Virus record (IMG/VR): IMGVR_UViG_2695420744_000004 | Span: 1-13,324 of that record | DNA: 13,324 nt | Direction: 5' to 3' (one strand) | Source of the DNA: a virus | Taxonomy: Duplodnaviria; Heunggongvirae; Uroviricota; Caudoviricetes | Part shown: positions 1 to 13,324 of the stretch, one piece after another | How the letters are laid out: every line of letters starts with the position of its first letter | How positions within the stretch are numbered: position 1 is the stretch's first letter | The notes under the pieces: generated by a model | What the model was told of the DNA's origin: nothing | The model's input: the letters and a program-made list of their open reading frames with translations, nothing else | Databases searched by the model: none | Made by a program: the position numbers and the translations under genes

Positions 1-5
1 ACTTT

Positions 6-63
6 AAAAAGGGCGGCAGAGCAGTCACGGAGTAAAACTGATACCGCCAAACGTCACCAGAAA
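6..63 (-). ncRNA. dicF: DicF-like small RNA, 3' portion with terminator at the window edge
   Basis: The minus-strand reading of 63..1 is UUUCUGGUGACGUUUGGCGGUAUCAGUUUUACUCCGUGACUGCUCUGCCGCCCUUUUUAAAGU, which matches my recollection of the ~53-nt E. coli DicF RNA. It has GGCGG/CCGCC pairing and ends in a U-run like an intrinsic terminator. It lies at the distal end of the leftward early operon, as dicF does in Qin. Recalled, not searched. Confidence 0.6.
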
Positions 64-305
64 ATGGATAACAGAGGGCGTTGCAGCGTGGTTGTCTCTT
101 AAGCGTATGGTCAACCTGACAACCCGGTGCTCCACAGGGGGAGAAGAGTACCCCCGCCATACTTACCGCCGCGCCGTTTCGCGGATTGCCACAACCGGGA
201 GCGCACGGTCGACGAAAATTTAACGACAAGCCATCTATGAACCAGAAACCTCGCCGTGCGCTTTCGTGTTGTGTGCCTGCTTTTAACCACGTCAGGCGAG
301 GTGGT

Positions 306-334
306 ATCCTTAAAATCACCACAGTTTTAAGGAT
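306..334. promoter_or_regulatory. perfect 10-bp inverted repeat (ATCCTTAAAA / TTTTAAGGAT, 9-bp spacer) just upstream of the 345 start codon
   Basis: Arms at 306-315 and 325-334 are exact reverse complements. No U-run follows on either strand, so a protein-binding site or RNA structure is more likely than a terminator. Confidence 0.3.
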
Positions 335-344
335 TCATTAAGCA

Positions 345-665
345 ATGTCGCAACCACCAATAAATCCACTTAAGAACATGAAAATTGATTACTGGTATAA
401 AGCGCTTACAGTTGTTGGCGCTGCGTTGTTTGTCTTTAATGGAACGTCTTTTTTCGACAGATATCCCGTTGTTCCATTGGGTTTTTTGTCCTCCGGCATC
501 TTTTTTATTGGTTTGGGAGAGTGGATTAACCACCCTCTCAAAGTGAGATTTATTGGTCCTGGAGTTTGGGCTCGTGGATATAACCGTTCTTCGTGCTCAC
601 TCGGTATCATCTTCGACATACTTGGTTGTTTCCTGATTGTTACAGGAGTCGTCAAGTTCTTCTGA
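345..665 (+). CDS. small integral membrane protein (about three hydrophobic helices), possibly superinfection-exclusion-like given its sieB-like position
   Basis: 106-aa ORF with three hydrophobic stretches (ALTVVGAALFVF, VVPLGFLSSGIFFIGLGEW, SLGIIFDILGCFLIVTGVV). It is on the opposite strand to the flanking leftward early genes, as sieB is in Rac. Function is inferred from position only. Confidence 0.5.
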   Translation: MSQPPINPLKNMKIDYWYKALTVVGAALFVFNGTSFFDRYPVVPLGFLSSGIFFIGLGEWINHPLKVRFIGPGVWARGYNRSSCSLGIIFDILGCFLIVTGVVKFF

Positions 666-902
666 TGTAAAACCGCAAATGGGGCACGTAACGGGAATTT
701 TGAAAAGCGTTTCTCCGGGTTCCAGAACAAAATTTTCTGCGGTCTGATTTTGCTTCTCATATTTGTGCTCCGCGTCATTGTGAGAGCACATTCTTATTCT
801 GAGTGCCTGTTTAAACTCACTGAAGCTGAGAGCTTCTTCGCCTTCGGCAAGGCCTTCGAAGTATTCTTCGTAAGCCTTTTCCATGATTGTGTCGAAATCC
901 AT
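597..902 (-). CDS. hypothetical early-left protein (101 aa, acidic N-terminus, C-terminal CPICG motif)
   Basis: ATG at 902 sits one nucleotide after the upstream gene's stop (TGAtATG) with an AGGTGA Shine-Dalgarno inside that gene's end, indicating translational coupling. The 3' end overlaps the convergent membrane-protein ORF by 69 nt. Confidence 0.45.
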   Translation of the reverse strand: MDFDTIMEKAYEEYFEGLAEGEEALSFSEFKQALRIRMCSHNDAEHKYEKQNQTAENFVLEPGETLFKIPVTCPICGFTSEELDDSCNNQETTKYVEDDTE

Positions 903-903
903 A

Positions 904-1059
904 TCACTCACCTGAGTTTCTTTCCAGCCAGCGACGGGCACCATTTTCGGTTTTAAACGTTTTGCTTTTGGTATACGTCATCGCGGTGAACGTACCGTCC
1001 TGGTTGGGGAACACGCCACATACCAGAGATTCGTTGTTGCCAAGATCGATAGTATCCAT
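904..1059 (-). CDS. small prophage early protein, YdaF/YdfA-like (51 aa)
   Basis: Internal ATG at 1059 preceded by GAGGT; product MDTIDLGNNESLVCGVFPNQDGTFTAMTYTKSKTFKTENGARRWLERNSGE. It is the first gene after the PL-like promoter. An alternative in-frame start at 1140 would give 78 aa. The family call is recalled with moderate certainty. Confidence 0.5.
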   Translation of the reverse strand: MDTIDLGNNESLVCGVFPNQDGTFTAMTYTKSKTFKTENGARRWLERNSGE

Positions 1060-1238
1060 GCTGACCTCATTTCCCCTTAACGCCGGGGTAGCGGAACAAA
1101 AACCTGCTGCATAGTTATTAAAGTTGAACCCTGCCGTCATGTTCTTACGCCTCGGGCTGGCTACTTAACCCCTGACCACTGCCTGGTAACTCGAAGTATT
1201 GCCTGGCGTTCTGTGGGGCGGGGTGGGTTGATGAAATA

Positions 1239-1279
1239 ATGATGCACTTTTAAAGTTATGATGTCAACACTTATAAAGT
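1239..1279 (-). promoter_or_regulatory. PL-like leftward promoter with two operator repeats
   Basis: On the minus strand: -35 TTGACA (1267-1262), 17-bp spacer, -10 CATCAT (1244-1239). Operator-like ACTTTTAAAGT (1246-1256) lies in the spacer and ACTTATAAAGT (1269-1279) just upstream, 23 bp apart. The first is the exact reverse complement of the site in the PR spacer (2308-2318). Confidence 0.45.
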
Positions 1280-1291
1280 TAGCTTTTGATC

Positions 1292-1319
1292 AATAAAAAC
1301 CGCCTCGTGTGAAGCGGTT
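1292..1319 (-). terminator. intrinsic terminator downstream of the parE-like gene
   Basis: Minus-strand RNA AACCGCUUC-ACAC-GAGGCGGUU followed by UUUAUUG: 9-bp stem (one G-U), 4-nt loop, U-rich tail, about 17 nt after the toxin stop. Confidence 0.6.
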
Positions 1320-1335
1320 CTGCGAAAAAAGAGGA

Positions 1336-1617
1336 TTATCCAGGAAATTGTCGTCTGGAGTGGGTGACACTTACTATTTCAACACTCGAAGCGGCTACAC
1401 GGTACAGAATGATATAGTTAGGATGAGCTACAATCTCACGCAAGCCAAACGCTCTGTCGCTTGATGGGTATAAGTACGGATGTTCAGATAAAGCTAAAAC
1501 ACATGTCTCAATGCGAATCTTTAGCCTGCGTGCGGCATGGAGATTTTCTTTTGCAATATAGGCTACGATCTGACGTAAATCATCACGTGCAGAAGGTAGC
1601 CATAAAATGGGCAGCAT
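1336..1617 (-). CDS. parE: ParE/RelE-superfamily type II toxin (93 aa)
   Basis: Small basic protein with the typical toxin size. Its start overlaps the stop of the upstream antitoxin ORF. It resembles the ParE2 toxin of the paaR2-paaA2-parE2 system described in E. coli O157 prophages (recalled). Confidence 0.8.
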   Translation of the reverse strand: MLPILWLPSARDDLRQIVAYIAKENLHAARRLKIRIETCVLALSEHPYLYPSSDRAFGLREIVAHPNYIILYRVAASSVEIVSVTHSRRQFPG

Positions 1618-1808
1618 TACACACTCCCGCTAGTCGCAGCAATTTGGGCAATGAGATTTTCCATTTCTGCCATTACATCATCATGAGGAATTGCAGGGCG
1701 CGGATCTGCAAGATTTGCAGCTACTTTTGCACGTAGCCATTCGTTGTAATTATTTTCTTGCTCAACGGTTTCAAACTCAGAAACCATCGGCGAAAGGGCA
1801 GTGTTCAT
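1617..1808 (-). CDS. paaA: PaaA-like antitoxin (63 aa)
   Basis: Start chosen at the internal ATG (1808) preceded by AGGAGG; product MNTALSPMVSEFETVEQENNYNEWLRAKVAANLADPRPAIPHDDVMAEMENLIAQIAATSGSV. Size and sequence match my recollection of the 63-aa PaaA2 antitoxin. Coupled to the downstream toxin. Confidence 0.75.
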   Translation of the reverse strand: MNTALSPMVSEFETVEQENNYNEWLRAKVAANLADPRPAIPHDDVMAEMENLIAQIAATSGSV

Positions 1809-1837
1809 AACATACCTCCTTTGGCTTATGATGTAGA

Positions 1838-2245
1838 CTATGCTCGGTGCCCTTTCTGGGCAGCGAGCCATCTTGCAACAGTGCGCTCCATTGATTCTTT
1901 TTTGTCTTTCATGTCTTTAAGCATTTTTTCTTGATCTTCCTCTGGAAATGCTCCGAATGTTTGAAGCAGTTCCATTTGCCTGGGGCCTATTTTCATAGTA
2001 TCTGGCACCACAACCTGCTCTTCTTCGTTTGGCGGTAACATAAACCAATATGGGGGATAACCCGTTACTTCAGAAAGTTTATCAAGATTAGCTGTTGATG
2101 GACTTGTGATTCCGTGAACCCACTTTTGTACCGATTGCTGGGCAACACCAATCCTGCGGGCTAGTTCTGCCTGCTTAAGTCCTGTTTTTTCCAGTACCAA
2201 TTTTATTCGGTACGTGGTTATTTCAAGGGTGGTCATTCGCTTCAT
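1838..2245 (-). CDS. paaR: HTH (XRE/CI-type) repressor, PaaR-like; first gene of the three-gene operon and in the cI position of the switch
   Basis: HTH motif GLKQAELARRIGVAQQSVQKWVHG. Divergent from the Cro-like gene across an operator-bearing 107-bp region. There is no obvious S24 peptidase domain (135 aa only). The first codon lies about 7 nt downstream of a TAAAAT -10, suggesting a leaderless mRNA. Confidence 0.7.
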   Translation of the reverse strand: MKRMTTLEITTYRIKLVLEKTGLKQAELARRIGVAQQSVQKWVHGITSPSTANLDKLSEVTGYPPYWFMLPPNEEEQVVVPDTMKIGPRQMELLQTFGAFPEEDQEKMLKDMKDKKESMERTVARWLAAQKGHRA

Positions 2246-2352
2246 GCATTCATTTTACATAAAAAAAGTGTAACTAGCACAATCAGCTTAAAGGTGTTGA
2301 TAAACTAACTTTAAAAGTGTATAAATCATGGTGATTCACTGGAGATAACGAT
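2246..2352. promoter_or_regulatory. divergent promoter/operator region (PR-like, and a PRM-like promoter for the repressor)
   Basis: Plus strand: -35 TTGATA (2297-2302), 17-bp spacer, -10 TATAAA (2320-2325) preceded by TG, and GGAGA Shine-Dalgarno 8 nt before ATG 2353. Three AAAG(G)TGT repeats at about 2265, 2290 and 2313, roughly 23-25 bp apart (OR1-3 analogues). Minus strand: TAAAAT at 2257-2252. Confidence 0.6.
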
Positions 2353-2619
2353 ATGCATGAATGTTTAAAAAATAAAATTCACCAAAGAGGGTTATCCCAA
2401 GCAGGTATTGCTCGTTTGATTGGATTACCGCAACAGGTTGTGTCTCGATGGGCTAATGGTCAGCAGGTCCCTGCATCAAGGGTTCTGCAACTTTGTGAGA
2501 TTATGGCGTGGGAGGTTACCCCACACGAACTCCGACCTGATATTTATCCTAACCCAACAGACGGCTTGCCTGCTGAGTTTCAGACTAGCACACAGCCAGC
2601 GACGGGAGTTGATTCATGA
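2353..2619 (+). CDS. ydaS: YdaS-family Cro-like HTH regulator
   Basis: HTH motif SQAGIARLIGLPQQVVSRWANG. Divergent from the repressor and overlaps the downstream ydaT-like start (ATGA). Confidence 0.75.
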   Translation: MHECLKNKIHQRGLSQAGIARLIGLPQQVVSRWANGQQVPASRVLQLCEIMAWEVTPHELRPDIYPNPTDGLPAEFQTSTQPATGVDS

Positions 2620-3041
2620 AAATCAAGCATGAGCACATCCGCATGGCGATGAATGCCTGGGCATATCCTGACGGTGAGAAGGTGCCAGCTGCTGCTATTG
2701 CCAGAGCGTATTTTGAACTGGGGATGACATATCCCGAGTTGCACAACGACGACAGGCACAACGCGCTCTATCTCAACACCCAAAAGATTTTCCGTTGGCT
2801 GGATAAAGACACTCCTGATGCTGTTGAGAAAATTCAGGCATTGTTACCGGCGATCGAAAGGGCAATGCCACCTCCGCTGGTAGCCCGAATGCGCAGCCAC
2901 AGTTCCGCTTATTTTCGGGAGCTGGTGGAGACGCAGGAACGGCTAGTGAAAGATATCGATGATTTCGTTGCATCAGCGATCGTTCTGTTCGACCAGATGA
3001 ATCGTGGTGGTCCTGCGGGTAATTCCGTGGCTGTGCATTGA
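2616..3041 (+). CDS. ydaT: YdaT-family protein (CII-like regulator analogue)
   Basis: 141-aa protein translationally coupled to the ydaS-like gene; synteny with Rac ydaS-ydaT. Family recalled, not searched. Confidence 0.7.
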   Translation: MKIKHEHIRMAMNAWAYPDGEKVPAAAIARAYFELGMTYPELHNDDRHNALYLNTQKIFRWLDKDTPDAVEKIQALLPAIERAMPPPLVARMRSHSSAYFRELVETQERLVKDIDDFVASAIVLFDQMNRGGPAGNSVAVH

Positions 3042-3112
3042 CTGAAAATATTTATACCGGATCGCTTCCGGCAATTCGTGAGTAAAAAGATTCGGTCTCA
3101 GAAGAGGTGAGT

Positions 3113-4153
3113 ATGGCTAATGCCTGGCTCAGATTATGGCATGACATGCCAAATGACCCTAAGTGGCGAACAATTTCCAGGGTGTCAGGACAGCCAATCG
3201 CAACAGTGATGGCTGTGTATATCCACCTTCTGGTGAGCGCGTCACGAAATGTCACGACATGTCACGGCGTGTCACTACGTGGTCACATTGATGTCACAAC
3301 GGAAGATTTAGCAAGTGCACTTGATGTGACGGAAGAAGTAATTGATTCAATTTTGCAGGCGATGCAGGGGCGGGTGCTTGATGGAGATTTAATCACTGGA
3401 TGGGAAAAACGCCAGGTAGCGAAAGAGGATAACGGCAACGTTTCGCAAACCGCGAAATCCCCGGCAGAGCGTAAGAGAGCACAACGCGAGAGGGAAAAAT
3501 TACGAAAACAGAATGAGGGGTGTCACGATGAGTCACGCATATGTCACGACATGTCACTACGAGTCACGACAGATAAAGATACAGATAAAGAATTAAACCC
3601 CACACATAACGCGCGCGTGCGCGAGAGTGCTCCGACCAGTGAATCGAACGGTACGCCGTTGCAGGCAGCGGAACCTGATTACCAGGAAAGCCTGAGCGAA
3701 CCCATCGGGAAGTTTCCGATGGCCGGTGGCTGGCATCCGTCGCCGGATTTTCGACGGCGGGCTGCACTGTGGGGAGTGGCTCTGCCGGAGCCTGAATTTA
3801 CACCTGCTGAACTTGCCGCCTTCAGGGACTACTGGGCAGCTGAGGGGAAAGTTTTTACGCAGGTTCAGTGGGAGCAGAAATTCGCCCGTCACGTAAATCA
3901 CGTCAGGGCGCAGGTTAAACCAGTCAGCAAGGGGGTGCGTCATGCAGCAGCACCAGGTGGCACCGCATCACGGGCAGTTCGGGAAATTCGGGCAGCACGT
4001 GAGCAGTGGGAACGTGAAAACGGATTTGTCAGCGACGGAAACGGCGTGGAAGCTGTGGGAGCTCATGGGGGAGGTTTATTCAAACCGCTGGACTCAGAAG
4101 AACGGGGCCGCACCTTCGAAGCTCTGGATTGCCCAGATTGGCGCGATGACTGA
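3113..4153 (+). CDS. replication initiator (lambda O analogue) with a C-terminal DnaT-like domain
   Basis: Two iteron clusters lie inside the N-terminal coding region. Residues FPMAGGWHPSPDFRRRAALWGVALPEPEFTPAELAAFRDYWAAEGKVFTQVQWEQKFARHV align with the recalled C-terminal domain of E. coli DnaT (…ALWGVAL…YWQAEGKVFHHVQWQQKLA…). AAGAGG Shine-Dalgarno before ATG 3113. The 3' end is uncertain because the frame overlaps the P-like gene. Confidence 0.7.
   Translation: MANAWLRLWHDMPNDPKWRTISRVSGQPIATVMAVYIHLLVSASRNVTTCHGVSLRGHIDVTTEDLASALDVTEEVIDSILQAMQGRVLDGDLITGWEKRQVAKEDNGNVSQTAKSPAERKRAQREREKLRKQNEGCHDESRICHDMSLRVTTDKDTDKELNPTHNARVRESAPTSESNGTPLQAAEPDYQESLSEPIGKFPMAGGWHPSPDFRRRAALWGVALPEPEFTPAELAAFRDYWAAEGKVFTQVQWEQKFARHVNHVRAQVKPVSKGVRHAAAPGGTASRAVREIRAAREQWERENGFVSDGNGVEAVGAHGGGLFKPLDSEERGRTFEALDCPDWRDD
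3241..3297. repeat. iteron cluster 1: six GTCAC(G) repeats at about 10-bp spacing inside the initiator gene
   Basis: GTCAC cores at 3241, 3251, 3261, 3271, 3282 and 3293. Confidence 0.6.
3521..3597. repeat. iteron cluster 2 (five GTCAC repeats at 10-bp spacing) plus adjacent AT-rich tract: candidate replication origin
   Basis: GTCAC cores at 3522, 3532, 3543, 3553 and 3563, followed by AGATAAAGATACAGATAAAGAATTAAA (3571-3597). Iterons next to an AT-rich region is the lambda ori arrangement. Confidence 0.65.
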
Positions 4154-4607
4154 ACAGCAAATCAGGCTGGTCTGCCGTCAGTGCATGGACCGCTGCCGGG
4201 CGGGTGAAACGTGGCCCCCGGACCTGGCTGAGTTTGTTGCGCTGATTTCGGAGAGTGGGGCAAATCCATTTGGTCTTACGGTGGATGCCGTGATGGAAGA
4301 GTACCGGCGCTGGCGCAATGAATCCTGGCGGTACGACGGGAGTGATAAATACCCGTGGCCACAGCCTGTGCTGTACCACATTTGCCTCGAGATGCGCACC
4401 AGAGGGATTGAACGTCAGATGACTGAAAGTGAGCTGAAACGACTTGCAGAACGACTGTTGACCAAATGGGCAAAGAATGTTGGTAACGGCATGAGTGTTC
4501 CGCCAGTGCGACGACAACTGGAAGGGCCAAAACACCCGCCAGGGCCAACGCCAATTGAGTTACTGAAACAGGAATATGAGCGCCGGAAAGCGGCTGGTTT
4601 TGTCTGA
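3942..4607 (+). CDS. lambda P-like replication protein (DnaB helicase loader)
   Basis: The C-terminal two-thirds align with recalled lambda P (ours YPWPQPVLYHICLEMRTRGIERQMTESELKRLAERLLTKW against lambda YPWKSNAHYWLVTNLYQNMRANALTDAELRRKAADELVHM). Strong AAGGGGG Shine-Dalgarno 6 nt before ATG 3942. A later start at ATG 4065 is possible. Confidence 0.8.
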   Translation: MQQHQVAPHHGQFGKFGQHVSSGNVKTDLSATETAWKLWELMGEVYSNRWTQKNGAAPSKLWIAQIGAMTEQQIRLVCRQCMDRCRAGETWPPDLAEFVALISESGANPFGLTVDAVMEEYRRWRNESWRYDGSDKYPWPQPVLYHICLEMRTRGIERQMTESELKRLAERLLTKWAKNVGNGMSVPPVRRQLEGPKHPPGPTPIELLKQEYERRKAAGFV

Positions 4608-4640
4608 ATTTGAGAAATGATTTTGTCGGAGGAAATTTTA

Positions 4641-5354
4641 ATGGAAACCGTTTTTGACGCACTGAAAGCACTGAAAAGAGCCTCTTCACAGGAGGTGTCG
4701 GCCCGCCTTGGAATCAGCCGCGAAGATGCTGTCAACGAGCTGTGGAAGCTGAAACGCCGTGGTGAAGCAGATAACAAGGGGTCGATGTGGTGGCTGACGA
4801 TTGAGGCAACTGAAATGGTCACAAAAACCACTGCGGAGATGCTGATTAACTCAATTGAACAGCATGGTCCTCAGTCGGCTGACGAACTGGCGTTAATGTT
4901 CGGGATTACCTCCCGCCGGGCGAATTCAACGCTGGCAATGGCAATAAGCAAAGGTCGTCTGATTCGAGTAAATCAGAACGGTAAATTTCGTTACTGCCTG
5001 TCGGGCGATAATTTACCAGCAGAGCCGAAAGCTGCATCGGTAACGGAAACTGCTGGTAAAGCCTTTCCTCAGACAGCAGGTGTTGCGTTACCAGTCCGGG
5101 AAGCGGAAACACAGGAAGAAATTAAAACTGAAAGTGTGGCGGTCACAGTGCAGTCACAGCCGTCGTTCACCAGAAAGCATCCGGATAGTCTGATTTTACC
5201 ATCGCTGCATGTGGCTAACCGCGAACTGCGCCGGGCAAAAGGTCAGGTTCAGAAGTGGGAGCGAGTCTGTGCTGCGCTGCGTGAGCTGAACAAGCACCAG
5301 GATATTGTTCGACAGATTGTCGATTCCTCCAGTCGTATTGTGTCGGAAAAGTGA
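4641..5354 (+). CDS. hypothetical protein with two predicted winged-helix-like segments
   Basis: GGAGG Shine-Dalgarno 8 nt before ATG 4641 (the ORF track's upstream start at 4617 lacks one). Function unknown. Confidence 0.55.
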
Positions 5355-5369
5355 TTGCCGGAGGTACTT

Positions 5370-5762
5370 ATGGCAAGAGTATTTACACAGGAAGAGCGGG
5401 AAGAAGTGAAGGCGCGCATTGTGGAATTCGTGCGCCTGAGCGGACGAGAAACTTTTCGACAACTGGCAGATAAAACGGGTGTCAGTAAGACCGCTATTCG
5501 TCGTTTATCTGGTGCGCTTGCGGCCAGTGGTGATGTCTGGCTCTCTGATTGCGGGGTATTTCCATCAGAGCAGGCGTATCGCGTATGGCGTAAGACACCG
5601 GAGAAGGCTGCTGACCCGACACTGATTCGAAAGTTACCTGACGGAGAAATACGTCGTTACAACAGATGGCAGAACATAATTTGTCGTGAGTGCCGCCAGA
5701 GCGAGGTTATGCAGCGTGTGCTGGCGTTCTATCGGGGAAACTTTCAGGAGGTGATGGAGTGA
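5370..5762 (+). CDS. hypothetical protein, possible HTH (QLADKTGVSKTAIRRL)
   Basis: GGAGG Shine-Dalgarno 6 nt before ATG 5370. The stop overlaps the next gene's GTG start. Confidence 0.5.
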   Translation: MARVFTQEEREEVKARIVEFVRLSGRETFRQLADKTGVSKTAIRRLSGALAASGDVWLSDCGVFPSEQAYRVWRKTPEKAADPTLIRKLPDGEIRRYNRWQNIICRECRQSEVMQRVLAFYRGNFQEVME

Positions 5763-6055
5763 GGGTGAGAGTTTATATTGCCGGTCCAATGACGGGATAT
5801 GAAAATTTCAACCGTGAGGCGTTTCACAAGGCGGAAGAGGAACTGAAACGGGAAGGGCATACCGTCTTAAACCCGGCAGTACTTCCGGACGGGCTGACAC
5901 AGCCGCACTACATGGATATTTGCATGGCAATGATTCGTTGTGTGGATGCGATTTACATGCTGAATGGCTGGCAGCGGTCAGCGGGCGCTAAGGCAGAGCT
6001 GGCACTGGCGGAGAAACTGGGGCATGCGGTGATTTATCAGGAGGTGGCTCAATGA
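5759..6055 (+). CDS. DUF4406-like / nucleoside 2-deoxyribosyltransferase-like small protein
   Basis: GTG start 8 nt after AGGAGG; N-terminus VRVYIAGPMTGYENFNREAF…VLNP matches the recalled DUF4406 signature (VYIAGPMTG). Translationally coupled on both sides. Confidence 0.55.
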   Translation: MRVRVYIAGPMTGYENFNREAFHKAEEELKREGHTVLNPAVLPDGLTQPHYMDICMAMIRCVDAIYMLNGWQRSAGAKAELALAEKLGHAVIYQEVAQ

Positions 6056-6513
6056 GAGAGGTTAACTATGAGGCGCTTCGTGAGGCAGCACAAAACTATC
6101 AGTCGACGCTGGCGTGGTATCAGGCTATCCCGGACAGCCCAAATGCTGAACGGGATTGTGATGCGGCTCTTGCTGCGTTTAAGCGTCACATCCGTCATCG
6201 GGAAGCGGATATTATCGCTGATTTGCTGGATGGACTGGAAGAAGCAAAATCACAACTCAACGAGCAGCGTGAGTATTACGAAGGCGTTATCTCTGATGGG
6301 AGCAAGCGTATTGCTGCACTGGAAGCGCGGGAAGTTCAATTACCGACTCGCTACGACCTTCGATATGGACACCCGATAAATGCAGATGAGCGACATGTCA
6401 TGATACCTAAAGAAAATGGCAGTTGGCTTTACCTGATTGACCTAGAACACGCATTACGCGTCGCTGGCATTCGCATCAAAGGAGAGGAGCATGGAAATAA
6501 AACCAGAGGATGA
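6052..6513 (+). CDS. hypothetical nin-region protein ending in the shared C-terminal IRIKGE motif
   Basis: ATGA overlap with the upstream gene and AGGAGG Shine-Dalgarno. Its 3' end carries the 18-nt sequence CATTCGCATCAAAGGAGA that also ends the gene at 6943..7368. Confidence 0.6.
   Translation: MREVNYEALREAAQNYQSTLAWYQAIPDSPNAERDCDAALAAFKRHIRHREADIIADLLDGLEEAKSQLNEQREYYEGVISDGSKRIAALEAREVQLPTRYDLRYGHPINADERHVMIPKENGSWLYLIDLEHALRVAGIRIKGEEHGNKTRG

Positions 6514-13324: not shown

Follow-up and report, generated by a model that had tools for sequence, protein, structure and literature searches.

DicF and a likely structured leader in the early-left operon of an Escherichia coli lambdoid prophage

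The left end of the window (here the whole stretch of 13,324 nucleotides of viral DNA that was analysed) carries a repressor gene, a leftward operon and, at the extreme edge, a small RNA locus, all on the minus strand (Table 1). The repressor, a DicA-like short HTH protein, has the same length as DicA of K-12 and is 28% identical to it over 109 aa. Genes for an antitoxin and a toxin follow, in the place that rexAB occupies in lambda. As read from the sequence, the hairpin directly 3ʹ of the toxin gene would stop the repressor/toxin-antitoxin transcript ahead of the leftward promoter; the terminator scan omitted this hairpin, probably because its loop as read is 10 nt and the scan took loops of 3-8. 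Two copies of a 14-bp operator overlap the leftward promoter-like site, and a third, exact copy lies in the divergent intergenic region beside the repressor gene. The 14-mer occurs three times in the window against 0.12 expected, and none of 200 shuffles reached three.

The operon opens with ydfA and a remnant of ydfB, after which about 500 bp that K-12 Qin does not have stand in for the 3ʹ end of ydfB, the whole of ydfC and part of the leader; ydfC was not found in the window by tblastn. This insert was found in 806 of 5426 E. coli genomes. Its ORF (345..665, plus strand) codes for a membrane-like product of 106 aa and is convergent with the operon; homologues were found in phage mEp390 (39%) and as gp33 of Bcep176 (45%), and a match was found neither in Pfam nor in PHROG. 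A homologue of the K-12 antirepressor Rem was not found in the window by tblastn, and two ORFs beside hok loci (90 aa and 135 aa), considered as candidates for Rem, were unrelated to it.

Table 1. Features at the left end of the window, listed from the left edge inwards
Feature	Position	Strand	Basis
U-run of intrinsic terminator	6..10	minus	sequence; same in K-12
DicF sRNA, 53 nt	11..63 (5ʹ end 63, 3ʹ end 11)	minus	RF00039, 76.7 bits; 53/53 against b1574
Terminator hairpin within DicF	12..48	minus	MFE and centroid fold of 63..1, -15.9 kcal/mol; Rfam consensus structure agrees
Spacer between element and DicF, 16 nt	64..79	minus	K-12 alignment
Conserved four-helix RNA element, 116 nt, body of the 190-nt DicF precursor	80..195	minus	covariation, RNAalifold, own CM
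Element helices P1; H1; P2	195..188/87..80; 184..180/173..169; 168..165/128..125	minus	
Element helices H2; H3; H3b	156..152/141..137; 124..118/96..90; 117..114/104..101	minus	
Long hairpin GCGCACGGCGA ... UCGACCGUGCGC	201..261	minus	fold of JMF1 precursor; ~93% identity to K-12
Insert of ~500 bp, missing from K-12 Qin	290..800		alignment breakpoints
ydfB remnant, first 34 codons, 100% identical to K-12 YdfB	801..902	minus	tblastn; PGAP pseudogene in JMF1
ydfA (DUF1391), first gene of the leftward operon	904..1059	minus	Pfam PF07151, E 8.7e-29; PGAP
Leftward promoter-like site: TTGACA (1267..1262), 17-nt spacer, CATCAT (1244..1239)	1239..1281	minus	promoter scan, 10/12
Operator copies, 14 bp: TAACTTTATAAGTG; TAACTTTAAAAGTG	1281..1268; 1258..1245	minus	repeat search; overlap sigma-70-like promoter
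Terminator-like hairpin and U-run directly 3ʹ of toxin gene	1295..1319	minus	read from sequence
ParE/RelE-family toxin	1617..1336	minus	Pfam PF05016 and PF21217 for the toxin-antitoxin pair; PGAP
PaaA2/RelB-type antitoxin	1808..1617	minus	Pfam PF05016 and PF21217 for the toxin-antitoxin pair; PGAP
DicA-like short HTH repressor, 135-aa ORF	1838..2245 (PGAP start 2236)	minus	Pfam HTH_3; PHROG transcriptional regulators
Third exact operator copy, 14 bp	2306..2319	plus	divergent repressor/cro-like intergenic region

DicF is a prophage sRNA, known since 1989-1990, that blocks cell division of E. coli by silencing ftsZ. The original prediction had recognized it at the edge of the window, and the letters quoted there, UUUCUGGUGACGUUUGGCGGUAUCAGUUUUACUCCGUGACUGCUCUGCCGCCC, are exactly those of 63..11 on the minus strand, followed by UUUUU (10..6) and AAAGU (5..1). 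The covariance search that it proposed was carried out with cmscan and Rfam 15. RF00039 matched at 62..11 of the minus strand with 76.7 bits, well over the gathering score of 48, with E 7.5e-16, covering model positions 1-52 of 52 and containing no non-canonical pairs. All 53 nt are identical to the ncRNA gene dicF (b1574) of E. coli K-12 MG1655 (NC_000913.3 1649382-1649434). Covariance-model score, type sequence and 3ʹ hairpin with U-run all place the RNA in the DicF family. Taken alone, DicF has a fold-stability z of -1.39, and its terminator is absent from the list of the generic terminator scan, probably because the stem is bulged. The 53-nt RNA and the U-run fit entirely within the window; the 72-nt isoform described for K-12 would reach about 9 nt past the left edge.

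The hairpin might in principle resemble DicF by chance or be unrelated to it. The shortness of the RNA, and nothing more, speaks for such a coincidence, which the E value, the 53/53 identity and the syntenic leader and neighbours already refute; we give it a negligible probability. The RNA had also been described as antisense to the annotated strand. It is indeed on the minus strand, but no credible gene was found opposite to it, and DicF acts in trans. The statement that an ORF-only view misses DicF was borne out: most RefSeq records with the same DNA annotate nothing under the match, a few have a "hypothetical protein", and no ncRNA is listed in the nearest genomes.

With DicF, the direction and reach of the early-left operon are settled, so that dicB is expected past the edge of the window; inside the window, tblastn with DicB gave no match. 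The left 3 kb matched two genomes at 99.9% (three mismatches in JMF1), and in both of them dicB (62 aa) begins 165 nt beyond window position 1. The earlier expectation of a dicB-like gene further along the leftward operon therefore holds. The spacing from DicF to dicB is 175 nt in these genomes, the same as in K-12, and dicB is followed by ydfD (a pseudogene), an exonuclease gene, xis and int. The locus thus has the position expected in a dicBF-type operon, with ydfA, the ydfB remnant and the DicA-like repressor with its operators in the window and dicB in the near-identical genomes.

The dicF locus of K-12 Qin has the same 53 nt, hairpin and U-run, with ydfA and ydfB upstream as here, and a leader of about 210 nt that is about 93% identical to that of the window, RNase III hairpin included. 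The immunity regions differ: the repressor shares only 28% identity with DicA, the operators and the promoter are unrelated, and in the window the ParE/PaaA2-type pair separates the repressor gene from the operon promoter. The two loci also differ in the truncated ydfB and in the replacement of ydfC by the insert with its convergent ORF. The prophage of the window retains replication, nin-region and Q genes and looks less decayed than Qin. Of 5426 complete E. coli genomes, 4105 contain DNA comprising DicF and its leader, with up to seven copies per genome; O157:H7 strains Sakai and EDL933 are known to have multiple copies (PMC5069750). DicF copies in other E. coli prophages, those of O157:H7 included, are the same sRNA, and only their mosaic context differs. 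We concluded that 63..11 of the minus strand is almost certainly a genuine dicF gene and part of the early-left operon carried by an E. coli lambdoid prophage, judged by its sequence and surroundings. As a finding, DicF at this locus is correct but already known.

For the identical RNA of K-12, repression of ftsZ has been shown experimentally and the pairing with ftsZ has been validated genetically (PMC5069750). By reading, 11 of the 12 positions of DicF nt 25-36 (window 39..28) are complementary to ftsZ -12..-1, with one G.U, and the pairing bases sit in the apical loop and on the 5ʹ side of the hairpin. An unconstrained RNAduplex calculation against ftsZ -60..+40 gave -38.5 kcal/mol, which is not discriminating, as 105 of 1000 shuffled DicF sequences were equally good. 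Because the duplex energy was no better than that of shuffles, the case for ftsZ pairing is built on identity with a validated RNA and on the complementarity read off. Repression of ftsZ by the DicF of this locus is thus inferred from K-12.

Processing of DicF, repression by DicA and the targets have an experimental basis in K-12 (PMC10448788, PMC5069750), and the processing sites are conserved in sequence between K-12 and the window. By this identity, the leftward promoter would be held off by the DicA-like repressor in a lysogen, and derepression would give a polycistronic RNA. The long hairpin at 261..201 is by homology the site at which RNase III generates the 190-nt species, whose 5ʹ end would lie near 200; cleavage there would leave an RNA of about 190 nt. 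In K-12, the 190-nt species accumulates stably in an RNase III-dependent manner (PMC10448788). RNase E would then cut at the 5ʹ border of DicF to give the 53-nt RNA, a site that falls by homology at the 3ʹ border of the spacer (PMC10448788, PMC5069750). The 3ʹ end would be formed by intrinsic termination at 10..6 or, on transcripts that read through to dicB, by RNase III cleavage just outside the window. Together with Hfq, the 3ʹ half of DicF (nt 25-36) would pair with the ribosome-binding site of ftsZ (-12..-1) and also with pykA, and its 5ʹ end with xylR. Translation of ftsZ, xylR and pykA would be blocked, leading to filamentation and metabolic changes.

The same locus could be read as one in which a decaying prophage has the hairpin mainly as intrinsic terminator of its early-left operon, with the DicF sequence a silent relic, owing either to permanent repression of the operon or to interruption of transcription by the insert and its convergent gene. 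The insert, however, has no minus-strand terminator-like site in the scan, and the promoter and operators are intact, the latter exactly repeated. Rearrangement of the operon relative to K-12 (ydfB truncated, ydfC replaced) would fit a relic, but this layout is kept at at least 95% identity in about 800 E. coli genomes. The ydfD pseudogene downstream in the nearest genomes and the lack of a Rem-type antirepressor in the window also point in that direction. Against them stands the absence of any substitution in 53 nt compared with K-12, although the adjoining leader has changes at about 7% of its positions, and the equally "cryptic" K-12 locus produces DicF in stationary phase (PMC10448788). 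We consider a silent relic improbable, and keep the reading of a bona fide dicF gene.

The leader just upstream of DicF is conserved and probably structured, and is less well described than DicF itself. A four-helix element of 116 nt, separated from DicF by the short spacer, makes up the body of the precursor; the 190-nt RNase III product of K-12 matches this element plus DicF almost exactly. The MAFFT alignment showed compensatory changes in 12 of the 33 pairs, and realignment to the model raised this to 13. In the proposed helices, 93-94% of cells were paired, compared with 35-56% in slid controls, and none of 500 shuffles reached the observed values. The single-sequence MFE yields the same four-helix architecture, and our own covariance model (R1, built from the element) scored 139 bits at 195..80 in the window. 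The helices are variable and the unpaired stretches conserved; all element sequences were gathered with a pattern that fixes two of these stretches, so the conservation of those two is partly circular. For the 195-nt precursor, fold stability did not stand out from that of shuffled sequences (z = -0.48) and was uninformative.

Rfam was scanned permissively with the left 1.3 kb of the window and with six related loci, and the element fell into no family. A tRNA or tmRNA was considered because the element has a cloverleaf-like four-way junction, and was rejected, as ARAGORN reported 0 genes and no Rfam match appeared at E up to 1. The element is likely to be a genuine structured RNA.

The element is not confined to prophages with DicF. 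Lambdoid, P1/P7-like and Pasteurellaceae phages and several genera of Enterobacterales conserve it with compensatory changes, at or close to the start of early operons under repressor control. It occurs in Stx2c phages and phage 2H10 without canonical DicF and is also present in cdtI, and the pattern scan found it in several genera of Enterobacterales. Four annotated records show its place: in P1 and P7 it comes directly after the C1-controlled ban promoter, and in phage 2H10 and Actinobacillus phage pPE4 it stands first in the early-left operon, downstream of the repressor gene. The P1 "dicF-like region" (misc_feature 68791-68892, NC_005856), like its P7 counterpart, belongs to the leader of the ban operon, which C1 controls. 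P1 and P7 share the structured element of the window (74-81% identity, 92-99 bits with our model), followed by a terminator hairpin. Their hairpin has a different sequence, however, GCCCAUCUUCGGGUGGGC, for which the Rfam DicF model did not reach E 0.01, and the phage is not lambdoid. A hairpin with a U-run was present within 260 nt downstream of the element in all 85 evaluable unique downstream sequences. As a measure of whether divergent hairpins retain pairing with ftsZ, the longest complementary run between variant DicF-like hairpins and the E. coli ftsZ leader was not discriminating; among these hairpins, only L040 (AGUUUCUCUCC, 11 nt, 3% of shuffles) stood out.

Six of 23 genome-contig pattern matches were discarded as chance matches in G+C-rich coding DNA; they came from MAGs labelled Alphaproteobacteria, Mycobacterium, Erythrobacter and Actinomycetota and from Dryocola and Enterobacter. 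Matches in MAGs labelled Veillonella, Collinsella and Bacillota were E. coli- or P1-like sequence, probably from bin contamination.

In a further reading, compatible with DicF acting in trans, the functional unit would be a module of about 190 nt (element 195..80, spacer and DicF hairpin) and the element would act in cis on transcription, in the manner of a processive antiterminator RNA or of an attenuator that a ligand or protein controls. It might, for example, set how much of the polymerase stops at the DicF terminator, giving the sRNA only, and how much continues to dicB and the recombination genes. The compensatory changes and pairing beyond controls, the agreement of the MFE fold, the occurrence of the element without canonical DicF, its placement after the ban promoter or at the operon head and the hairpin that always follows it argue for such a module, as does the stable 190-nt product of K-12 (PMC10448788). 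On the other hand, fold stability does not exceed that of shuffles, no convincing alternative pairing between element and terminator was found, and the element is about 1 kb from the promoter, in the window and in K-12, rather than adjoining it. A scaffold for processing or stability is just as plausible a role for the element, and the collection by pattern weakens the conservation argument for two of its stretches. We regard a cis-acting module as a tentative proposal.

The put RNAs of HK022 are cis-encoded processive antiterminators of about 70 nt with two stems, present as a pair at pL and pR, and their read-through of terminators depends on the zinc-binding domain of the RNA polymerase beta' subunit. 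Like putL and putR, the element would be a structured RNA near the start of an early operon and upstream of terminators, and some short words look alike (CGAACGGCGCG and CGAAAUGGCGCG; GUUCAGGAUGAAC and GUCAGGUUGAC). It is unlike put in having 116 nt, four helices and a single copy. R1 did not match the HK022 put regions (best 8.3 bits, elsewhere), and no second copy was found in the window, its rightward side included, with the pattern at three mismatches or with the model run with filters off. An HK022-type put was thus rejected, which also counts against the module, and the likeness would be a functional analogy only. A lambda-type nut site comprises a boxA word and a short boxB hairpin, with the gene of an N-like protein downstream. 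In some relatives the element is preceded by boxA-like words (UGCUCUCUU, UGCUCUUUC), but the window has GUGCGCUCC there; no boxB-like hairpin was seen, and the first downstream genes vary by phage (dicB, kil or unknown).

By itself the DicF finding has little weight, as the RNA is in Rfam and about three in four complete E. coli genomes have it. What it shows is that a toxic regulator of cell division goes unmarked, in this prophage and in most RefSeq records, when annotation relies on ORFs. Recombination has put the same DicF module behind an immunity region unlike that of K-12, in which a toxin-antitoxin pair takes a rex-like position; because the immunity region differs, the signal that induces DicF here is probably not the Rem/DicA circuit of K-12. 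The long-known and unexplained 190-nt precursor of DicF appears as a covariation-supported structured RNA common to phages without canonical DicF, and this link makes the control of read-through from DicF to dicB a testable question. DicF may be merely the 3ʹ-terminal part of a phage RNA module that is older and more widespread, with the element an undescribed cis regulator of termination, an idea that we hold as speculative. If it is true, the element would select either "sRNA only" or read-through to dicB or kil and the recombination genes.

The minus strand of 63..11 reads UUUCUGGUGACGUUUGGCGGUAUCAGUUUUACUCCGUGACUGCUCUGCCGCCC and continues with UUUUU (10..6) and AAAGU (5..1), just as quoted in the original prediction, which had recognised here the sRNA DicF. 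When the entire window was scanned with Rfam 15 at the gathering threshold, three matches were obtained: DicF and two sok antitoxin RNAs further right. The DicF model (RF00039) matched the minus strand at 62..11 with 76.7 bits against a gathering threshold of 48 (E 7.5e-16), covering model positions 1-52 of 52 with no non-canonical pairs, and a permissive Rfam scan of 1..1340 returned this same match and no other credible one. The RNA is identical over 53 bases to the annotated dicF ncRNA of K-12 MG1655 (b1574, NC_000913.3 1649382-1649434). Folded alone, it formed a hairpin at RNA positions 16-52 (window 48..12; -15.9 kcal/mol; MFE and centroid structures the same) with the U-run next to it. 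Because the z-score of this fold against shuffles was only -1.39, the assignment draws on the match to the model and on sequence identity rather than on the stability of the fold; together these two bear out the identity as DicF. The 53-nt RNA and its terminator lie wholly inside the window, and a K-12-type 72-nt isoform would end about 9 nt beyond its left edge.

In K-12, DicA represses transcription from dicBp, a promoter upstream of ydfA; a 190-nt species requires RNase III and the 53-nt species RNase E, and both accumulate in stationary phase (PMC10448788). The 3' end of K-12 DicF is formed by Rho-independent termination (53 nt) or, for the 72-nt form, when RNase III processes the full-length mRNA. 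DicF is bound by Hfq and represses ftsZ and pykA with its 3' part and xylR with its 5' end, the ftsZ pairing being backed by compensatory mutations (PMC5069750). Repression, processing, 3' end formation and target mechanism at the present locus would follow from its identity with the K-12 RNA. For a 190-nt species with its 3' end at 11, the 5' end would lie near 200, where the 3' arm of a long hairpin at 261..201 (GCGCACGGCGA ... UCGACCGUGCGC) has its base; this hairpin was present in the predicted fold of the precursor from JMF1, a strain near-identical to the left 3 kb of the window. In that fold, a stem of about 26 bp starts with the window's last two bases and is paired with the region just before dicB; the 3' end of the 72-nt isoform would fall there. 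By reading, DicF nt 25-36 (AGUUUUACUCCG) can be set against ftsZ -12..-1 (CGGAGAGAAACU) with 11 of 12 positions paired, one of these pairs being G.U, covering the Shine-Dalgarno sequence. The unconstrained duplex energy was no better than that of shuffles (105 of 1000 as good), so this calculation was given no weight.

The window is the early region of a lambdoid E. coli prophage. Its left 3 kb matched eight complete genomes at 99.8-99.9%, two of which matched the entire window at 99.1% over 87%, and isolated phages contained mosaic pieces matching at about 90%. The layout is shared with lambda, namely a cI-like gene, accessory genes in the rex position, a terminator, OL/pL and an early-left operon. 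The stretch from the repressor gene to the leftward promoter, where lambda has rexAB, holds a toxin-antitoxin pair. The 14-bp word TAACTTTAWAAGTG had three exact matches in the window against 0.12 expected, a number reached in 0 of 200 shuffles, and the three copies are likely operators of the DicA-like repressor.

Features of the DicF locus and its surroundings (window coordinates, except for the related loci in the last row)
Feature	Position	Strand	Remark
HTH repressor, 135 aa	2245..1838	-	Pfam HTH_3; length as DicA; 28% identity to DicA
PaaA2/RelB-type antitoxin	1808..1617	-	
ParE/RelE-type toxin	1617..1336	-	
Terminator-like hairpin and U-run	1319..1295	-	read from sequence
Promoter-like site	TTGACA 1267..1262, CATCAT 1244..1239	-	17-nt spacer; 10/12 positions, promoter scan
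14-bp word TAACTTTATAAGTG	1281..1268	-	adjoins -35 hexamer
14-bp word TAACTTTAAAAGTG	1258..1245	-	inside promoter spacer
Third exact 14-bp copy	2306..2319	+	between repressor gene and divergent Cro/YdaS-like gene
ydfA	1059..904	-	
ydfB', first 34 codons	902..801	-	
Insert, ~500 bp	~800..290		between ydfB' and leader, in place of ydfC; absent from K-12
ORF, 106 aa	345..665	+	three hydrophobic stretches; convergent with dicBF-type operon
Leader before DicF	~275 to 64	-	~93% identity to sequence preceding K-12 dicF
Helix P1	195..188 / 87..80	-	
Helix H1	184..180 / 173..169	-	
Helix P2	168..165 / 128..125	-	
Helix H2	156..152 / 141..137	-	
Helix H3	124..118 / 96..90	-	
Helix H3b	117..114 / 104..101	-	
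Relatives of the 195..80 element	L007 2483-2614; L011 3005-3135; L012 1183-1311; L013 2487-2621		also in L140, L153, L156, L157

The repressor is only distantly related to DicA of K-12, and the K-12 dicA/dicC operators are unrelated to the 14-bp copies. Homology to the K-12 prophage Qin begins no more than about 20 nt ahead of the ribosome-binding site of ydfA, and the promoter, operators and intergenic region of K-12 are unrelated to those of the window, indicating that the DicF module was recombined behind a different immunity region. The K-12 operon is induced by the antirepressor Rem acting against DicA; no Rem homologue is encoded in the window.

DNA at least 95% identical to the insert was found in 806 of 5426 E. 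coli genomes, where it is mostly unannotated. Its 106-aa ORF had no match in Pfam or PHROG, and homologues were found in phage mEp390 (39% identity) and as gp33 of Burkholderia phage Bcep176 (45% identity). An overlapping minus-strand ORF looks spurious, and no terminator-like site was found on the minus strand of the insert. In two Shigella flexneri variants (L061 5217-5347 and L145 1450-1580), the right end of the insert is fused straight to helix H1, and a deletion has removed the RNase III hairpin together with the 5' strand of helix P1, making them natural 'P1-less' pre-DicF elements.

At the right of the window, a tandem duplication of about 1.73 kb with 92-93% identity (8312-10046 and 10047-11780, ends approximate) gives two hok/sok type I toxin-antitoxin loci, whose sok RNAs lie at 8348-8523 and 10083-10258 (Rfam, 112 and 120 bits). 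A DUF968/YdfU-like ORF is full after the second copy (10850-11905) and shorter after the first (9121-9834). The closest genomes, covering 87% of the window, have only one copy of the repeat.

No dicB was found in the window by tblastn. In JMF1, which differs from the window at three positions over the left 3 kb, dicB (62 aa) starts 165 nt past window position 1, that is, 175 nt after the DicF 3' end, the same spacing as in K-12. It is followed by ydfD (pseudogene), an exonuclease gene, xis and int, which adjoins potC; 23CRST047, another strain near-identical to the left 3 kb, has the same arrangement. Support for the proposed continuation of the leftward operon to a dicB-like gene thus comes from these relatives and not from the window.

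DicF with its leader (280 nt) was present in 4105 of 5426 complete E. coli genomes, at up to seven places per genome, and mostly no annotation lay under the match, in line with the remark that an ORF-only view misses this RNA. DicF has an Rfam family and an entry in the K-12 annotation, and work on it goes back to 1989-1990, so the finding is correct and already known. Both the original observation and its interpretation were right, the object being a well-known sRNA in a common mosaic context. A 73-bp stretch of Aeromonas phage AP1 (MT713136.1, 254 kb; 249906-249978) matches DicF and 10 nt of flank at either end with 97% identity; genuine transfer or contamination of the assembly could account for it.

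The leader extends beyond the coordinates of the original prediction. Searched by itself with a sensitive method, it proved to be conserved without DicF, with identities of about 81-82% in Stx2c phages, phage cdtI and phage 2H10, 85% in Actinobacillus phage pPE4, 81% in P7, 76% in Salmonella phage F1055 and 74.5% in P1. The genomic position of the 116-nt four-helix element at 195..80, just 5' of DicF, was checked in four annotated records (P1, P7, 2H10 and pPE4). In P1 and P7 it lies about 50 nt after the C1-controlled ban promoter, in the ban leader, and a 'dicF-like region' of the P1 record overlaps it. In 2H10 and pPE4 it lies about 350 and 330 nt downstream of the repressor gene, so that it heads the early-left operon. 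Pattern scans found it in at least 120 viral contigs and in genomes of Escherichia, Shigella, Citrobacter, Serratia symbiotica, Trabulsiella, Erwinia tracheiphila and Izhakiella; six G+C-rich matches were discarded as chance.

From an alignment of 34 sequences, no pair more than about 97.5% alike, most helices were predicted by RNAalifold, and the closing helix P1 was added by eye. Standard pairs filled 93.2% of cells in the MAFFT alignment and 94.3% after realignment to our own covariance model, the realigned figures being biased towards structure by construction, and 35-56% in both alignments when the 3' partners were moved by 1-3 columns. Changes on both sides occurred in 12 of 33 pairs (shuffled mean 4.5) in the MAFFT alignment and 13 of 33 in the realigned one; for either, 0 of 500 shuffles attained the observed pair values. 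Helix H3 shows compensatory changes (E. coli GGGUUGUC/GACAACCC, Izhakiella GGGUAACC/GGUUACCC, Citrobacter GGAUUGUC/GGCAAUCC, P1 GUUGCC/GGCAAC). The single-sequence MFE structure of 200..6 had the same architecture plus the DicF hairpin, at an unremarkable energy (z = -0.48). Almost no variation is seen in the long unpaired stretches, GGUAAGUAUGGC and the 21-nt H3 loop AGGUUGACCAUACGCYURAGU; this is partly circular, because the search pattern fixed parts of them. A hairpin with a U-run followed within 260 nt in all 85 evaluable unique downstream sequences, the first usually 36-100 nt away. In 2H10, the Stx2c phage, P1, P7, F1055 and pPE4, the downstream hairpin did not reach E 0.01 with the Rfam DicF model, and the element matched no Rfam family. 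Our model scored 139 bits at the element and found no second copy in the window.

As for known RNAs, ARAGORN found no tRNA or tmRNA in the window, and our model gave no match to the put regions (putL/putR) of HK022, located by the numbering of PMC9378689. In four related loci (L140, L153, L156 and L157, from Serratia symbiotica, Trabulsiella, Erwinia tracheiphila and Izhakiella), the DicF-like hairpin, 60-120 nt after the element, is much longer and encloses AGGAG then AUGUUCUACCG...; the terminator stem appears to sequester a ribosome-binding site and a start codon, and this may put the first downstream gene under translational control. Adjacent matches to C4 antisense RNA (80-83 bits) and isrK (55-60 bits) at L011 549-737 and L010 1050-1238 belong to phage 2H10 and the Stx2c phage, on the far side of their immunity regions, and pPE4 and P7 had sub-threshold STnc100 matches downstream of the DicF-like region.

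From these results we concluded that the element is a genuine RNA, conserved and structured, which forms the body of the known 190-nt DicF precursor; its structure and termination were not discussed in a 2023 study of the operon. Of the whole locus, only this upstream element might merit more study. Its placement, ahead of a terminator and where repressor-controlled operons begin, suggests that it controls read-through, and a role as a processing or stability scaffold fits equally well.

Follow-up and report, generated by a model that had tools for sequence, protein, structure and literature searches.

The window, a stretch of 13,324 nucleotides, covers the early region of a lambdoid E. coli prophage that resembles Qin and Rac, and its first 2.5 kb are 99.9% identical to a potC-adjacent prophage found in strain JMF1 and ten other genomes. 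A leftward series of genes on the minus strand includes a DicA-like repressor gene (1838–2236) and a relB/relE-like pair, which is located between the repressor gene and a strong sigma-70-like promoter site (TTGACA-17-CATCAT, minus strand, 1239–1267) identified by a promoter scan. This site is probably the equivalent of dicBp and would drive the leftward operon, since its position agrees with that of dicBp in K-12, where this promoter is repressed by DicA and the small RNA DicF is processed from the polycistronic transcript (PMC10448788). The same strand carries ydfA (904–1059), assigned to DUF1391 by Pfam (PF07151, E = 8.7e-29) and by RefSeq annotation and lying upstream of the minus-strand ORF described below, and farther downstream in this operon the DicF small RNA (11–62; Rfam RF00039, 76.7 bits). 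In an identical RefSeq genome, dicB, ydfD, exo, xis and int follow leftward, outside the window. Two copies of hok/sok type I toxin–antitoxin loci were observed elsewhere in the window.

On the plus strand we identified a gene for a 106-aa membrane protein with three helices at 345–665 (ATG start; TGA stop at 663–665), antisense to the dicB-type operon, in which ydfA, the minus ORF and DicF all lie on the minus strand. The protein and its antisense orientation had been recognised in a preliminary description of this DNA, and the ORF, its homologues, its hydrophobic segments and the structure prediction bear this out. That description also placed the gene at the end of the leftward operon, which is incorrect: because dicF and dicB, followed by ydfD, exo, xis and int, lie farther downstream, the gene is located mid-operon. 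Hydropathy analysis places the three hydrophobic segments at about residues 17–37, 40–60 and 84–104. The AlphaFold model, based on a 41-sequence alignment, has a pLDDT of 87 and shows helices at residues 17–32, 42–62 and 85–105 and a beta-hairpin at residues 65–79. According to the positive-inside rule, this is likely an inner-membrane protein with its N-terminus inside and its C-terminus outside, and the basic loop spanning residues 63–84 would face the cytoplasm together with the N-terminus.

The plus-strand protein belongs to a family that is well conserved in length and sequence. A protein search retrieved 60 homologues of about 100–110 aa, with identities of 97% in E. coli, 52–58% in Yersinia and other enteric prophages and 34–45% in Herminiimonas, Reinekea and many metagenomic proteins. 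Homologues at 34–58% identity keep the length, start, stop and the conserved family motifs IDYWYKA and GLGEWINHP. Across 20 diverse members, residues D15, W17, Y18, K19, G56, G58, E59, W60, N62, H63, P64, G87 and G94 are invariant and alignment gaps are confined to loops. The homologues are found in Gamma- and Betaproteobacteria, Desulfobacterota, Campylobacterota and other phyla, and a genome scan identified further carriers in Roseateles, Pantoea, Marinobacter, Pseudomonas, Shewanella, Arcobacter, Kushneria, Burkholderia, Desulfobacterota and others. When 1.84 billion representative sequences were searched with a profile of the family, 487 matched at E ≤ 1e-3, nearly all of them stand-alone proteins of about 100–115 aa; truncated proteins also occur among the homologues. 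The longer family members contained no informative domain fusion, the single exception being a PsbP_2-like extension. Around non-phage members lie small ORFs without annotation or genes of mobile elements, none of them a conserved partner, and no integron-cassette context (attC-like repeats) was found there.

The pattern of substitution is that of a coding gene in the plus frame. Comparison of the window with relatives of 52–58% identity gave 36/22/58 and 40/24/61 differences at plus-frame codon positions 1/2/3, i.e., the coding-type order of position 3 > 1 > 2, and amino acid identity in these comparisons was 52–58% in the plus frame versus 33–36% in the antisense frame. In the plus frame, 12 synonymous and 12 non-synonymous polymorphisms distinguish 34 haplotypes of close E. 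coli copies. On these comparative grounds, the plus ORF is very probably a real gene representing an uncharacterised, widespread family. Of 5426 complete E. coli genomes, 805 (about 15%) carry the segment, and RefSeq has no annotated feature over the plus gene in most of the sampled E. coli entries.

Database comparisons did not assign a function to this protein. It matched no family in Pfam, NCBIfam, PADLOC or PHROG, fold searches were non-specific, and the PADLOC defence-system models showed no match at E ≤ 1 to either the plus or the minus protein. With three transmembrane helices and about 105 aa, a class I holin was considered and rejected: the protein has no Pfam or PHROG holin match, its viral fold matches reach a TM-score below 0.4 at best, its C-terminus (VVKFF) lacks a charged tail, and the gene is located in the early region rather than in a lysis cassette. 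Its size, its location and the absence of matches also ruled out a type I toxin. Our best guess is a putative exclusion-type protection of the lysogen, an assignment that we regard as rather doubtful.

The DNA that carries this gene is a discrete replacement. In a blastn comparison with K-12, positions 1–284 and 802–1097 were homologous (97% over 802–1097) and the middle was not, which identifies 285–801 as a replacement module. These 517 bp, with features on both strands, stand where the Qin prophage of K-12 carries ydfC and the C-terminal part of ydfB. The module joins in frame after YdfB codon 34, so the minus-strand ORF at 597–902 is composed of the YdfB N-terminus fused to the antisense ORF of the module. 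The first 34 codons (801–902; mosaic junction at 801/802) match phrog_2061; similarity to the 42-aa YdfB is limited to residues 1–34 and does not extend over the whole protein, and RefSeq labels the ydfB-like region as a partial ydfB pseudogene. Just beyond the plus gene, the minus ORF encodes a CPICGF motif (669–686).

The minus ORF of the window is truncated: counted from the ATG at 902 it has 101 aa, and a start at the ATG at 944 would give 115 aa. Its TGA stop at 597–599, which reads TCA (Ser) on the plus strand, is the sole separator from a further ORF in the same frame (327–533, minus strand), and the codons of this minus frame are in exact register with those of the plus frame. The majority allele at 597–599 is GCA (Ala) on the plus strand and TGC (Cys) on the minus strand; among 81 sampled close copies on viral contigs, position 597 is G in 79 and T in two. 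With G at this position, the minus frame is open from 944 or 902 to 327 and spans the entire plus gene; the remainder of the antisense ORF (327–596, minus strand, TAA stop at 327–329) is open in most copies. The full-length product has 191 aa if it starts at the ydfB ATG and 205 aa if it starts at the upstream one. The 205-aa form is annotated as CDS0038 of phage HannyBb, and PGAP, where it annotates anything, calls the 191-aa protein WP_000344958.1. The sole family match of the minus protein in scans of Pfam, PHROG, NCBIfam and PADLOC, phrog_35040 (unknown function), is built on the full-length ORF, and the 101-aa form matches its positions 15–115 of 205. Judged against the close copies, the 101-aa ORF is thus a rare nonsense allele of a 191–205-aa antisense ORF. 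The preliminary description had reported a 69-bp overlap between the plus gene and a 101-aa minus-strand gene. This overlap does exist here (597–665), but it is peculiar to the rare T597 allele. It had also allowed that homologues might reveal a shorter plus gene free of overlap; instead, they bear out the length of 106 aa, and as a rule the overlap extends over the whole gene.

In related phages, the minus ORF has several features of a gene. ORFs of 148–166 aa were identified in Enterobacter, Klebsiella, Serratia, Yersinia, Citrobacter, Erwinia and E. coli. They run 32–47 codons past the plus-gene stop, where the other five frames are closed, and in the named lineages they end 5 to 12 codons beyond the plus-gene start. 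A conserved AAAGGAG or GAGG lies about 9 nt before their ATG; the minus ORF of the window uses the ydfB start (AGGTGA). The part outside the overlap encodes an N-terminal domain with the consensus xYEFFERLNxxxPGSVxIDxENxTVTLxGWxLEEF in mEp390, Enterobacter, Klebsiella, Serratia, Yersinia, Citrobacter and Erwinia, and a variant domain with IPxxCPxCG(F/C) is found in the window (669–686), the enteric prophage copy L011, Yersinia and others. A MAFFT alignment of this N-terminal domain showed 417/352/608 differences at minus-frame positions 1/2/3, and in the codons for I-P and CPICGF every difference among the window, L011 (58% identical) and Yersinia is synonymous. The largest E. coli cluster of the minus protein contains 1798 member sequences. 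Based on these comparisons, the minus ORF resembles a gene in its 5′ part at the least, and the N-terminal domain outside the overlap is the only part of it under clear constraint.

Within the overlap, no minus-frame selection was detected except stop avoidance, as judged from codon identity at conserved plus residues: identical codons occur there at 1.05 times expectation, and at 1.00 in non-phage members. Minus-frame polymorphisms in the 34 E. coli haplotypes comprised 5 synonymous and 19 non-synonymous changes, two nonsense changes included. For the minus protein, AlphaFold gave a poor model (pLDDT 51), with confidence limited to a C-terminal helix. Breaks in the minus ORF are common in E. 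coli cryptic prophages, among them the three nonsense alleles T597, A503 and A716. In two E. coli frameshift lineages the minus ORF is broken and the 106-aa plus gene is intact, and in one further lineage both genes are broken.

The avoidance of stops in the antisense frame was examined by comparing phage and non-phage copies. Non-phage family members carry 5–17 stops in the codon-aligned antisense frame. The enteric prophage copies (L010/L011, Yersinia L008/L009, Pantoea L016 and mEp390), 40–58% identical to that of the window, carry none, and their antisense ORFs are 151–164 aa long. A scan seeded with the mEp390 version recovered 49 diverse viral contigs, most of them fully open with ORFs of 150–176 aa. 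Based on the codon usage of neighbouring genes, each of four lineages had a probability of 0.004–0.009 of showing no antisense stop. When clusters at ≤60% identity were represented by a single gene each, under the same neighbour-gene control, 7 of 14 phage clusters lack antisense stops (combined p = 1e-6) and the other 7 of 14 carry stops, whereas the 18 clusters of non-phage members from bacterial genomes gave a combined p of 0.93.

Antisense stops arise solely from the plus-frame codons TTA, CTA and TCA, and the depletion is specific to such codons. In the pooled phage copies, CTA and TCA account for 2.6% of CTN and TCN codons, and control four-fold codons end in A in 21.5% of cases. TCA (3/79) and CTA (7/309) are rare in the phage genes compared with CCA (45/152), ACA (36/139) and GCA (53/252); CCA, GGA, ACA and ATA are used freely. 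Pooled within-gene Fisher tests of the depletion gave p = 1e-22 and 1e-14, although this control overstates the effect because the non-phage set also scores. The depletion is found repeatedly, in lineages close to saturation at their synonymous sites. Together, these codon statistics suggest that the antisense frame is likely maintained by selection in phages.

The DNA upstream of the plus gene contains additional conserved elements. We confirmed the perfect 10-bp inverted repeat that the preliminary description had noted just upstream of the gene (ATCCTTAAAA / TTTTAAGGAT, 306–315/325–334, 9-nt spacer). The repeat (306–334) covers both the Shine–Dalgarno sequence of the plus gene and the stop codon of the full-length minus ORF. 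It is kept in all four copies compared, with altered inner pairs (AAAA/TTTT, AAAGC/GCTTT and AAAGG/CCTTT). The Shine–Dalgarno-like AAGGA (plus strand, 329–333) is located 11 nt ahead of the ATG at 345 and has an AAGGA-like equivalent in relatives. As plus-strand RNA, the repeat is predicted to fold with −16.8 kcal/mol (z = −4.35) and would bury this AAGGA. Alignment of the E. coli, L011 and Yersinia sequences also identified a conserved non-coding block at 269–310 (TTGTGTGCCTG...CAGGC...GGTGGTATCCT), and the same block is found in the raw upstream sequence of another copy, L124. The block ends with GGTGGTATCCT, and TGgTATCCT at 302–310 is possibly an extended −10 element. A strict sigma-70 promoter scan identified no site for the plus gene, the consensus match being weak. 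For the plus gene of mEp390-type phages a lambda pRE-like promoter was considered and rejected, as position alone spoke for it and no convincing TTGC-N6-TTGC plus −10 arrangement was found. If transcription started from the proposed −10 element, only the 3′ arm of the inverted repeat would be transcribed. The repeat may be an operator, a translational hairpin or a structural element where the minus ORF ends.

Two operon positions were found for the module. One, on the pL side and following either the repressor or ydfA/ydfB, is that of the window, L011 and Yersinia. The other is that of mEp390-type phages, where cro and a cII-like gene flank the module and the minus ORF ends 16–30 nt before cII. 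In every context seen, the minus ORF shares the direction of the early operon and the membrane-protein gene is opposed to it. That this orientation rule applies in both operon positions favours a reading in which the plus gene would be a cargo gene of the lysogen and the minus ORF an overprinted frame.

With moderate confidence, we propose that 285–801 is a mobile module with information on both strands, consisting of a membrane-protein gene and an antisense frame that phages maintain, with the roles set out here. The membrane gene lies backwards in the early leftward operon, in the slot that sieB occupies in Rac. In phage copies, the stop-free antisense frame makes up an ORF of about 150 aa that has a ribosome-binding site and ATG to itself and whose N-terminal domain of 30–45 aa is conserved. 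In the lysogen, where the early promoter would be repressed, a weak promoter of its own would drive the membrane-protein gene, and the product would act at the membrane, most plausibly in superinfection exclusion or a similar protection. Once the early operon fires, antisense transcription would run across the plus gene and ribosomes would read the minus ORF. This translation would yield a largely disordered protein and would cross the reversed insert as far as cII in mEp390-type phages, or dicF and dicB in the window.

A more specific version of this proposal is plausible but tentative. It holds that the antisense frame was overprinted on an imported, reversed membrane gene, giving a joint module of about 500 bp whose body is kept open to carry ribosomes. 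The membrane protein would then be made in the lysogen, and the antisense ORF would be translated solely when the early operon fires. Carriage of ribosomes could serve Rho-resistant transcription or translational coupling to cII or to dicF/dicB, and the small N-terminal domain of the minus ORF may have a function of its own.

Other explanations of the locus were weighed against this proposal. The plus gene alone might be functional, the open antisense frame being a by-product of codon choice or shared ancestry and the conserved N-terminal piece a small separate early-operon peptide that reads on into the plus gene. This would agree with the lack of amino acid-level constraint on the minus frame in the overlap, the mostly disordered model of the minus protein and the nonsense and frameshift alleles that accumulate in the E. 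coli minus ORF. The codon-aligned antisense frame is also the least stop-rich shadow frame in general, and the within-gene control gives a signal in the non-phage set as well. With the neighbour-gene control, however, the depletion is specific to phages, and it recurs where synonymous sites are near saturation. Also, the minus ORF has a conserved Shine–Dalgarno sequence and ATG and ends 5 to 12 codons past the plus start, and the orientation rule is true in two operon positions. We therefore consider an explanation by the plus gene alone to be quite unlikely. The reverse, that in enteric phages only the minus ORF is real and the plus ORF is its shadow, is very improbable. Databases do annotate the minus ORF (191–205 aa in E. 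coli; gp39 of mEp390; phrog_35040), its largest cluster of 1798 sequences exceeds the about 280 of the plus protein, and it agrees with the operon in direction. Against this, the plus protein is conserved in distant bacteria whose genes carry 5–17 antisense stops, and in the enteric copies both the substitution pattern and amino acid identity favour the plus frame. A confident fold is predicted for the plus protein and none for the minus protein, and frameshifted minus alleles retain an intact plus gene.

The preliminary description had instead proposed an ordinary convergent pair overlapping by 69 bp, in which the plus product is a SieB-like exclusion or abortive-infection factor whose expression also dampens read-through to dicF. 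The slot and orientation are indeed those of sieB in Rac, a small membrane protein in the immunity/early region of a prophage would fit such a role, and the geometry is convergent with a dicBp-type promoter. But the protein is not a SieB homologue and matches no defence model, and the 69-bp overlap is limited to a rare allele. The picture of an ordinary convergent pair is wrong, since in relatives the minus frame spans the whole plus gene, and we regard the proposal as a whole as unlikely.

The resemblance to sieB is one of place and not of sequence. The sieB gene of Rac, lambda and P22 (PF14163) and the plus gene share the same slot on the strand opposite the leftward early operon. In Rac, racR, ydaG and ydaF (DUF1391) lie on one strand, sieB on the other, and kilR follows; sieB comes directly after ydaF, a ydfA homologue, with a 4-nt overlap. 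In the window, the repressor, relBE, ydfA (DUF1391) and the truncated ydfB′ are followed by the plus gene on the other strand and then by dicF and dicB. Both products are small membrane proteins presumably made in the lysogen, but the plus protein has 106 aa compared with 162 aa in SieB, and its family reaches far beyond phages. We know of no open antisense frame in sieB. The resemblance of arrangement drawn in the preliminary description stands. No similarity of sequence or profile to SieB was found: there was no Pfam match at E ≤ 1, BLASTP against Rac SieB gave no alignment, and hhalign returned a probability of 0.2%.

The nearest conceptual relatives of the module are the candidate antisense overlapping genes of E. 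coli O157:H7 and P. aeruginosa (PMC7103648; PMC5960689; PMC8850804; bioRxiv 10.1101/2020.11.18.388249). Pairs proposed in E. coli and Pseudomonas include pop/ompA, ano, laoB and several P. aeruginosa pairs (PMC7103648; PMC5960689; PMC5810103; PMC8850804). Like the module, they feature a long ORF embedded antisense, with one partner that is older and conserved and another that is young, unusual in composition and probably overprinted, and annotation pipelines report only one of the two. In our module, both frames are open above the expectation from codon usage and initiation signals are found for both ORFs. The main support for the proposed pairs comes from RNA-seq and ribosome profiling of a single strain, and most of them are little conserved, whereas the evidence for this module is comparative and drawn from the sequences of many diverged phages. 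The module also differs in its conserved non-overlapping N-terminal domain, in its movement as a pair between operon positions and in that the embedded partner is the older gene.

Two other systems invite comparison. The module occupies the same place as the C-terminal part of YdfB and YdfC in the K-12 Qin dicB operon, between ydfA and dicF; however, K-12 Qin has no plus-strand gene there, and beyond its first 34 codons the minus ORF is unrelated to YdfB or YdfC. The hok/sok type I loci likewise place a hydrophobic membrane protein opposite an antisense transcript in a prophage. Type I toxins are under 60 aa with one helix, in contrast to the 106 aa and three helices of the plus protein, whose family also exists without an antisense partner. 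Its antisense element is a long operon ORF and not a small RNA, and Rfam showed no match at the plus-gene locus. We found no literature on this module or its protein products.

Long antisense overlapping genes in bacteria are contested because most candidates rest on single-strain expression data. Here the support is comparative: the frame opposite an old, widely conserved gene is kept open in phages, and the non-phage copies examined lack such an open frame. Such support makes the origin of an overprinted gene datable and open to a direct test by synonymous recoding. The module is a well-supported candidate for a rare arrangement in which both strands of the same DNA would encode a gene. It also marks a blind spot of annotation that concerns about 15% of complete E. 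coli genomes, in which RefSeq omits the plus gene or calls the opposite ORF. For Qin-type prophages, it adds to the sieB slot an uncharacterised membrane protein that is predicted to be expressed in the lysogen, encoded by a gene that adjoins the DicF/DicB locus of cell division and phage resistance.

The module that carries the membrane-protein gene and the antisense frame can be joined to its surroundings in more than one way. In L124, a locus from an E. coli variant (IMGVR_UViG_2529292829_000010, positions 2692-3531), the module's own start (MGIREQQ...) is located at the expected coding start of ydfA and follows an upstream ORF segment of the ydfA type. At this locus the minus frame runs for 280 codons without a stop, through the module and into ydfC, and the mosaic junction differs from that of the window. 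When the E. coli and Yersinia copies are compared, the non-coding block at window positions 269-310 shows higher conservation than the coding sequences that flank it. This block contains a hairpin (GCCTG/CAGGC, 275-279/293-297), as well as GGTGGTATCCT.

The module is decaying in cryptic prophages (L256, LR134081.1; L257; and L259). In two lineages the minus ORF is frameshifted and the plus gene intact, and in one lineage both are disrupted. The prophage of strain JMF1 (L001), identical to the window, carries internal stops in ydfD and a DUF977 gene (5460-5651 and 11370-11786) and is therefore at least partly defective. The window contains two full-length matches to the sok antitoxin RNA on its plus strand (8348-8523 and 10083-10258; Rfam RF01794, 112 and 120 bits), and thus two hok/sok-type loci in one prophage arm. 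On the minus strand of the window (1336-1871), the DicA-like repressor is separated from the dicBp-like promoter and ydfA by a toxin of the RelE/ParE type (1336-1617) together with a RelB antitoxin (1617-1808); the corresponding place in K-12 Qin holds no more than a short spacer.

Outside phages, the family members in Reinekea (L006, 106-2729), at L249 (101-1369) and in Arcobacter (L024-L026) are neighboured by same-strand runs of small unannotated ORFs. The Arcobacter copies are three identical ones in a single genome (NZ_CP182343.1), and together these features suggest a cassette or other mobile element for the non-phage members. No attC-like repeats were evident around these loci.

Phage annotations assign opposite strands to the family: gp39 of mEp390 (L003, NC_019721.1, 4956-5411) corresponds to the minus ORF, and gp33 of Bcep176 (L004, 4884-5348) is read from the membrane-protein strand and is extended at its N-terminus, and yet the mEp390 annotation describes gp39 as similar to gp33. 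Because the antisense frame of the Burkholderia-phage copies has 3-6 stops, these copies are single-coded. In mEp390-type phages (L205, L208, L210-L212, L217 and L230, around 2940-3470) the module is flanked by cro and a CP76-type cII gene, a place that in lambda is occupied by nutR/tR1 and pRE. The membrane-protein gene of these phages is directed at cro and cI, and would therefore, on positional grounds, be the first gene on a pRE-like transcript.

Follow-up and report, generated by a model that had tools for sequence, protein, structure and literature searches.

A probable PaaR/DicA-type immunity switch of a lambdoid Escherichia coli prophage with candidate operators for repressor and Cro

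The stretch of DNA analysed here, referred to below as the window, is 13,324 nucleotides long and belongs to a virus of the class Caudoviricetes (IMG/VR record IMGVR_UViG_2695420744_000004). A repressor gene is followed in the same orientation by paaA and parE, which is the PaaR-PaaA-ParE three-gene order, and is divergent from a cro-like gene that precedes ydaT (Table 1). The ATG codons of the repressor gene (2245, minus strand) and the cro-like gene (2353, plus strand) are separated by 107 bp, and both promoters are positioned inside this interval. The cro-like gene has the Shine-Dalgarno sequence GGAG at 2341–2344. That of paaA is AGGAGG at 1815–1820, and RefSeq gives a length of 63 aa for PaaA in relatives. 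The hairpin of the terminator at the end of the repressor operon has a folding energy of −17.1 kcal/mol (z = −4.5), and an equally good fold was obtained from none of 200 shuffled sequences. The leftward promoter, 'PL', is the counterpart of dicBp and drives the ydfA-like gene and DicF. The dicB gene is located beyond the left end of the window and was found in relatives.

Table 1. Features of the immunity region in window coordinates; the OL and OR operators are candidate sites
Feature	Position	Strand	Evidence or remark
DicF	11–62	−	RF00039
DUF1391 (ydfA-like) gene	904–1140		Pfam
PL-like (dicBp-like) −10, CATCAT	1239–1244	−	Promoter scan: TTGACA-17-CATCAT, 10/12 matches
OL1 operator, GCACTTTTAAAGTTA	1244–1258	+	Fills PL spacer; includes 11-mer 1246–1256
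PL-like −35, TTGACA	1262–1267	−	Promoter scan; invariant in relatives
OL2 operator, ACACTTATAAAGTTA	1267–1281	+	Adjoins PL −35, 1-nt overlap; 23 bp from OL1
Intrinsic terminator of repressor-paaA-parE operon	1292–1317	−	Just before PL; 7-bp G+C-rich stem, ACAC loop, UUUUUAUU tail
ParE-family toxin gene	1336–1617	−	Pfam ParE_toxin, E = 3.6e-16; ParE2 structure 5cw7_B, E = 2e-36
PaaA-family antitoxin gene, 63 aa	1617–1808	−	Pfam PaaA2, E = 6e-20; PaaA2 structure 3zbe, E = 4e-23
CI-like repressor gene	1838–2245	−	135 aa from ATG 2245 or 132 aa from ATG 2236
PRM-like −10, TAAAAT	2252–2257	−	Sequence reading; 6/6 columns invariant in 11 aligned relatives
OR3 operator, ACACTTTTTTTATGT (minus-strand reading)	2257–2271	−	In PRM spacer; 11/15 columns invariant
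OR2 operator, ACACCTTTAAGCTGA (minus-strand reading)	2283–2297	−	Weak; touches PR −35
PR-like −35, TTGATA	2297–2302	+	Sequence reading; 3/6 columns invariant
OR1 operator, ACACTTTTAAAGTTA (minus-strand reading)	2306–2320	−	Fills PR spacer; includes 11-mer 2308–2318
PR-like −10, TATAAA	2320–2325	+	Sequence reading; 17 nt from TTGATA 2297–2302
Cro-like (YdaS-family) gene	2353–2619	+	Pfam YdaS_toxin, E = 1.3e-10, and HTH_3; Cro structure 3bd1, E = 2e-4
Perfect YdaT (CII-like) operator, TTGATTCATGAAAATCAA	2609–2626	+	cro/ydaT junction; 0 mismatches to TTGATTN6AATCAA
YdaT-family CII-like regulator gene	2616–3041	+	Pfam YdaT_toxin; 79% identical to CP-933P YdaT

In the repressor, a flexible linker connects an N-terminal Cro/C1 helix-turn-helix (HTH) domain to a C-terminal helical domain that is also present in PaaR2. 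In the predicted structure, the HTH domain is followed by a linker of low confidence and a pair of C-terminal helices. A fold search with this model returned generic Cro/C1 HTH domains only, and no solved structure matched the C-terminal domain. The nearest solved DNA-binding domain is that of the 434 repressor (E = 6.5e-4). The Pfam search identified only HTH families in the repressor and no Peptidase_S24 domain, and the protein does not match the cleavable lambda CI / LexA class. The recognition helices are AQQSVQKW in the repressor and PQQVVSRW in the Cro-like protein.

The −10 hexamer of PL varies in relatives (CATTCT, CATCCT), with A2 and T6 retained. PR and PRM were placed by eye and by conservation, and the promoter scan called neither of them; PR was missed because its hexamer has a base other than T at position 6. 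The PR −35 of relatives is mostly TTGATN, with TTGCAA and TTGTTA in two of them, and the PR −10 position is occupied by TATAAG, TATATT, or TACATT. An alternative PR −10, ATAAAT at 2321–2326, has a TG upstream at 2318–2319. The −35 of PRM, GTGCTA, is weak (3/6 matches).

Two boxes, ACTTTTAAAGT at 1246–1256 and ACTTTAAAAGT at 2308–2318, are exact reverse complements of each other, and each is a palindrome of 5 + 1 + 5 bp. This reading of the sequence confirms the initial annotation, which had also located each box between the −35 and −10 of an outward promoter. Both boxes indeed fill 17-bp spacers, which in PL extends between TTGACA (1267–1262) and CATCAT (1244–1239) of the minus strand. With at most one mismatch, ACTTTWAAAGT has three matches in the window, the third at 1269–1279, compared to 0.26 expected, and three were reached in 0 of 200 shuffles. 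The longer box ACACTTTWAAAGTTA also has three matches with at most one mismatch, for which 0.01 are expected (0/200 shuffles). The repeats at approximately 23-bp spacing that had been described previously correspond to sites centred at 1251 and 1274 on the left (23 bp apart) and at 2313, 2290, and 2264 on the right (23 and 26 bp apart). The sites were assigned as three OR sites between the repressor and cro genes and two OL sites at the leftward promoter. Nothing site-like is present 23–26 bp past OL2, where a third OL site might be positioned; the terminator begins there.

The palindrome does not extend past 11 bp, and the flanks are asymmetric on inspection. As judged from the sequence, the 11-mer is the symmetric core of an operator unit that is most likely 15 bp long, with the pattern ACAC-N7-GTTA/NTGT. 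In this unit, ACAC is most likely the consensus half and TAAC a conserved non-consensus half, with the same dyad as in the 11-mer. The consensus of the window's set is ACAC-TTTWAAA-GTTA, with ACAC-N7-NTGT at OR3. The strong sites are asymmetric across the 15 bp, pairing an ACAC half with a TAAC half, and the NTGT consensus of the family is found only at OR3. The 11-mer proposed in the initial annotation is retained as a repeated symmetric core, whereas the 15-bp operator is the more likely full unit.

It is very unlikely that the 11-bp ACTTTWAAAGT is the entire recognition element, with the flanking AC and TA irrelevant. The 11-mer is the sole perfectly symmetric part of the strong sites of the window, and window-type relatives retain the inner ACTTT/AAAGT in OR1 and OL1. 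However, the centres of its half-sites are approximately 6 bp apart, too close for an HTH dimer bound to successive major grooves, which is how HTH dimers read DNA in the 434, P22, and lambda complexes. Furthermore, OR2 and OR3 retain ACAC without the inner palindrome. The variants of OL2 in relatives L011 (ACACCTATTAAGTTA) and L017 (ACACCTATAAAGTTA) have altered centres but retain ACAC...AAGTTA. Among the relatives in general, the inner 7 bp vary widely, whereas the outer ACAN/NTGT is conserved and covaries with the proteins.

The putative 15-bp operators resemble those of phage 434 in having an ACA-N outer half and an A+T-rich centre that is not contacted in 434. The likeness extends to the proteins: Gln-Gln opens the recognition helix of both repressor and Cro, the repressor has a Gln-Gln-Ser motif, and the two proteins use common operators in 434 and are predicted to do so here. 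The operators of 434 are 14 bp long, ACAA-N6-TTGT, with ACAA outer half-sites (structures of Harrison and Ptashne). This 14-bp pattern was not found in the window's sites, which are 15 bp long with N7 (ACAC-N7-GTTA or NTGT), have C instead of A as the fourth base, and contain a TAAC half in the strongest sites. In addition, the repressor of the window differs from that of 434 in lacking the C-terminal S24 cleavage domain.

Relatives of the locus were gathered protein by protein, as a scan of contigs alone provided only two loci. The footprint alignment includes 11 relatives, several of which are near-identical and which share common ancestry, so that the independent observations are fewer than the rows. 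Within it, OR1 has as many invariant columns (11/15) as OR3, the PRM −10 is invariant at all six positions, and the gaps between the sites contain 0–1 invariant columns; none of the three bases beside OR1 is invariant. In relative L012, the repressor is 82% identical and the intergenic region has diverged, yet OR1 is identical. In L022, L024, and L025, the central base is flipped between T and A and the rest is unchanged. OL1 is kept in window-type relatives with variable flanks, and the OL variants retain xCAC...AAGTTA with an altered centre. In OR2, only the ACAC half is conserved: 3 of 4 columns of the GTGT half are invariant and 1 of 11 in the remainder, and the right half is 1 bp nearer in some relatives.

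The pattern of conservation makes it extremely improbable that the repeats are devoid of operator function, with PL and PR being diverged copies of an ancestral A+T-rich promoter segment and the palindrome incidental. Duplication could explain the likeness of the PL and PR regions, which are homologous over 35 nt (inverted repeats, 80% complementary). The core is also short and A+T-rich, and some conserved positions coincide with promoter hexamers. However, the conservation is centred on the 15-mers, whereas the bases from the −35 to the site are free to vary, and RNA polymerase normally puts no constraint on the sequence of a spacer. Moreover, OR3 is located in another promoter, PRM, and diverged relatives keep the layout of three plus two sites with sequences that vary in step with the recognition helices of the repressor and Cro encoded by each.

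Relatives in which the repressor is 60–80% identical come from Salmonella, Klebsiella, Rahnella, Enterobacter, and E. coli O157:H7, and each has three 15-bp ACAN-N7-NTGT OR sites 23–26 bp apart. Two OL sites are present downstream of the repressor operon in L003, L005, L006, L008, L009, L013, and L014, the contigs of which reach OL; in L004 (Klebsiella), L012, and L025, no such pair was found. In the distant relatives that retain the layout, the outer bases of the half-sites covary with the recognition helices of the two regulators. The combination of Q[KR]W in the repressor with SRW in Cro occurs with halves of the ACAC type (32 of 38 xCAx half-sites have C as the fourth base), and that of QQW with WQW occurs with ACAG or ACAA in 20/20 half-sites. 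The rule is imperfect, as L004 and L013 have Lys in both helices and mixed fourth bases.

The covariation bears on whether the sites are common to repressor and Cro, or are read by one regulator only or by the PaaA-ParE complex, to which little likelihood is given. The PaaA-ParE complex was reported to repress the paaR promoter in part (Hallez et al. 2010, as summarised in PMC4803016), and the asymmetry of OR1 and the OL sites (ACAC/TAAC) relative to OR3 (ACAC/ACAT) could reflect a protein-specific site preference. However, both recognition helices begin with QQ and both covary with the fourth base of the operator. In prophage CP-933P, PaaR2 and YdaS footprint overlapping OR sites in one region, and both repress the PL-like promoter (PMC8630535). 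The toxin-antitoxin complex cannot be the main reader, because L005, L006, L009, and L012 keep the same operator layout without the toxin-antitoxin pair.

The window is best described as containing a likely PaaR/DicA-type switch for the immunity of a lambdoid E. coli prophage, with operators shared by repressor and Cro. Common operators in the PL and PR spacers had been proposed before, and the proposal is supported by the comparative tests and by the match to the CP-933P experiments (PMC8630535). The switch is an uncharacterised variant of a well-known design and involves no new mechanism.

For comparison, the 5′ end of paaR2 was rebuilt from published primers and the locus of CP-933P (Sp12) of E. 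coli O157:H7 was then retrieved; its paaR2-paaA2-parE2 / ydaS-ydaT region was described by Jurenas et al. 2021 (PMC8630535) and Prolic-Kalinsek et al. 2023 (PMC9986795). As in the window, the repressor, paaA, parE, terminator, and PL are on the left, and YdaS and YdaT on the right. The C-terminal 46 aa of PaaR2 are 59% identical to repressor residues 90–135, PaaA and ParE are homologous, and the 79% identical YdaT is accompanied by an identical TTGATTN6AATCAA site at the ydaS/ydaT junction. In contrast, the N-terminal DNA-binding domains of the repressors have no sequence similarity, the recognition helix of Cro is SPSYLSQM in CP-933P and PQQVVSRW in the window, and the CP-933P proteins are without the QQ motif. 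The operators of CP-933P are unrelated GTTTAGTAA repeats of an 18-bp type, the half-sites of which have no matches in the window with at most one mismatch. They include four inverted repeats (IR1–IR4), with three overlapping OR operators and three OL sites, compared to three OR and two OL sites in the window. The mosaic boundaries between the two loci are in the repressor linker and at the YdaT site, exactly where similarity begins. Identity of the repressor with PaaR2 was rejected, since homology is confined to the C-terminal third and the operators bear no relation to each other.

In prophage Qin of E. coli K-12, the dicA-dicC region also encodes a repressor of 135 aa that lacks a RecA-cleavage site, and the repressor gene diverges from a Cro-like gene. 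Operators are present both in the intergenic region and at the leftward promoter of the ydfA...dicF-dicB genes (Bejar et al. 1986; Yun et al. 2012, PMC3441716; Ragunathan et al. 2023, PMC10448788). The window likewise has a ydfA-like (DUF1391) gene and DicF downstream of PL. DicA has the same length as the repressor of the window and is 28% identical over 109 aa (E = 6e-16). However, it has a P22-c2-like helix, SHVSVSQW, and TGTTAGTCATAACTAACA-like operators, and no toxin-antitoxin pair is located behind the Qin repressor. DicA-type operators (TGTTAGTNATRRCTAA-like) have no matches in the window with up to three mismatches. The repressor was not identified as DicA, which is only a distant homologue and the operator motif of which is absent. 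As judged by these motifs, the immunity specificity of the window differs from those of CP-933P and Qin, because the operator motifs of both are absent from it.

A second paaR-paaA-parE locus of E. coli O157:H7 (L014) has a repressor 66% identical over its full length and the same gene order, with ydfA and ydfB downstream. Its OR contains three 15-bp sites and its OL two, and 6 nt separate TAAAAT from the ATG. The operators of L014, however, are symmetric ACAR-N7-YTGT, and its recognition helices are TQQTVQQW and AQQTVWQW instead of AQQSVQKW and PQQVVSRW. L014 and the window are probably heteroimmune, because their operators and recognition helices differ. L014 is presumably the paaR1-paaA1-parE1 locus of Hallez et al. 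2010, which is named in PMC4803016. The literature search found no published operator map for the L014 locus, and 'PaaR1' occurred in papers on type VI secretion only.

As in the window, the divergent repressor and cro genes of phage lambda flank an OR with three operators, and OL is located at PL. The repressor mRNA transcribed from PRM is leaderless in lambda, as is predicted for that of the window. Accessory genes are located behind the repressor in both, rexAB in lambda and paaA-parE in the window. The window differs in that its repressor, Cro, and CII are unrelated or distantly related to those of lambda, the repressor is not RecA-cleavable, and there are two OL sites instead of three, with operators of 15 bp instead of 17 bp.

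The repressor and the Cro-like protein would both bind the 15-bp operators as dimers. OR1 and OL1 fill the spacers of PR and PL, with OR2 and OL2 adjoining the −35 hexamers, and RNA polymerase would be excluded from both outward early promoters because repressor-bound operators occupy these positions. OR2 probably needs cooperative aid from OR1, as it has only one good half-site. The aid might be provided by the C-terminal helical domain common to the repressor and PaaR2, which forms octamers. A repressor-bridged loop is possible since OL and OR are 1.06 kb apart. At OR3, which is centred at −19 relative to 2245 and fills the PRM-like spacer, Cro or excess repressor would switch PRM off. Positive autoregulation is uncertain, because the centre of OR2 is at −45 from the putative PRM start and not at −42 as in lambda. 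Because the repressor does not have an autocleavage domain, induction would need an antirepressor or stochastic switching.

The PRM-like −10, TAAAAT (2257–2252, minus strand), is followed by 6 nt and an ATG, the A of which, at 2245, is the seventh base past the −10, in agreement with the approximately 7 nt of the initial annotation. The mRNA of the repressor probably begins at its own start codon. Transcription would thus start at the A of ATG 2245 and produce a leaderless repressor-paaA-parE mRNA ending at the terminator. The likeness to lambda cI transcribed from PRM, suggested previously, is backed by conserved geometry and by the precedent of PaaR2. In 10 of 10 distinct relative lineages, an in-frame ATG is located 6–7 nt after the −10 of the repressor promoter. 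This promoter-proximal ATG precedes the conserved Met by 3, 6, or 9 nt, always in frame. No Shine-Dalgarno sequence was found at ATG 2245 or ATG 2236, nor in the ten lineages. The leaderless start of PaaR2 of CP-933P was determined by 5′ RACE, N-terminal sequencing, and mass spectrometry (PMC8630535), and the geometry of paaR2, GATAAT followed by 6 nt and ATG, matches that of the window.

The RefSeq start of the repressor is the second ATG, 2236, and not 2245. It is unlikely that translation starts from ATG 2236 on a leadered transcript, for example from a YdaT-activated PRE-type promoter in cro. In favour of such a start, the Met at 2236 is the one conserved throughout the family, the −35 of PRM is weak, and the perfect YdaT site implies a leftward PRE-like promoter, as in CP-933P. 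However, an untranslated ATG would not be expected to remain in frame 6–7 nt past a TAAAAT-type −10 in ten lineages in which the distance to the Met varies. In addition, neither ATG has a Shine-Dalgarno sequence, and PaaR2, with identical geometry, is leaderless by experiment. Moreover, transcription from PRE does not preclude a leaderless transcript from PRM. The leaderless reading suggests that RefSeq starts in this repressor family are often 1–3 codons too short.

The YdaT site TTGATTN6AATCAA was defined by footprinting (PMC9986795). By analogy, its copy at 2609–2626 would be a PRE-type control point and predicts a second, leadered transcript as another route to the repressor. Because such a transcript can coexist with the leaderless one, a transcript start far upstream of 2245 would be no clean disproof of the leaderless mRNA.

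Among 5,426 complete E. coli genomes, 17 carry at least 80% of the 1.55-kb region. No record among the sequenced phages contains the region; the top match, which is to the flanks, spans 11% of the query. The best phage protein matches to the repressor have less than 50% identity over at most 69% of its length, the closest being 48.5% identical over half, and Gifsy repressors are approximately 35% identical. No published characterisation of this immunity type was found, and the literature search with the operator string returned irrelevant papers only. The map provides concrete, testable operators and promoters for this immunity type. It extends the CP-933P/Qin paradigm to a 434-like DNA-binding module, with a short RecA-uncleavable repressor, a predicted leaderless mRNA, and a toxin-antitoxin pair in the immunity operon. 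The switch controls the operon with the DicF small RNA as well as the ParE toxin, and the map therefore bears on prophage-driven filamentation and prophage stability.

In OR1, OL1, and OL2, ACAC is always oriented towards the −10 and TAAC is conserved, whereas OR3 is nearly symmetric (ACAC/ACAT). By analogy with related switches, repressor and Cro may bind the operators of the window with opposite site preference. A speculative and rather doubtful extension is that asymmetry, not overall affinity, encodes these opposite preferences, and that the DNA-binding domain, cro, and the operators form an exchangeable cassette on a common chassis. The cassette may be bounded by the repressor linker and the YdaT site, and the chassis may comprise the oligomerisation domain, the toxin-antitoxin pair, and CII/PRE. 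If this is true, the series of cassettes would offer a natural readout of a recognition code, in which K or R at helix position 7 would specify C, and Q would specify G or A.

The window corresponds to the early part of a lambdoid prophage of E. coli. A gene for an HTH repressor and a gene for a Cro-like protein are transcribed in opposite directions from an intergenic region with three copies of a 15-bp sequence, the putative operators OR1-OR3, and two more copies, OL1 and OL2, are located at the PL-like promoter.

Features of the early region and their coordinates in the window
Feature	Position	Strand	Remarks
DicF small RNA	11-62	-	Rfam RF00039, 76.7 bits; downstream in PL operon, beyond ydfA-like gene
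ydfA-like DUF1391 gene	904-1140	-	
PL-like promoter with OL1 and OL2	1239-1281	-	
OL1	1244-1258		GCACTTTTAAAGTTA
OL2	1267-1281		ACACTTATAAAGTTA
Intrinsic terminator between parE and PL	1292-1317	-	-17.1 kcal/mol, z = -4.5
ParE toxin	1336-1617	-	
PaaA antitoxin	1617-1808	-	
135-aa HTH repressor	1838-2245	-	no S24 domain
OR3	2257-2271		15-mer with ACAC at start
OR2	2283-2297		15-mer with ACAC at start
OR1	2306-2320		15-mer with ACAC at start
YdaS-family Cro-like protein	2353-2619	+	88 aa
YdaT-family CII-like protein	2616-3041	+	
O-like and P-like replication genes	3107-4607	+	
RusA and Q antiterminator	11906-12957	+	

The 11-mers ACTTTTAAAGT (1246-1256) and ACTTTAAAAGT (2308-2318) are exact reverse complements, positioned as in the initial annotation, and each is located between the -35 and -10 hexamers of an outward early promoter. 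The left copy is in the 17-nt spacer between TTGACA (1267-1262) and CATCAT (1244-1239) on the minus strand, and the right copy is between TTGATA (2297-2302) and TATAAA (2320-2325) on the plus strand. A third copy with one mismatch is positioned at 1269-1279; three matches compare with 0.26 expected, and this number was reached in none of 200 shuffles. The repeat extends past the 11-mer: TAACTTTAAAAGTG is present at 2306-2319 (plus strand) and 1245-1258 (minus strand), and a version with a single mismatch is located at 1268-1281 (minus strand). For the 15-mer ACACTTTWAAAGTTA, three matches with no more than one mismatch compare with 0.01 expected. The 11-mer corresponds to positions 3-13 of the 15-mer, with which it shares its dyad axis, and is flanked there by AC and, on the opposite side, by TA. 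The PL and PR promoter regions are 35-nt inverted repeats with 80% complementarity. The promoter scan did not call the PR-like promoter (2297-2325) because its -10 hexamer ends in A; the PR -10 and the PRM -35 are non-canonical.

Read in the direction of the repressor gene, the intergenic region is composed of ACACTTTTAAAGTTA, 8 nt, ACACCTTTAAGCTGA, 11 nt, and ACACTTTTTTTATGT, directly followed by AAAAT. The centre-to-centre distances of 23 and 26 bp in OR, and of 23 bp in the OL pair, agree with the proposed spacing of about 23 bp. OR2 is weak as an operator. The previously proposed map of two reverse-complement 11-mers in promoter spacers and repeats at about 23-bp spacing is essentially right; it is useful for annotation and experiment and would not surprise a specialist.

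The intergenic region was aligned among eleven relatives of the window's immunity type, with repressors 74-100% identical, several of which are near-identical to one another. Eleven of the 15 columns are invariant in both OR1 and OR3, as are all six of the PRM -10, compared with none of the three bases from the PR -35 to OR1 and 1 of 11 in the gap between OR3 and OR2, counts that overstate independence owing to shared phylogeny. In OR2, three of the four columns of the GTGT half are invariant, and 1 of 11 in the remainder. OR1 is kept base for base in relative L012 despite a visibly diverged intergenic region, and in L022, L024, and L025 the sole change is that of the central base from T to A. 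The OL2 variants of relatives have altered central bases and retain ACAC...AAGTTA. Therefore, TAAC, although the non-consensus half, is conserved in its own right rather than simply tolerated.

The comparison was extended to other immunity types, at loci from Salmonella, Klebsiella, Rahnella, Enterobacter, metagenomes, and E. coli O157:H7 with repressors 60-80% identical to that of the window. At every such locus, three 15-bp sites of the form ACAN-N7-NTGT occupy the intergenic region, spaced as in the window. Two sites are present downstream of the repressor operon in most loci whose contig reaches there; no OL pair was identified for L004, L012, and L025. In all of the repressor and Cro proteins compared, the recognition helix opens with Gln-Gln, and the fourth base of the half-site tracks the recognition helices of both proteins. 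Position 4 is C (ACAC-type) in 32 of 38 xCAx halves where the repressor has ...Q[K/R]W and Cro ...SRW, whereas the combination of ...QQW with ...WQW is accompanied by ACAG or ACAA (20/20 halves). In the window, helix position 7 is occupied by K41 in the repressor and by R in Cro. Loci L004 and L013, with ...QKW and ...FKW, have mixed halves and are exceptions to the rule. Such a pattern is expected if both HTH proteins, the putative readers, recognise the 15-mers. The repeats could instead be mere relics of a promoter duplication, but the covariation of the half-site base with the recognition helices of repressor and Cro argues against this.

The slot between the repressor gene and OL varies in content when L005, L006, L009, and L012 are compared with the window, L008, L011, L014, and L017. 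It holds paaA-parE in some relatives and unrelated ORFs in others, such as a PLDc_2 protein in L012 and unknown proteins in L005 and L006. The slot resembles a cargo site of the moron type, analogous to lambda rexAB.

With the PRM start at 2245 and the PR start at about 2332, OR1, OR2, and OR3 would be centred at -19, -42, and -68 relative to PR, and at -68, -45, and -19 relative to PRM. OL1 and OL2 would be placed at PL as OR1 and OR2 are at PR. With repressor bound at OR1/OR2 and OL1/OL2, both PR and PL would be blocked, and OR3 would act in repression by Cro or in negative autoregulation. In the structure model of the repressor, residues 6-69 form an HTH domain, which a low-confidence linker connects to two C-terminal helices. 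The final 46 residues of the protein share 59% identity with PaaR2, which has been reported to octamerise; this likeness makes it plausible that binding to the weak OR2 is cooperative and that OL and OR are joined by a loop of 1.06 kb. A domain search found no S24 domain in the repressor, and induction would require an antirepressor or take place by stochastic switching, as is the case for DicA/Rem and the Gifsy repressors.

The start codon of the repressor had been placed about 7 nt after a -10 hexamer, and TAAAAT (2257-2252) is indeed followed by GAATGC and ATG (2245). Neither this ATG nor the following one (2236) is preceded by a Shine-Dalgarno sequence. All lineages examined have a hexamer (TAAAAT, TAGAAT, or TATTAT) with an ATG 6-7 nt downstream, which suggests that the upstream ATG is the true start in the window and many relatives. 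The upstream ATG is always in frame with a conserved Met 3, 6, or 9 nt further on, and the constant frame at varying distance points to translation from the first ATG. The geometry is the same for PaaR2 of the O157:H7 prophage CP-933P (GATAAT, TACCAC, ATG), for which 5' RACE, N-terminal sequencing, and mass spectrometry placed the start at the A of the ATG (PMC8630535). PGAP/RefSeq starts repressors of the window type at the second ATG (2236; 132 aa; NZ_CP148445, NZ_CP180600), which is probably three codons short. The repressor would begin with MKRMTT if translated from 2245 and with MTTLE if translated from 2236.

The junction of the cro-like stop codon with the start of the ydaT-like gene is spanned by a perfect TTGATTCATGAAAATCAA (2609-2626), a match to TTGATTN6AATCAA, the YdaT operator footprinted in CP-933P (PMC9986795). 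Since the window YdaT is also 79% identical to that of CP-933P, a PRE-like leftward promoter is predicted. Long-leader repressor transcripts may exist besides the probable leaderless PRM transcript, without contradiction.

The architecture of the window is that of CP-933P (paaR2-paaA2-parE2 / ydaS-ydaT) and of the K-12 prophage Qin (dicA-dicC / dicBp). DicF and the ydfA-like gene downstream identify the PL-like promoter as the counterpart of dicBp. Unlike both prophages, the window has a 434-like DNA-binding module with matching Cro and operators. The nearest solved structure to the DNA-binding domain of its repressor is that of the 434 repressor, and the Gln-Gln opening is common to 434 repressor and Cro. 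The operators of 434 are ACAA-N6-TTGT. In contrast, PaaR2 and YdaS of CP-933P lack the QQ motif, and their repeats, GTTTAGTAA, are unrelated to the window operators. Neither GTTTAGTAA nor the DicA operator motif of Qin was found in the window. On the left, similarity to CP-933P begins in the C-terminal domain of the repressor; on the right, its starting point coincides exactly with the YdaT site, which indicates that the last cro codons (GVDS*) are fixed by the site. Judged from the sequence, these boundaries are those of a classic immunity-cassette swap. The closest named full-length relative is the second of two paralogous paaR-paaA-parE loci of O157:H7 (PMC4803016), with a repressor 66% identical; a literature search found no operator map for this locus. 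Among 5,426 complete E. coli genomes, 17 contain at least 80% of the 1.55-kb immunity segment, and no sequenced phage in the collection searched has it. Strain UTME-9 (NZ_CP157110) is one carrier of this prophage.

The terminator between parE and PL is missing from the list of the terminator scan. A longer mechanical ORF (1617-1871) runs into the 3' end of the repressor gene (overlap 1838-1871); the real PaaA start is almost certainly the ATG at 1808, preceded by AGGAGG (1815-1820). Inside the O-like replication gene, a run of GTCAC-bearing 10-nt repeats (gtcacgaaat gtcacgacat gtcacggcgt gtcactacgt...) at about 3241-3300 looks like origin iterons. Two hok/sok modules (8348-8673 and 10083-10408; sok RF01794 at 112 and 120 bits), with Hok ORFs at 8461-8673 and 10196-10408, are located within an apparent tandem duplication that also contains two DUF968 ORFs. 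For the first of these (9121-9834), the match is confined to the initial third of the family model, and the second (10850-11905) is full-length.

Follow-up and report, generated by a model that had tools for sequence, protein, structure and literature searches.

Within the window, the whole stretch of 13,324 nucleotides that was analysed, all five open reading frames that an earlier note had placed in this part of the DNA were found intact. On the minus strand these encode a repressor (1838..2245), an antitoxin (1617..1808) and a toxin (1336..1617); ydaS (2353..2619) and ydaT (2616..3041) lie divergently on the plus strand, and an operator region of 107 bp separates the two operons. Sequence searches confirmed each component of the proposed arrangement, in which repressor, antitoxin and ParE form an operon at the position of cI, divergent from the genes of YdaS (Cro-like) and YdaT (CII-like), and the domain and structure match scores of the gene products were far beyond chance expectation. 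Two further parts of the switch, the terminator after parE and OL/PL, lie outside the coordinates considered by the note. The features are the following.

1239..1281, minus strand: OL/PL region, with PL reading TTGACA (1267-1262), 17 nt, CATCAT (1244-1239); from the promoter scan, repeats D5, I1 and I2 and a pattern search.
~1290..1325, minus strand: intrinsic terminator of the repressor-paaA-parE operon, stem 1298-1319 followed by a U-tract (-15.5 kcal/mol).
1336..1617, minus strand: parE, a ParE-family toxin of 93 aa (Pfam PF05016, ParE_toxin, 3.6e-16; PDB ParE2, 5cw7_B, 2e-36).
1617..1808, minus strand: paaA, a PaaA2-family antitoxin of 63 aa (Pfam PF21217, PaaA2, 3.3e-20; PDB PaaA2, 3zbe_A, 4e-23; NCBIfam NF050103, 2.6e-25).
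1809..1837, minus strand: repressor-paaA spacer of 29 nt with the Shine-Dalgarno sequence AGGAGG at 1813-1818, read from the sequence.
1838..2245, minus strand: PaaR-like prophage repressor of 135 aa (HTH_3, 5.6e-14, residues 14-68).
2252..2257, minus strand: putative -10 hexamer of PRM, TAAAAT, located 6 nt before the repressor ATG, which lacks a Shine-Dalgarno sequence.
2257..2319: OR with three putative operators, OR3 (2257-2270), OR2 (2283-2296) and OR1 (2306-2319), from repeats and a pattern search.
2297..2325, plus strand: putative PR, TTGATA (2297-2302), 17 nt, TATAAA (2320-2325), read from the sequence.
2353..2619, plus strand: ydaS, a Cro-like regulator of 88 aa (Pfam YdaS family, 1.3e-10; PDB Cro 3bd1, 2e-4).
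2609..2626, plus strand: YdaT operator box TTGATTcatgaaAATCAA (TTGATTN6AATCAA) at the ydaS/ydaT junction, site OM of the PRE region, an exact match.
2616..3041, plus strand: ydaT, a CII-like regulator of 141 aa (Pfam PF06254; PDB 8bt1, the YdaT of CP-933P, 2.3e-74).

The similarity of the 1336..1617 product to the ParE/RelE folds, on which the earlier note had staked its reading, is thus present in both the Pfam and the PDB match. For the antitoxin the PaaA2 family was the sole Pfam match; the protein has no DNA-binding domain, and the Pfam search revealed neither an RHH nor a ParD domain. The canonical ParD of the RK2/Vibrio type, in contrast, carries an N-terminal ribbon-helix-helix DNA-binding domain and autoregulates its operon. 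A canonical two-gene parDE system was consequently rejected on domain content, regulation here coming from a separate HTH gene. PADLOC returned no defence-system model match for ParE or PaaA.

The stop codon of paaA overlaps the start codon of parE by one base (TAATG, 1615-1619). Between the stop codon of the repressor gene (1838) and the start of paaA (1808) lie 29 nt, and translational coupling is therefore limited to the antitoxin-toxin junction; the three-gene coupling that had been claimed holds for paaA/parE and fails for repressor/paaA. This gap measures 17-30 nt in all repressor classes surveyed. Coupling of the repressor gene to paaA through an RNA structure that hides the paaA Shine-Dalgarno sequence was considered and rejected, since the local fold is only marginal (z -2.3) and the types do not share its base pairs. 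At its 3' end the repressor gene has a GC-rich hairpin, which is strong in most types bearing the toxin-antitoxin pair and weaker in types without it; the GCN/CGN codons that encode the conserved WLAAQKGRRA tail can account for this hairpin. The promoter scan found no promoter-like site on the minus strand inside 1808-2245. The fold of the terminator after parE has a z of -3.96, and none of 200 shuffled sequences folded as well.

The repressor combines an N-terminal Cro/C1 HTH with a conserved C-terminal domain of ~55 aa. RefSeq places its start at 2236, giving 132 aa; the start at 2245 is the better fit to the conserved leaderless geometry of a -10 hexamer, 6 nt and the ATG. The sole significant alignment with PaaR2 covers the C-terminal 61 aa (49% identity, 1e-18). 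No Peptidase_S24 domain was matched in the repressor by Pfam, and membership in the lambda CI/LexA-like (S24) group was rejected on domain content, the C-terminal half matching PaaR2 instead. Without an S24 autocleavage domain, RecA-mediated induction is not expected. Similarity to the 434 and P22 repressors is restricted to the HTH. The NCBIfam DicA model (PRK09706) aligned with residues 12-131 over model positions 8-130 of 135 (1.1e-15), scoring 57.6 bits against a curated cut-off of 101; judged by this alignment, the repressor is a distant relative of DicA and not a DicA member at the curated threshold. PADLOC matches of the repressor were to generic HTH models only, and a scan of species-representative genomes with back-translated repressor patterns gave no match, the patterns being probably too specific.

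PRM has no convincing -35 element. The layout of its -10 hexamer, 6 nt before the ATG, recurs in the loci L002, L005 and L003, the last of which carries a PaaR2-type repressor, and a paaR2-type repressor has been found leaderless by experiment (PMC8630535). The repressor mRNA made from the weak PRM is therefore probably leaderless as well. In OR, OR3 abuts the PRM -10, OR2 abuts the PR -35, and OR1 lies in the PR spacer abutting the -10; the sites are spaced by 23 and 26 bp. The degenerate sites OR2 and OR3 were picked by eye, each starting with CACYTTT. The putative PR would drive ydaS-ydaT and the replication genes and was missed by the consensus scanner because the last base of its -10 is A.

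The same geometry was observed at PL, where OL1 (1245-1258) lies in the spacer abutting the -10 and OL2 (1268-1281) abuts the -35, as OR1 and OR2 do at PR. A 35-nt inverted repeat with arms at 1242-1276 and 2288-2322 connects OR and OL. The 14-mer operator occurs at 1245, 1268 and 2306, with an exact 14-mer common to OL1 and OR1, and the operator sequence of the window is predicted to be CACTTTTAAAGTTA. Identity between the repressor and PaaR2 is just 33%, and only their C-terminal domains are homologous; the OR and OL sites were therefore predicted as repressor operators from repeat geometry alone. Predicted operator copies thus sit at PR and at PL beyond parE, and therefore the toxin-antitoxin pair lies between OR and OL. 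In lambda this slot is held by rexAB.

On the other side of OR, YdaT is 79-85% identical to that of other alleles. Its box, a motif defined by footprinting (PMC9986795), is the single exact match in the window, where 0.07 would be expected by chance, and the box together with the ~45 nt after it is invariant in five immunity types. The Pfam family names YdaS_toxin and YdaT_toxin might suggest that YdaS and YdaT themselves form a toxin-antitoxin pair. However, both proteins have been described as non-toxic DNA-binding regulators, analogues of Cro and CII (PMC8630535, PMC9986795), and the YdaT of the window is 79% identical to the type-2 allele, itself a match to the crystallised regulator 8bt1, and has its DNA box present. 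This pair was rejected on the literature, and its probability is negligible.

The closest known allele is the second EDL933 locus (L002, type-1) and not paaR2; by elimination, L002 is the CP-933M homologue mentioned in PMC8630535. Identities to the window are 86% for ParE, 78% for PaaA, 85% for YdaT, 65% for the repressor and 48% for YdaS. Both loci have the same gene order, TAATG overlap, repressor-paaA gap of 25-30 nt, ydaS-ydaT partner and leaderless geometry, and both are flanked by ydfA/DUF1391 on the left and by replication genes on the right. Their operators, in contrast, are unlike in sequence (ACAGTTTTTTATTGT in L002, CACTTTTAAAGTTA in the window), and therefore the two should be heteroimmune.

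The paaR2-paaA2-parE2 / ydaS-ydaT module of the cryptic prophage CP-933P (type-2) has been described previously (Hallez 2010; Jurenas 2021, PMC8630535), including the structure of YdaT (PMC9986795). Comparison with PaaR2, PaaA2 and ParE2, the check proposed in the earlier note, gave identities of 68% for ParE (over 92 aa), 65% for PaaA and 33% for the repressor; those of YdaT and YdaS are 79% and 31%. The toxin, the antitoxin and YdaT are each 65-80% identical to a protein of solved structure. CP-933P shares the repressor in the cI position heading an antitoxin-ParE operon, the divergent Cro-like and CII-like genes, OR, OL/PL and the YdaT box. It differs in that the N-terminal DNA-binding half of PaaR2 has no significant similarity to the window repressor, in its operator consensus (GTTTAGTAA), in the C-terminal tail of PaaA, and in that paaA2 and parE2 do not overlap (offset +1).

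Lambda (PRM-cI-rexA-rexB-terminator, OL/PL, OR/PR, cro, cII) follows the same logic and layout as the window. Common to both are a repressor gene that is leaderless, in the window probably so, an OR whose three sites overlap PR and PRM at intervals of ~23-26 bp, OL beyond cargo expressed in the lysogen and, where cro meets cII, a site for a CII-type activator. The two differ in cargo, rexAB versus the toxin-antitoxin pair, and show no sequence similarity past the HTH. The DicA repressor of the Qin prophage in E. coli K-12 aligns weakly over the full length of the window repressor (30% identity), and the left-hand neighbours of DicA/DicC are the same as in the window: ydfA, ydfB, dicF and dicB. 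In Qin, however, no toxin-antitoxin pair intervenes between dicA and the ydfA promoter region, which comes directly after dicA.

Taken together, we assign the region, with a probability of about 0.88, as a paaR-paaA-parE / ydaS-ydaT immunity region in a lambda-like prophage of E. coli. The same module has been described for cryptic prophages of E. coli O157:H7 (Jurenas 2021, PMC8630535; Prolic-Kalinsek 2023, PMC9986795). The note had suggested that this is the paaR2-paaA2-parE2 architecture, probably known rather than new, and the literature bears this out for both architecture and regulation. The locus is an allele of an already published design: intact, real and ordinary.

The module is widespread. 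Among 5,426 complete E. coli genomes, 841 carry homologues of the toxin-antitoxin pair. In IMG/VR, 154 viral contigs with a related ParE were found; the 80 of these that were examined keep the layout without exception, each encoding PaaA, a divergent YdaS and a repressor that bears the conserved C-terminal domain, and in most cases YdaT too. The block of repressor C-terminal domain, PaaA and ParE is paired with at least six repressor classes that differ in their DNA-binding halves, operators and YdaS partners. Repressor homologues of 61-80% identity were also found in the cI position with ydaS and ydaT and without any toxin-antitoxin pair, and the same slot in close homologues holds other unrelated small genes. 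One of these slot genes shows a weak match, just below the Pfam cut-off, to EACC1 (conflict-system).

Because close repressor homologues carry other genes there, the slot is variable and the toxin-antitoxin pair is its cargo here. The switch is therefore an ordinary lambdoid/DicA-type switch and not one built around the pair, as the note had put it. These data also bear on whether the repressor could be a dedicated third toxin-antitoxin component, the DNA-binding module of a split antitoxin, rather than a lysogeny repressor. Such a role would agree with a PaaA devoid of a DNA-binding domain and with a repressor C-terminal domain that travels with PaaA-ParE through at least six repressor classes, but the 61-80% identical homologues keep the cI position beside ydaS and ydaT with no pair to serve, the predicted operators sit at the phage promoters PR and PL, and PaaR2 was likewise judged a lysogeny repressor (PMC8630535). 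We regard this role as very improbable.

Compatible with the assignment as an immunity region, paaA-parE might act mainly as anti-phage cargo (abortive infection or superinfection exclusion) expressed in the lysogen like lambda rexAB. In position, between the repressor gene and OL, the pair corresponds to rexAB, and a slot filled with unrelated small genes in close homologues, one of them with the weak EACC1 match, is the typical pattern of a defence hot spot. However, PADLOC recognised neither protein as a defence component, the phenotypes published for the homologues are limited to SOS induction and post-segregational stabilisation (PMC8630535), and phage-challenge data were not found. A mainly anti-phage function is thus unlikely, though less so than the split-antitoxin role.

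In 8 complete genomes the region recurs at 99.8-100% identity. In NZ_AP045820.1 the host prophage, located between potB and potC, is a lambdoid element that is nearly complete. No tRNA was detected by ARAGORN anywhere in the window, and the cluster of tRNAs in the closest complete genome therefore lies outside the window or is absent. That the module is an inactive remnant with non-functional ORFs in a decaying prophage might be argued from the cryptic prophages of the model systems and from the occurrence of this ParE family in only 1 of 50,697 phage records. The five ORFs are intact, however, and dN/dS values of 0.05-0.09 for paaA and parE against related alleles reveal purifying selection; the near-identity in 8 genomes, the near-complete lambdoid gene set of the host prophage and a type-2 module in the isolated phage Evi argue in the same direction. 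Such a remnant is very improbable.

As an immunity region, the locus would operate as follows. The 135-aa HTH repressor, an analogue of CI and DicA made from the weak PRM, would bind CACTTTTAAAGTTA-like operators at OR and OL and thereby shut off PR (ydaS, ydaT and the replication genes) and PL (the ydfA ... dicF/dicB side). YdaS would compete for the DNA sites of the repressor, and YdaT would bind its TTGATTN6AATCAA box and activate a leftward PRE-type promoter. The paaA-parE pair, for which no promoter of its own was detected, would be co-transcribed behind the repressor gene up to the terminator just before OL. A labile PaaA and a stable ParE would make the immunity region addictive: a cell losing or replacing the region would stop PaaA synthesis and be poisoned by ParE. 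For the window, toxicity, a protease-labile antitoxin, repressor binding, the leaderless start, bistability and addiction are expected by analogy with published homologues. ParE toxicity, its neutralisation by PaaA, the Clp-labile antitoxin, addiction and the bistable switch are known only for the CP-933P system (PMC8630535); for the window, the purifying selection on paaA and parE supports them indirectly. ParE2 activity was undetected there in either transcriptional state (PMC8630535), so that a role of the pair beyond plasmid-type addiction is unproven even in the model system.

Since design and regulation are already published for O157:H7 prophages, the importance of the locus is modest. 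It would be a heteroimmune additional member of the published PaaR-type immunity modules, documenting one more immunity specificity, whose operator layout is clean and predictable. As the prophage appears nearly complete, ParE release on induction or on immunity replacement could be tested there, which is harder in the cryptic CP-933P. Tentatively, and with a probability clearly below even, the window may carry a heteroimmune immunity type of the PaaR family, with a new operator and a DicA-like N-terminal domain; the complete-genome prophage closest to it looks nearly intact. If the combination of one conserved block with at least six DNA-binding halves is real, the toxin-antitoxin pair would persist while immunity specificities swap around it. 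Nature would then supply evidence for a published idea, namely that the pair polices recombination within the immunity region, and the allele would offer a probably inducible system in which to test that proposal.

The immunity region consists of a minus-strand operon of three genes, separated by a 107-bp gap from the plus-strand genes ydaS and ydaT:

1336..1617, minus strand, parE toxin gene, 93 aa (Pfam ParE_toxin 3.6e-16; PDB ParE2 of E. coli O157, 5cw7_B, 2e-36)
1617..1808, minus strand, paaA antitoxin gene, 63 aa, AGGAGG upstream (Pfam PaaA2 3.3e-20; PDB PaaA2, 3zbe_A, 4e-23)
1838..2245, minus strand, repressor gene, 135 aa (HTH_3 at residues 14-68)
2353..2619, plus strand, ydaS, 88 aa (YdaS family 1.3e-10)
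2616..3041, plus strand, ydaT, 141 aa (YdaT family; CP-933P YdaT crystal structure, 8bt1, 2.3e-74)
from 3107, downstream of ydaT, DnaT/O-like replication gene

These coordinates and family matches agree with the earlier note, which had described a repressor, a 63-aa antitoxin and a ParE-family toxin encoded divergently from YdaS and YdaT; both the ParE fold and PaaA2 were recovered in the protein searches. The translational coupling postulated for the whole operon holds for the antitoxin-toxin junction, where the paaA stop and parE start have one base in common (TAATG), but not for repressor and paaA, which lie 29 nt apart. The ydaS and ydaT genes overlap by ATGA. In the PDB search YdaS showed weak similarity to a solved Cro. 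The similarity of the repressor to the 434 and P22 repressors was confined to the HTH, and profile and structure-database searches of the repressor revealed no S24 peptidase domain.

The earlier note took the architecture as probably known from O157:H7 cryptic prophages, and it was indeed described for paaR2-paaA2-parE2 of CP-933P by Jurenas et al. 2021 (PMC8630535). There, PaaR2 is a leaderless CI analogue that competes with the Cro-like YdaS at OR, and both proteins act as repressors at a further promoter, PL, located past parE2. The CII-like YdaT switches on PRE, a promoter lying between ydaS and ydaT, and the locus as a whole is bistable. Plasmids are stabilised by the toxin-antitoxin pair, but neither state showed ParE2 activity. 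CP-933M carries a homologue of the system (PMC8630535). Published work refutes the alternative that YdaS and YdaT are themselves toxin and antitoxin.

Two ATG codons compete as repressor start. RefSeq/PGAP uses the second, at 2236 (132 aa; L001 14639-15037), whereas the first reading used the ATG at 2245. The latter lies exactly 6 nt past a TAAAAT hexamer and lacks a Shine-Dalgarno sequence. Because this arrangement of -10, 6 nt and ATG is conserved in every related locus examined, including the PaaR2-type locus, whose repressor is leaderless by 5' RACE and N-terminal sequencing (PMC8630535), the first ATG is favoured. The last ~15 codons of the gene (1838-1880, minus strand) form a GC-rich hairpin, GGCUCGCUGCCC-AGAAA-GGGCACCGAGC. 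Most types with the toxin-antitoxin pair have a hairpin at the same position with different stem sequences; it is weaker in homologues without the pair. It could set the ratio of repressor to toxin-antitoxin mRNA, or could be a by-product of Ala/Arg codons in the conserved WLAAQKGRRA tail.

A predicted operator core, the 14-mer CACTTTTAAAGTTA, was used for a pattern search of the window. Together with promoter and terminator predictions the following elements were obtained:

2306-2319, minus strand, predicted operator copy OR1
2283-2296, putative OR2, degenerate
2257-2270, putative third site, degenerate, abutting the putative PRM -10
1245-1258, predicted operator copy OL1
1268-1281, predicted operator copy OL2, one mismatch
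2297-2325, plus strand, putative PR read by eye (TTGATA 2297-2302, 17 nt, TATAAA 2320-2325)
1267-1239, leftward, putative PL from a promoter scan (TTGACA 1267-1262, 17 nt, CATCAT 1244-1239)
after parE, intrinsic terminator (-15.5 kcal/mol, z -3.96)
2609-2626, ydaS/ydaT junction, YdaT motif TTGATTN6AATCAA, one exact match (0.07 expected)

With a further match at 6849-6862 (three mismatches), the 14-mer occurs four times in the window versus 1.16 expected by chance. The three closer copies belong to 35-nt inverted arms (1242-1276 and 2288-2322) which flank the entire operon. OR1 occupies the PR spacer adjoining the -10 and OR2 abuts the -35; OL1 and OL2 take the matching positions at PL. From these positions and the terminator, the minus-strand order is PRM, repressor, paaA, parE, terminator, OL/PL and ydfA, which mirrors PRM-cI-rexA-rexB-terminator-OL/PL of lambda. 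The promoter scan detected no minus-strand promoter-like site inside the repressor gene. Five immunity types share the YdaT box and the ~45 nt after it without change, including types whose YdaT is only ~50% identical, and this fits the published PRE/OM region (YdaT box defined by Prolic-Kalinsek et al. 2023, PMC9986795). A PL leader of ~100 nt, CAACCCACCCCGCCCCACAGAACGC...GCCCGAGGCGTAAGAAC (~1141-1232, minus strand), separates PL from the ydfA-like gene and is almost invariant in five prophages with differing operators and repressors. It is absent from Qin, which shares just the final ~40 nt ahead of ydfA. The leader may act as an antitermination element of the nut/put type or may simply be an immunity-region recombination boundary.

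The allele was compared with the second EDL933 locus (L002) and the PaaR2-type locus (L003, from ST131). Respective identities are 86% and 68% for ParE, 78% and 65% for PaaA, 65% and 33% for the repressor, 48% and 31% for YdaS, and 85% and 79% for YdaT. L003 has a ParE 100% identical to the crystallised protein ParE2 and a repressor with the published N terminus MQKKE. L002 is assigned to CP-933M by elimination: EDL933 has just two places of this kind, and the ParE of L002 differs from ParE2. The repressor search against PaaR2 proposed earlier gave a single significant alignment, limited to the C-terminal 61 aa (49% identity, 1e-18). Operator sequences are unrelated among the three types, which points to a distinct immunity specificity. 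As far as sequence can tell, the window carries an uncharacterised heteroimmune allele of an already published architecture, with its own predicted operator. The full-length repressor aligns with Qin DicA (30% identity); its NCBIfam match, at 1.1e-15, scores under the curated cut-off. Qin has ydfA and DicF on the left flank as well, but there ydfA directly follows dicA. In the window the DicF small RNA lies at 11-62 (minus strand; Rfam RF00039, 76.7 bits, E 7.5e-16), on the PL side as in K-12 Qin.

PaaA-ParE follows the repressor homologues of Salmonella (95% identical to the window's) and E. coli type 1 (67%). Unrelated ORFs follow those of a metagenome-assembled genome (80%; 118 and 159 aa), another Salmonella (73%; weak EACC1 match), Raoultella (62%) and Pluralibacter (61%). 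Thus, the region is a standard lambdoid/DicA-type switch, and the pair is lysogen-expressed cargo in the repressor-to-OL slot whose transcription would depend on PRM. Homologues that lack the pair speak against a repressor serving toxin and antitoxin alone. The switch is not built around the pair, as the earlier note had it, since slot content varies. The unrelated slot ORFs (L006/L007 3553-3915, L009 3530-3931, L012 3550-4008, L014 3024-3852) encode 112-159 aa; the EACC1 (conflict-system) match in Salmonella is at 1e-4, just under the Pfam cut-off. The slot is a possible hot spot for cargo expressed in lysogens. A rexAB-like defence role of the pair is possible but unsupported, with no PADLOC match.

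Each of the 80 IMG/VR loci examined, of 154 found with a related ParE, also encodes PaaA, a divergent YdaS and a repressor that has the conserved C-terminal domain. At least six classes can be told apart among these repressors, with N-terminal halves 18-55% and C-terminal 55 aa 50-80% identical to the window's. Against L017, the Salmonella locus with the 95% identical repressor, the toxin and antitoxin genes have clearly diverged further than the repressor gene (pN ~0.08-0.09 versus 0.02). With dN/dS of 0.05-0.09, paaA and parE are under strong purifying selection; this and the intact ORFs contradict a dead remnant. Gene identities, layout and selection are observed for the window allele itself.

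Of 5,426 complete E. coli genomes, 841 contain toxin-antitoxin homologues. This allele (≥99% identity) is present in only 11 records and the 2-kb region at 99.8-100% identity in eight genomes. The module of strain 23CRST047 (NZ_AP045820.1) is part of a lambdoid prophage of ~47 kb that lies between potB and potC; it has genes for integrase, exonuclease, replication, lysis, head and tail, and its pseudogenes are few. Only 87% of the window aligns to this genome, the closest complete one, at 99.1% identity; the window thus derives from a related, not identical, prophage. Among 50,697 phage records one, Escherichia phage Evi, contains this ParE family (PaaR2 type). Evi is an isolated temperate phage. 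Its parE2-type gene (L019 2501-2776; LR597642.1 24917-25192) is unannotated in GenBank, and the paaA-like gene is labelled hypothetical.

Further features were noted nearby. The sok antisense RNA (RF01794) is matched over its full length at two places (8348-8523, plus strand, 112 bits; 10083-10258, plus strand, 120 bits), which indicates two hok/sok type I toxin-antitoxin loci; the collinear part of NZ_AP045820.1 has only one annotated hokD. At 904-1140 (minus strand) a ydfA-like DUF1391 gene (51 aa, from 1059, in RefSeq) forms one reading frame with an upstream ORF of 27 codons, which in EDL933 ends at TAA before ydfA through a one-base C-run difference. Between DicF and ydfB (345-944) two overlapping ORFs without Pfam match were found, where NZ_AP045820.1 has no annotated gene:

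345-665, plus strand, 106 aa, hydrophobic
597-944, minus strand, 115 aa

The published mechanism applied to the window allele is the best explanation, to which we give nearly nine chances in ten. By analogy with the homologues, from which leaderless start and toxicity are likewise carried over as expectations, the repressor would bind OR and OL, YdaS would compete for these sites and YdaT would activate a PRE-type promoter. Co-transcribed with the repressor, PaaA-ParE would make the immunity region addictive.

Follow-up and report, generated by a model that had tools for sequence, protein, structure and literature searches.

A 212-nt out-of-frame overlap between the genes for the initiator and the putative helicase loader in a Rac-like prophage of Escherichia coli

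Organization of the replication module

A Rac-like lambdoid prophage of E. coli has its replication module in the window analyzed here, a 13,324-nucleotide stretch of viral DNA (IMG/VR record IMGVR_UViG_2695420744_000004, positions 1 to 13,324). The O-like initiator gene (3113..4153, + strand) encodes 346 amino acids. It is open from GTG 3107 or ATG 3113 (Shine-Dalgarno (SD) sequence GAGGTG) to a TGA stop at 4151..4153 (+ strand), and PGAP annotates the identical ORF in an identical E. coli record. The gene comprises an N-terminal replisome-organiser-like part, internal iterons, a DnaT domain and a 79-residue tail. The iterons, about 12 TGTCAC(G) repeats with 10-nt spacing, form two clusters (3239-3300 and 3521-3570) and are candidate origin repeats. 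The DnaT domain covers residues 201-267 (nt 3713-3913, + strand) and matches Pfam PF17948 with 63.4 bits (cut-off 25). The NCBIfam DnaT model gives 96 bits, which is below its equivalog cut-off of 201, so the O protein is not DnaT itself.

The P-like gene, encoding a putative helicase loader, extends in its long form over 3942..4607 (+ strand; 221 aa). Residues 59-188 of this ORF match PF06992 with 57.8 bits (cut-off 26); no NCBIfam model matches the long P. The Pfam matches bear out the labels, O/DnaT-like and P-like, that had been given to the two genes in an earlier description made from the nucleotide sequence alone (the sequence-only reading). That description was also correct in stating that the O-like frame stays open through 4153, that the P frame is closed upstream by a TAA (3894..3896, + strand), and that AAGGGGG serves as a strong ribosome-binding site for ATG 3942; we place it at 3929-3935, 6 nt before the ATG. 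The SD sequence of P, AAGGGGGT (3929..3936, + strand), lies inside O codons K273-G274-V275.

The two genes share 3942..4153 (+ strand), with P in the +1 frame relative to O. The overlap had been reported as 211 bp; the overlap itself stands, and its length is 212 nt, or 70.7 codons. The O stop is embedded in P codons Thr70-Glu71 (acT GAa). We distinguish an O-dominant first half (3945..4046, + strand), which encodes O residues 279-312 and P residues 2-35, the disordered leader of P, and a P-dominant second half (4047..4150, + strand), which encodes P residues 36-70 and O residues 313-346, a tail of low model confidence. Predicted P residues 1-68 include FGQHVSSGNVK and LWELMGEVYSNR, and predicted O residues 279-346 include ENGFVSDGNGVEAVGAHGGGLFKPLDSEER. 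Two more ATG codons of the P frame lie within the overlap. The first (4065..4067, + strand) encodes the nearly invariant Met42 and is a possible minor second start. The second (4146..4148, + strand) was chosen by RefSeq/PGAP as the start of a 153-aa P with an 8-nt overlap, ATGACTGA, and is judged here to be a false start. In one GenBank assembly the two genes are already annotated with 346 and 221 aa, overlapping by 212 nt.

Both frames are open in related loci

The arrangement was compared in 33 related loci from at least 15 enterobacterial genera, in which P identity ranges from 42 to 95%. Some tests were run over 34 loci, and P proteins were aligned in sets of 33 and 66 homologues. No stop codon was found across the overlap in either frame in any of the 33 diverged loci. 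Stop density per codon is 0.042 in the P frame inside O and 0.054 in the O frame inside P. In a single sequence, open stretches of this kind would arise by chance with probabilities of about 0.23 (P frame) and 0.14 (O frame). Over the 33 loci, however, the same densities predict about 40-45 P-frame stops and about 65 O-frame stops, and none was observed. Because both frames are stop-free in 33 diverged loci, chance openness is ruled out.

The use of synonymous codons agrees with this. Stop-creating synonymous codons account for 0 of 38 in the first half of the overlap versus 351 of 985 (36%) in the O-only part (p=1.6e-7), and for 0 of 117 in the second half versus 266 of 919 (29%) in the P-only part (p=1e-16); both p-values are overstated because the loci are related, and the second-half test is partly circular because the test region ends at the first O-frame stop. 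In the compared loci the O stop always follows the O motif EPLDxEE[RW]. The sequence-only reading had raised the possibility that homologues of the initiator stop before about 3950. When O homologues were compared, every O paired with this P family was found to read past the P motif KNG; the O stop is always downstream of it, at a distance that varies from +20 to +92 nt counted from the first base of the KNG codons. Of the explanations offered in that reading, a true overlap of 70 codons is the one favoured by these data, together with the conserved SD and ATG described below.

Coding constraint is divided between the frames

On the evidence of the aligned sequences, purifying selection is detectable in the overlap and is split by frame between its two halves. 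In the first half (3945-4046) variability peaks at positions O3/P2 (0.376), and pN/pS is 0.59 in the O frame and 0.80 in the P frame, compared with 1.31 in the control. Within the part that encodes the O helix, pairwise amino-acid identity is 0.47 for O versus 0.24 for P. At about 4047 both variability and pN/pS switch from the O pattern to the P pattern. In the second half (4047-4150) variability at P1/P2/P3 is 0.124/0.093/0.361, and the P-frame pN/pS of 0.17 is close to the 0.19 found in the P-only part.

In about the last 35 codons of O, no separate constraint on the amino acids is seen (O-frame pN/pS 1.96 versus 2.22 in the non-coding control). We discarded the O-frame ratio as a measure of O function in this half, since the 'synonymous' sites of O are second positions of P there; P3 variability and stop avoidance were used instead. 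P3 variability is lower in the second half than in the P-only part (0.361 versus 0.494; MWU p=0.0035), and O3 variability is lower in the overlap than in the non-overlapping part (p=0.0015), both p-values being overstated for related loci. It had been suggested earlier, as one alternative, that the O tail is a spuriously open frame. With regard to amino-acid constraint this is partly right for its last 35 codons or so, but the frame is still kept open.

The long P is collinear with lambda P

A profile built from P homologues matches the lambda P chains 8v9t and 8v9s, and hhalign gives 92% probability for P against lambda P. Similarity at the sequence level starts at about residue 59 (Pfam) or 87 (hhalign) and is detectable over about residues 59-195. 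The AlphaFold2 (AF2) model of the 221-aa P has a pLDDT of 81.6. Residues 1-23 are predicted to be disordered (pLDDT <50), pLDDT is about 90 over roughly residues 30-190, and helices 25-46, 48-54 and 60-67 have block-mean values of about 88-93 from residue 31 on. The best PDB match of this model in Foldseek is full-length lambda P (9oa1_Z; 218 aligned columns, E 9.5e-7, TM 0.47).

When the model is set against the domain map of lambda P (PMC12661323), the predicted long P is collinear with it in four parts: a disordered leader, the compact helical domains II and III, and a C-terminal segment. The leader occupies the position of the disordered 'N-terminal lasso' of lambda P. Residues 36-86 would be equivalent to lambda P domain II, in a multi-domain alignment of low TM (0.47).

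Translation start of P

In the 33 loci a strong SD and ATG are found 126-159 nt upstream of the invariant KNG motif, and in nearly all of them GGAGG or GGGGG lies 6-9 nt before this ATG. The predicted energy of the anti-SD duplex is -11.8 kcal/mol in the window and -9.3 kcal/mol on average (34 loci), compared with -2.6 kcal/mol for background ATGs. The O residue that lies over the P start varies between H, N, D and Y, all with NAT codons, and the next residue varies between A, V and E (Gnn); this variation in O preserves the ATG of P. In two loci, L010 and L019, this ATG is the sole in-frame start codon upstream of the conserved P block. RNA folding around the P start (3895-3995) revealed no unusual structure (z = 0.29), and an SD-sequestering hairpin that would be opened by translation of O is thus unsupported in this region.

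Conservation is poor in P residues 2-34 (mean pairwise identity 0.25). We infer that they are translated because the SD and ATG are conserved, stops are absent, and the P-frame pN/pS is below that of the control. They are followed by a strongly conserved block at residues 35-68, seen in both the 33- and the 66-homologue alignments and located upstream of the PGAP start. Its sequence, AWxLWExMGEIYSNRWTxKNG..PSxLWIAQIG, forms the start of the folded P domain. W39 is invariant in the 33-locus alignment, and W50, K53, N54, G55 and W62 are invariant in the P alignments. The W-LW part of the block is retained even at an Erwinia locus where P is an orphan gene adjoining a PTS transporter; this locus had been considered as a non-overlapping control and was dropped, the P gene there being an orphan.

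The near invariance of Met42 in the P alignments raises the question of whether P starts instead at ATG 4065. This would give a 180-aa protein and an 89-nt overlap, and the upstream 41 codons would be open by chance or as a by-product of O. Forms of 180-181 aa have indeed been annotated, by PGAP and others, in Salmonella, Citrobacter, Klebsiella, Enterobacter, Brenneria and Pectobacterium, and GGGAG (Trp-Glu codons) precedes ATG 4065 with a mean SD energy of -5.2 kcal/mol. Nevertheless, we regard this start as unlikely. The conserved block begins 6-7 codons upstream of Met42 and shows P-frame selection there, at A35, W36, L38 and W39: six different codons (CTG, TTA, CTA, CTC, CTT and TTG) encode Leu38, whereas the TGG of Trp39 never varies and that of Trp36 is replaced in just four loci. 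The predicted helix 25-46 spans Met42, with a pLDDT of 91 from residue 31. P-frame stops are absent from the 24-35 codons upstream of 4065 in 33 of 33 loci, where the avoidance of stop-creating codons described above (none of 38, against 36%) also applies. Nearly all loci have an equivalent of ATG 3942, with its strong SD, at a corresponding position, O residues varying so as to keep the ATG, and in the window the spacing from GGGAG to ATG 4065 is only about 3 nt. A shorter P isoform made from Met42 alongside the long P is possible.

The +1 relation of P to O, a G5 run at 4067-4071 inside the overlap and two ORF calls in which O and P are fused (P0185 and P0198) could point to a programmed +1 ribosomal frameshift that yields an O-P fusion and makes initiation at 3942 unnecessary. 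This we consider very improbable. With its conserved SD and ATG, P can be reached by normal initiation; no conserved slippery or stall motif was noticed; and the folding of 3895-3995 is unremarkable. P0185 and P0198 are one- or two-member Logan assembly sequences, and indels account for their fusions: 49 nt deleted between TGGGA repeats, and the G run altered by 1 nt.

Still less credible is the RefSeq/PGAP start at ATG 4146, with its 8-nt overlap and classic translational coupling, even though it is the annotation in identical and related RefSeq records and a short overlap of the ATGA type is also seen in lambda O/P (4 nt). Ten of the 34 loci lack ATG 4146, Leu often standing in its place, so that Met69 is not conserved across homologues, and the SD energy of this ATG (-2.2 kcal/mol) is at background level (-2.6 kcal/mol). 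The Pfam match of P begins 10 residues upstream of this codon, conservation within the N-terminal half of P is highest in the 33 residues preceding it, and a 153-aa P would be without three helices of a confidently predicted domain.

The O tail and its partners

AF2 predicts, with low to moderate confidence, a helix at O residues 284-302 (nt 3962-4018); residues 303-346 have a pLDDT below 50, and that of the whole O model is 55.6. The helix motif S-A-V-Q-I-R-A-A-R-E-W-E is conserved at the protein level, even on unrelated initiator types. At least five types carry the tail: Phage_rep_O, DUF1376, HTH_36/DnaD_N, DnaT and unclassified initiators. The tail is paired only with P partners, and O homologues that lie beside DnaC-like loaders stop at about residue 265-305. 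With the tail alone, a word-index search returned just eight E. coli fragments. The exhaustive phmmer search matched just 25 clusters, the best of them at the C-terminus of proteins of about 317-360 aa or in short fragments, so the tail family is a narrow one.

The C-terminal part of lambda O contacts P. A P-docking role for the O tail fits the distribution of tail sequences among initiators and loaders but is not proved by it. Lambda O has no detectable similarity to the O tail, and homology of this candidate docking element to lambda is therefore not demonstrable. The role is put forward with reserve because the last 35 O codons are unconstrained and lambda O is unlike the tail.

The least probable explanation, which we practically dismiss, is an artefact, whereby a frameshift lesion (as the sequence-only reading had also suggested), an assembly indel or a decaying gene has extended an O that really ends at about 3950: frameshifts do build up in cryptic prophages, PGAP marks one close by (7371-7549, numbered as in locus L003) and two database ORFs fuse O and P via indels, but the same frame relation recurs in the 33 loci of at least 15 genera and, in identical or near-identical form, in 658 E. 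coli genomes (at least 80% coverage), the O helix is conserved as protein, also on unrelated initiators, and indels in the overlap region are multiples of three.

Proposed explanation

Taken together, the data make it very probable that the O and P genes overlap by 212 nt in different frames, with P translated from its own ribosome-binding site and the constraint split by frame. P would be translated from AAGGGGG and ATG 3942, which are embedded in a Gly-rich, predicted-disordered linker of O, and translation of O would run 70 codons beyond the P start to the TGA ending at 4153. We propose that the overlap is tolerated because constraint is divided between the two frames. The first 105 nt or so would be shaped by the conserved C-terminal helix of O, P being there a disordered, poorly conserved leader. 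The last 105 nt or so would be shaped by the first helices of the folded P domain, where lambda P has its domain II; the O tail over these helices would mostly follow the synonymous sites of P while staying open at least through EPLDxEE[RW].

A supported P start 70 codons before the O stop means that termination-reinitiation coupling is not the mechanism. Since the start lies inside O, P would initiate on mRNA that is being traversed by O-translating ribosomes; this arrangement might hold the P:O ratio down, an excess of the loader being toxic. If the O tail helix is a P-docking element, the DNA that encodes it also encodes the P N-terminus, and initiator adaptor and loader would stay together in one cassette during mosaic swaps of initiator DNA-binding modules. 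The overlap may then act as a co-inheritance device that makes 'adaptor plus loader' indivisible and graftable by recombination onto unrelated origin-binding modules, a suggestion that we offer tentatively. The association of the O tail with the loader across unrelated initiators indicates the position of the specificity boundary in the replication module, and the tail is a candidate O-P contact in a family without a mapped contact.

When two bacterial or phage genes overlap by more than 100 nt, the overlap is usually put down to a wrongly called start codon. In the present case it is in all probability the long overlap that is correct and the short one that is the error. The RefSeq 'replication protein P' of 153 aa, present in hundreds of E. 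coli genomes, would then be without its 68 N-terminal residues, with forms of 140-181 aa elsewhere, and any structural or functional study built on such models would be using a truncated protein.

Comparison with known systems

No description of this O/P overlap was found in the literature searched. The closest relatives of the module, in annotated GenBank phage records, are in Rac-SA53 (ydaU/ydaV) and the PPompW prophage, which share 87-90% nucleotide identity with window positions 3572-4670. The overlap is present in their sequences, but in their records P is annotated as 153 aa (8-nt overlap) or 140 aa (no overlap). Published work on ydaU/ydaV concerns Rac of K-12, the replication module of which we take to be different.

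In viral overlaps, according to one study (PMC9119678), constraint may be divided so that an ordered segment in one frame lies over a disordered segment of the partner. The present case resembles such same-strand overlaps in that each half is dominated by one frame, with order over disorder or low confidence. It differs from overprinted viral genes in that both products are terminal extensions of old essential replication genes and in that O and P are expected to be physical partners. It would thus be a clean case of constraint split between frames that involves two old essential genes. With short coupled overlaps of 1-8 nt (ATGA or ATGACTGA) it shares adjacent same-strand genes in one operon.

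The nearest known counterpart is the lambda O-P gene pair. Both here and in lambda, an initiator gene bearing iterons is directly followed by a PF06992 loader gene. The lambda genes, however, overlap by 4 nt, compared with 212 nt out of frame here; the initiator has a DnaT domain, whereas that of lambda is Phage_rep_O; and P is only about 15-19% identical to lambda P in the Foldseek structural alignment. We regard the present gene pair, with its 212-nt overlap, as a novel variation on lambda O-P.

Position of the overlap and its prophage setting

The O-like initiator frame (hereafter O) is open from 3107/3113 to TGA 4151-4153. The frame of the lambda-P-family helicase loader (P) runs from ATG 3942, with AAGGGGG at 3929-3935 just before it and TAA 3894-3896 closing it upstream; these start features, first pointed out by the sequence-only reading, are present in the window. 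The out-of-frame overlap also proposed there was confirmed, but its length is 212 nt and not 211 bp, with P at +1 relative to O. The Pfam matches are DnaT PF17948 (O residues 201-267, 63 bits) and Phage_lambda_P PF06992 (58 bits).

E. coli chromosomes match 3000-4700 at 100%. The prophage housing the window is Rac-like and lambdoid, with the PGAP gene order repressor/Cro-like, YdaT, 'DnaT-like ssDNA-binding domain-containing protein', 'replication protein P' and DUF1627. The nearest deposited phages are Rac-SA53 (ydaU/ydaV) and the PPompW prophages (87-90% identity over 3572-4670).

Several other features of the prophage were recorded. In an identical record PGAP annotates a RelE/ParE toxin and RelB antitoxin pair (1336-1808, minus strand), flanked by a DUF1391/ydfB remnant and a repressor-like HTH gene of the immunity region. 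It also lists a 'frameshifted' hypothetical gene at 7370-7548 as against an intact 171-aa ORF (7370-7885) in the window, and the two may differ at 7370-7548. About 1.5 kb is present twice in direct orientation (8312 to about 9800 and 10047 to about 11530, 92-93% identity), with a hokD-like ORF and DUF968, the latter truncated in copy 1 (237 aa vs 351 aa); record NZ_AP045820.1, identical in other respects, has a single copy. At 570782-571031 of NZ_AP045820.1, alongside window 12600-13324 on the late-region side, a DNA methyltransferase precedes one tRNA-Ile and two tRNA-Arg genes.

Start of the P gene

From species-representative genomes 38 loci were fetched, of which 33 were analysable (P identity 42-95%), from Escherichia, Citrobacter, Enterobacter, Klebsiella, Pluralibacter, Phytobacter, Kluyvera, Salmonella, Scandinavium, Pectobacterium, Buttiauxella, Serratia, Samsonia, Rouxiella and others. 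P residues 35-68 (AWxLWExMGEIYSNRWTxKNGxxPSxLWIAQIG) are strongly conserved in two alignments, one with 33 and one with 66 homologues; W50, K53, N54, G55 and W62 are invariant in both and W39 in the 33-locus alignment. Nearly all 33 loci have an ATG 126-159 nt 5′ of the KNG codons (K53-N54-G55), preceded at 6-9 nt by GGAGG or GGGGG. In the O frame the bases at this start encode G-G-x-(H/N/D/Y)-(A/V/E), with NAT-Gnn as the last two codons, and the ATG is kept while the O residue varies. Upstream of the internal ATG 4065 (Met42), Trp39 is always TGG and Trp36 is TGG except in four loci, while Leu38 uses six synonymous codons, a pattern that clearly points to selection on the P frame in this region. 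Because of the conserved block, the conserved Shine-Dalgarno (SD) sequence with its ATG and this selection, we place the start of P upstream of 4047, where ATG 3942 is the sole conserved candidate.

Initiation at Met42 instead is contradicted by several independent observations; Met42 may nevertheless give a minor isoform. Predicted anti-SD pairing averages -9.3 kcal/mol at the upstream ATG, -5.2 at Met42 and -2.2 at ATG 4146 (Met69), the background being -2.6, and in two loci (L010 and L019) the in-frame start codons are limited to the upstream ATG and Met42. A start at Met69, as chosen by PGAP, is likewise contradicted on several independent grounds: this ATG is absent in 10 of 34 loci, the residue is frequently Leu in homologues, and the Pfam match begins 10 residues before it.

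RefSeq/PGAP gives the 153-aa form, with a ATGACTGA overlap with O, in the identical record and two relatives. The Rac-SA53 record follows this type, and the PPompW records and Citrobacter phage Chris1 have an even shorter P without overlap. Forms of 221-223 or 180-181 aa come from other pipelines, and one GenBank assembly contains both the 346-aa and the 221-aa gene with the 212-nt overlap. The overlap is implicit in some database records and avoided in others, and literature searches found no description of it. The long start corrects a widespread annotation.

One fetched locus (L036, Erwinia sp. MMLR14_017) has an orphan P-family gene of 189 aa (2474-3043) directly 3′ of a PTS transporter gene, the upstream initiator gene being absent. 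It is a stranded remnant which retains the W-LW...KNG block.

End of the O gene

In 33 of 33 loci the frame one base behind P runs open from the initiator gene, lying upstream, across the whole conserved block of P, and stops 20-92 nt (mostly 56 nt) past the first KNG base. The O tails can be aligned across genera (S-x-A-V-Q-Q-I-R-A-A-R-E-x-W-E ... G..G..L.EPLDxEE[RW]). The stop drifts, lying 12 codons earlier in Salmonella bongori and being read through in one E. coli variant, but never precedes EPLDxEE[RW]. O homologues adjoining DnaC-like loaders (Aeromonas phage pAEv1818, TL-2011b) lose similarity at about residue 265-273 and end shortly afterwards, with little or no overlap. Initiators ending before about 3950, taken by the sequence-only reading as the mark of an artefact, do not occur in the P-linked family, since its O frame is open past KNG in all 33 loci and the early ends are found beside DnaC-like loaders. 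That the overlap is a frameshift lesion is contradicted by several independent observations, as is access to the P frame by programmed frameshift fusion.

Selection in the two frames

Codon-position variability was calculated as the mean pairwise value for 19 closely related sequences. The O-only part has a typical O pattern (third position, O3, 0.505), and at 3945-4046 O3/P2 is still the most variable position (0.376). At 4047-4150 the pattern is that of P (P1 0.124, P2 0.093, P3 0.361; P-only part 0.158, 0.105, 0.494). By the Nei-Gojobori method, pN/pS at 4047-4150 is 0.17 in the P frame (P-only part 0.19) and 1.96 in the O frame (non-coding control 2.22); at 3945-4046 it is 0.80 for P (control 1.31) and 0.59 for O (O-only part 0.37). 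Third codon positions vary less within the overlap than outside it (P3, p=0.0035; O3, p=0.0015).

Across the 33 loci, mean pairwise amino-acid identity over the O helix is 0.47 in O vs 0.24 for P on the same bases, and in the second half of the overlap 0.60 for P vs 0.39 for O. Where a synonymous codon would introduce a stop into the other frame, the overlap does not use it (0/38 vs 351/985; 0/117 vs 266/919). The third base is nearly fixed at P Gly43 (GGG in 18/21 Gly codons) and Ser47 (TCG in 18/20); the O residues that result are Gly and Glu, a hint of some selection at the O level in the motif GG.LFEPLD. All these selection statistics are indicative rather than exact, as the loci are phylogenetically related.

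Predicted structures

The AF2 model of the 221-aa P (66-sequence alignment) has a pLDDT of 81.6, with residues 1-23 below 50 and block means of about 84-95 over residues 31 to 190; helices 25-46, 48-54 and 60-67 all lie upstream of the PGAP start. Its best Foldseek match in the PDB is full-length lambda P (9oa1_Z, 218 aligned columns, E 9.5e-7). Lambda P has a disordered N-terminal 'lasso' (residues 1-29) and a compact domain II at about 30-119 (PMC12661323). P residues 36-70 fall within domain II by the sequence register window r = lambda r+8. The O model is poor overall (pLDDT 55.6), with a low-confidence linker 268-287 that holds the SD and ATG of P, a helix at 284-302 and a low-confidence tail 303-346. 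Comparison of the two models over the overlap suggests that an ordered part of one protein overlies a disordered or low-confidence part of its partner.

Probable modular exchange

The tail and P are joined to varied initiators (DnaT-domain, Phage_rep_O, DUF1376, HTH_36/DnaD_N and unclassified); in E. coli the C-terminal half starting at NPTHNARVRES is common to at least four N-terminal types. An exhaustive search with the O tail alone found only 25 clusters, and the best-scoring proteins were matched at the C-terminus.

The joint NPTHNARVRE (3596-3625, O residues 162-171) is sharply conserved. At least four unrelated modules precede it in E. coli (replisome-organiser-like, DUF1376, T5orf172+DUF1376 and an HTH type starting MSIDALRW), the DnaT domain and tail past it are common to all E. 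coli homologues, and the joint resembles a boundary at which the replication module recombines. O also contains about 12 copies of TGTCAC(G) with 10-nt spacing in two clusters (3239-3300 and 3521-3570), which are probably origin iterons like those of lambda O. In the O frame they read as repeated CH/VT peptides, and they vary in copy number among homologues, with extra CHDESR units in the database proteins P0167 and P0175. Two O-P fused ORFs exist in databases (window 4007-4058 and 4067-4071): P0185 is consistent with deletion of 49 nt between TGGGA repeats (O Trp299 / P Trp39) and P0198 with a change of 1 nt within the G5 run (4067-4071). Both are Logan read-assembly sequences, with one or two members, and are probably errors or rare variants, not programmed frameshifts.

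Interpretation and comparison with lambda

A genuine, conserved 212-nt O/P overlap is the best-supported explanation, and the true 70-codon overlap named first among the readings offered from the sequence alone gains support from both frames being open in 33 loci. P would initiate at its own SD and ATG inside O, and O would terminate 70 codons further on. In the first half a conserved O helix would lie above a disordered P leader; in the second, the beginning of the P folded domain would lie above an open O tail of barely constrained sequence. Because the C-terminal part of lambda O recruits P, we infer that the O tail helix may be a P-docking element, and the overlap could hold adaptor and loader together through modular exchange. 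Similarity between lambda O and the O tail was not detectable. The O/P overlap of lambda is only 4 nt, in contrast to 212 nt in the window, and the locus is a variant of the lambda O-P arrangement rather than a new kind of system.

What the first reader, a model, noticed from the sequence alone, without database searches (positions are those of the whole stretch)
5759..6055. DUF4406-like (nucleoside 2-deoxyribosyltransferase-like) protein embedded in overlapping-gene operon
The N-terminal VYIAGPMTG motif is the recalled signature of DUF4406, a nucleoside 2-deoxyribosyltransferase-like fold. It starts with GTG overlapping the upstream stop and its stop overlaps the next start. Such folds can process nucleotides, which could bear on host or phage nucleotide pools or signalling; this is speculative.
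Basis: partly seen in the sequence, partly recalled or inferred. Interest (0 to 1): 0.4.

Follow-up and report, generated by a model that had tools for sequence, protein, structure and literature searches.

The report
Prophage DUF4406 gene, NDT-like fold
This is an ordinary, already annotated 98-residue gene of an E. coli lambdoid prophage; its family (DUF4406) has never been characterised, and its fold and conserved residues suggest a small enzyme that splits the base off deoxynucleotide monophosphates.

Summary
Window 5759-6055 (+) is a real 98-codon gene. Its GTG start overlaps the upstream stop (GTGA) and its stop overlaps the next start (ATGA). It matches Pfam DUF4406 over its full length (E 5.7e-38) and is under purifying selection (pN/pS about 0.1-0.2). 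RefSeq annotates the same coordinates as "DUF4406 domain-containing protein". About 22% of complete E. coli genomes carry a copy at 80% nucleotide identity or more.

The AlphaFold model (pLDDT 94.5) has the nucleoside 2-deoxyribosyltransferase (NDT) / DNPH1 / MilB fold, in a truncated four-strand form. By alignment the protein keeps the superfamily triad (Tyr6, Asp63, Glu80). At the position where NDTs carry the Asp that holds the 5'-OH, it has an invariant Ser74-x-Gly76. That is the phosphate-binding motif of the (d)NMP N-glycosidases DNPH1 and MilB.

My best reading, inferred and not shown, is a minimal deoxynucleoside-5'-monophosphate N-glycosidase expressed from the phage early rightward operon. 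It is probably not a true nucleoside transferase.

One supporting clue: in several actinophages the DUF4406 gene is translationally coupled to, or near, a dATP/dGTP diphosphohydrolase gene.

No functional literature was found. This is a known family of unknown function, so interest is low to moderate.

The parts
5759..6055 (+). DUF4406 coding sequence (98 codons plus TGA). Predicted topology is b1(4-8)-a1(15-31)-b2(35-37)-a2(48-59)-b3(64-67)-a3(75-87)-b4(90-93).
   Evidence: PF14359, E 5.7e-38. (PHROG 355, 3e-48). (RefSeq CDS WP_001266130.1 at the same coordinates). (AF2 model, pLDDT 94.5). (pN/pS 0.1-0.2).
5746..5751 (+). AGGAGG Shine-Dalgarno sequence, 7 nt upstream of the GTG start at 5759 and 13 nt upstream of the alternative GTG at 5765.
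   Evidence: Read directly from the sequence.
5759..5762 (+). GTGA junction: the DUF4406 start overlaps the stop of the upstream DUF977 / Ren-like gene.
6052..6055 (+). ATGA junction: the DUF4406 stop overlaps the start of the downstream Ead/Ea22-like gene.
5774..5776 (+). Codon for Tyr6. It aligns with the triad Tyr of NDTs and with the Phe of the ribo-specific BlsM. The column is Tyr in 88% and Phe in 12% of family representatives.
   Evidence: profile alignments to 2a0k and 5vto. (column frequencies). (published role of this Tyr).
5945..5947 (+). Codon for Asp63. It aligns with the triad Asp of NDTs and BlsM. The column is Asp in only 71% of representatives (Glu 9, Asn 7, Thr 7).
5978..5998 (+). 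Codons for Ser74-Ala-Gly76-Ala77-Lys-Ala-Glu80. This is the invariant S-x-G-A-x-x-E motif: the putative 5'-phosphate binder plus the nucleophilic Glu.
   Evidence: S74 100%, G76 99%, A77 97%, E80 99% of 137 representatives. (aligned to VSPGTHIE of BcmB, PSPGTHVE of BlsM and PDCGTAFE of TbNDRT). (MilB Ser97 and Gly99 bind the phosphate; E103 is catalytic). (DNPH1 S98 and E104).
5370..5762 (+). Upstream operon neighbour: DUF977 / Ren-like exclusion protein family (start as annotated in RefSeq).
6052..6513 (+). Downstream operon neighbour: Ead/Ea22-like protein.
2254..2283 (+). The only sigma-70-like site upstream on the + strand, lying before the cro-like gene. It is the candidate PR-type promoter of the early rightward operon that contains the gene. 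Consensus match only.

Best explanation
Window 5759-6055 encodes a genuine 98-residue protein of the DUF4406 family. It sits in the early rightward (replication / nin-like) operon of a Rac/Qin-type lambdoid prophage of E. coli and is translationally coupled to its neighbours.

The protein is a truncated, four-strand version of the N-(deoxy)ribosyltransferase-like fold. By alignment (not by structural superposition) it keeps the superfamily's catalytic triad: Tyr6, Asp63 and the nucleophile Glu80. Six residues before the Glu it has an invariant Ser-x-Gly. That is the 5'-phosphate-binding motif of the (d)NMP N-glycosidases DNPH1, MilB, BcmB and BlsM. Nucleoside transferases instead have an Asp there, which holds a free 5'-OH.

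The most likely mechanism is as follows. During lytic growth the protein binds a nucleoside 5'-monophosphate, probably a 2'-deoxy one because residue 6 is Tyr rather than Phe. Glu80 attacks C1' and the base is released. This yields a free base plus (deoxy)ribose 5-phosphate, or transfers the phosphosugar to another base.

Shown here: the gene, the family membership, the fold, the residue conservation and the operon position.

Inferred only: catalysis, substrate class, deoxy preference and biological role. I take the role to be conditioning or sanitising the nucleotide pool for phage replication.
For: Gene and family:
- PF14359 matches at E 5.7e-38 over the full length.
- The identical RefSeq CDS sits at the same coordinates.
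- pN/pS is 0.1-0.2.

Fold:
- The AF2 model has pLDDT 94.5 and pTM 0.87.
- Foldseek against PDB finds NDTs, DNPH1, BcmB and MilB, with TMq 0.64-0.79.
- A profile of 68 homologues finds T. brucei NDRT by sequence at E 3.2e-5.

Active site:
- The alignments place Y6, D63 and E80 on the NDT triad.
- They place S74 and G76 on the S-P-G of BcmB and BlsM.
- Among 137-146 representatives of 50%-identity clusters, S74 is 100%, G76 99%, E80 99%, and Y6 88% with Phe 12%.

Published roles of the equivalent residues:
- DNPH1 uses the triad Y24/D80/E104 and binds phosphate through S98 (PMC10603095).
- MilB uses Ser97 and Gly99 for phosphate and E103 for catalysis (PMC4081090).
- NDTs use Asp or Asn for the 5'-OH, whereas hydrolases have small uncharged residues there. 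The Tyr excludes ribo substrates (PMC12884076). MilB F17Y shifts preference to deoxyribose.

Context:
- In 101 diverse loci the gene sits in temperate-phage replication modules, next to Phage_rep_O, DnaC-like, RusA, helicase and similar genes.
- In mycobacteriophage ZoeJ the DUF4406 gene overlaps by 4 nt a dATP/dGTP diphosphohydrolase gene (PF18909, E 4.8e-40). That enzyme would make dNMPs.
- The same adjacency occurs in an unrelated metagenomic viral contig. In phage Courthouse the two genes lie within 1 kb.
- BFVD holds larger viral proteins that UniProt names after that diphosphohydrolase domain. They match the model at TMq 0.85-0.90, which suggests fusions, but I did not verify their domain content.
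- A phage precedent exists: the NDT-like dAMP N-glycosidase/transferase DmtZ is paired or fused with a dNTPase (DutZ).
Against: - No member of DUF4406, nor of its closest structural neighbour DUF1937 (PDB 1t1j), has a reported activity.
- The protein lacks the whole C-terminal third of NDT and DNPH1. That includes the partner-subunit helix that supplies DNPH1 Ser128' for phosphate binding. It also has Thr12 where MilB has the phosphate-binding Arg23. The active site may therefore be incomplete or built differently.
- The triad Asp63 is only 71% conserved.
- The residue equivalences come from sequence-profile alignments, not from a superposition of active sites. Model coordinates could not be inspected.
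- The dNTP-diphosphohydrolase link is seen in actinophages and uncultured phages only. It is absent from this window and from the 100 proteobacterial and other prophage loci examined.
- No benefit of degrading dNMPs is obvious for a phage with unmodified DNA.
Confidence: 0.45

Rival explanations
1. It is a true nucleoside 2-deoxyribosyltransferase, as PHROG 355 and many phage annotations name it. It would swap bases between free deoxynucleosides for salvage.
For: PHROG 355 'nucleoside 2-deoxyribosyltransferase' matches at 3e-48. The top Foldseek and sequence-profile hits are kinetoplastid and cyanobacterial NDTs. GenBank phage homologues are mostly labelled this way.
Against: - The labels are inherited names, not assays. 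The same family is also labelled dCMP deaminase, MazG-like or hydrolase, although those proteins contain a DUF4406 domain and no deaminase or MazG domain.
- The window protein does not reach Pfam Nuc_deoxyrib_tr (PF05014) at E 0.01.
- The NDT Asp that binds the 5'-OH is replaced by an invariant Ser.
- The C-terminal segment that completes the NDT active site across subunits is absent (98 aa against about 150-160).
Confidence: 0.15
2. It is a TIR-like glycohydrolase acting on NAD+ or on NAD-derived or ADP-ribose-derived molecules. One example would be destroying a host immune signal, which would make it a counter-defence enzyme.
Against: NDT and MilB hits score higher than TIR hits in both searches. 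The S-x-G-x-x-x-E motif is that of the NMP glycosidases. There is no PADLOC match. No association with Thoeris-like or other defence loci appeared in 101 neighbourhoods. No experimental hint exists.
Confidence: 0.1
3. It is not an enzyme. It is a small nucleotide-binding protein (a sponge or regulator), or a partner that binds another phage or host replication protein.
For: The fold is truncated and lacks elements that complete the active site in DNPH1 and NDT. The triad Asp is only 71% conserved. The gene always sits among replication and recombination genes.
Against: Near-absolute conservation of Glu80, Ser74 and Gly76 across representatives down to about 45% identity is what is expected of catalytic and substrate-binding residues. 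A pure binder would not need the nucleophile.
Confidence: 0.12
4. It acts on nucleic acid rather than on free nucleotides, for example by removing a base next to a 5'-phosphorylated DNA or RNA end.
For: Its position in the replication / recombination module next to RusA, HNH, exonuclease and methylase genes in various phages. The putative 5'-phosphate pocket.
Against: To my knowledge no member of the NDT, DNPH1 or MilB clade acts on polymers. The small protein has no obvious DNA-binding surface or domain. Nothing in the data specifically points to this.
Confidence: 0.05

Closest known systems
Pfam DUF4406 (PF14359), clan of N-(deoxy)ribosyltransferase-like proteins
   Same: Full-length match far above the curated threshold (129.7 bits against 22). 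Same length, the same conserved Y-I-A-G-P-M-T-G, N-P-A and S-x-G-A-x-x-E motifs, and the same phage or prophage setting.
   Different: Nothing differs: this is a typical member. The family itself has no assigned function.
DNPH1 / Rcl, and MilB / BcmB / BlsM: (deoxy)nucleoside 5'-monophosphate N-glycosidases
   Different: Only 16-22% identity. About 98 aa against 150-175 aa. It lacks strand 5 and the C-terminal helix that reaches into the partner subunit (DNPH1 Ser128'). It has Thr12 where MilB has Arg23. It does not reach these proteins by single-sequence search. Activity is untested.
Nucleoside 2-deoxyribosyltransferases (Pfam PF05014; T. brucei 2a0k, L. mexicana 6qai, C. thermalis 8pqt, L. 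leichmannii 1f8x)
   Same: Best sequence-profile hit (E 3.2e-5) and best Foldseek hits. Shared Y-I-A-G-P N-terminus and triad.
   Different: Ser replaces the Asp that recognises the 5'-OH. No C-terminal active-site segment. The window protein is below the reporting threshold for PF05014.
DUF1937 (PF09152), PDB 1t1j, P. aeruginosa PA1492
   Different: 17% identity and a separate Pfam family. It is likewise a structural-genomics protein without a known function, so it adds no mechanism.
DmtZ, the NDT-like dAMP N-glycosidase / phosphodeoxyribosyltransferase of Z-genome phages, paired or fused with the dNTPase DutZ (PMC12884076)
   Same: A phage-encoded NDT-superfamily enzyme acting on a dNMP. It has small uncharged residues at the 5'-phosphate site and is genetically linked to a dNTP-hydrolysing enzyme. 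This parallels the DUF4406 / PF18909 gene pair in ZoeJ-like phages.
   Different: DmtZ is about 145 aa with five strands and belongs to a dedicated Z-base pathway (PurZ0 phages). This prophage has no such pathway and no dNTPase partner in the window.

Membership tests
DUF4406 (PF14359) | Score above Pfam's gathering threshold, covering the whole domain model. | tested here: met
   129.7 bits against a cut-off of 22. Residues 4-93 match profile positions 2-91 of 91.
DUF4406 (PF14359) | Family-wide conserved motifs: G9, N18, F22, N38-P39-A40, P43, Y51, W71, S74, G76, A77, E80. | tested here: met
   All are present in the window protein. Column frequencies are 90-100% in 137-146 cluster representatives (A40 is 87%).
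N-(deoxy)ribosyltransferase-like superfamily (NDT / DNPH1 / MilB) | Flavodoxin-like alpha/beta fold with a parallel sheet. | tested here: met
N-(deoxy)ribosyltransferase-like superfamily (NDT / DNPH1 / MilB) | Catalytic triad Tyr(Phe) / Asp(Asn) / Glu, with Glu as the nucleophile. | tested here: met
   Y6, D63 and E80 align with the triad of 2a0k and 5vto. Family-wide, E80 is 99%, Y6 88% (Phe 12%) and D63 71%. The equivalence is by alignment only; no active-site superposition was possible.
Nucleoside 2-deoxyribosyltransferase (PF05014, EC 2.4.2.6) | Asp or Asn that binds the free 5'-OH, six residues before the nucleophilic Glu. | tested here: not met
   The position is an invariant Ser (S74). 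It aligns with the D of 'PDCGTAFE' in 2a0k. For the role of Asp/Asn see PMC12884076.
Nucleoside 2-deoxyribosyltransferase (PF05014, EC 2.4.2.6) | C-terminal segment and partner-subunit residues that complete the active site (protein of about 150-160 aa). | tested here: not met
   The protein ends about five residues after strand 4 (98 aa). Targets are 135-165 aa and only about half of each is covered (TMt about 0.5).
Nucleoside 2-deoxyribosyltransferase (PF05014, EC 2.4.2.6) | Pfam PF05014 match above threshold. | tested here: not met
   No PF05014 hit at E <= 0.01 for the window protein. Of four actinophage DUF4406 members with a PF05014 hit, three are sub-threshold (16.8-22.3 bits) and one just reaches the 28.8-bit cut-off (29.3 bits).
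Nucleoside 2-deoxyribosyltransferase (PF05014, EC 2.4.2.6) | Base exchange between deoxynucleosides. | not testable with these tools
   Requires an enzyme assay.
(d)NMP N-glycosidases (DNPH1 / Rcl, MilB, BcmB, BlsM) | Ser-x-Gly phosphate-binding motif six residues upstream of the nucleophilic Glu. | tested here: met
   S74-A-G76-A-K-A-E80 aligns with VSPGTHIE (BcmB) and PSPGTHVE (BlsM). MilB Ser97 and Gly99 bind the phosphate and E103 is catalytic. In DNPH1 the equivalents are S98 and E104.
(d)NMP N-glycosidases (DNPH1 / Rcl, MilB, BcmB, BlsM) | A second phosphate ligand: DNPH1 Ser128' from the partner's C-terminal helix, or MilB Arg23. | tested here: not met
   There is no C-terminal helix. 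By motif register (my own counting), the MilB Arg23 position is Thr12, which is Thr or Ser in 93% of representatives. Whether Thr12 or Arg19 substitutes is unknown.
(d)NMP N-glycosidases (DNPH1 / Rcl, MilB, BcmB, BlsM) | Homodimer with active sites at the interface. | not testable with these tools
   Only single-chain prediction was available.
(d)NMP N-glycosidases (DNPH1 / Rcl, MilB, BcmB, BlsM) | Hydrolysis of a nucleoside 5'-monophosphate to base plus (deoxy)ribose 5-phosphate. | not testable with these tools
   Requires an enzyme assay.
TIR-domain NAD+ glycohydrolases | TIR fold with a catalytic Glu and NAD+ cleavage. | tested here: inconclusive

The most novel reading that the evidence does not exclude
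DUF4406 may be an unrecognised, minimal (about 95 aa, four-strand) clade of deoxynucleoside-5'-monophosphate N-glycosidases. Temperate phages from many bacterial phyla would carry it in their replication modules. In some phages it would be coupled to a dNTP diphosphohydrolase, so that together they dismantle particular (d)NTPs down to base plus sugar phosphate. The purpose could be to sanitise non-canonical nucleotides, or to disarm a nucleotide-based host defence. The family is large: 12,253 clusters at 50% identity.
Probability: 0.3. Interest if true: 0.5.

Novelty: already known. Interest (0 to 1): 0.25.

Why it matters
The gene itself is routine. The identical protein is in RefSeq as a 'MULTISPECIES' DUF4406 entry, is seen on at least 1000 contigs, and about one complete E. 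coli genome in five carries a copy at 80% nucleotide identity or more.

What remains open is the function of the family. It is very large (12,253 clusters at 50% identity) and spans Proteobacteria, Actinobacteria, Planctomycetes, Chloroflexota and their phages. It sits consistently in phage replication modules. Databases label it inconsistently, as deoxyribosyltransferase, dCMP deaminase, MazG-like or hydrolase.

The residue pattern gives a concrete and cheap hypothesis: a (d)NMP N-glycosidase rather than a nucleoside transferase. Testing it would correct thousands of annotations. It could also reveal a new way in which temperate phages edit the nucleotide pool.

Tried and rejected
1. Single-sequence search of the PDB found nothing relevant. 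Only the 68-sequence profile reached NDTs.

2. NCBIfam and PADLOC gave no match for the protein.

3. Literature searches found only incidental annotations or nothing functional for this family. Terms tried: DUF4406, PF14359, DUF1937, 'nucleoside 2-deoxyribosyltransferase-like' with phage, and deoxyribosyltransferase with prophage, lambdoid or anti-defense.

4. Domain fusions among long cluster representatives:
   - Ten proteins of 208-358 aa were scanned. None had a Pfam partner domain. One showed only weak overlapping hits to the related PF05014 and DUF7768 families.
   - A recurrent N-terminal 'LxFLVxNLxxWP' extension has no Pfam or PHROG identity and no counterpart in the window.
   - Some of these long products may be gene-calling read-throughs.

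5. PHROG hits to 'MazG-like pyrophosphatase' (12019) and 'hydrolase' (15484), and GenBank labels 'deoxycytidylate deaminase', 'MazG-like pyrophosphatase' and 'hydrolase', looked like fusion evidence.
   - The three labelled proteins checked (121-128 aa) contain a DUF4406 domain with at most weak hits to the related PF05014 family, and no deaminase or MazG domain.
   - ZoeJ gp55 (PF18909) belongs to PHROG 801, not to 12019.
   - I therefore treat those labels as mis-annotation, not as evidence.

6. Neighbourhood clustering of 101 loci found no constant partner gene.

7. The afdb50 fold library was not available. Two papers I wanted for NDT Asp92 and MilB Phe17 were not held.

8. The first genome-contig scan with the 68-sequence alignment failed for lack of a conserved enough stretch. 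It was repeated with a 14-sequence alignment.

Full report
**Observation**

Window 5759-6055 (+) reads GTG AGG GTG AGA GTT TAT ATT GCC GGT CCA ATG ACG GGA..., translating to VRVRVYIAGPMTG... It is 98 codons followed by TGA.

- The GTG at 5759 overlaps the TGA (5760-5762) of the upstream ORF.
- The stop (6053-6055) overlaps the ATG (6052) of the next ORF.
- An AGGAGG lies 7 nt upstream of the start.
- A second in-frame GTG at 5765 would give MRVYIAGP, as in many homologues, so the start is uncertain by two codons at most.

The frame matches Pfam DUF4406 (PF14359) end to end, with E 5.7e-38 and 129.7 bits against a cut-off of 22. It also matches PHROG 355 at 3e-48.

Compared with copies that differ by 8-12% in DNA, pN/pS is 0.09-0.18. 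No Rfam family, tRNA, or + strand promoter- or terminator-like site lies within or next to the gene.

**Where the gene sits**

Window positions 1-9813 are 99.97% identical to E. coli 23CRST047 (NZ_AP045820.1). There the region is a Rac/Qin-type lambdoid prophage integrated beside potCD. RefSeq annotates the very same coordinates as WP_001266130.1, 'DUF4406 domain-containing protein'.

The gene order on the + strand is:

1. cro-like regulator
2. YdaT-family protein
3. DnaT-like replication protein
4. lambda-P-like protein
5. DUF1627
6. DUF977 / Ren-like
7. DUF4406
8. Ead/Ea22-like
9. several small unknown ORFs
10. hok/sok, DUF968, RusA

Most junctions around the gene are 4-nt overlaps. This is the early rightward operon.

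How common the gene is:

- The exact protein is found on at least 1000 contigs under the name DUF4406.
- 1,210 of 5,426 complete E. coli genomes carry a copy at 80% nucleotide identity or more, with up to four copies per genome.
- In phage Rac-SA53 the homologue is the hypothetical 'rac19'.

**The family**

An exhaustive HMMER search returns 12,253 clusters (at 50% identity) with E <= 1e-3, and 1,929 with E <= 1e-10.

A scan of one genome per species finds relatives in Enterobacterales, Vibrio, Shewanella, Aeromonas, Betaproteobacteria, Planctomycetota, Chloroflexota, Actinomycetes, Alicyclobacillus and others. 526 GenBank phage records contain one, mostly Arthrobacter, Vibrio, Gordonia, Mycobacterium and Pseudomonas phages.

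I clustered the neighbours in 101 loci. The gene lies in temperate-phage early or replication modules. The recurring neighbours are:

- replication protein O, in 28 loci, mostly two to four genes upstream
- a CI-type repressor
- a DnaC/IstB-like loader
- RusA
- HNH endonuclease
- a TraR/DksA zinc finger
- Ead/Ea22
- a helicase

There is no constant partner gene.

**Structure**

With a 68-sequence alignment, AlphaFold2 gives a confident model with pLDDT 94.5 and pTM 0.87. The topology is b1-a1-b2-a2-b3-a3-b4.

- Foldseek against the PDB finds T. brucei NDRT (2a0k; E 4e-5, TMq 0.75). After it come Leishmania and Chroococcidiopsis NDTs, human DNPH1, BcmB and MilB.

Targets are 135-165 residues long and only about half of each is covered. 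DUF4406 is a truncated form that lacks strand 5 and the C-terminal segment.

**Active-site reading**

A profile of the alignment finds 2a0k by sequence at E 3.2e-5. More weakly, it also finds BcmB, a Leishmania NDT and BlsM. In those alignments:

- Tyr6 falls on the triad Tyr of NDTs, and on the Phe of the ribo-specific BlsM.
- Asp63 falls on the triad Asp.
- Glu80 falls on the nucleophilic Glu.
- Ser74-x-Gly76 falls on the S-P-G of 'VSPGTHIE' (BcmB) and 'PSPGTHVE' (BlsM), and on the D-C-G of 'PDCGTAFE' (TbNDRT).

Across 137-146 cluster representatives the column frequencies are:

| Residue | Conservation |
|---|---|
| Ser74 | 100% |
| Gly76 | 99% |
| Ala77 | 97% |
| Glu80 | 99% |
| Tyr6 | 88% (Phe 12%) |
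| Asp63 | 71% |

The published roles of the equivalent residues are as follows.

- In DNPH1 the triad is Y24/D80/E104, and S98 binds the phosphate together with S128' from the partner subunit (PMC10603095).
- In MilB, Ser97 and Gly99 bind the phosphate and E103 is catalytic (PMC4081090).
- NDTs use Asp or Asn to hold the 5'-OH, whereas the hydrolases have small uncharged residues there. The Tyr helps exclude ribo substrates (PMC12884076). MilB F17Y shifts preference to deoxyribose.

The spacing from Ser to Glu is six residues in DNPH1, in MilB and in this protein.

On these grounds the protein looks like a nucleoside-5'-monophosphate N-glycosidase, probably with a 2'-deoxy preference. It does not look like the nucleoside transferase that many annotations name. 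This is inference from alignment. I could not superpose active sites, because model coordinates are not exposed.

**Contextual clue**

In mycobacteriophage ZoeJ, gp54 carries a C-terminal DUF4406 domain. It overlaps by 4 nt gp55, which contains two copies of PF18909, the 'dATP/dGTP diphosphohydrolase, N-terminal' domain (E 4.8e-40; PHROG 801).

- The same adjacency is seen in ZoeJ relatives and in an unrelated metagenomic viral contig (L173).
- In phage Courthouse the two genes are about 1 kb apart.
- BFVD contains larger viral proteins that UniProt names after that diphosphohydrolase domain. They match the model with TMq 0.85-0.90. This suggests fusions, but I did not check their domain content.

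A dNTP diphosphohydrolase produces dNMPs, which are the proposed substrate. The arrangement parallels the characterised phage pair DutZ/DmtZ, a dNTPase plus an NDT-like dAMP N-glycosidase/transferase.

The link is restricted to some lineages. It is absent from this window and from the proteobacterial and other prophage loci examined.

**Caveats and rivals**

No DUF4406 or DUF1937 protein has been assayed, according to the searchable literature.

The protein lacks the partner-subunit helix that supplies the second phosphate ligand in DNPH1. It has Thr where MilB has Arg23, and the triad Asp is not universal.

The rival readings are:

- a true nucleoside transferase, which is disfavoured by Ser74 and the missing C-terminus
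- a non-catalytic nucleotide binder, which is disfavoured by the invariant Glu80
- an activity on 5'-phosphorylated nucleic-acid ends

Annotation labels such as 'deoxycytidylate deaminase', 'MazG-like pyrophosphatase' and 'hydrolase' were checked. In the three cases tested, the proteins contain a DUF4406 domain and no deaminase or MazG domain. These labels are therefore not evidence.

**Verdict**

However, the gene is an ordinary, already annotated member of a known family of unknown function.

The added value of this check is a specific, testable prediction. The protein is probably a minimal dNMP N-glycosidase, with Glu80 as nucleophile and Ser74/Gly76 as phosphate binders. It is expressed with the phage replication genes.

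- Confidence in gene, family and fold: above 0.95.
- Confidence in the proposed activity: about 0.45.
- Interest: low to moderate.

Noticed in passing
window 8329-9815 and 10064-11544: A 1.5-kb segment is present twice in direct orientation at 94% identity. It holds hok/mok with its sok RNA, a small ORF, and the 5' part of a DUF968 gene. The first DUF968 copy is truncated (9121-9834, 237 aa) and the second is full length (10850-11905, 351 aa). The window matches NZ_AP045820.1 only up to 9813, so this looks like a mosaic or recombination junction between two lambdoid prophage backbones.
   Followed up: partly
window 8348-8523 (+) and 10083-10258 (+): Two Rfam sok antitoxin RNA matches (112 and 120 bits against a gathering score of 59). 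The window therefore holds two hok/sok type I toxin-antitoxin loci.
   Followed up: partly
window 11-62 (-): Full-length DicF antisense sRNA (Rfam RF00039, 76.7 bits). In the matching genome dicB lies beyond it, as expected for a Qin/Rac-type immunity region.
   Followed up: no
window 7370-7885 (+): This is an intact 171-aa ORF with a full-length match to PHROG 9263 (1.5e-120). In the identical genome, RefSeq annotates only 7370-7548 as a 'frameshifted' pseudogene. The pseudogene call may be wrong.
   Followed up: no
window about 1336-1871 (-) and 2616-3041 (+); L001 7337-9042: The immunity region of this prophage carries a RelE/ParE-RelB toxin-antitoxin pair beside the repressor. A YdaT-family 'toxin' gene follows directly after the cro-like gene.
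   Followed up: no
proteins P0148, P0157, P0169, P0172, P0173, P0175, P0252: A recurrent N-terminal extension, with the pattern 'MKKQxTLxFLVxNLxxWP...', lies in front of the DUF4406 domain in several metagenomic representatives. It has no Pfam or PHROG identity and no counterpart in the window. It could be a real fusion partner or a gene-calling read-through.
   Followed up: partly
GenBank phage records MH834616.1 gene 54, NC_071023.1 gene 27, MH399781.1 gene 65 (loci L163-L165): Proteins that contain a DUF4406 domain, and no deaminase or MazG domain, are annotated as 'deoxycytidylate deaminase', 'MazG-like pyrophosphatase' and 'hydrolase'. The names of PHROG 12019 and 15484 inherit the same confusion.
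   Followed up: yes
L166 2123-3435 (Mycobacterium phage ZoeJ gp54-gp55); L173 2570-3400; L167 2477-4476: A DUF4406 gene is translationally coupled to, or lies near, a PF18909 dATP/dGTP diphosphohydrolase gene in unrelated actinophage and metagenomic phage lineages. This may be a two-step dNTP-dismantling module.
   Followed up: partly
genome and viral loci L061-L162 (cluster 3): An uncharacterised protein family of about 200 aa, with no Pfam match, is the most frequent immediate neighbour of DUF4406. It occurs in 19 of 101 loci at positions -3 to +2. It is absent from this window.
   Followed up: no
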